Shown here: in pieces, positions 1-35,610 of the stretch
Layout: every line of letters begins with the position of its first letter
Numbering within the stretch: position 1 is the first letter of the stretch
DNA from: an uncultured bacterium
GTDB lineage: Bacteria > DAOPZR01
Direction of reading: 5' to 3'
Length of the DNA stretch: 35,610 nt
NCBI GenBank assembly: GCA_964637655.1
Contig: CAZWUZ010000007.1
Coordinates: 1 to 35,610 of the forward strand
The notes under the pieces: model-generated
What the model was told of the DNA's origin: nothing
What the model saw: only the letters and a program-made list of their open reading frames with translations
Databases searched by the model: none
Position numbers and translations under genes: made by a program

Positions 1-1
1 G

Positions 2-1243
2 GACAACCGCCAGTTCTCGCTGGCGGGGACGACGGGGCGGACCAGCGAACTGCGCGAGTTTCTCAAGGAAGCGTACGAAAAAATCTCCGGGCGGATGACC
101 GACTACCGCATCCCGCCGGCGAAGCGCAACGAACTGATCCAGCAGACGATCGACGAAATCGAGGGGAGCGGCCCGCTCGAGCCGCTGCTGGCCGACCCGT
201 CGATCAGCGAAATCATGGTCAACGGCCCGCGGCGCATTTTCGTCGAGCAGAAGGGCAAGCTGGTCTTCCGCCCCGACATCAAGTTTCTCGATGACACGCA
301 CCTGCTCAACATCATCGCGCGCATCGTCAACCGCATCGGCCGGCGCATCGATTTCAGCAACCCGCACGTCGACGCGCGTCTGGCAGACGGGTCGCGCGTG
401 CACGCTATCATCCCGCCGCTGGCGCTCGACGGCTGCGTGCTGACCATCCGCAAATTCAGCCAGAACCGCGTGGTGATGGAAGACCTCGTGGCGTGGGGGG
501 CGCTGACCCCCGACATGTCCTACTTCCTCGGGGCCGGGGTCAAGGCACGGCTCAACATTTTCGTCGCCGGGGGCACCGGCACGGGCAAGACCACCTTTCT
601 CAACATGCTGTCGACGCTCATCCCGGGCGGGCAGCGCATTGTCACCATTGAGGATTCCGCGGAACTGCGCATCCACGAGGTGCATCCGCACGTCATCCGC
701 CTCGAGACGCGTTCCACCAACGCGGAAGGCAAGGGCGAAATCAGCATTCGCGACCTGGTGCGCGACGCGCTGCGCATGCGCCCCGACCGCATCATCGTCG
801 GCGAATGCCGCGGCGCCGAGGTCATCGACATGCTGCAGGCGATGAACACGGGGCATGACGGTTCGATGTCGACCGCGCACGCCAACTCGGCGCAGGAGAT
901 GCTGCTGCGCCTCGAAACGATGTTTCTCATGGGGAGCGTGCACCTCCCTGCGGAAGCCATCCGCCGGCAGATTTCCTCCGCGCTCGACATCGTCGTCCAC
1001 CTCAAGCGCTACGCCGACGGCACCCGCCGCGTGGCGGAGATCTGCGAGGTCACCGGCATGAACGCCACCGGCGAGATCACCATCCGCCCGCTCTTCTGGT
1101 ACGAGGTGACGGGGCGGGGCGATGACGGGAAAGTGCTCGGCGCATTCCGCGCCGCGGCGGAACCCCCGCATTTCATCTACAAGTTCGAAGCGGAAGGGAT
1201 GAATTTCCCCTCAGATATCTTCACCGGCGGCATCAGTTCGTAG
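2..1243 (+). CDS. cpaF: CpaF/TadA family pilus assembly ATPase, 5'-truncated by window edge
   Basis: Frame is open from position 2. Motifs GPLEPLLADPSISEIMVNG, VDARLADGSRV, Walker A GGTGTGKTT, TIEDSAEL, LRMRPDRIIVGECRG, His box GHDGSMSTAH. Confidence 0.93.
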   Translation, partial: DNRQFSLAGTTGRTSELREFLKEAYEKISGRMTDYRIPPAKRNELIQQTIDEIEGSGPLEPLLADPSISEIMVNGPRRIFVEQKGKLVFRPDIKFLDDTHLLNIIARIVNRIGRRIDFSNPHVDARLADGSRVHAIIPPLALDGCVLTIRKFSQNRVVMEDLVAWGALTPDMSYFLGAGVKARLNIFVAGGTGTGKTTFLNMLSTLIPGGQRIVTIEDSAELRIHEVHPHVIRLETRSTNAEGKGEISIRDLVRDALRMRPDRIIVGECRGAEVIDMLQAMNTGHDGSMSTAHANSAQEMLLRLETMFLMGSVHLPAEAIRRQISSALDIVVHLKRYADGTRRVAEICEVTGMNATGEITIRPLFWYEVTGRGDDGKVLGAFRAAAEPPHFIYKFEAEGMNFPSDIFTGGISS

Positions 1244-1280
1244 TCCCCGCCTCCCTCCCTGCGCACAGCAACTTCATTTT

Positions 1281-1355
1281 TACCACAGAGCACACGGAGC
1301 GCACGGAGAACGTCTCCATCCCTTGCACCGCAGAGCACACAGAGCACGCAGAGAA
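1281..1355 (+). repeat. Two direct copies of a (C/T)ACC(G/A)CAGAGCACAC(A/G)GAG repeat
   Basis: TACCACAGAGCACACGGAGCGCACGGAGAA at 1281-1310 and CACCGCAGAGCACACAGAGCACGCAGAGAA at 1326-1355. The latter is identical to 3155-3184. Confidence 0.9.
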
Positions 1356-1442
1356 AAGCCAAACAAGCAATGAACGGTTGGCCCTGCGGGCAGCACCTGC
1401 AGCAGCGCAAGGTGCGTCTGACAATCTCTTTATACGGCAGTG

Positions 1443-1465
1443 GTAGCCGCACGCTTCAGCGTGCG
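1443..1465 (+). repeat. GTAG-type REP-like palindrome
   Basis: GTAG-C followed by hairpin CGCACGC-TTCA-GCGTGCG; single copy in the window. Confidence 0.55.
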
Positions 1466-1527
1466 CGAAAACAAAGGGAAACTGCCGCGGTACAAGCCGT
1501 GTAGCTATTCAGCCGATCGTCGCTGTT

Positions 1528-1616
1528 CCCTCTCCCACCGGGAGGGGGTGCAGGGTGAGGGCAGGTTTGCGGTTCCCCTCCTGCCGCTGCGCGGCTTCCT
1601 CGCCCAAGGGGAGAGG
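1528..1616. repeat. Inverted pair of CCCTCTCCC...GGGAGAGG palindromic repeats
   Basis: CCCTCTCCCACCGGGAGGGGGTGCAGGGTGAGGG (1528-1561) and degenerate inverted partner CCCCTC...CCTCGCCCAAGGGGAGAGG (1575-1616). Same layout at 17788-17895. Confidence 0.75.
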
Positions 1617-1738
1617 AGAAACATGTAAACAGACGGGCTGAACGGTTGCAAAACCGTAAGGTTTTATCGTTATCGGCACCGGTCAGTGACTGACGACAGG
1701 CGGCAGCAGAGCAGCGGCGCCAACGACGGGCCGCAGGC

Positions 1739-1760
1739 GCTCTGCGTGCTCTGTGGTGAA
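1739..1760 (-). repeat. Inverted partial copy of the CACCACAGAGCACGCAGAG repeat
   Basis: GCTCTGCGTGCTCTGTGGTGAA, matching 3391-3412. Confidence 0.85.
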
Positions 1761-1790
1761 TACTTACTGCTTTTCCATGGCACCAGTGTT

Positions 1791-2417
1791 TCAGGGCATA
1801 CGGGCAGCGGTGTGCTCGTCGCGGAGGCGGGTAATGGCGGCCATAACCGCATCGACCGCCTGCTGGCACTGTTCCTTGGCGGGGTTTTCCGTCAACGGGA
1901 AGGTGAGCGGCTCGCCGTAGCGGATGGTGAGCTTTACCGGGCGCGGGAAAACGCCCCCCGGGGGATACGCGCGGAAATTGCCGTCGATGTAGGCGGGGAC
2001 CACCGGAATGCCGGTACGCAGGAAGAGTTTGCCCACTCCCGCCTTGCCCGTGCCGAGTGCGCCCGTGCGCGTGCGCGTCCCCTCGGGGAAGACGCAGACG
2101 CAGCCGCCATCCTGCGCCAGTTGTATCGCCTGCTCCTCGAGTTCGCGGTTGACCCCGCCGCGACGGATGAAAAGGGTGCGGCAGGCGACCATCCAGCGCC
2201 CGATAAGGGGCCAGTCGCGCAGTTCGCGCTTGGCGATGAACGAGACGCGGTGGGGGCCGGCATAGGAGCCGAGGAGCGGCGGATCGAGATAGCTGCCGTG
2301 GCTCGAGGCGATGAAGATGCCCGTCGCCGGGATGCGCTCCTCGCCGAGAATCGTGATGCGGTGCCAGAGCCGCGCATAGGTGCGCACGATGGCGCGGCTG
2401 ACGTCGTAGATGATCAT
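1791..2417 (-). CDS. plsC: 1-acyl-sn-glycerol-3-phosphate acyltransferase
   Basis: SHGSYLDPP, FIAKREL, FPEGTR, VPAYI motifs; ATGA overlap with the cmk stop. Confidence 0.9.
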   Translation of the reverse strand: MIIYDVSRAIVRTYARLWHRITILGEERIPATGIFIASSHGSYLDPPLLGSYAGPHRVSFIAKRELRDWPLIGRWMVACRTLFIRRGGVNRELEEQAIQLAQDGGCVCVFPEGTRTRTGALGTGKAGVGKLFLRTGIPVVPAYIDGNFRAYPPGGVFPRPVKLTIRYGEPLTFPLTENPAKEQCQQAVDAVMAAITRLRDEHTAARMP

Positions 2418-3088
2418 GCGGTTTTCGCCGCGACGATGGCCGCCAGGTTGTCGACCACCTGGTCGATACCCAGTCCATCCGTGATAACCAGCACCGCGTC
2501 ATCCGCCATGCGCAGCGGCGAATCCTCGCGGGTCGAATCGATATGGTCGCGCCGCTCGATCTCCGCCTTCACCTGCGCCGCGTCGAACGGCAGGTGCTTC
2601 TCCCGCAGTTCCAGCGAGCGGCGGCGGGTACGCTCGTCCACAGTCGCCTCAAGGTAAATCTTCACCTCGGCGTCCGGGAAGACGACCGTGCCGATGTCAC
2701 GCCCCTCCATGACCACGCCACCCGCCCGTCCCATCTGCTGCTGCAGGGCGACGAGACGGCGGCGCACGCCGGGTATCGCCGCCACCGGGGAGAGATGCGG
2801 GTTGAGGCGCGGATTGCGGATGTCCCTGCTGACGTCGCGCCCGTCGAGCAGCACCTGCGTTTCGTGGTCGACATTGCGCAGCTCGATGGTGCATCCTTCG
2901 GCCACCGCGGTCAGCGCCGCCGGGTCGTTCATATCGGCTCCGCCATCGAGCGCCTTGAGCGTGACGGCGCGGTACATCGCCCCGGTATCGATGAACAGGA
3001 AGCCGAGTTTCTTCGCCAGCAGTTTCGTCACCGTGCTCTTGCCCGAGCCCGCGGGCCCGTCAATTGCCACGATCGGTTTACGCGTCAT
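2414..3088 (-). CDS. cmk: Cytidylate kinase
   Basis: AIDGPAGSGKST, DTGAMYRA, VMEGRDIGTVVFPDA, RRDHIDSTR. Confidence 0.97.
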   Translation of the reverse strand: MTRKPIVAIDGPAGSGKSTVTKLLAKKLGFLFIDTGAMYRAVTLKALDGGADMNDPAALTAVAEGCTIELRNVDHETQVLLDGRDVSRDIRNPRLNPHLSPVAAIPGVRRRLVALQQQMGRAGGVVMEGRDIGTVVFPDAEVKIYLEATVDERTRRRSLELREKHLPFDAAQVKAEIERRDHIDSTREDSPLRMADDAVLVITDGLGIDQVVDNLAAIVAAKTA

Positions 3089-3154
3089 GTTCTTCTCCCC
3101 GACTTTTTTTCACTTACAGCACACCACGTCAACAACAGAACAGCAACGGCCTTT

Positions 3155-3412
3155 CACCGCAGAGCACACAGAGCACGCAGAGAACTGCAATGATACCGCC
3201 CCATGCTGGTCCCGCTTTCGCGGGACAACTGCCGGCACAGCAAAGACATTTTACCACGGAGCACACGGAGAACCGCAATCATACCACCCCATAACGCCTG
3301 TCCCGCTACCGCGGGACAACTGCTCATGCGGTATGTTCCTGCGGTTGCCTGACTCCCCCGTGTTCACCACCATTGCTGCCGTCTCTGTGTGCTCTGCGTG
3401 CTCTGTGGTGAA
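3155..3412. repeat. Composite intergenic repeat: two diverged tandem units plus an inverted CACC(A/G)CAGAG copy
   Basis: Units 3155-3232 and 3252-3323 each have the CACC/TACC-CAGAG repeat, GAGAAC(T/C)GCAAT(G/C)ATACC(G/A)CCCCAT and hairpin GTCCCGC-N4-GCGGGACAACTGC; inverted copy at 3382-3412. Confidence 0.88.
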
Positions 3413-3422
3413 CGCCCCGGTT

Positions 3423-4676
3423 TCAACCGCACCGCCAGGCGCGGAAGAGGTCGCCAAAGCCCGGGAACGAGGTCTGGATGTGTTCATCGCTCCCCGGCAC
3501 GGTGATATCCCCGTCGCTGATAATATTGGCCATGAGCAGGGTCATGGCGATACGGTGGTCATAATCGCAGGCGCCGGCTCCACCGCGGAAACGCTGCGGG
3601 CCGCGCACGACAAATCCGTCCGGCAGTTCCTCCACCGTCACCCCGCGCTGCGCGAATTCACGCGCGACCACCGCGATACGGTCAGATTCCTTGACGCGCA
3701 GTTCATGCGCCCCGGTGACGCGCGTCTCGCCCTCCGCACCGGCAGCGGCCAGCGCCAGCACGGGGAGTTCGTCGATGAGCCGCGGGATTTCGTCGCCGCC
3801 GATGGTGGTGCCGTGCAGGGCCGACGGCCGTACCACGATGTCGCCGACCTCCTCACCCGCCGCCGTACGCTGGTTTTCCACCTGCAGGTCGGCGCCCATG
3901 CGGCGCAGGACATCGATGACCCCGGTGCGCGTCGGGTTGAGCCCGACCCCGGTGAGGCGGGTGGCCGGGCCGCCGAGGGCAGACCCGACGAGAAAGAACG
4001 CCGCCGAGGAGATATCGCCGGGGACGGTGATCTCCCCGGGCGCAGTCAGTTCCGCACGCTGCACTTCGAGCCGCCCGTCACGTTCCGCCAGCGGCACGCC
4101 AAACCCGCGCAGCATGCGCTCGGTATGGTCACGCGACAGCGCGGGCTCGCGCAGCGAGGTGATGCCGTCCGCCTGCAGCCCGGCGAGCAGCAGCGCGCTC
4201 TTGACCTGCGCGCTCGCCGTGGGCAGGTCGTAGCGGATGCCGTGCAGCGAGCCGCCCTGCACGGTCAGCGGCAGGTTATCACTACCGGCGAGACCGGCGA
4301 ACGTCGCGCCCATCTGCCCGAGCGGGCCGATGACGCGGCGCATCGGGCGGCGACTGAGCGACGGGTCGCCCGTCAGGGTGACGGGAAAGGGGCGCCCGGC
4401 GAGGACGCCGAGCAGCAGGCGCGTACTCGTCCCCGAGTTACCGAGATAGATGTCGCCCTCAGGACGGCGCAGGCCGTCAAACCCGGCCCCGGTGATGGCC
4501 AGCGTACCGCCGTCGCGTTCGATGGCGACCCCGAGCGCCTGCAGCGCCTGCAGGGTGTGCAGCGTGTCGCCCGCCTGCAGGAAATTGCGCACGCGGGTCG
4601 TGCCGCGCGCCAGCGCCCCGAAAAGGACGCTGCGATGCGAGATCGACTTGTCGCCGGGAACGGTGATGGTCTTCAT
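3423..4676 (-). CDS. aroA: 3-phosphoshikimate 1-carboxyvinyltransferase (EPSP synthase)
   Basis: VPGDKSISHR, LGNSGTSTR, SAQVKSA, RDHTERML, ELRVKESDRI, DHRIAM. Start placed at MKTITV (4676), just after the tyrA stop. Confidence 0.96.
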   Translation of the reverse strand: MKTITVPGDKSISHRSVLFGALARGTTRVRNFLQAGDTLHTLQALQALGVAIERDGGTLAITGAGFDGLRRPEGDIYLGNSGTSTRLLLGVLAGRPFPVTLTGDPSLSRRPMRRVIGPLGQMGATFAGLAGSDNLPLTVQGGSLHGIRYDLPTASAQVKSALLLAGLQADGITSLREPALSRDHTERMLRGFGVPLAERDGRLEVQRAELTAPGEITVPGDISSAAFFLVGSALGGPATRLTGVGLNPTRTGVIDVLRRMGADLQVENQRTAAGEEVGDIVVRPSALHGTTIGGDEIPRLIDELPVLALAAAGAEGETRVTGAHELRVKESDRIAVVAREFAQRGVTVEELPDGFVVRGPQRFRGGAGACDYDHRIAMTLLMANIISDGDITVPGSDEHIQTSFPGFGDLFRAWRCG

Positions 4677-4683
4677 GGACTGC

Positions 4684-5769
4684 CTACCACGGACGGACCG
4701 TGATGCCGCCGGCGCGGAGTTCGGTGATGGCGCGGTCGCGTTCATCCTGGCGGAGGAACGAGAGGCGGATGGAGCCCTCGCACCCCTCGCGCACCTTGAG
4801 CACCTCGATATCGATGATGTTGAGCCCCTTGCCGGCGAGCAGCGCGGTGATGCGCGCGAGCACGCCCGGCTTGTCGGGGACAGTCATCAGCGCGTCATAG
4901 GTGGCCCCGACGAGGCCGCGGGCACTCTTCGGCAGCCCGTCGCGGATTTCGCGCGCCCGCACGAGTGCCTGCTCGACCGCGACATCGTCGCCGTCAGCCA
5001 GCTGCGCGCGCAGGCGGTCGAGCACGCTGCGGAAGCGGTCGACCTGCGCGAGGAGTTCATCGCGGTTGGCGGCGAAGATGCCGCGCCAGAGGGCGGGGTC
5101 GCCTGAGGCGATGCGTGTCACGTCACGGAATCCGCCGGCGGCAAGCCCGAGCGCCTGCTCCCCGTTCTCCGCCGCGGCAAGCACCAGCGCCGAGGCGAGC
5201 AGGTGCGGCAAATGGCTGACCGCGGCAACCGCGGTATCATGCGCGGCGGGGTCGAGGCGCAGCGTGCGCGACCCGGCGGTATGCCAGAGCGATTCGACCG
5301 CTGCCACCGCCTCGACCGGTTCATCCCCGACCGGCGTGACGACTGTAAGCGCATTTTCGTAGAGGAGCGGGTCGGCCGCCTCGTGCCCGCGCCGCTCGGA
5401 GCCGGTCATCGGGTGCGAGCCGACGAAGGTGCAGCCGGTGGGGAGCAGCGGGCGGAGCGTTTCAACCACCGGACGCTTGACGCTGCCGACATCGGTGACG
5501 ATGCAGCCGGCGGGGAGGCCCGGCGCGCAGGCGCGCAGCGCGTCGGCCATCCGCTCGACGGGGAGCGCCAGCACGAGGAGCTGCGCGTCACGCACCCCGG
5601 CCGCAGGGTCGGTCGTGACGGTATGCGCGGCACCCGCCTCACGCGCTGCAGCCAGCCGCGCCGCGTCGCGCCCGATACCCGTCACCTGCACCCCCGGCAG
5701 ACGCTGGCGCAGGGCGAGCCCGAGCGACGCTCCCATCAGCCCGAGCCCGTAGATGGCAATGCGCTTCAC
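4684..5769 (-). CDS. tyrA: Prephenate/arogenate dehydrogenase with C-terminal ACT domain
   Basis: GLGLMGASL Rossmann motif, TDVGSVK, GSHPMTGSE, HDTAVAAVSHLPH, GFRDVTRIA; ACT motif VPDKPGVLA. GTG start overlaps the pheA stop (GTGA). Confidence 0.93.
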   Translation of the reverse strand: MKRIAIYGLGLMGASLGLALRQRLPGVQVTGIGRDAARLAAAREAGAAHTVTTDPAAGVRDAQLLVLALPVERMADALRACAPGLPAGCIVTDVGSVKRPVVETLRPLLPTGCTFVGSHPMTGSERRGHEAADPLLYENALTVVTPVGDEPVEAVAAVESLWHTAGSRTLRLDPAAHDTAVAAVSHLPHLLASALVLAAAENGEQALGLAAGGFRDVTRIASGDPALWRGIFAANRDELLAQVDRFRSVLDRLRAQLADGDDVAVEQALVRAREIRDGLPKSARGLVGATYDALMTVPDKPGVLARITALLAGKGLNIIDIEVLKVREGCEGSIRLSFLRQDERDRAITELRAGGITVRPW

Positions 5770-6872
5770 AGCCGGTCCTGCGGGTAGGACCCAAGCACGC
5801 GGAAAAAGGTCGCCTGCCCGCGCAGGCGCGCGAGTGCGCGCTTCACCTTCGGCTCCTGCATCCCGCCGTCGAGATCGATGAAGAAAATATACTCCCACGC
5901 CTTGCGGCGGGTAGGACGCGATTCAATCCGCGTCATGTTGACCTTCTCGCGCTGGAAGGGCTGCAGCGCGGCGAAAAGCGCGCCCGGGCGGTCGCCGACC
6001 GAAAAAGCCACCGAGGTCTTGTCATGCCGCGACGGGGCCGGCAGGTCGCGGCTGATGATGACGAAGCGGGTGATATTGTCGGCCCGCCCGCCGAGGTTGC
6101 CGGCAAGCACGCGCAGCCCGTAGAGCCGCGCGGCAAGTTCTCCGCAGACCGCGGCCGCGCCCTTCTCCTTCGCCGCGCGCTGCGCCGCCGCGGCGGTGCT
6201 CGACAGCGCGCGCAGTTTCGCCTGCGGCAGGTGCTTTTCCAGCCACTCGCGGCACTGGGCCAGCGCGTGGTCCTTCGAGTAGACAACCTTCACCTCGGCC
6301 AGCGTGCGCAGGTTGCCGCACAGCGTGTGGGCGACGGGGAGGTGCACCTCCCCGCTGATGACCAGGTCGGAGGCAGCCAGCAGGTCATGCGTGTGGCTGA
6401 CCATCCCCTCGGTGGAATTCTCGACGGGCACGATGCCGCAGTCGGCACGCCCGGCGGCAACCTCCTCGAACACGTCGGTCAGCGTCACCTGCGGCAGGTA
6501 CTCCGCCTCGGGCCCGAACCGCTTGAGCGCCGCGAGGTGCGTGTAGGTGGCCGCCGGCCCGAGGTAGGCGATGCGCTGCGGGCATTCGAGCAGCAGCGAG
6601 GCATTGGTGATCTCGTAGTAGATGTTGCGCAGCGCGGTGCGCGGGAATTTCCGCGCGCGCGCCGCGGCACGGTCGACCACCGCCTGCGCGCGGTCCGGGT
6701 CGTAGAAGGTGCGGCGCTCGCGGCGCTTGACCTTCCCCACCGCGCGCACCACCGACGCGCGCTCGTCCAGCAGCCGGACCAGTTTCGTGTCCAGGGTGTC
6801 GATTTTCTGCCGTAAGCCGGCCAGCGGATCCTTCGCCTTACGCTTCACTGTCGTCCTCCGCCGTTCCGTCAT
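5766..6872 (-). CDS. pheA: Bifunctional chorismate mutase / prephenate dehydratase
   Basis: LRQKIDTLD CM domain, IAYLGPAATYT, VPVENSTEG, NITRF, DKTS, TRIESRP, LGSYP. Confidence 0.95.
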   Translation of the reverse strand: MTERRRTTVKRKAKDPLAGLRQKIDTLDTKLVRLLDERASVVRAVGKVKRRERRTFYDPDRAQAVVDRAAARARKFPRTALRNIYYEITNASLLLECPQRIAYLGPAATYTHLAALKRFGPEAEYLPQVTLTDVFEEVAAGRADCGIVPVENSTEGMVSHTHDLLAASDLVISGEVHLPVAHTLCGNLRTLAEVKVVYSKDHALAQCREWLEKHLPQAKLRALSSTAAAAQRAAKEKGAAAVCGELAARLYGLRVLAGNLGGRADNITRFVIISRDLPAPSRHDKTSVAFSVGDRPGALFAALQPFQREKVNMTRIESRPTRRKAWEYIFFIDLDGGMQEPKVKRALARLRGQATFFRVLGSYPQDRL

Positions 6873-7638
6873 GGTCGCTCACCTCCGCAATCGCGCTCTC
6901 GCCGCTGTCGGGCACCCCGATGAGGCGCAGCAGCAGGGCGCGGCTGATGGGCCGCACGTCACCCTTCGGCAAATCGCCCAGGCGCAGATGCCCGTAGGCG
7001 ACGCGCTGCAGGTAGAGAATCTCGTGCCCGAGTGCGGCAAACATCCGCCGCACCTGCCGGTTGCGCCCCTCGTAGATGGTGACGAAGGTGCGGCAGGGTT
7101 CCGCCGGCGACACCGTCACCTCGGCAGGTGACGTCACCGCGTCCTCGAGCTGCACGCCCGCGCGCAGCTGCGCGCATTCCGCTTCCGTCACCGGTGCCGC
7201 GGTGTCGACGCGGTAGGTCTTGCCGACGTGGTGGCGCGGATGCATCAGGTAATTGGCGAGGTGCCCGTCATTGGTGAGGATGAGCAGCCCCTCGGTATCG
7301 AGGTCGAGCCGCCCGACGGGAAAGACCCGTTCCTTCACCCCGCGCCGCTGCGCCACGTCGATAACCGTCTTCCCCTGCCGGTTGTCGCATGAGGTCAGGC
7401 AGCCGGCGGGCTTGTTGATGAGGTAATAGACAGGGCGGCGCGGCACCGCGCGCTTGCCGCCCGCGCGCACATCGTCATGCGGCTGCACGCGCGACCCGAG
7501 CACGGTCGCCACCTGCCCGTTGACCGTCACCTTGCCCGCGGTGATGAGCGCCTCGCAGTGGCGGCGCGAGCCGACCCCGCAGCGCGCGAGGTACTTCTGC
7601 AGGCGTTCGCCGTCCGGCAGCGGGCCCGGGTCCGTCAC
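6838..7638 (-). CDS. rluB: RsuA/RluB family pseudouridine synthase
   Basis: S4 domain RLQKYLARCGVGSRR, NKPAG, PVGRLDLDTEGLLILTNDG, EGRNRQVRRM; position downstream of scpB. Confidence 0.88.
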   Translation of the reverse strand: MTDPGPLPDGERLQKYLARCGVGSRRHCEALITAGKVTVNGQVATVLGSRVQPHDDVRAGGKRAVPRRPVYYLINKPAGCLTSCDNRQGKTVIDVAQRRGVKERVFPVGRLDLDTEGLLILTNDGHLANYLMHPRHHVGKTYRVDTAAPVTEAECAQLRAGVQLEDAVTSPAEVTVSPAEPCRTFVTIYEGRNRQVRRMFAALGHEILYLQRVAYGHLRLGDLPKGDVRPISRALLLRLIGVPDSGESAIAEVSDHDGTAEDDSEA

Positions 7639-7648
7639 GCCCGCCGCC

Positions 7649-8581
7649 TCAGTCCGCGTCCGGCGGCGCTGATTCCGCCGCCGCCGCGAGTTCCGCCTGG
7701 TCGCCGCTCCAGGTCAGATCGGCGAGCGCGCTCTCGAAAGCGGCGTCACCCGCCACCTGCGTGACCAGCGCGGCCCCGCTCTCCCCGGCCGGGCTGCTCT
7801 CGGGTGCGGTCCACAGCCCGCGCAGCTCCTCATCGGAAAGCTTGAGCGCGGCACGCCCCGCGTTCGGGTCGCCCTCGATGAGGCGATCCTTCTCCTTCTC
7901 CGTGACCGTGCCGATCATCTTGTCAAGTTCGTGCACCGGCGGCAGGTCGCGCAGCGACTGCAGTCCGAAATATTCGAGAAAGGCGCGCGTCGTCCCGTAG
8001 AGGAAGGGACGCCCGAGTTCCTCCTTGCGCCCGACGATCTTGATCAGCCCGCGTTCGAGCAGGGTGTGGATGACCCCGTCGGTGGCCACCCCGCGCAGCT
8101 GCTCGACCTCGGCGCGCGTCAGCGGCTGCTTGTAGGCGACAATGGCGAGCGTTTCGAGCGCCGGCGCGGTCAGGCGCATCTGCTTGTGCCGCCCGTAGAT
8201 CTTGCGGATGATCTCCGCGAATTCCGGGCGGCAGGTGATGCGGTAGCCGCCCGCCACCTCGATGATGGTCAGCCCGTGGAAGCGTTCGTACGCCTCGCGC
8301 AGTTCCTCGACCATGCAGCGGATCTCATCCTTCGTGCCGCCGGCGACGTCGCACAGGCGCTGGATACTGAGCGGCTCCTCGCTGGCGAAGATCAGCGCCT
8401 CGATGAGCGCGCGGCGGTTGCGCCAGAGGATGGCCTCCGCCGCGGGCGCGCTCTCCCCCGGCAGTCCGCTCTCCGGGGCGAAGGCGCGGGCATCCCCCTT
8501 GCGGTGCAGGACGGCGTGTACCGCCGCCGCGACGGCGCTTTCCGGCGTCGCGCTCTCGCCGGGCTGTTCGCTGGTGTTCAC
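7649..8581 (-). CDS. scpB: SMC-Scp complex subunit ScpB
   Basis: IEALIFASEEPL, LETLAIVAYKQPLTRAEVEQLRGV, GRPFLYGTTRAFLEYFGL. GTG start at 8581 overlaps the scpA stop. Confidence 0.94.
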   Translation of the reverse strand: MNTSEQPGESATPESAVAAAVHAVLHRKGDARAFAPESGLPGESAPAAEAILWRNRRALIEALIFASEEPLSIQRLCDVAGGTKDEIRCMVEELREAYERFHGLTIIEVAGGYRITCRPEFAEIIRKIYGRHKQMRLTAPALETLAIVAYKQPLTRAEVEQLRGVATDGVIHTLLERGLIKIVGRKEELGRPFLYGTTRAFLEYFGLQSLRDLPPVHELDKMIGTVTEKEKDRLIEGDPNAGRAALKLSDEELRGLWTAPESSPAGESGAALVTQVAGDAAFESALADLTWSGDQAELAAAAESAPPDAD

Positions 8582-9474
8582 GATGCGTCCCCTTCGTCCT
8601 CCGCCGGGTTGGCCCGGTGCGGATAGATGTAGATCTCCCCTTCGCCCGCCGCCTGGTGCACGCGCACCTCCTGCGTCTTCATCAGTTCGAGCAGGGCGAG
8701 GAAGGTGACAATGATCTCGAGGCGCGTGCCGCGCACGAGAAACAGTTCGGTAAAGCGGATGCACTCGACCAGCTGCAGGCGCCCGCGGATGTCATCCTGC
8801 ATCTGCTCGACCGTCACCGCCTCGCCCGGCATGACCTGCGGCAGCGTCTTGCCGACCAGTTCCATCACCTGCTTGAACGCCTTGAGCAGGTGGAAGAGCG
8901 ACACCTCCTCGAACTCGGTTTCGCCGCGCCGCACCTCGCGGTCGACGGGTGATCCCGGGTAGCGGATAAAGTCCGCCTGGCGGTCGAAGCGTTCGCGCAG
9001 TTCGCCCGCCGCGGCCTTGTAGCGCTGGTACTCGAGGAGCATGCGCGCGAGACGTTCCTGCGGGTCCTCCGCATCCTCGGGATCGAGCGGTTCGGGCGGC
9101 ACGGGGAGGAGCGAGCGCGCCTTCCAGCGCAGCAGTAAACTGCCCATCTCGAGAAACTCGCCGGCGAGGTTGAGGTCGATCTCCTCGATCACTGTCACGT
9201 ACTCGTGGTACTGCTGCGTGATCTCCGCGATGGGAATGGCATGGATGTCCATGCGGTTTTCCCGCACGAGGAAGAGCAGCAGGTCCAACGGGCCGTCGAA
9301 GACGGGGAGGCGGCAGCGGAAGGCGTTGGCCACCGCCTCGTAGCCGGCCAGCGCCGACTCCGGGAAGGCCGCCAGCGGATTATCGGCGAGGCCCGCCGCG
9401 GCGGCGGGCGCACTTTCCGCGCTGCCACACACTGCGCTTTCCGGCGGCAGCACCGGCGCGCTTTCGCCCGTCAT
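8578..9474 (-). CDS. scpA: Segregation and condensation protein A
   Basis: FDGPLDLLLFLV, IPIAEITQQY, KARSLLP, LLEYQRYK, IVTFLALLELMK. Confidence 0.94.
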   Translation of the reverse strand: MTGESAPVLPPESAVCGSAESAPAAAAGLADNPLAAFPESALAGYEAVANAFRCRLPVFDGPLDLLLFLVRENRMDIHAIPIAEITQQYHEYVTVIEEIDLNLAGEFLEMGSLLLRWKARSLLPVPPEPLDPEDAEDPQERLARMLLEYQRYKAAAGELRERFDRQADFIRYPGSPVDREVRRGETEFEEVSLFHLLKAFKQVMELVGKTLPQVMPGEAVTVEQMQDDIRGRLQLVECIRFTELFLVRGTRLEIIVTFLALLELMKTQEVRVHQAAGEGEIYIYPHRANPAEDEGDAS

Positions 9475-10154
9475 CAGCCCAGTCCCCCGGTGGTGAGCAG
9501 GTTGAACGCGGGGAAGACCGTGAGGTGATAGTACCAGCCGATCAGCGACTGGTCCCCGATGCGGATAAAGAGCGCCGCGAGGATGATGAACATCCCGAAC
9601 GGCGCGACGCGGTAATACGCCTCCCGTGCTGCCGGCGGCAGGAGGTACGCGAGCACTTTCGACCCGTCGAGCGGCGGCAGCGGGATGAGGTTGAAAAACG
9701 CGAGCGCGAGATTGACCAGCACGCAGACCACGCAGAGCGAGGCCACCAGTTCCAGCAGCGGCGTCTCGCTCCCCGCCGGCAGGAAGAACGCCGCGAGCAG
9801 CGCGTAGACGAAGAGGGCGAGGGCGAAGAGCAGGGCGAGCAGGAAGTTCATCGCCGGCCCCGCCACCGCGCAGAGGAGCATGCCCAGTTCCTTCTTCCGG
9901 AAGCGGTTCGGATCGACCATCACCGGCTTGGCATAGGCGAGGAAAATCCCGCCCGTCAGCGTCAGCACCAGCGGCAGAATGATCGAGCCGAACAGGTCGA
10001 TGTGCGGAATGGGATTGATGGTGACCCGCCCCTGCTCGCGCGGGGTCGGGTCACCCAGCCAGGCCGCCACCTGCGCATGGGCATACTCGTGCAGCGTCGC
10101 GCCGAGAAAGAGCGCGAAGATGATGAAGATACCCTGCGCCGGGTTGTCGAACAC
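9474..10154 (-). CDS. Site-2 protease (peptidase M50)
   Basis: HEYAH, GDPTP, AGPAMN, FNLIPLPPLDG. Confidence 0.93.
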   Translation of the reverse strand: MFDNPAQGIFIIFALFLGATLHEYAHAQVAAWLGDPTPREQGRVTINPIPHIDLFGSIILPLVLTLTGGIFLAYAKPVMVDPNRFRKKELGMLLCAVAGPAMNFLLALLFALALFVYALLAAFFLPAGSETPLLELVASLCVVCVLVNLALAFFNLIPLPPLDGSKVLAYLLPPAAREAYYRVAPFGMFIILAALFIRIGDQSLIGWYYHLTVFPAFNLLTTGGLG

Positions 10155-10157
10155 GGC

Positions 10158-11957
10158 TCAGCCCAGCCGCTGCGCCAGTGTTTCGAGTTCGTCCCGCAGC
10201 GCCTGCGGCAGGCGGTCGCCGAACGTGGCGTAGTGCTCGCGGATCGACGCCACCTCCTGCTTCCACCCGTCGGCATCGACCCGCAGCAGTTCCTGCAGGT
10301 CGGCGTCGGTAACCCCTTCGAGTCCGGTATGGTCGATGGCGTCCACCGTCGGCATGAAGCCGAGCGCGGTTTCCTGCGCCTTGCCCGTCCCGACACAGCG
10401 GTCGAACACCCATTCGAGCACGCGCGCATTGTCGCCGAACCCCGGCCACAGCCACTTCCCTGACGGGCTCTTGCGGAACCAGTTGACGTAGAAAATCTTC
10501 GGCAGCTTGTCCGCCGTCGTCTGCGTGCCGAGCTTCAGCCAGTGCGCGAAGTAGTCGCCCATGTGGTAGCCGCAGAACGGCAGCATGGCGAACGGGTCGC
10601 GCCGCACGGTGCCCGCCTTGAGGTCAAGCGCCGCCGCGGTCACTTCCGAGCCGACGATGGAGCCCAGGAAAACCCCGTGGTTCCAGGATCGCGCCTCGTG
10701 CACCAGCGGCACCACGGACGGGCGGCGCCCGCCGAACAGGAAAGCGCTGATGGGCACCCCCTTGGGGTCCTCCCATTCCGGGGCGATGACCGGGCACTGC
10801 CCCGCCGGCGCGGTAAACCGCGCGTTGGGATGCGCGGCGGGTTTGTCCGCCCCCTGCCGCCACGGCTTGCCGGTCCAGTCGATAACCTCGCCCGGCGCAT
10901 CGTGGCCGATCCCTTCCCACCAGACATCGCCATCGGACGTCAGCGCGACATTGGTGAAAATGGTGTTCTTCTCCACCGAGCGCATGGCGTTCGGGTTGCT
11001 CTCCAGCGAGGTGCCCGGGGCGACCCCGAAGAAACCCGCCTCCGGGTTGATGGCATAGAGCCGGCCATCGGCACCGAACTTCATCCACGCGATGTCGTCA
11101 CCGATGGTCTCGACCTTCCACCCCTTGAGCGCGGCGGGCGGCACCAGCATGGCGAGATTGGTTTTGCCGCAGGCGGACGGGAATGCCGCCGCGACATACT
11201 TGCTGACCCCCTGCGGGCTGGTGATCTTGAGGATGAGCATGTGCTCGGCCAGCCAGCCCTCGTCGCGGGCGATGGCCGAGGCAATACGCAGCGCGAGACA
11301 CTTTTTGCCGAGCAGCGCGTTGCCGCCGTAGCCCGAACCGTACGACCAGATGGTGCGCTCCTCAGGGAAATGCGCGATGTACTTTTTATCGAGCGGGGCG
11401 CAGGGCCAGAGACCGCCATCGTCTTCGCCCGGGCCAAGCGGCTTGCCCACCGAGTGCAGGCAGGGGATGAATTCGCCGTCGGTGCCGAGCACGTCCAGCA
11501 CCTTCGTCCCGACGCGCGTCATGATGTGCATGTTGCAGACGACGTAGGCGGAGTCGGTCAGTTCGATGCCGATCTTGGCGATGGGGGAACCGACCGGACC
11601 CATGGAGAAGGGGATGACGTACATCGTGCGGCCGCGCATGCAGCCGTCGTAGAGGCCGCGCATGGTCTGCTTGAGTTCGGCCGGGTCGATCCAGTTGTTG
11701 CTCGGGCCGGCGGCATCCTGCGTCCGCGCGGCGATATAGGTGCGGTTTTCCACCCGCGCGACGTCGGACGGGTCGGAACGGAAGAGCACGCAGCCGGGAC
11801 GTTGCTGCGGGTTGAGCGCCGTCGCCAGTTTCGCGTCGACCATTCCCTGCATCAGGCGGTCGTATTCCGCCTGCGACCCGTCGCACCACTCGACGCGGTC
11901 GGGCTTGCACAACCCCGCCATTTCGTCCACCCACTGCTGCAACCGCTGATGTGCCAT
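10158..11957 (-). CDS. pckG: GTP-dependent phosphoenolpyruvate carboxykinase
   Basis: [59 protein letters not shown]. Confidence 0.97.
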
Positions 11958-12028
11958 ACACGTCTCTCCTGCCGGTTCGTCGCCGGCCTCCGGATATGCC
12001 CGTCCGCTGACGGATTTATGGAGGAGTG

Positions 12029-12057
12029 AGTATAGCAGATTGGCGCCCGCGGCGCAA
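12029..12057 (-). promoter_or_regulatory. Putative sigma70 promoter for pckG
   Basis: Minus strand TTGCGC-N17-TATACT with extended -10 TG. Confidence 0.55.
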
Positions 12058-12085
12058 GCGCGCTACCGACGGGCGGGAGACCCGG

Positions 12086-13021
12086 TCAGCGACGGTGTTC
12101 CCAGCGGCGGATGAGGATGTAGGTGTAGACGGCGATGAGGATGTTGACGCAGATAAACCCCATGTAGGCGAGCGGCCAGTTGTGCTCCCCGGTCATCATG
12201 GTGAATTCCGACATGCCGCCGATCCCGGCGATGAATGACGGCACCATGATGGCGATAACCACGGCGTTGAGGTTCTTCATCAGCACGTTGAGGTTGTTGC
12301 TGATGATCGAGGCGCGCGTGGAGAGCAGCCCGGCAAGCACGTTGGAGTGGATTTCCGCCTGCTTGGCGCACTGGTGGTTCTCGATCATCAGGTCGTCGAG
12401 AATTTCCTGCTCGTCGGTGGTCAGTCCGAGTTTCCCCGCGTTCATCTTGAGCTTGTCGAGCACCATCTGGTTCGAGGTGATGGCGTTGACGTAGTAGACC
12501 AGCGACTTTTCCAGCATGTACAAACTGATGAGGTAGCGGTTTTCCATCGCCCGGTCGAGCTTGTTTTCGAGCTGCTCGGAGATCATGTTGATGATGCGCA
12601 GGTGCTCGAGGTAGTGCACCACCGAGCGGTTGAGGATCTTGAGCAGCAGGTCGTTGAGCGAGGTCAGGCGCGCGAAGTGGCGCGTGTCGAAGAGCGGGAT
12701 TTCCTCGGAGACGACGATGATCAGGCGCTCGCGGAACCAGAAGAGGCCGGCGGCAATCACGCGGAACAGGAACTGCTCCGCCCCGGAGTAGTTCTTCGGG
12801 CGCTTGTAGATGATGGCGACATGCTCGGGCTCGAACTCGAGGCGCGACAGTTCGTCGGGGTCGAGCGCCGACTGCAGCGTGTGCTCGTCAAGCTTGTAGG
12901 TGGTGACGAGAAAGCGCTTTTCCTCCTCGTCGGGGTTGACGTAGACGAGGACCTGGCTGGTGGCCGGGTCGCCGTCGGCGAGGACCAGTTTCTGCTCGCG
13001 CAGCACGTAATGACGCAGCAT
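12086..13021 (-). CDS. CorA family magnesium transporter
   Basis: LDPDELSRLE, SIISNNLNVLMK, GGMS at the GMN position, two C-terminal TM helices. Start at MLRHY (13021) with a purine-rich RBS. Confidence 0.85.
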   Translation of the reverse strand: MLRHYVLREQKLVLADGDPATSQVLVYVNPDEEEKRFLVTTYKLDEHTLQSALDPDELSRLEFEPEHVAIIYKRPKNYSGAEQFLFRVIAAGLFWFRERLIIVVSEEIPLFDTRHFARLTSLNDLLLKILNRSVVHYLEHLRIINMISEQLENKLDRAMENRYLISLYMLEKSLVYYVNAITSNQMVLDKLKMNAGKLGLTTDEQEILDDLMIENHQCAKQAEIHSNVLAGLLSTRASIISNNLNVLMKNLNAVVIAIMVPSFIAGIGGMSEFTMMTGEHNWPLAYMGFICVNILIAVYTYILIRRWEHRR

Positions 13022-13246
13022 GACGCTCACCCCCTTTCCGCCGCCCTTTCCTACCATACTTTGCGCGGATACGCAATGCGCTGCCGCGTTGGGTCCGGCG
13101 TTTTCGTATCCTTTATTTTCCCGCCGGCGGCCGCGGTCGCGCCATAACTGCTGTACGGGACAACAACAATGACCGTCGTTGCCGCCGGCGCGGCGGATTG
13201 TGCGGAACAATGCCGCCCCCCTCCCGTTATAACCCGCTGAAATGTA

Positions 13247-13275
13247 TTGACAATTACCCGTTTTTGTGGTATAAG
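13247..13275 (+). promoter_or_regulatory. Near-consensus sigma70 promoter
   Basis: TTGACA-N17-TATAAG with extended -10 TG, upstream of GGAGG RBS and ATG 13331. Confidence 0.7.
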
Positions 13276-13330
13276 TGAGATAGGAATTGCCTGCCGCAGT
13301 GGCCGGCAAAGCGGACACGGAGGTTGTCTC

Positions 13331-13936
13331 ATGGAAATCATCTCACGGCTCAACCCATCCCAGTTGTTTGCCACCGACCAGTCGGCGGGCCAGCCGCGCG
13401 CGACGGAACAGGTCGCGGCCGCGGTCGCGCAACGCGCCGCGTCACAGGCCGTCGACACCGACGCCAGCCGCTTCGCCTCACGCCTGCTCGAAGTACGCGA
13501 TGAGGCGACGGCGCTGCAGGGGCGCCTGTCGCAGACGCAGGCGGAGCAGAATGCGCTGACCGCCATCCGCGAAGCGCTCGTCAACCGCCCCGACCCGACC
13601 CAGCTCGGCCAGCAGCTGCAGCAGGTGCTCGGCAGCGCCACCTACAACAGCGAGCCGGTTACCGACATCACCGTCGAGCAGGCGTTGCAGAACCCGCAGG
13701 GGACCGCGGCGCGCATCGACACGCGGCTGCAGGAACTGCAGGCGCAGAGCACAGAACTGACCGCCGGGCTGACGCAGGTGATGGTCAAGGCGGAGAACAT
13801 CCTCGCCGCCGCCGGCCCGGCCGCGGCAAGCGGCAGCGACGTTTCCTCACTGATCCAGCAGCTGTCGTCGCTGAGCAGCAACGGGCAGGCGCTCTTCTCG
13901 GGGCTGACGCCCGAGGGTGTCGGCTCCCTGCTGTAG
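13331..13936 (+). CDS. Short degenerate flagellin-like helical protein
   Basis: RBS GGAGG. Flagellin-like segments QQVLGSATYNSEP, KAENILAA and C-terminal TPEGVGSLL (compare PQxVLSLL). Confidence 0.55.
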   Translation: MEIISRLNPSQLFATDQSAGQPRATEQVAAAVAQRAASQAVDTDASRFASRLLEVRDEATALQGRLSQTQAEQNALTAIREALVNRPDPTQLGQQLQQVLGSATYNSEPVTDITVEQALQNPQGTAARIDTRLQELQAQSTELTAGLTQVMVKAENILAAAGPAAASGSDVSSLIQQLSSLSSNGQALFSGLTPEGVGSLL

Positions 13937-13946
13937 TCCGCACCAC

Positions 13947-15794
13947 TTGCACACCATAGCGGCCGCCGGAACGATCCGGCGGCCGTTTCTCTGTGCCGCG
14001 CTCACCGCGCTCGGCCTGCTCGCCTTCCTCATGTACACCGTCACGCTCGCCCCCGGGGTCTACCAGGGTGACAGCGCGGAACTCGCCGCGGGCGCCCACG
14101 TGCTCGGTTTCGTCCACGCCACGGGTTACCCGCTCTACCTGCTGCTCGGCAAACTCTTCTCCCTGGTGCCGGTCGGGGATGTCGCCTACCGCCTCAACCT
14201 GATGTCGGCGTTCTTCGCCGCGCTCACCGTCGCGCTCCTCGCCCGCCTGCTGTACCGCATCACCGGGCATCTCCCCGCGGCGCTGCTCGCCGCCTTCGCC
14301 TTCGCCTGTTCCTTCACCTTCTGGCAGCAGGCGACGGTCGCCGAGGTCTACACCCTCAATACGTTCTGCCTCGCGCTGCTGCTCAACGTCGCGCACGGGT
14401 GGCGGCAGGCGGCGCCGGCGGACCGCCGCTCGTTCCTGCTGCTCTTCGGCCTGCTCTACGGCCTCGCGCTGGGCAACCATGTCAACCTCGTTTTCCTGGT
14501 CCCCGCCTTCGCGGTCTTCGCTTTTCTCGGCGGGCTGCACCTGCGCCGCGACCGCGACGCGCTCTTCTGGCTGCTGGTGCTCTTCGCCTGCGGGCTGAGC
14601 ATCTACCTCTACCTGCCGCTGCGCGCGCTCGACAATCCGCCGGTCATCAACTGGCTGAAGACCGATACCGGGGCCAAGGTCTGGACGGTGGTGAGCGGCG
14701 AGCAGTTCCGCGGGCGCATGTTCTCGCTGCCGCCTGCGCAGGTGGCGGCCAACGCGCTGCAGGGGCTGCTGCATCTCGTCGCGCAGTTCCCGCTTACCGG
14801 GTTCCTGCTCGGCGCCGCGGGGCTGCGGGCGCTCTGGCAGCTCGACCGCGGCTGGTTCTGGCTGTGCGCCACGGGCAGCGCCACCATTTTTCTCTACACC
14901 ATCAACTACGATATCACCGACGCCTTCGTCTACTACCTGCCGCTCTACCTGCTCTTCACCCTGCCGCTGGCCGTGGCGCTGCGCGACCTGTGGACGCGCG
15001 CCACCCCGTCGCTGCGCGCGGTGCTGGTCGCCGCGCTGCTGCTGCCGTACCTCGCGGTGCCGCACATCCTCAAGGTCACCGTCGACCGCTCGCAGTTCCA
15101 TATCTGGCCCGACTACGCCGCCGCCCTCGAGTCGCTGCCGCCGCGCAGCGCGGTCATCGCCTACTGGCCGCACTACACCGTGCTGCGCTACGCGCAACTG
15201 GTCGAGGGGCGCCGTCCCGACGTGCGCCTCGTCGAGAACTCGTCGCTGGCCGACACCCGCTACCTCGACGATGTCCGCCGGCACCGGCATTACGGGCCGC
15301 TCTTCTTCACCCTTGAGACCGCGCTTGTCGGCACCCGCCACCACCTGCAGCAGGAGGGATTCTTCCACCGCGTGCTGCCGCCGCAGCCGGTGACGCCGGT
15401 CGGCGATACCGGCACGCTCGTTTTCCATGACCTCGGCAACGGACTGGCGGTGACCTTGGCCGACACGCCGGTCGGTACCCCGCGCGGCTTTGCCGCCCTC
15501 GACCTGCGCTGGCAGCGCACAGCGGCGCCGCTGGCGGACACGCAGCCGCACTGCACGCTCGAACTACGCGTGGCTGGAACTTTTATCACTAGCGCAAAGC
15601 TCTTCCCGGTCAATGCCGGTTTTCCTGCCGACCGATGGCAGCCGGGCGCCGTCTACCCGCAGCGCCGTTTTCTCTATATTCCGGAAACAGCGCCGACAGC
15701 CGGTTCGCTGAAACTGCTCCTCGCCACTCCCGGGATTCCATCCGTCACGCTCATGCAGTGCACTGCCACGCGTGTATTATCGCGCGCATTTTGA
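13947..15794 (+). CDS. DUF2723 / TMEM260-like membrane glycosyltransferase
   Basis: GDSAELAAGA, HATGYPLY, GDVAYRLNLMSA, FWQQATVAEVYTLN, YLYLPLRA, many TM segments. Start uncertain (13917 or 13947). Confidence 0.85.
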   Translation: MHTIAAAGTIRRPFLCAALTALGLLAFLMYTVTLAPGVYQGDSAELAAGAHVLGFVHATGYPLYLLLGKLFSLVPVGDVAYRLNLMSAFFAALTVALLARLLYRITGHLPAALLAAFAFACSFTFWQQATVAEVYTLNTFCLALLLNVAHGWRQAAPADRRSFLLLFGLLYGLALGNHVNLVFLVPAFAVFAFLGGLHLRRDRDALFWLLVLFACGLSIYLYLPLRALDNPPVINWLKTDTGAKVWTVVSGEQFRGRMFSLPPAQVAANALQGLLHLVAQFPLTGFLLGAAGLRALWQLDRGWFWLCATGSATIFLYTINYDITDAFVYYLPLYLLFTLPLAVALRDLWTRATPSLRAVLVAALLLPYLAVPHILKVTVDRSQFHIWPDYAAALESLPPRSAVIAYWPHYTVLRYAQLVEGRRPDVRLVENSSLADTRYLDDVRRHRHYGPLFFTLETALVGTRHHLQQEGFFHRVLPPQPVTPVGDTGTLVFHDLGNGLAVTLADTPVGTPRGFAALDLRWQRTAAPLADTQPHCTLELRVAGTFITSAKLFPVNAGFPADRWQPGAVYPQRRFLYIPETAPTAGSLKLLLATPGIPSVTLMQCTATRVLSRAF

Positions 15795-15904
15795 CGCTCT
15801 GCACTGCATCCCGAAAGGCCGGCCGTCACGCTCGCCCCCACGCCGCGCAACCGTAGCGCTGTCCCGCCTGTCCCAGACATAGTATACTAACCGCCGGAGG
15901 AATC

Positions 15905-17758
15905 ATGCACCGCCTGCTGCTGCTCCTGCCGCTGCTGCTGTGCGGCTGTCTCGATACCGCGCTCACCTACACCGTCGCTGCCGACGGCAGCGGTGAGTAC
16001 GCCTGCGTCCTTACTGTGTCACCCGGCGCGGTGGCGGTCGCCCGCTCGTCGAATCTCGAGGATGATCCTGATACCCCGTTCGCCGCGCAACGGACAGCAG
16101 TGCTGCAGGCGCTGCATGCCGGCGGTTTCGCGCAGGCCCGGCTGACCGCCCGCGAAGACACGGCCGGGCTGCACCTGCGCCTGCAGGTGCCGGTCGCCGA
16201 CGCGCGCCACCTGGCCGCGGTCGAAGAACACCTCGCCGCGGCGCTGCCGGGCATGCCGCGCGGGCAGTTCGCACTGGTGCCCGCCGGTGACCGTTGGCAG
16301 GCGCAATGCCGCATCGTGCTGGAGCCACCCCGCGGCGAGAGCGCTCTCGGGCTCGCGTTTCTGCTCGATGCGGTCGCCCGTGCCGACAGCGCGCCGCTCC
16401 CCGATACCGCCGGTTTCGCGGAAATCATCAGTCAGCTTGCTGCTGGCCGCGCCGTCAGCGTGCGCCTTGTCTCGCCGGATACCGCCGCCGCCTGGCAGAT
16501 GCCGCTGGCCGCGCTGTTTGCCGCGCACAACCCCGTGCGCACAACGCTCGTGGTCCCGCCCGCAATGCTGCCGCTGCCAACGGCGACGCCGGCGCCTGCC
16601 GTCACCACGCTGCCGCCGGCAGATACTGTCCCGGCACTCGTGCGCAGCGCGCTGCAGCGCGGCAACATCGAGGGGGCGCTGCGCCTTGCCCGGCAGGTCT
16701 GCGACCGCGACCGGCGCGAAGCGCTCTATGAAACCATCGGCAACCGCTACCTGGCGGCCCGCAACCTGCCGCAGGCTGAGGGGATGCTTATGCTGCTCGA
16801 ATCGCCGGGTCGACGCGCCCGCCTGCGCAGCGAAATCGAACAGACACGCGCGCGCGCCGCGGCGGACGTCGTCACGATGCCCGAGGACGCGCGGCCGAGC
16901 GATACCTGGCTGCTGCCCGCGGCCGAGGAATACCGCCGCCGCGGCCACTGGGGCGATGCCATCGCCACTGCCGTCCTGCTGCGCGACACCTTCACGCGCG
17001 ACGCGCTGCTGCTGAATCTCGTCAACGACCTGCTCGGTGCCGGGGAAATCGACGCCGCGGCACGACTCGTCCCGCACCTGACCGCCGACCTGGGCACCTA
17101 TGCCGCCGGCCGCGTCGCTGATGCACGCGCGTCAGCTGAGCGGCAGGAGGCAGTGCGCCGTCAGGTGACCGCCGTCGAGCAGGCGCTGCACGCTGCGCCG
17201 CCCGCTGAGGCGCTGCAGTTCGCCGACCGGGCCGCCGCGGTTTCCGACACGGAACGCCGCGCGTACCTGCAGGCCGCCATCGCCTTCCGTCATCATGAAC
17301 ATGATTTCGCCGCGGCCGTTGCGTATGCGCGCGCCATCGCGGACACCGTTTCGCACCACCGCGCCAATGTGCTGGCCGCGCTGGCCACTATAGCGTATGA
17401 CGGTGGTGACACGGCAACCGGCGACAGCATACTCGCGGAAGCGGTGGCCGGGGCCGCAAACATCGCGCACGCCAGCGACCGCCTCGGGGTGCTCGGCTAT
17501 TGCGCCGCGGAGTATGCCGCGCGGCAGCAGGCGGACCGGGCGCGGACGCTGGTGCGCCGCGTGCTCCCGGAACTGGCCGCGCTCCCCGCTGCCGCTGAAG
17601 CGGAGGAACTCGACCGCCGCTGGGTTGCCGCGGAGTGGTGCGCAACAGCGGGCACCGCGCTGCGCGACGGGGCGGTGGTTGATGCCGCGCTGTCGCTCAT
17701 CGGCGACGCGCAGCGCCGCGCGCAGGTGCAGCAGCACCTCGCCGGGCAGGATCGCTGA
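15905..17758 (+). CDS. Putative lipoprotein with alpha-solenoid (TPR-like) C-terminal region
   Basis: RBS GGAGG; signal peptide with lipobox LLCGC; TVAADGSG beta motif; Pro/Thr linker; Ala-rich helical repeats. Confidence 0.7.
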   Translation: MHRLLLLLPLLLCGCLDTALTYTVAADGSGEYACVLTVSPGAVAVARSSNLEDDPDTPFAAQRTAVLQALHAGGFAQARLTAREDTAGLHLRLQVPVADARHLAAVEEHLAAALPGMPRGQFALVPAGDRWQAQCRIVLEPPRGESALGLAFLLDAVARADSAPLPDTAGFAEIISQLAAGRAVSVRLVSPDTAAAWQMPLAALFAAHNPVRTTLVVPPAMLPLPTATPAPAVTTLPPADTVPALVRSALQRGNIEGALRLARQVCDRDRREALYETIGNRYLAARNLPQAEGMLMLLESPGRRARLRSEIEQTRARAAADVVTMPEDARPSDTWLLPAAEEYRRRGHWGDAIATAVLLRDTFTRDALLLNLVNDLLGAGEIDAAARLVPHLTADLGTYAAGRVADARASAERQEAVRRQVTAVEQALHAAPPAEALQFADRAAAVSDTERRAYLQAAIAFRHHEHDFAAAVAYARAIADTVSHHRANVLAALATIAYDGGDTATGDSILAEAVAGAANIAHASDRLGVLGYCAAEYAARQQADRARTLVRRVLPELAALPAAAEAEELDRRWVAAEWCATAGTALRDGAVVDAALSLIGDAQRRAQVQQHLAGQDR

Positions 17759-17787
17759 CTATCGGTTGCCGCGGTCAGTCAGTACGT

Positions 17788-17895
17788 CCCCTCTCCCCGG
17801 GGGAGAGGGCGATGCGCAGCATCGGGTGAGGGGTTGCAGCCGACTGTGTTCTCCCTCACCTGTCGCTCCGCGACTTCCTCTCCCGACGGGAGAGG
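17788..17895. repeat. Inverted pair of CCCTCTCCC...GGGAGAGG palindromic repeats
   Basis: CCCCTCTCCCCGGGGGAGAGGG...GGGTGAGGGG (17788-17833) and CCCTCACC...CCTCTCCCGACGGGAGAGG (17853-17895). Confidence 0.8.
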
Positions 17896-17902
17896 AAATC
17901 AT

Positions 17903-17940
17903 GGCAACAGCTGACCAGTCGCCTGTTGCCTATATTTTCT
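17903..17940 (+). terminator. Possible intrinsic terminator between convergent genes
   Basis: GGCAACAG ... CTGTTGCC stem followed by TATATTTTCT. Confidence 0.4.
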
Positions 17941-17967
17941 GCAGAAACCGGTTGAACGACAGTACGT

Positions 17968-18198
17968 TCACCGGGCGCGGCGGCGCTCCCGGCTTGCACG
18001 AGTGATATCGCGTTCCATGCTTACTGACGAAACCCGTGCTGCCCGCCGGCGAATCGTCCCGGTCAGCAGGGAAAACTCGCGTTTCCATTCTTTCAGCGGC
18101 ATGGCCACCAGGCAGAGTTTCTCGTTAGTACGTATCTGTACCTTCTCCAGCGGACTGAACACCCCGTTACGGTATACTGCCTTCACGACCGTTGTCAT
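17968..18198 (-). CDS. AF2212/DUF104-like antitoxin
   Basis: MTTVVKAVYRNGVFSPLEKV matches the AxYxNGVFxPL signature; RBS GAGGAG before ATG 18198. Confidence 0.8.
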   Translation of the reverse strand: MTTVVKAVYRNGVFSPLEKVQIRTNEKLCLVAMPLKEWKREFSLLTGTIRRRAARVSSVSMERDITRASRERRRAR

Positions 18199-18270
18199 AG
18201 TCCGCTCCTCCACCCATTTTACCCAGCACATAGTACCACCTGCACCACAAGACGTCAACGAACGGTGCTT

Positions 18271-18307
18271 TTGCGCCGGCAACCGGTGATATGCTACACT
18301 CGCCGTC
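18271..18307 (+). promoter_or_regulatory. Putative stable-RNA promoter of the tRNA-Leu locus
   Basis: TTGCGC-N18-TACACT with extended -10 TG and GC-rich discriminator CGCCGTC. Confidence 0.55.
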
Positions 18308-18321
18308 AGGATGTGCTGCAC

Positions 18322-18371
18322 GCCGGAGTGGCGGAACTGGCATACGCGCGGGTTTCAAAAACCTGTGGGAG
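18322..18371 (+). pseudogene. 5' fragment of tRNA-Leu(CAA); left junction of the element
   Basis: GCCGGAG-TG-GCGGAACTGGCATACGC D arm; anticodon arm CGGGT-TTCAAAA-ACCTG (CAA at 18356-18358); start of variable arm TGGGAG; then AT-rich sequence with no T arm or 3' acceptor strand. Confidence 0.85.
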
Positions 18372-18421
18372 TTATATGCAATGCATTGATGTTGAATTGT
18401 TTGTGCATTATTTATGGTGGT

Positions 18422-19840
18422 TTATGCGTCCTTTTTGCGTCTTTTAGCGCAGATATTCACACCGCGAAGCGTCTTGATGGCTTCTGCCGGCGCCCCCTGT
18501 TTTTCCAGGTTGTCAAGCATAGCTGATGCAGCCCGGTTCAACGCTCTAGTGGCGCATTTAGCTCCATTGTTCGAAGTGCCTTCTCGGTGATAGATGTCAA
18601 CGTTTCCTCCATGAGTGTACGTCTTGAGCAATTCGGGGATAGAGTGCCCAAGATGCATGCTGATTGCAAGCAAATCCGAAGCCATAGCTGACTTCACTAA
18701 CGACGACGCGACAGTGTGCCTCAGCGCGTATGGCGTATACCGTTTCTGTTCATGCGTAGGCACGCCAACAAGAGCAGCTAGCTCTCGCGTCCGCCCAGCA
18801 ATTCTCGCCCAACTGCTTCGTAACATGTCTTTCGTGACCGGAAAAAGCGGTCCGTCGTCGCAAAGCTTGATACCCGCAGATGCAGCGTAAGCATCAATCA
18901 GTGATGCGATGTCAGCATGCAGCCATACACGTCTGGATTTTCCCTGGTTACGATAATATTTCGATTTCTGATTTTCCGGCCTGATCAGCAGATACGGTTG
19001 ATCCGAGAGCTGCAAATCCTGCCGCAAAGCCCGGTGCAACTCACTATTCCGTTGGCCTGTGTAGCTCATGACTAACCACAGAAAGGCAGCCCGTCTACCG
19101 TTCTTCCAGATTTCCCAACAGGCAAGACGATGGCAGGCAAGCATCGCCGGCGACAATTCGCGCGTGCGTGCCTCACGAATTTCTTCTTTGTCAGGGTTCT
19201 TTTGTGACTGTATGCGCTTGAAATACCGCTTGTACTTTGCCCGGAACAAAGAAACCGGATTGTCCAAAACAAAGCCCTCTGCAATTCCCTCCACAAAAAT
19301 GTTATTCAGCGTATTCACATAACGAACCGCCGTCATAGGCTGGCCGCCATTGGCAATCAGCAGATCGGCGAATTCCTTTATTGCTTCGGCATCAATCCTA
19401 TCCAAGCGTACGGGGTTGAAGTGCTCAATCAGGCGGTAAATCCGGTGGTTCTCGATTCCGCTATTCGGCGATGAGTATACAAAACCCCCGCTGGTATTAG
19501 TCGCAGAACTTGCGCGGCGCACAATCTTCCCTTTGGCAATTAGTGTTTCAATCATCTCAGCAAAGTTCTTTCGGCGATTCGTTGCCAGCATCGAACCCGT
19601 ATGAAGAGAGTCAATTTCATCACGCCAAATTGCCGCCAACGATTTTGCCCTGCGCAAATCAGTAATGTGTTTGGTTCCCTTGCGCTTGTCATGCGCCAGC
19701 GCATACCGATGTCCGTTTTTGGACACAACGATACGATAGCGCCGTTCCGTCTTTCCGTTTGCCAACGAATAATCATGATAAAATATATTGTTGACAACCT
19801 TCCCGTTTTCAACCGCCGGTAAATAATATTGCTTCGCCAT
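18422..19840 (-). CDS. Tyrosine recombinase / integrase
   Basis: Core-binding region RLDRIDAEAIKEF...TAVRYVNTL; catalytic YTGQRNSEL, QKSK, YALRHT, HLGHS...TYTH. Confidence 0.92.
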   Translation of the reverse strand: MAKQYYLPAVENGKVVNNIFYHDYSLANGKTERRYRIVVSKNGHRYALAHDKRKGTKHITDLRRAKSLAAIWRDEIDSLHTGSMLATNRRKNFAEMIETLIAKGKIVRRASSATNTSGGFVYSSPNSGIENHRIYRLIEHFNPVRLDRIDAEAIKEFADLLIANGGQPMTAVRYVNTLNNIFVEGIAEGFVLDNPVSLFRAKYKRYFKRIQSQKNPDKEEIREARTRELSPAMLACHRLACWEIWKNGRRAAFLWLVMSYTGQRNSELHRALRQDLQLSDQPYLLIRPENQKSKYYRNQGKSRRVWLHADIASLIDAYAASAGIKLCDDGPLFPVTKDMLRSSWARIAGRTRELAALVGVPTHEQKRYTPYALRHTVASSLVKSAMASDLLAISMHLGHSIPELLKTYTHGGNVDIYHREGTSNNGAKCATRALNRAASAMLDNLEKQGAPAEAIKTLRGVNICAKRRKKDA

Positions 19841-20268
19841 CAGCGCACTTTCCCAAATATCAGTGCATCATATTCGCTGCGCGGCAAAAATCCATATTTC
19901 CCTACCTTGATAATAGTCAGCGTCCCGCGGCGCGCAAGTTTGTATAAATGCCTTCTCGTCAAACCGGTCCGCTCACATGCCATCTTCAGGGGCACGAGAT
20001 CCGCCGGAATCTTTTCCAGGTTTGCTTTCTTGACGGCAAATGCCCCTTCTTTCAATCCGGAAAGCAGCATCTCGGCCGCCGTTTCCCCAAGCACCGTTCC
20101 CGTCTTGTGTACAAAATCCAAATTGTCACATATTGCCTTCACGCAATCAGGAGCCAATTCTTCAAACGTCTTTCCTCCTTCGGTCTTTTGCAGTACACCA
20201 TGGGAGTCATCACTATCAATATGACGGTAAACGTTCTTTTCCTGTAATGGCCTCTTCTTCATTTTCAT
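19840..20268 (-). CDS. Excisionase-like winged HTH protein
   Basis: C-terminal LVPLKMACERTGLTRRHLYKLARRGTLTIIKVG; 1-nt TGATG overlap with the integrase start; RBS GGAGGA before ATG 20268 (alternative GTG 20286). Confidence 0.7.
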   Translation of the reverse strand: MKMKKRPLQEKNVYRHIDSDDSHGVLQKTEGGKTFEELAPDCVKAICDNLDFVHKTGTVLGETAAEMLLSGLKEGAFAVKKANLEKIPADLVPLKMACERTGLTRRHLYKLARRGTLTIIKVGKYGFLPRSEYDALIFGKVR

Positions 20269-20306
20269 CTTTCCTGTCCTCCGCACAATCCAATATCACC
20301 TCTTAT

Positions 20307-20357
20307 ATTATATCAGATGCAACGACAAAACCGTTACGCATTGCCTCCGTAATGGTT
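20307..20357 (-). promoter_or_regulatory. Extended -10 promoter of xis-int with upstream inverted repeat
   Basis: Minus strand TGnTATAAT (20307-20315); AACCGTTACG-N9-CGTAATGGTT (20329-20357, one mismatch). Confidence 0.5.
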
Positions 20358-20440
20358 ATAAACGCATTTTTGAAGCCGAAAGTACATAGTCCCTTTTAAA
20401 GCGCCCCAAAATCGACAATTATCGCAGCACCTCTTTACGG

Positions 20441-21091
20441 TTAAATGTCAATCACCGTGACCGGATAGCTCAGCCAATCCCATGAGCCACACAAGCAGAC
20501 GTTGTAAGCAGCTGTCCCGTTCTTCATCCTCACCCCACCATGCGTCCCAGTGTGGATGTGTCCGAATATATGACACCGCGGCCCGATCCGCTCAAGCTCA
20601 GTCCTGAGCGAGATCGACCCATGATGCCTGTCCGGGAACTCCTCTGGCGAATCACATATCCCACACGCCGGGCCATGTGTAATCAGAATATCAATCCCTG
20701 CAGGGATCTTCCGGTAGATTTCCAGCAACTCACTCTCATCCGCGCCGTACGCCCAGCCCATCAACCTGGGTGTCCATGGCGAGCCCCAGATACGCAGCCC
20801 GCCGACGGTAATCATTTCGTCCTCAAGGTAATCCCACCGCAAACCCATCCTCGCATGATTCATCCTGTGGTGCAGGAAGAAATCGTGGTTACCAGCGACA
20901 GCAACGATCCGCGCGGCTGGCACCTCTTCAAGCCATCGCTTCATCTTTGTCCGATAAAACTCATACACGGTCTCGAAGTCAATGGCCGACGACGGTGATA
21001 TGTCCCCGGCGATGACCATCAGGTCACACGCCGGGATGTCTCCCACGGGCGGCAGGTGGCCATGCGTGTCGCTCAGTGCCACGATTTTCAC
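20441..21091 (-). CDS. Calcineurin-like metallophosphoesterase (MPPED-like)
   Basis: SDTHG, AGD, AGNHD, WGSPWTP, LITHGP, FGHIH. GTG start overlaps the upstream stop (GTGA). Confidence 0.9.
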   Translation of the reverse strand: MKIVALSDTHGHLPPVGDIPACDLMVIAGDISPSSAIDFETVYEFYRTKMKRWLEEVPAARIVAVAGNHDFFLHHRMNHARMGLRWDYLEDEMITVGGLRIWGSPWTPRLMGWAYGADESELLEIYRKIPAGIDILITHGPACGICDSPEEFPDRHHGSISLRTELERIGPRCHIFGHIHTGTHGGVRMKNGTAAYNVCLCGSWDWLSYPVTVIDI

Positions 21092-21882
21092 TGAACGCTC
21101 TCCCGCCACGGCACCACCTCTATCGCGCCGCCATCGGTGACCCGCAAGATGACGCACTTTTCATGCCCCAGCGCAGTGACATCACACACCGCGCGCAGGC
21201 CGATGCACCGGCGCCCATCGACAACAACATCTACATACCAGTGCATGTGCCCGAGCAGGCACACCTGCGGCCGCAGCGCATCGAGCAGCACGTCTCCCTC
21301 GCGATAGCCACGCGCACTAGCATCGCGTCCGAAGGGCAGTCCGGCGCACTCCGCGATCCGGCGTGGCCAATCATGCAGCAGAAGAATATCGACCGGAGAC
21401 TCGGCGAGCAGCACGTCAATGTCATCACGCCGGATGTGAAGCTGCCCCCGGCGATTGCTGTTGTCGTGTTCCAGTCGCGGTAGCTGGCGTTGATAGTCAC
21501 GCATGCTGTAGTTACCCGACAGTCCCGCGATTCGCACCCCAAAACGCTCAACCACTCCGCTACGCCCGAGGAATCGCACGCCTGGCGTGACCTCGCCGCC
21601 GCCCCAGATCGGGGCGAGCAGTCGGACGGGTTCGTGGTTGCCGGCGACGTACAAGACCTCAGCGGGATACTGGTTTCCCCACTCCTTGAAATCTCCAAGC
21701 CGCCGATACCTGGCCGGCACGGGCATCGAAGCAATGTCCTCGTCACTGGCAGACGCATCGAAATCCCCGACCTGGAGGATCAGGCTGGGAGTAATCCCTG
21801 TCGCCCGCATCGCATCGCGACATAGCCGCACAGCCATGCCGTGATGCCCGTGGATGTCACCGAGCGCGAATATGTGGCGCAT
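21088..21882 (-). CDS. Metallophosphoesterase of the Dbr1 (RNA lariat debranching enzyme) type
   Basis: GDIHG, GDF...DIASMPVPARYRRLGDF, GNHE, GGEVTPGVRFLGRSGVV, RIAGLSG, DILLLHDWP, LRP...GHMH; RBS GGAGGA before ATG 21882. Confidence 0.8.
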   Translation of the reverse strand: MRHIFALGDIHGHHGMAVRLCRDAMRATGITPSLILQVGDFDASASDEDIASMPVPARYRRLGDFKEWGNQYPAEVLYVAGNHEPVRLLAPIWGGGEVTPGVRFLGRSGVVERFGVRIAGLSGNYSMRDYQRQLPRLEHDNSNRRGQLHIRRDDIDVLLAESPVDILLLHDWPRRIAECAGLPFGRDASARGYREGDVLLDALRPQVCLLGHMHWYVDVVVDGRRCIGLRAVCDVTALGHEKCVILRVTDGGAIEVVPWRESVQ

Positions 21883-21956
21883 CACTATAGTCCTCCGGGT
21901 CGACTTTATCGATATATACCCCGAAGTCCACACAATGTAGCGGTCAGTTATGAAGT

Positions 21957-22004
21957 ATTATAGCCATCCCGCCCGTCACTCGGTGCTAGCATGATGCTAG
22001 CACC
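21957..22004 (-). promoter_or_regulatory. Leftward promoter -10 box with perfect 23-bp palindrome
   Basis: Minus strand TATAAT at 21957-21962; GGTGCTAGCAT-G-ATGCTAGCACC at 21982-22004. Confidence 0.6.
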
Positions 22005-22127
22005 TATTTCCGGCGTGTCTTCCACATCCGACGAGACTTCGTTTCGATGCAACTATACATCTTGTGCGCAAGCTGTTTATGTATAGTTTCCCGTCGCTGC
22101 TACAACTATTTCTCGGCGAGATATGGC

Positions 22128-22155
22128 TTGACGATCGGTCGGATCGTGGTATGAT
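22128..22155 (+). promoter_or_regulatory. Putative sigma70 promoter for the HTH-HD gene with internal inverted repeat
   Basis: TTGACG-N16-TATGAT with extended TG; ACGATC-N5-GATCGT at 22131-22147. Confidence 0.55.
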
Positions 22156-22224
22156 TTATTGTGACATGTAGCGCTACTTTCAGAATGTAGCGTACAACGC
22201 AATATCACGCGAAGGAGGAGTTGG

Positions 22225-23043
22225 GTGAAACTGATCAAGGCAGGCATTTCGATGATTCCGGCCCCTGTCGGGATACGGTTTGTCCGAGCGCAGCTCGGCC
22301 TTACTCAAGCACAACTCGCGCATGCCATCGGTGTGTCGTACGCAACGATCAACCGTTGGGAGCGTGGGAAATACGAGGCGACTAAGGCAAACCGGGAAGC
22401 ACTCGAATCCTTCTGCCGTAAAAGAAAGGTCGACTACGAAACCTTTCAGCTCGGTGCGATGCTGCTGCAGATTATCACCAACGCTGATAAGTACACCGGC
22501 GAGCACTGCCATCGCGTCGCGATTCTCGTAGAGCATGTTGCTCGTCAGATTCGTGGACTCAACGTGGACGCGCTCAAGGCGGCTGCGATTCTGCATGACA
22601 CCGGAAAGATATTCGTTGATCCGCGTCTGTTGAAGAGCAAGCGTATATATAACGCTACTGAGCGTAAGCAAATGGCCGAGCATTCACCAGCCGGAGGCGT
22701 GCTGATAGGGCTGTTGATGGTCAAGCATCCCAAAGCAGCCACGTACGTCGCTCGCCACCACGATCGCCTTACCGGCAAGCCGTCAGACCGCATGGTTCCT
22801 CGTGAGGCGCGGTTGCTGGCAGTATGCGATGTTTTCGACGCCCTGACAACCACCAGATCTTACAAGACTGCCAAGTCAGTCAAGACAGCCATTGAGATGC
22901 TCAAGGCAGACAAAGGTCTCGATCAGCAGATGGTCGCCGCCTTGGCGCGCTGCGTTCGCCGCAAGGGGTTCCTCGACCGGCTCGAGGATGACAACCATCT
23001 TTATGTTTATGATGATGCCGCATTATCTGCCATCGGCACATAA
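22225..23043 (+). CDS. XRE-family HTH fused to HD-GYP-like phosphohydrolase
   Basis: RBS AAGGAGGAG; RAQLGLTQAQLAHAIGVSYATINRWERG; YTGEHCHRV, LHDTGK, HHDR, CDVFDALTTTRSYK; GYP loop absent. Confidence 0.88.
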   Translation: MKLIKAGISMIPAPVGIRFVRAQLGLTQAQLAHAIGVSYATINRWERGKYEATKANREALESFCRKRKVDYETFQLGAMLLQIITNADKYTGEHCHRVAILVEHVARQIRGLNVDALKAAAILHDTGKIFVDPRLLKSKRIYNATERKQMAEHSPAGGVLIGLLMVKHPKAATYVARHHDRLTGKPSDRMVPREARLLAVCDVFDALTTTRSYKTAKSVKTAIEMLKADKGLDQQMVAALARCVRRKGFLDRLEDDNHLYVYDDAALSAIGT

Positions 23044-23086
23044 TCAAGGCAACGTTTTGCACAGTGATTTCGCTGTCAAAAAGGGC

Positions 23087-23164
23087 AAAAAAAAGCGCCC
23101 GATTTAGCCGTCGGCGCCGCGGCCCTGGTTGGGCTTTCAACCAACCTATACCTATTTGTGATCC
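23087..23164 (-). ncRNA. Candidate ~78-nt small RNA (hairpin plus H-type pseudoknot, U8 tail)
   Basis: Own promoter upstream; hairpin GGTTGG/CCAACC; stems GGCCG/CGGCT and GCGCCGA/TCGGGCGC; T8 tract. Confidence 0.6.
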
Positions 23165-23170
23165 GTAGAC

Positions 23171-23199
23171 ATCCTACCTCATTTATCGGATTTTGTCAA
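23171..23199 (-). promoter_or_regulatory. sigma70 promoter for the candidate sRNA
   Basis: Minus strand TTGACA (23194-23199, containing the upstream gene's TGA stop) - N17 - TAGGAT (23171-23176). Confidence 0.7.
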
Positions 23200-23924
23200 G
23201 AAAAACTTAGTGTTTTTGTATCTATCATTTGTTGAGCAGTCTTGTGTTTTTCAACCACTTTCTCATCTATCTTGTTCTGTGAATTGATGGTTATAGATTT
23301 CCTGCTTTTCCCCACTATCCTAAGAGCAACCCTATGGAGAATTACATCACCGTTGAAGTCGATGAGACGCCGTATGAAGAAAAAATCCGCTCTAACAAGC
23401 GGAGGATAGAGATTGTTGCCTTGAAATACATAAGTCGGTGTGTGTATCGTATTGAATATCAGTAAAAAAGTATGTAATTTGCTCGCGTGTTTTTTTGCAC
23501 AACCGCTATTATCATCCCGGAATGTCCGTGTTGCAAAATCTTGATTGTATATAATCATATTTCTGAACGCCGTATTGATTCCTTTCTCATACTGCTCGAT
23601 CCCTAACAAATGAGGAATATTTAGTGTGTCCAACTTTATAAAATATGAGTTTCCGTCAAGGGTCATTCTCCTGATTTTTTGGCCAAAGCTAATGACAAGA
23701 GGAACGAGAATTCTAACTGGAAATTTATACCTGTAGAGAAAGTAGTCCTGTGAGTTCTCAAGAATCTTCTCAATTTGAACGTAGAGTTCTTCCTCGTATT
23801 CGAAAAACAACCTGTTGATCGGGGAAACCTTTTCATAAGTTTGTTGCTTTATACGAATATCTCGAGCGAATGATGTTGCTTCGGCCGTTTCCAGTAGCTT
23901 TTCCACGTGAACTTTTATCATCAT
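23196..23924 (-). CDS. PBECR4-like (BECR-fold) putative ribonuclease
   Basis: Strongly AT-rich gene; NIPHLLGI resembles the PBECR4 NFxHLxG signature; terminal PTYVF...ADFFF...TINS. Start 23924 or 23921 after GAGGT (longest ORF 23981). Confidence 0.55.
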   Translation of the reverse strand: MMIKVHVEKLLETAEATSFARDIRIKQQTYEKVSPINRLFFEYEEELYVQIEKILENSQDYFLYRYKFPVRILVPLVISFGQKIRRMTLDGNSYFIKLDTLNIPHLLGIEQYEKGINTAFRNMIIYNQDFATRTFRDDNSGCAKKHASKLHTFLLIFNTIHTPTYVFQGNNLYPPLVRADFFFIRRLIDFNGDVILHRVALRIVGKSRKSITINSQNKIDEKVVEKHKTAQQMIDTKTLSFS

Positions 23925-24502
23925 TATACCTCGCATTTCGCATAATTGAATGCATATATTATATATCCGATGCGGATTCAATAATAATCTGCGGTGCTAC
24001 TATTTCCCTTTGTCAATATCCATGAACACCAATCTGTCCTAGTCCGAACGTTTCGTTATTGTCTCACAAACCCTGCCAGCTGCATCGGCACAGACAGCGA
24101 GACACGATACCCAGCTAAATCCACTTATGCCGGTTCCACAATTTCATCAATTAGACCATATTCCAGCTGCCTGCTCCGCCGTCAGCCACCGGTTGCGATC
24201 TTGTAGAGCGCATCTAATTATGGCACACGAAACGGAAAAAAGGGGGGAACACTTTTCCGTTCAGCGACACAGTGATATGACCCTGGTTTTGTAACCAGGT
24301 TCCCACCGCCATCCGCCACGCGGCTTGTACGGTCTTCTTGCTGGGTTTCCTGCCCTTTTCCACCATGACCGCCATTATATCAGCCGCCATCCCGGCAAGC
24401 AAGCGGAAAATCGGCTCGCGCTGGTGCCGTAAGTACACAGGACTAAATTCTCACGTATCGCCCCCGGGGATGTCATTCCATCATGCAGGCTGATATAACG
24501 AC

Positions 24503-24531
24503 TTGCCTGTCAGAATATTGTGTGGTATTAT
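24503..24531 (+). promoter_or_regulatory. Putative sigma70 promoter
   Basis: TTGCCT-N17-TATTAT with extended TG, upstream of the large membrane protein gene. Confidence 0.5.
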
Positions 24532-24681
24532 AATCGCGGCAGTAGATATTGGGTATATTATGAATAGAGGCGATTTGCAATAGCCTCCTTGGGTGTATGT
24601 TGCAGTTGAATCAACAAACTCCGGCGCCTATTATGGTCGACATCCTCGGCCATGTGCGTAGGCGACCAACGAGGTTGGAAA

Positions 24682-26988
24682 ATGACTTCAGAAATGTCCT
24701 CCCGACGCACTAATGGCAGCCGTTTCCCCCTGTGGATTGTGTCGGCAATCTGCGCAGCGGCATATTGCCTGTGCTTCTTTCTTCCGTGGCTGGACTGCTC
24801 GTACAAAGGATCTACTGACTATATCATTGACGCTCAGCGCGTGATCAGCGGGAGTGTCAGTGGCTACGATTTGGCTAGCGGCTACACTCTGACAAAAGTA
24901 GATACTGCCAGAAATCCAATGAATCATCGCGATCAAGGTTCCGAGACAATTCTGGTCAAGTATTCTTCCAACAATATCGTGTGGGTTGTTCTAATCCTGG
25001 GATGTTGTTGTGTGCTTTTGAGTTTGCTTCAGGGAGTGTCGAGCAACAGGTTATTCCCGACATTATGCGGCATCATCGCAGCGATTCTGCTCTTAGGCGT
25101 ATTGTATCTTAACCAGTACTCTACATCTCTCGAGATCCGTCACGATAATATGCTTAGCAGGGAAAACTGGAACAACATCGTCGCTGATGCGTCATTATCC
25201 TATGGGGCCTATTTCGGCATACTCGCTAATATTTCGATATTTGCTTTGAATGGACTATTGTTATTATCCGGTCGCCGGAGACGGCAGCACGATACTTGCA
25301 CGGTAACTAATACTAGCAATCACACTATGCCGGCTTCCTGGACTCCATTCAAAGGACTCACCAGTGGATTATACTTACTTGTGGTGTTCTGTTTCATAAT
25401 GCCGTTCTTCAACATCAAGTGTGGTAATGCCGATGTCATGACAATTAGCGGGACGCAATTGCTTTTAGGAGCCGACTATCAGGAATCCGGTGGAATGTTC
25501 ACGCGGGGACAAACCCGGCATATCCCCCCCGATACCTCGGCTGTACTTGCGTTCATATTTATTATCCTTGGTGCTGTATTGGTATGGCTGCCTCGCAAGA
25601 TTGGCAATATCACCTCGCTTCTCACAGGCCTTTTGGCCGTCATTATGCTGTTTGCGCTAAAACTCGTCAACAACAATGCCATATCCAGTCAAGGGCAGGG
25701 TATGCTCACTCTGCAAGCACTTGCCGGTTACTATTGCACTGTAGCGGGTGTTGTCGCTGCTTGCATTGCCAATATTGTGCAACTGATTTTCAGTGGAGCA
25801 ATTTCTCGATATGAAGTCGAGAGAGCGAGTAATTCCCACACCTCCGATCATGGTCGCAGTCAGGAGGATGATGCCATTTTCAATTCGAGGCATTCGGAAT
25901 ATTCACAAACATATACTGGCACAGCAACAGTGGCAGACAGGTTCTCTAACATAATGTATCAGATAGATCCCAACGGAAAGTTAGCTGTTCAGGCAAAGCA
26001 TTTGTGGCAGTCCTATGTATTCCGCTTCGGACGTTTGGCAAGTTCACCGGCGACATTTTTCGTAGAGTTGGGTTCTCCCTCTTTCCTCGGCGATGCCGTC
26101 AGATTTGCCGTTGTAACCGTAGCAATTACCATCTTCATCGCTATGTTCTTCATGCCGTTGTATGTGTCTGGAAGTTCGCATTTTGTCAGCTACATAACAT
26201 TGCTCATCATGCAGATAATCGGATTTGCCATGTTGTGGGGAGCATCCATAATTTTCTCTCTGATCTTGTCGGCGGCACAAAACAAGAGTTTGTCATTGAC
26301 AGCAATGATGTCAATCGCATGCTATGCGACATTGGCATGCCCATTGGCCGCTTTGCACCCCTTGCTTTGGCTTATCGCAGGCGCCGCCGGCGTCGTTATC
26401 ACTGTGCTGGCTTTCCGGAGTATGAATTCCGCAACTGTCCACGCATCTGTATCGTCTTCCGCAGTTCCAGTCATGACTGAAGCCGTGCCATCCTCTGCTG
26501 ACAGTCATCAGTCTGATGCTTCCGGCGTCGGGCACGCGGAAGCACACCTGCAACAACCACAGCCAACAACGAGCATCATCACAGCCGATGCGCCGGCCGG
26601 CTCAACTATCACGGTCGAATCAGCGACACCCGCTTTCGCGCCTGTTTCCATCACAGATCAATCCCCTCTGCCCCAAATCATCGATCCAAGGCAGCTTATC
26701 TTTGATAATCATTTGACTGACCTCGCGTTGGCGTATCTCTCATGGGCGCGCGAGCAGACTGATGATAAGGCTCGGATATTCGGTGAGAAAATGGCTATAG
26801 TCGGCAATGATGAGCTTGCATATGACCCGGTTGAGGTTGAGCGCAGTATTCATTCAGATTCCAACACAAGCCCTTTGATCCTGTTGGGAATTTTGCTGTT
26901 CTGTCACACGAAGATCCGACCATTCGACAATTACAACGATCTTGCGGGCCGGCTTGTCTCTCGCATTTCTAACACATCAAAACCATAG
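24682..26988 (+). CDS. Multi-module polytopic membrane protein with Yip1-like region
   Basis: Two similar TM modules (FFLPW...SG..L...YGAY and FIMPFF...SG.QL...AGYY), then SSPATFF and further TM helices, low-complexity linker, soluble tail; RBS GAGG before ATG 24682. Confidence 0.7.
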   Translation: MTSEMSSRRTNGSRFPLWIVSAICAAAYCLCFFLPWLDCSYKGSTDYIIDAQRVISGSVSGYDLASGYTLTKVDTARNPMNHRDQGSETILVKYSSNNIVWVVLILGCCCVLLSLLQGVSSNRLFPTLCGIIAAILLLGVLYLNQYSTSLEIRHDNMLSRENWNNIVADASLSYGAYFGILANISIFALNGLLLLSGRRRRQHDTCTVTNTSNHTMPASWTPFKGLTSGLYLLVVFCFIMPFFNIKCGNADVMTISGTQLLLGADYQESGGMFTRGQTRHIPPDTSAVLAFIFIILGAVLVWLPRKIGNITSLLTGLLAVIMLFALKLVNNNAISSQGQGMLTLQALAGYYCTVAGVVAACIANIVQLIFSGAISRYEVERASNSHTSDHGRSQEDDAIFNSRHSEYSQTYTGTATVADRFSNIMYQIDPNGKLAVQAKHLWQSYVFRFGRLASSPATFFVELGSPSFLGDAVRFAVVTVAITIFIAMFFMPLYVSGSSHFVSYITLLIMQIIGFAMLWGASIIFSLILSAAQNKSLSLTAMMSIACYATLACPLAALHPLLWLIAGAAGVVITVLAFRSMNSATVHASVSSSAVPVMTEAVPSSADSHQSDASGVGHAEAHLQQPQPTTSIITADAPAGSTITVESATPAFAPVSITDQSPLPQIIDPRQLIFDNHLTDLALAYLSWAREQTDDKARIFGEKMAIVGNDELAYDPVEVERSIHSDSNTSPLILLGILLFCHTKIRPFDNYNDLAGRLVSRISNTSKP

Positions 26989-27034
26989 GCGACGGAAGCC
27001 GACGCCCAAGTCGCGTACTTCTAATGGCGATTGC

Positions 27035-27637
27035 TCACTCCGGCGGATGCATGGACCATATGCATGCATCGATCCTTCCGCGTTCGCTTGCCGATCGCAC
27101 TTCCAACGCTCCAGGCGCTATGCTGTATACCAATTGATAGCAATCGTCCGGCATATTCCATCGTTCATATTTCGGAGCGCCAAGTACGCTCCGTGCGCTT
27201 GAAATACTGTCGCCCACCTTGACACCGAACACTTTCCAACCATCTCGAAACGCAATTAGCACCACACAATGTTCCTCTGGTGTCGCGCCAAACGATACTC
27301 CTTGCTCCTCACACACATAGTATTCAAGCCCCTCGAAGTCCATTGACCTTCCACGCCACTTACGTTTCACTTCATCAATCGACATTCCCAGATATATTTC
27401 CAAGCCCTGCCAGACTCCCTTTCCATCAAAGTCCTTTCGTTCAGCAGTAGATGTAATCGTCCGCACCGGTTGCTCTCGTTCTACCATTGGGAGATTTTCA
27501 TGATTATCACTGCCTGTTTGTTGGCTCGCGACAACAACAGGGGTTCGTTCCCCTTTCACAATAACGACATATGTCAAGGCAACACTGAGAATCAAGACAA
27601 TAACCACTAACGCCGCAATCAATGCCTTCATAGTCAT
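27035..27637 (-). CDS. Hypothetical membrane-anchored exported protein
   Basis: N-terminal TM; two GxxxGxS motifs (GLEIYLGMS, GVKVGDS); RBS GGGAGG. Confidence 0.75.
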   Translation of the reverse strand: MTMKALIAALVVIVLILSVALTYVVIVKGERTPVVVASQQTGSDNHENLPMVEREQPVRTITSTAERKDFDGKGVWQGLEIYLGMSIDEVKRKWRGRSMDFEGLEYYVCEEQGVSFGATPEEHCVVLIAFRDGWKVFGVKVGDSISSARSVLGAPKYERWNMPDDCYQLVYSIAPGALEVRSASERGRIDACIWSMHPPE

Positions 27638-27668
27638 CCTCCCGCTTTATCCCAAAGTCACTGGTTGA

Positions 27669-29291
27669 TCATATTGAATTCCCATCGTCCGACACATATT
27701 CTTCCCCATTCCATCGCAACTCCGAAAAGTATCCTGAATTCAACGCCCACACAATCATCAATCCATCATTGTTGACCAGTGACTGAATACTGGAATATTC
27801 GCCATCCCAGTAATAGACTTTGCGATAGTCGCCACCTGTTTGTCGCTCATATACCGCAATGAAACTACGGTATGCTCCCCCCTCGTGCTCGGGATTGAGC
27901 AATCCCGAGATTGCAATTTCTGGCCGGTCATTACCGTTGAAGTCACCCTGAAGCAAGAAGCGCGCCGGGAGTTCTTCAGCCTGTCTCCGAACCCAAGCGT
28001 ATCCTGTTTCCGTTCGGGAGATACGCGATTTGATCTTATCCATATCAGCCACTTCCAGCACTCTTGCGTTGGGATACTGTGGCATCTGCTCCCGTAGCAG
28101 GAGGTTGACCCCATTATTTCCAAAGTATGATGCGTCTTCTGCCGCAGATGTCAAAACGTCAGAAGTCAATTGACCAGTATCACGTGACGAGCTGCCAACT
28201 GCCGATTTTTTCAGGTTTATAGCCAGACAGAAATGTGTCATATATGCTGGGTCAGTCGGGCAAGTATTTTCAAGAAAACATGCATATATTAGCATGCCGA
28301 CGTTGGCAATCATTGGTTCAACATATGCCGTTGGTCCGAGCATGCGTACGTTGCATATAGGTCCATATCCCAAATCAGATCCATCCTTCAAGCATCTTAC
28401 TTTCGCAAACGTCGGTGTTCCATATTCTCCCGTTCGAAATTCCTCCATCAAGTACTCGGCGATCCTCCGGCCTTCCTTGCTAATTGTCATCCTGCCAACG
28501 ATCGCTCCACTTACATCACGGGAGATGACAAATTGGCAAGGAAGATCCTCTGCCTGATTTTGTATCGTTCCATCCCACACACCGAGTAACATATCATCAT
28601 CTGCAACTATTTCCTGCACTTCGCTAGATGCTATCCGTTTTGACCATTCCGCAACCTTCCATTCATAATCACTGCCATAAGGATGCAGTTCAAACGTCAT
28701 TATTTCACGGCGATATATCACGATTCTGCGGCCCGGCACACCCCGCGCCGGATGTCTTCTCAGCATTTCAGCATATTGATCTTCGGATAGATTTACTATA
28801 TTATGCCTGCGAATGAAATCTGCATCCCCGTATCCCTCAGGATTCTGATAGATGTGCAGTATGCTAACCTCGGCCCTGATTTTGTCCGCTCCATATTCCT
28901 TGACGTCAATCCAGGTATCTTGGTCGAATATTCGGTATGCATCATGTTCCATGTCAACATACCACCTGCCATTTCGTACAGGCTCTGATTCCATTTCATT
29001 CTTCCAGGCCGTCAACTCATTGCCACACAACACCGCTTCAAGATTGAACTCAATCTGCCGTGCTTGTGTATCACTCAGCGTCTGCTTCCAATCCGTACGC
29101 ACTTGAGCAAGGACCCCGCTAAGTCCTATGTAGTTTATCGCGGATAATCCAACAATACGCTCAGCATGGTGTTCCGAATATACATCTGCGTTTCCAACAT
29201 CTCGCTGTGCGGATGCTTCCATATACGATTCCGCGCCGGCAGCTCCTGGCGCAATCAACGCCAATATAATCGCACACATTGCAATATTCAT
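27669..29291 (-). CDS. Hypothetical secreted multidomain protein
   Basis: Signal peptide ending AGA-E; GVWDG beta domain; GDFNGNDRPEIAI (FG-GAP/VCBS-like); RBS AAGGAG. Confidence 0.75.
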   Translation of the reverse strand: MNIAMCAIILALIAPGAAGAESYMEASAQRDVGNADVYSEHHAERIVGLSAINYIGLSGVLAQVRTDWKQTLSDTQARQIEFNLEAVLCGNELTAWKNEMESEPVRNGRWYVDMEHDAYRIFDQDTWIDVKEYGADKIRAEVSILHIYQNPEGYGDADFIRRHNIVNLSEDQYAEMLRRHPARGVPGRRIVIYRREIMTFELHPYGSDYEWKVAEWSKRIASSEVQEIVADDDMLLGVWDGTIQNQAEDLPCQFVISRDVSGAIVGRMTISKEGRRIAEYLMEEFRTGEYGTPTFAKVRCLKDGSDLGYGPICNVRMLGPTAYVEPMIANVGMLIYACFLENTCPTDPAYMTHFCLAINLKKSAVGSSSRDTGQLTSDVLTSAAEDASYFGNNGVNLLLREQMPQYPNARVLEVADMDKIKSRISRTETGYAWVRRQAEELPARFLLQGDFNGNDRPEIAISGLLNPEHEGGAYRSFIAVYERQTGGDYRKVYYWDGEYSSIQSLVNNDGLMIVWALNSGYFSELRWNGEEYVSDDGNSI

Positions 29292-29341
29292 GTTATCTCT
29301 CCTTGCTACTCATCGTATTCGAGTGTCGTCTCGCTTCTATC

Positions 29342-29770
29342 TCATGAATCACTGGCACTGCGGGTCAAATGTATCGTTCCACCATCTCCTTCTGCACGCC
29401 ATTCTCCGGACAGTTTGTTGCCGTCAATTTTCAAGCGTCCCGACTTTATATACCATCTATGCATTCCAGTAATCCTTTGGCTTGTCACGCGACCTTCTTC
29501 AAATACGAAATCCCCGTCGACAATTTGTCCAGTGAGTGTCATTACACCAAAATCATTGCCCGTTTCAATTCGAGTCGTTCCAATCAATCTATCGCCATCC
29601 TGACGTAGCATCATCCAATAATTGTATGGACTTCGATCACTATTTGTCGGCTGTAGCAGTATTCCCTTCCATGTTCCTGATACATTATATGTTCTTTCGC
29701 TCTGGGTAACTGTCGCACATCCGTACAGCAATATTGCAATCTGCATCGCGATTCCGAATAGCGCTTTCAC
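29342..29770 (-). CDS. Putative lipoprotein, beta-rich
   Basis: Lipobox LLYGC; VSGTWKG...LRQDGDRLIG...LSGEW. Confidence 0.75.
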   Translation of the reverse strand: MKALFGIAMQIAILLYGCATVTQSERTYNVSGTWKGILLQPTNSDRSPYNYWMMLRQDGDRLIGTTRIETGNDFGVMTLTGQIVDGDFVFEEGRVTSQRITGMHRWYIKSGRLKIDGNKLSGEWRAEGDGGTIHLTRSASDS

Positions 29771-29779
29771 TGGTTCCCC

Positions 29780-32077
29780 CTAGACATGATTTATCTCAAA
29801 CATTCCTCGCTCTGTTCCATGCACGCACACATAGCGCCATATCTGATTACCATCCCCTAATCTGGTGTCCGCTTCATCAAGTGTTCTCATATGCTTCTTC
29901 AGCACTTCCCCTGCACCAATGAAAATCATATTTACGAATGGATCATCTATCTTTTTCAATGCCTCAAACGTCATGTTGAACTTGTTCACAAGATTCGGTG
30001 CTACTCTTTCGACTGCGCGAACATATTGAACTTGAAGAGGTCCCGCTAACAATAACAACGCCCTACCAGAACGCTGTGGCATAGTAATCTCACTCTGTGA
30101 CCAGAATTCCCTTCCAGTTATAACCGAATATGTATTCGTGATCGTGCTAATCCCGGGAAGCAGCCCGGATATTGTGTCTGCCTTTTTGTCCAAGTTGAAC
30201 AATTTCAATATTTGTCTTGTTTTGTCCAATGCATCCTGTGCCCCATACATGACATTTTCAAGAAAATCCTTCATTGCGGCCGATGCATTAGTGAGATCAG
30301 GCAATGGGAATTCGGTTGGCTCTTCGTAGGGACGAACACGCCTGGGTGCACTATATCCTGCCATGTATGATCCACGCACAGGCTGGCTACTTACTGCCAT
30401 CCTTTGTACTCCCGTATTTATCGGTTCAAGATAATATGCTGGAGGTGAAATAACAACTGGACGGTTGTTGCTCCGAGGATTTGCGTAGGATATGCTTCCC
30501 GCATTCAATTGCTGGTTGCCATCTATCCGCGCAATAGCCGGGAATTCGTTCTGAGCATTTTGATCATCTTCCCACTGAGGATCAGCAAAATCAGGATTAC
30601 TATTTACTTGTCTAGCCTCGCTCGAACTAGAATGTTGCTGACTTTCCGGCCATGTCACTGTGGTGTTTGCTTCTCGAGCAGAGTTATTCGGAGTGGCTTC
30701 CCTCTGCTGATCGGCATTATTTCGCTCCTCGGCCGTCGCAGTAGATGTTTGTTGCCAAACATCGTCGTTTTCTTGTTGTGTGACCGATATTGTTGGCAGA
30801 GCGCCCTCTGTGGCCGTGCTATTTTCATCTTCTGTACTTATGGGATATGTATTGAGCCATACATCATCACTATTCTGGTATTGGTCCGATACAATGTTTG
30901 TTTCTCTCCATACGTCAGAATCCTGCTGTTCTTCGGTTCGAGTCGGGACGTACACTTCATCCCATATGCTTTCATTATTATTCTCAATATCACTGTTGTC
31001 TAATGTTTGCTGACCTCGTGTGTCTTCTGCCGCCTCCCTGGCTATTATCATCGAAGGCGTGTCGGAATATGGTAGATTGTTTGTATTCAGAACACGCAGT
31101 ACATTCTCTTCGTTATCCGCCGGCGCATCAGACACATTTTCATCCGGGAACGTATTAGCTCTGCTGATCGCATCTCTAATTATCCTGCGCATCTGTTCAG
31201 CCACCACCGGATTCCACTGGTTGCCATGCGCGAGTTGTTCATAGCTATTCAGGGGTAATGCACTCGTGCTCCTGTACTGCTCCGTAACCGGCTCGGTCGG
31301 TGTTCTGCGCAACATTTGACGGTAATCTGCAGCGAATTGCCCGTAGATGTCGTATGCGCCAAACGCACGCAAGAGGAACGACAATATTTGTCTCCCCATG
31401 TATTTGCTCTGGTATTCATCATACACATTAGCTCGCTTCAAAAATTCCCTGTCGTTTTCGCGCAATTTCGATAAATCAACTCTTTCTCGCACTGCCCATA
31501 TAAGTTGTTGCTGGCTACCATATGACCTCCGTTCAAGCGCGCCCTGTTTCAATATTAGTGACACCCACTCCCCCGCTTCCAAAGACGACAATGTCCGCAA
31601 ACGCGCCGGCTCATTGTATCGAGGGCCACCACGGTGTTTATCCATGCAGTATATTTTATGACGTATCCTTACATGTACGCCCGGCGGAATCGTCATCGTT
31701 CCTTTGGTTTCAAGTTCATACATGAGCATTGCAGTAAGATACAATCGACCTATCTTTCGAAGACACGCAGCAAGCTCGTTTGTCCTCGGTCCGTTCGGAT
31801 CAGCAGCCCATCTACGCAGCTTTAGTCTCTCTGTCGATAATTCCCTCAATATTTTGTTTGCGTCTGGTTGCGAAAGATCAATGATCGTATTTGTTTCGGC
31901 GTCAAGATTCAGATCGCTGAGCGATGGTTCATCTATTGATTGCAGTGTGGGCTCCCCATCCTCAGCATATAACTGCACTGGAAACATACACCCGACGAAA
32001 CACGTCAATGTCAGGTATGTGATCAGTCGTCTTACACGTGCTACCGGGGATTGAGGGGCACCAGAAGGGTTGCGCAT
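29780..32077 (-). CDS. Large secreted protein with thioester-domain-like motifs, acidic DVW repeats and pre-toxin-TG-like segment
   Basis: Signal peptide ending LYA-E; IYCMD...QQQLIW; DVW repeats; LLPGISTITNTYSVITGREF. Confidence 0.7.
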   Translation of the reverse strand: MRNPSGAPQSPVARVRRLITYLTLTCFVGCMFPVQLYAEDGEPTLQSIDEPSLSDLNLDAETNTIIDLSQPDANKILRELSTERLKLRRWAADPNGPRTNELAACLRKIGRLYLTAMLMYELETKGTMTIPPGVHVRIRHKIYCMDKHRGGPRYNEPARLRTLSSLEAGEWVSLILKQGALERRSYGSQQQLIWAVRERVDLSKLRENDREFLKRANVYDEYQSKYMGRQILSFLLRAFGAYDIYGQFAADYRQMLRRTPTEPVTEQYRSTSALPLNSYEQLAHGNQWNPVVAEQMRRIIRDAISRANTFPDENVSDAPADNEENVLRVLNTNNLPYSDTPSMIIAREAAEDTRGQQTLDNSDIENNNESIWDEVYVPTRTEEQQDSDVWRETNIVSDQYQNSDDVWLNTYPISTEDENSTATEGALPTISVTQQENDDVWQQTSTATAEERNNADQQREATPNNSAREANTTVTWPESQQHSSSSEARQVNSNPDFADPQWEDDQNAQNEFPAIARIDGNQQLNAGSISYANPRSNNRPVVISPPAYYLEPINTGVQRMAVSSQPVRGSYMAGYSAPRRVRPYEEPTEFPLPDLTNASAAMKDFLENVMYGAQDALDKTRQILKLFNLDKKADTISGLLPGISTITNTYSVITGREFWSQSEITMPQRSGRALLLLAGPLQVQYVRAVERVAPNLVNKFNMTFEALKKIDDPFVNMIFIGAGEVLKKHMRTLDEADTRLGDGNQIWRYVCVHGTERGMFEINHV

Positions 32078-32187
32078 GCCGCACCTCGTAGGCCATCCGC
32101 GCTGTGCGGGCGAGGCTGTCGCCCGTCAACGGATGACGGAGATTTATTTCAACGTGTTTCGTAGCAATTCTGCTAGTAAAACAACGT

Positions 32188-32547
32188 TTACTTATCTTCC
32201 TTTTTTTCAGCCTGATACCTTTGATAGTTGCGAAATACATCTTCCAGCGCAGCAATAAGCGCTCTTTTGGTAACACTATAATGCCGCGTTTCAATCTGTT
32301 CTATGCATTCCCGAACGCCAGCCTCGATATCAAAACCTAGCAGCGTATTACCGAGGATCTTTTCTACAAGCGACGACACTACGTTGCAATTCACATCAAC
32401 AACTTTATTGTCTTTGGGATCTAGCTCAATCTCAACGCTCATATATCCGCATGAATTACGAGCAGTCATATTTTCGGGAAGTCGCGAAAACCCAGAGATA
32501 ATTATAGTATCTGGTCGAAGTTTTGTCATTTCATTTTTTATCTTCAT
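32188..32547 (-). CDS. DUF3870-like protein
   Basis: TIIISGFSRLPENMTA...VEIELD...VDVNC...RALIAAL pattern; RBS AAGGGG. Confidence 0.75.
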   Translation of the reverse strand: MKIKNEMTKLRPDTIIISGFSRLPENMTARNSCGYMSVEIELDPKDNKVVDVNCNVVSSLVEKILGNTLLGFDIEAGVRECIEQIETRHYSVTKRALIAALEDVFRNYQRYQAEKKEDK

Positions 32548-32666
32548 TTACTTCCCCTTTATCTGTATCTGTGGGGGGATTATTACTTTTTATTCCCCCT
32601 AAGTCAACTCCCCACAGACGCCAACAGCACTTACTATCATCATAAGTATAAGTAGTCAACCCCCCC

Positions 32667-33332
32667 TCATTCTCCTGTCACGAAGCCAGCAAGACGAACC
32701 GACATTGGAATTCTTCCTTTGTACTCTGACAAATCAATCGGCGATGGAGTTACAATCTCGTCAATCAGCCCATATGCCAACGCCTCTTTCGCCGTCATCC
32801 ACCGGTTGCGATCGAAATCCCGCGTGACCTTACCCACCGGCTGCCCGGTCACCTCGGCGATCATTCCGTACAGGCGTTCCCGGAGTCGCACGACATGAAC
32901 CGCTTCGATGGCAATGTCGCTCGCCTGTCCCTGCACACCGCTCAGCGGCTGGTGCAACATCAACTCACAATTCGGCATCACTTTTCGCTTCCCGCGCGGC
33001 GCCGCGCAGGTCAACAGCATGGCACCCATCGACGCGCAACATCCGGTTCCAATCGTAGTGATCGGATTCGGCACCAGCCGGCAGAGGTCGATCATCGCCA
33101 GGCCGTCGTAGACGCCGCCACCAGGAGAATTGACATATAGTGTTATATTTCGTTGCGGATCCTCGTCGCTGATCGCAAGCAGCTGCAACATCAGAGCGTG
33201 ACTCGCCGACTCGTCGATCATACCGCTCACCATGATGATCCCCTGGCGGAGCAGGCGTTCCGTCAGCGATTGGCCGCCGCACGAGGTTTCTCTCTCGATT
33301 CTGATAAGCCCGGTCGCGTCTCTGGTCGTCAT
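32667..33332 (-). CDS. clpP: ClpP-family protease subunit
   Basis: LYVNSPGG, CASMGA (Ser), MLHQP (His), DRNRWMTAKEALAYGLID; RBS AAGGAGG. Confidence 0.9.
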   Translation of the reverse strand: MTTRDATGLIRIERETSCGGQSLTERLLRQGIIMVSGMIDESASHALMLQLLAISDEDPQRNITLYVNSPGGGVYDGLAMIDLCRLVPNPITTIGTGCCASMGAMLLTCAAPRGKRKVMPNCELMLHQPLSGVQGQASDIAIEAVHVVRLRERLYGMIAEVTGQPVGKVTRDFDRNRWMTAKEALAYGLIDEIVTPSPIDLSEYKGRIPMSVRLAGFVTGE

Positions 33333-33333
33333 G

Positions 33334-33852
33334 TCACTTTCCTCCTTCTGTTGCTACCCACTCATACACATAGGTCGCCATCTCGTTGTGCAGCCGTGCG
33401 GTCTCCTCAGGTCGCTCGCCCCAGGCTACCATGCGCTGGTAAGTATCTGATGCGCGCGGGTCCGCCTGCGGCTGAGGGCGTGGCGGCGGCGCTGGTTTTT
33501 GATCATTGTCGTCAGCGTTGTCGCTATCTTCCACATCGATACCTTGCTCATCGTAATCATCCTCATCAGCATTCTCATCCAGCGCGCGCAGGCTCGGAGT
33601 CATCTTGATTTCCGATGTTGCGGCGTGCTTCTGTCGTCGCTGTGCCACTTCGCGCTTGTGCCGCGCAATCACTTCATCTACGATCTGATTGGCTCGGGCA
33701 CTGTCCCCCCTACCGACCTTAGCAAACAGCAGCGCATAATTGACCCGTTCCTCCAGCTCCAGGTCATCCATTTGCTGTTGCAGGGATGTCCGCGTTTTTC
33801 CTTTCTGCTGTTGATCCTCTCTCTTGCTGCCTGCATCGTCATTCTGCTTCAT
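33334..33852 (-). CDS. Hypothetical acidic/low-complexity protein
   Basis: ATGA overlap with the upstream gene, RBS GGAGG, stop 1 nt before the clpP start; D/E-rich and Pro-rich segments. Confidence 0.75.
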   Translation of the reverse strand: MKQNDDAGSKREDQQQKGKTRTSLQQQMDDLELEERVNYALLFAKVGRGDSARANQIVDEVIARHKREVAQRRQKHAATSEIKMTPSLRALDENADEDDYDEQGIDVEDSDNADDNDQKPAPPPRPQPQADPRASDTYQRMVAWGERPEETARLHNEMATYVYEWVATEGGK

Positions 33853-35609
33853 GACGCTACCTCCTCCGGCAGTGTCGGATCCACCCCGACTACGTATCCG
33901 CTCAAATCCGGCACAGGTGCAGCACTATCCTCGCCGGCACCCGATTCGCGCAGTTTGATGTCCGCCACGTTGTCCTTATCACGTTCTCGCTCAACGTTCC
34001 GCCCCAGCTCCACCACCGTCTCGCCGAACGCATCTGCCATCAGCCCCGGCAGCCGAACCCGCTTCCCCCCGCGTCCATCATCGCGCAGGGTAGCCGTAGA
34101 GATAACCGTCACGCGCCCGAGGTCAACCAGGTCACGAAACCGTCCGTACTCCACTCGCCGACGCTCGATAAATGGCTGGGCCGCATGATACATTGCCCCA
34201 CCCGGACGTGACAGATTATCCGACAATGCATCAGCATCGTCTAGCACGACAACCGCGCTTTCCATCCTTACCTTGTCATACGAGCAACGCTCGGCGAGTT
34301 CAGCGACGAGATTCCGTCCGCGCGCGAGCTCGTGCCGTCCACACACAACTAGTGCCGCGACGCCTTCGGCCGCGCAGCGCTCCGCGATCGATTCCGCCAC
34401 CCGCGACTTGCCGCTCCCAGGCGTGCCCGCAAGCAGGATGCGGTTACCAATGATGTCTCCGTCGTGGTCAAGAGCCTCGGCGAGCGCCGCGTCACGCCGG
34501 CGCGCCAGGTCCGACGCCTGCTCGACGCGGATTTGCGCGGCGTGGCCCCAGTCAGCGAAGCACGGCGGGAGCTCGATTAGCTGCACATCAGTATCTCTGT
34601 CGCGGTAGAGTAATGCCTCGAACGGACGCAGCTTGCGCAGGCAGCCCACGTCAGTCAGGCCTTTTCCGCCGAACAGCTTGCCGAGGTCGTCAGTGATGTC
34701 CTGCCTGAGCATAATCTGGTTCTGCATGTTCTGGATCAGGTTATTCACGGCCGCCTTACCCCGGTCACCAGCCGCGGCATACAGTGCACCGAGTTCCTGC
34801 GTGGCGCATACCATCCCTGCCCGCGCCTGGCGGCACATCGCTGCGAATTGGTCATCGCTTCCCGACTTAGCACCCACTGTGAGGAAGTTCTGGTATTCAT
34901 CGCATATGAAAAACACCGGACGTGTCTGCTCAAGCGTCTCGTCAGTGATACGTCGCATGACCGACGAATAGAATCTCGCCTTGAGCATCAAGCCGACGAA
35001 CCTTGCCATTTCGCCATGCGCGGACTGTGGCATGTGCAACACGACAATCATTCCGTCATTGATAATGTCCTCTATCTCAGCAGCCTTCTCATGCCGTCTA
35101 GGATCGAATGTCCTGCACATATCATACCCAGAGAAGTCATGCAGGAACCGATTGATTTCGGCTTCGATCGAAGCTTTGACGCGGCCATCTTGGTCGTTGT
35201 GTCTCACAAAGTACTTGCGCAAGTAATCGACCGTGTATCGTTCCTCGCTTGTTTTCGCTGCGCGCGGATTGTCGAGCACCGTCGCGACCATGCGCCGAAC
35301 TTCGGCATCCTGCCCAAGCAGATGCAGCAGATCACCGACACCGACTGGACGCGTCATATCATTAGCGTGCGTCCTCAACAGCAACACATAGTTTTTGACC
35401 AGTTCTTCCGCGCTCTGCAGCCAAAACGCTTCTCTCGGGTCCATGCCACCGGCGATCGTGACCGCTGCAGTTACGATCGTCGACGCAATGGCCGCCGCCG
35501 GCATCGATCCTGGGAACATCCTAATCTTGTGGTCGCCATGCGGGTCCAACACAACGACATCCTCCTCTCTCCCGCAAGCGCGCGCCCATTGCACAATGTA
35601 CGGAGTCAG
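33849..35609 (-). CDS. VirD4/TraD-like coupling protein C-terminal part fused to a second P-loop (AAA-like) domain, 5'-truncated by window edge
   Basis: EAFWLQSA, FFICDEYQNF, RQARAGMVCATQ, LIQNMQNQI; then ILLAGTPGSGKS and VVVLDDAD. Frame is open to the window end. Confidence 0.75.
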   Translation of the reverse strand: MTPYIVQWARACGREEDVVVLDPHGDHKIRMFPGSMPAAAIASTIVTAAVTIAGGMDPREAFWLQSAEELVKNYVLLLRTHANDMTRPVGVGDLLHLLGQDAEVRRMVATVLDNPRAAKTSEERYTVDYLRKYFVRHNDQDGRVKASIEAEINRFLHDFSGYDMCRTFDPRRHEKAAEIEDIINDGMIVVLHMPQSAHGEMARFVGLMLKARFYSSVMRRITDETLEQTRPVFFICDEYQNFLTVGAKSGSDDQFAAMCRQARAGMVCATQELGALYAAAGDRGKAAVNNLIQNMQNQIMLRQDITDDLGKLFGGKGLTDVGCLRKLRPFEALLYRDRDTDVQLIELPPCFADWGHAAQIRVEQASDLARRRDAALAEALDHDGDIIGNRILLAGTPGSGKSRVAESIAERCAAEGVAALVVCGRHELARGRNLVAELAERCSYDKVRMESAVVVLDDADALSDNLSRPGGAMYHAAQPFIERRRVEYGRFRDLVDLGRVTVISTATLRDDGRGGKRVRLPGLMADAFGETVVELGRNVERERDKDNVADIKLRESGAGEDSAAPVPDLSGYVVGVDPTLPEEVAS

Positions 35610-35610
35610 G

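Follow-up and report, generated by a model that had tools for sequence, protein, structure and literature searches.

A possible solitary PBECR4-like gene, followed by a hairpin and a candidate intrinsic terminator, in a mobile-element mosaic of an uncultured bacterium

The region described here is best explained, with belief and doubt about evenly balanced, as a solitary and divergent PBECR-like gene followed by a small hairpin and an ordinary intrinsic terminator. It lies in the window, that is, the whole stretch of DNA analysed, which is an entire 35.6-kb contig (C7). The metagenome-assembled genome to which this contig belongs amounts to 4.0 Mb in 485 contigs and has a G + C content of 65.5%. 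According to this explanation, the orphan gene would have been acquired recently, within an integrase-bearing mosaic of mobile elements, as a solitary and very divergent member of the clade of BECR RNases of phages and mobile elements, with PBECR4 as its closest family. Its product, P0001, would by analogy with the family be a metal-independent endoRNase, which would act through His104, in the core helix at the N-terminal side, together with a C-terminal serine or threonine (Thr211 and Ser214 are the candidates), and would be deployed in the conflict between mobile elements and their host. The DNA behind the gene would then be its 3' untranslated region, consisting of the small hairpin and a Rho-independent terminator and made largely of resident GC-rich DNA beside which the AT-rich gene landed, and the additional pairing by which a pseudoknot can be drawn there would be coincidental, so that an RNA partner would not be needed.

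The orphan gene encodes 241 amino acids and occupies 23196..23921 on the minus strand, with an alternative in-frame ATG at 23924 and a GAGG (23932-23929, minus strand) before its start; this is the place at which the original prediction had put it, and the reading frame can be followed directly in the DNA. Its G + C content is only 37.7%, against the 65.5% of the genome. The protein P0001 has no match in Pfam, NCBIfam or PADLOC, and a PBECR match in Pfam is absent even at E<=1. A word-indexed search of 5.8 billion proteins returned P0001 itself alone, and HMMER, run in full over 1.84 billion representatives, gave at E<=0.001 P0001 itself and one other protein, P0002 (E 1.3e-4), to which P0001 is 31% identical over 134 residues in a pairwise BLASTP comparison (E 7e-13). 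P0002 in turn has seven close relatives, all of them metagenomic, and the family therefore counts nine members (P0001-P0009), the relatives of P0001 being eight metagenome proteins only. Among the phage protein families of PHROGs, P0001 has no match, and the unnamed phrog_15595 matches three of the nine family members (best E 0.001). Searches for further homologue loci gave none in genome_contigs, none in viral_contigs and two in metagenome_contigs (L009 and L010). In addition, short contigs in four DNA runs, all from the same wastewater study, show no difference from the window at positions 23000-23930.

PBECR4 (PF18813) is a phage-type RNase domain of the Barnase-EndoU-ColicinE5/D-RelE (BECR) kind, as described by Iyer et al. 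2017 (PMC5512222). When the nine family members were scanned singly with Pfam, PBECR4 was the top family and matched six of them, while PBECR2 matched four and PBECR3 one; P0001 is not among the PBECR4 matches. The best PBECR4 E-value in the family is 4.1e-5, and P0002 reaches 19.8 bits, but all PBECR4 scores of the nine members scanned are under the Pfam gathering cut-off (27 bits). Canonical PBECR4 genes were collected with the Pfam model from three samples of genomes (2 genomes out of 301 were positive in the first, 8 out of 39 in the second and 35 out of 190 in the third), and 39 distinct canonical ORFs were extracted from them. Against these, the nine-member alignment gave a modest hhalign probability of 76.1% (E 2.3e-5, 89 columns), and the aligned stretch begins at the FPHLxG motif. 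In the merged alignment of 41 sequences, His104, which lies within the motif NIPHLLGI, is the sole invariant residue, and Leu105 and Gly107 are conserved in at least 90% of the sequences. In the reverse direction, an HMM search over 173 ORFs gave weak matches, the best with E 4e-4; however, PBECR4 proteins make up six of its eight matches with E<0.1 although they are just 40 of the 173 ORFs searched, which is an enrichment.

As to the structure, an AlphaFold2 (AF2) model computed with the alignment is usable for a core of residues 92-204 only (pLDDT about 60-90) and is poor outside it, with a mean pLDDT of 53.6 and the N-terminal ~90 residues unmodelled. In the core, His104 lies in a helix (residues 99-106), which is followed by a helical insert (117-160) and by strands at 164-167, 180-187 and 193-200. 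Foldseek found nothing at E<=0.001 in PDB and BFVD, and the highest Z among 48,161 chains compared by VIA-align was 3.7, which is not significant; BECR-type toxins (6af4_C, 6cp8_A and 6cp9_A) are among the weak Foldseek rows at E about 1. PDB sequence searches with the nine-member and the 41-sequence alignments gave noise only, and no solved structure of the PBECR clade could be found by PDB sequence search. To our knowledge, no tested substrate has been reported for the clade either. Of the PBECR4-like RNase of the original prediction, the remote homology is supported by the sub-threshold matches of six of the nine members, the hhalign result and the invariant His104, while the BECR fold stays a prediction, as the fold searches gave no significant match.

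PBECR families are described as carrying a His within their N-terminal helix as well as a Thr or Ser near the C-terminus, as occurring in solo versions in phages and mobile elements, and as having host or phage mRNAs, or CRISPR RNAs, as proposed targets (Iyer et al. 2017, PMC5512222). P0001 has the helix histidine, the helix being that of the AF2 model, and its C-terminal Thr/Ser is uncertain: in the 41-sequence alignment, the segment ITINSQ, which contains Thr211 and Ser214, comes to stand close to the PxS of the canonical members, and pLDDT is below 50 there. Taken together, P0001 is probably a distant PBECR4-like endoRNase with a predicted BECR fold.

Unlikely, but deserving serious weight, is the alternative that P0001 is not an RNase, in which case the gene would be an orphan of another or a degenerate function which has a short motif in common with PBECR4 and is followed by a plain terminator. 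The lack of a direct Pfam match for P0001, the family scores below the gathering cut-off, an hhalign probability of just 76%, the empty fold searches and the 90 unmodelled residues at the N-terminus all speak for it. It has to be set against these points, however, that three independent weak links (Pfam, hhalign and the reverse HMM search) agree on one and the same clade, and that the one residue which never varies in the 41 sequences is the catalytic-type histidine of this family.

The surroundings of the PBECR-like gene fit an arrival by way of mobile elements. A tyrosine integrase (18422-19840), two adjacent calcineurin-like phosphoesterases (20441-21933) and a protein with an XRE-type HTH and an HD domain (22225..23043, plus strand), which is the convergent neighbour of the orphan gene, stand on one side of it; the phosphoesterase pair and the divergent XRE-HTH/HD gene stand together (window 20441-23043). 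On the other side, upstream of the orphan gene, lies a frameshifted remnant of the 3' end of clpP (24138-24200, minus strand), which encodes ...EYGLIDEIVEPA* and is shifted in frame by one base when compared with the intact clpP found further along the window, with an AAA ATPase, at 32667-33332; the remnant is 83-88% identical to positions 32752-32813. Close upstream of the orphan gene, the remnant marks the border of an old insertion or rearrangement, and it serves as the marker by which the region can be read as a mosaic of mobile-element debris and genes. Weak flanking inverted repeats (I3 and I4, 72-86%) were treated as chance.

Three further features of the window were noted. Its end (32667-35594, minus strand) holds ClpP, a 172-aa ORF and the AAA ATPase, all in the same direction, the ClpP and the ATPase being recognised by their Pfam domains. 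Between 24652 and 32077 there are large ORFs of 778, 200, 540 and 765 aa without a Pfam match at E<=0.001, and the 778-aa product resembles a multi-pass membrane protein. Moreover, a conserved element of about 110-130 nt abuts the clpP remnant at 24202-24330. This element, which recurs in L006 (G000:C17), L003 (G001:C108) and L005 (G001:C169), so that each of two related genomes holds at least two copies, consists of two hairpins (AACCTGGTT..AACCAGGGT and ACGGAAAA..TTTTCCGT) and ends sharply at ...GCGCTCTACA; it has no Rfam match, and one variant contig (run X4) departs from the window at 24326. The element may represent one end of a mobile element, or else a small RNA not described before.

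The HTH-HD protein has an orthologue (64%) in G001 (C82), where it adjoins an IstB-like gene (recognised from the translated sequence, read directly rather than by a family search), and a paralogue (56%) in G000 (C9). The DNA downstream of both was inspected for hairpins that might belong to the HTH-HD gene and is unrelated to that in the window, and because these relatives have different downstream DNA elsewhere, the HTH-HD gene does not appear to be tied to the orphan gene. The DNA downstream of the intact clpP likewise has no resemblance to the terminator of the orphan gene.

Behind the orphan gene, the DNA holds on the minus strand every element that had been described for it, namely the stop codon inside a TTGACA, the 17-nt spacer, the TAGGAT, the hairpins, the pairings and the T8. 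An AT-rich, unpaired 18-nt stretch (GGATCACAAATAGGTATA, 23147..23164), the 5' part of a proposed 78-nt RNA and at the same time a part of the gene's 3' UTR, is followed by hairpin 1 (23127..23146, GGTTGG and CCAACC around an 8-nt loop, -8.8 kcal/mol). Next comes a stem of GCGCCGA (23117-23111) and TCGGGCGC (23102-23095) with one bulged G (-9.1 kcal/mol), and directly after this stem a T8 tract (23094-23087). The stem and tract together (23087..23117) are a GC-rich stem-loop and then a U-tract downstream of a stop codon, and hence have the make-up of an intrinsic terminator, which would serve the minus strand because the plus strand has an A8 before the stem and no T-run after it. A simple terminator scanner listed instead an overlapping hairpin, GGGCGC-T8-GCCC, at 23100-23083. 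The contrast in composition to which the original prediction had drawn attention is real: the structured 3' part has a G + C content of 69.2%, next to 37.7% in the gene, and the switch is sharp and lies near 23147. Since the structured part is close in composition to the host and unlike the gene, the hairpins look like resident DNA rather than cargo that arrived with the gene.

The TGA stop of the gene (23198-23196) is inside TTGACA (23199-23194), and this hexamer, a 17-nt spacer and TAGGAT (23176-23171) together form a sigma-70-like promoter match (23171..23199, minus strand). It agrees with the consensus at 10 of 12 positions, and its spacing is within the usual 16-18 nt. In the 35.6-kb window there are 11 such 10/12 matches over both strands, and when the other ten are read against the ORF lists, four are in plausible promoter positions. 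Shuffles of 23140-23260 yielded a 10/12 match on that strand in 117 of 5000 cases. The site is therefore moderately unusual and among the best in the window, a candidate promoter by its consensus match only. The RNA region downstream of it has no credible ORF, as had been noted before, because the only frame, a 79-aa one with a TTG start (22901..23140), crosses the terminator and lies antisense to the gene next to it. Because the site is a 10/12 match and rare in local shuffles, a minor share of probability is kept for an independent short RNA, whatever its role.

Such an RNA could be an independent or 3'-UTR-derived sRNA that has nothing to do with neutralising P0001 and acts in trans or in the control of the 3' end of the HD gene. 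Behind the promoter-like site, the region is laid out much as many bacterial sRNAs are: the AU-rich, seed-like 5' end is unpaired, a hairpin comes next, and the terminator has a U-tail. The sRNA is improbable, however, since conservation was not seen in any search. A DNA search of 61 genomes, among which there is one relative of the source genome from the same family, matched the 24138-24300 part only and not the 3' region, and genome_contigs holds no exact copy of a 26-nt segment taken from the RNA. Nor does complementarity to the adjacent mRNA exceed that of shuffles: 56 of 60 shuffles of the whole putative RNA pair with the mRNA of the gene at least as well, and for the 5' part of the RNA this is true of 54 of 100 shuffles.

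The original prediction itself had read the region as a type III-like toxin-antitoxin or Abi module, in which the stop-overlapping promoter would give a ~78-nt pseudoknotted RNA, single-copy and downstream of the gene, that inhibits a BECR-fold RNase. Its pairings exist. The S1 helix, between GGCCG (23124-23120) and CGGCT (23110-23106) in the terminator loop (23106..23124, minus strand), has -6.5 kcal/mol as a lone hairpin, and together with the terminator stem it would make an H-type pseudoknot. But S1 is within what chance gives: when the upstream sequence is shuffled or made at random, 4.5-15.7% of the results contain a 5-bp helix of this geometry (L1 of at most 4, L2 of at most 2), and 3 of the 46 terminator-like hairpins that a strict finder listed in the genome have one as well, although that finder missed the bulged hairpin of the window itself. 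Furthermore, the crossing helices sum to -15.6 kcal/mol (-9.1 and -6.5) with the pseudoknot penalty not yet counted, and the nested optimum for the same 3' part is about -17.2 kcal/mol, so that the nested fold is at least as stable even before the penalty. The 91-nt region as a whole (MFE -23.9 kcal/mol) is no more stable than its shuffles, 140 of 200 of which fold at least as well (z = +0.54). The Rfam check that had been suggested gave no match at E<=10 in 22000-25000, TRF detected no tandem array in 22500-24700, and no repeat family of the type III antitoxin kind was found.

The 3' regions of the homologues, for which a test of covariation had been suggested, were compared for two loci, L009 and L010. 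Behind their P0002-family genes, L009 (3095-3300) and L010 (1528-1722) have an AT-rich 3' region which is 81-82% identical between them. Within it there is one hairpin of 7 bp (CCAGTTT/AAACTGG), and its end is formed by a longer hairpin of 20-21 bp in which seven pairs show compensatory changes and which has no U-tract. This element has no counterpart behind the orphan gene: a covariance model built on it finds nothing there, the best hit in 22500-24500 having E 1.6 and lying elsewhere. An 8-mer (TAGGTATA) common to the 3' UTR in the window and the loop of the L009 hairpin was judged to be chance, and the covariance model has no match; a conserved small ORF (PVLGINWQT...) downstream in L009 and L010 was set aside, as there is no shared start codon and the frame relative to the main gene differs. 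The similarity of L009 and L010 stops right after the long hairpin, in the manner of a cassette boundary, and L009 starts with the 3' end of a tmRNA (nt 1-83); tmRNA 3' ends are a classic insertion site of islands. The 3' region of the orphan gene itself is known as a single sequence.

Canonical PBECR4 genes point in the same direction. At most of the 39 canonical solo loci, none of the neighbouring ORFs is coupled to the PBECR4 gene, and similarity in downstream DNA was seen in 16 pairs vs 102 pairs for coding DNA, the long downstream matches being confined to pairs that are also alike in their coding DNA. Because coupled ORFs are mostly absent and pairs alike downstream are few, a solitary state is normal for PBECR genes, and it seems, as far as these loci go, to be the rule.

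The RNA antitoxin, for which the promoter-like site, the existing pairings, the absence of a protein partner near the RNase-like gene in the ORF list of the window and the existence of RNA antitoxins other than ToxI arrays, such as RCd22 with AbiF (PMC12373285), can be cited, is very improbable, since the pseudoknot helix is within chance, repeats and an Rfam family are absent, canonical solo PBECR4 genes have no generally conserved downstream element, the L009/L010 element is not matched here, and the structured part is host-like in G + C content although a co-transferred module would be expected to share the composition of its gene, as is the case in L009 and L010 with their AT-rich 3' regions.

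If the gene is indeed PBECR-like and solitary, and is followed by no more than a hairpin and an ordinary terminator, nine very divergent metagenome proteins would join the PBECR clade, which is a modest result; in addition, the case would illustrate that a terminator beside a foreign gene can mimic a designed RNA partner. Should the short RNA nevertheless be made and neutralise the protein, it would amount to a new toxin-antitoxin layout, with a downstream, non-repeat RNA and a toxin fold that type III systems are not known to have.

Among known systems, the type III toxin-antitoxin modules (ToxIN, CptIN and TenpIN) resemble the locus in that an endoRNase-like protein stands beside a stretch for which an H-type pseudoknot can be drawn. 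They differ from it in the protein, since P0001 has no ToxN, AbiQ, CptN or TenpN match in Pfam and PADLOC, and in the RNA, since the candidate is single-copy with no tandem repeats (TRF, 22500-24700), lies downstream and not upstream of the gene, and is not conserved, whereas a type III antitoxin is described as made of multiple repeats (PMC8860590). The locus lacks two defining type III features, the toxin family and the upstream tandem-repeat antitoxin. A different RNA-protein layout is that of AbiF and RCd22 in Clostridioides difficile, in which a non-coding RNA not of the ToxI type is reported to neutralise an RNA-targeting Abi protein by direct binding (PMC12373285); this is a precedent for other layouts of Abi systems, which speaks for the RNA antitoxin in principle only, and no motif or conservation of such a kind is known here.

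PBECR4 itself is nearer. P0001 has with it in common the FPHLxG-type motif with an invariant histidine in a predicted helix and a similarity at the profile level, as well as a solo gene in a mobile-element context with no coupled partner, as at most canonical solo loci. On the other hand, P0001 is under every curated threshold, has extra N-terminal ~90 residues and the helical insert 117-160, and belongs to a nine-member family known from metagenomes only. As to the BECR fold, which is an N-terminal helix followed by a four- or five-stranded sheet, the model of P0001 comprises a helix, the helical insert and three strands. Finally, the DNA behind the gene resembles a Rho-independent terminator in its GC-rich stem and U8 behind a stop codon and in its facing a convergent gene, and it differs from one in nothing essential: its stem has a single bulge, and five bases upstream are able to pair with its loop.
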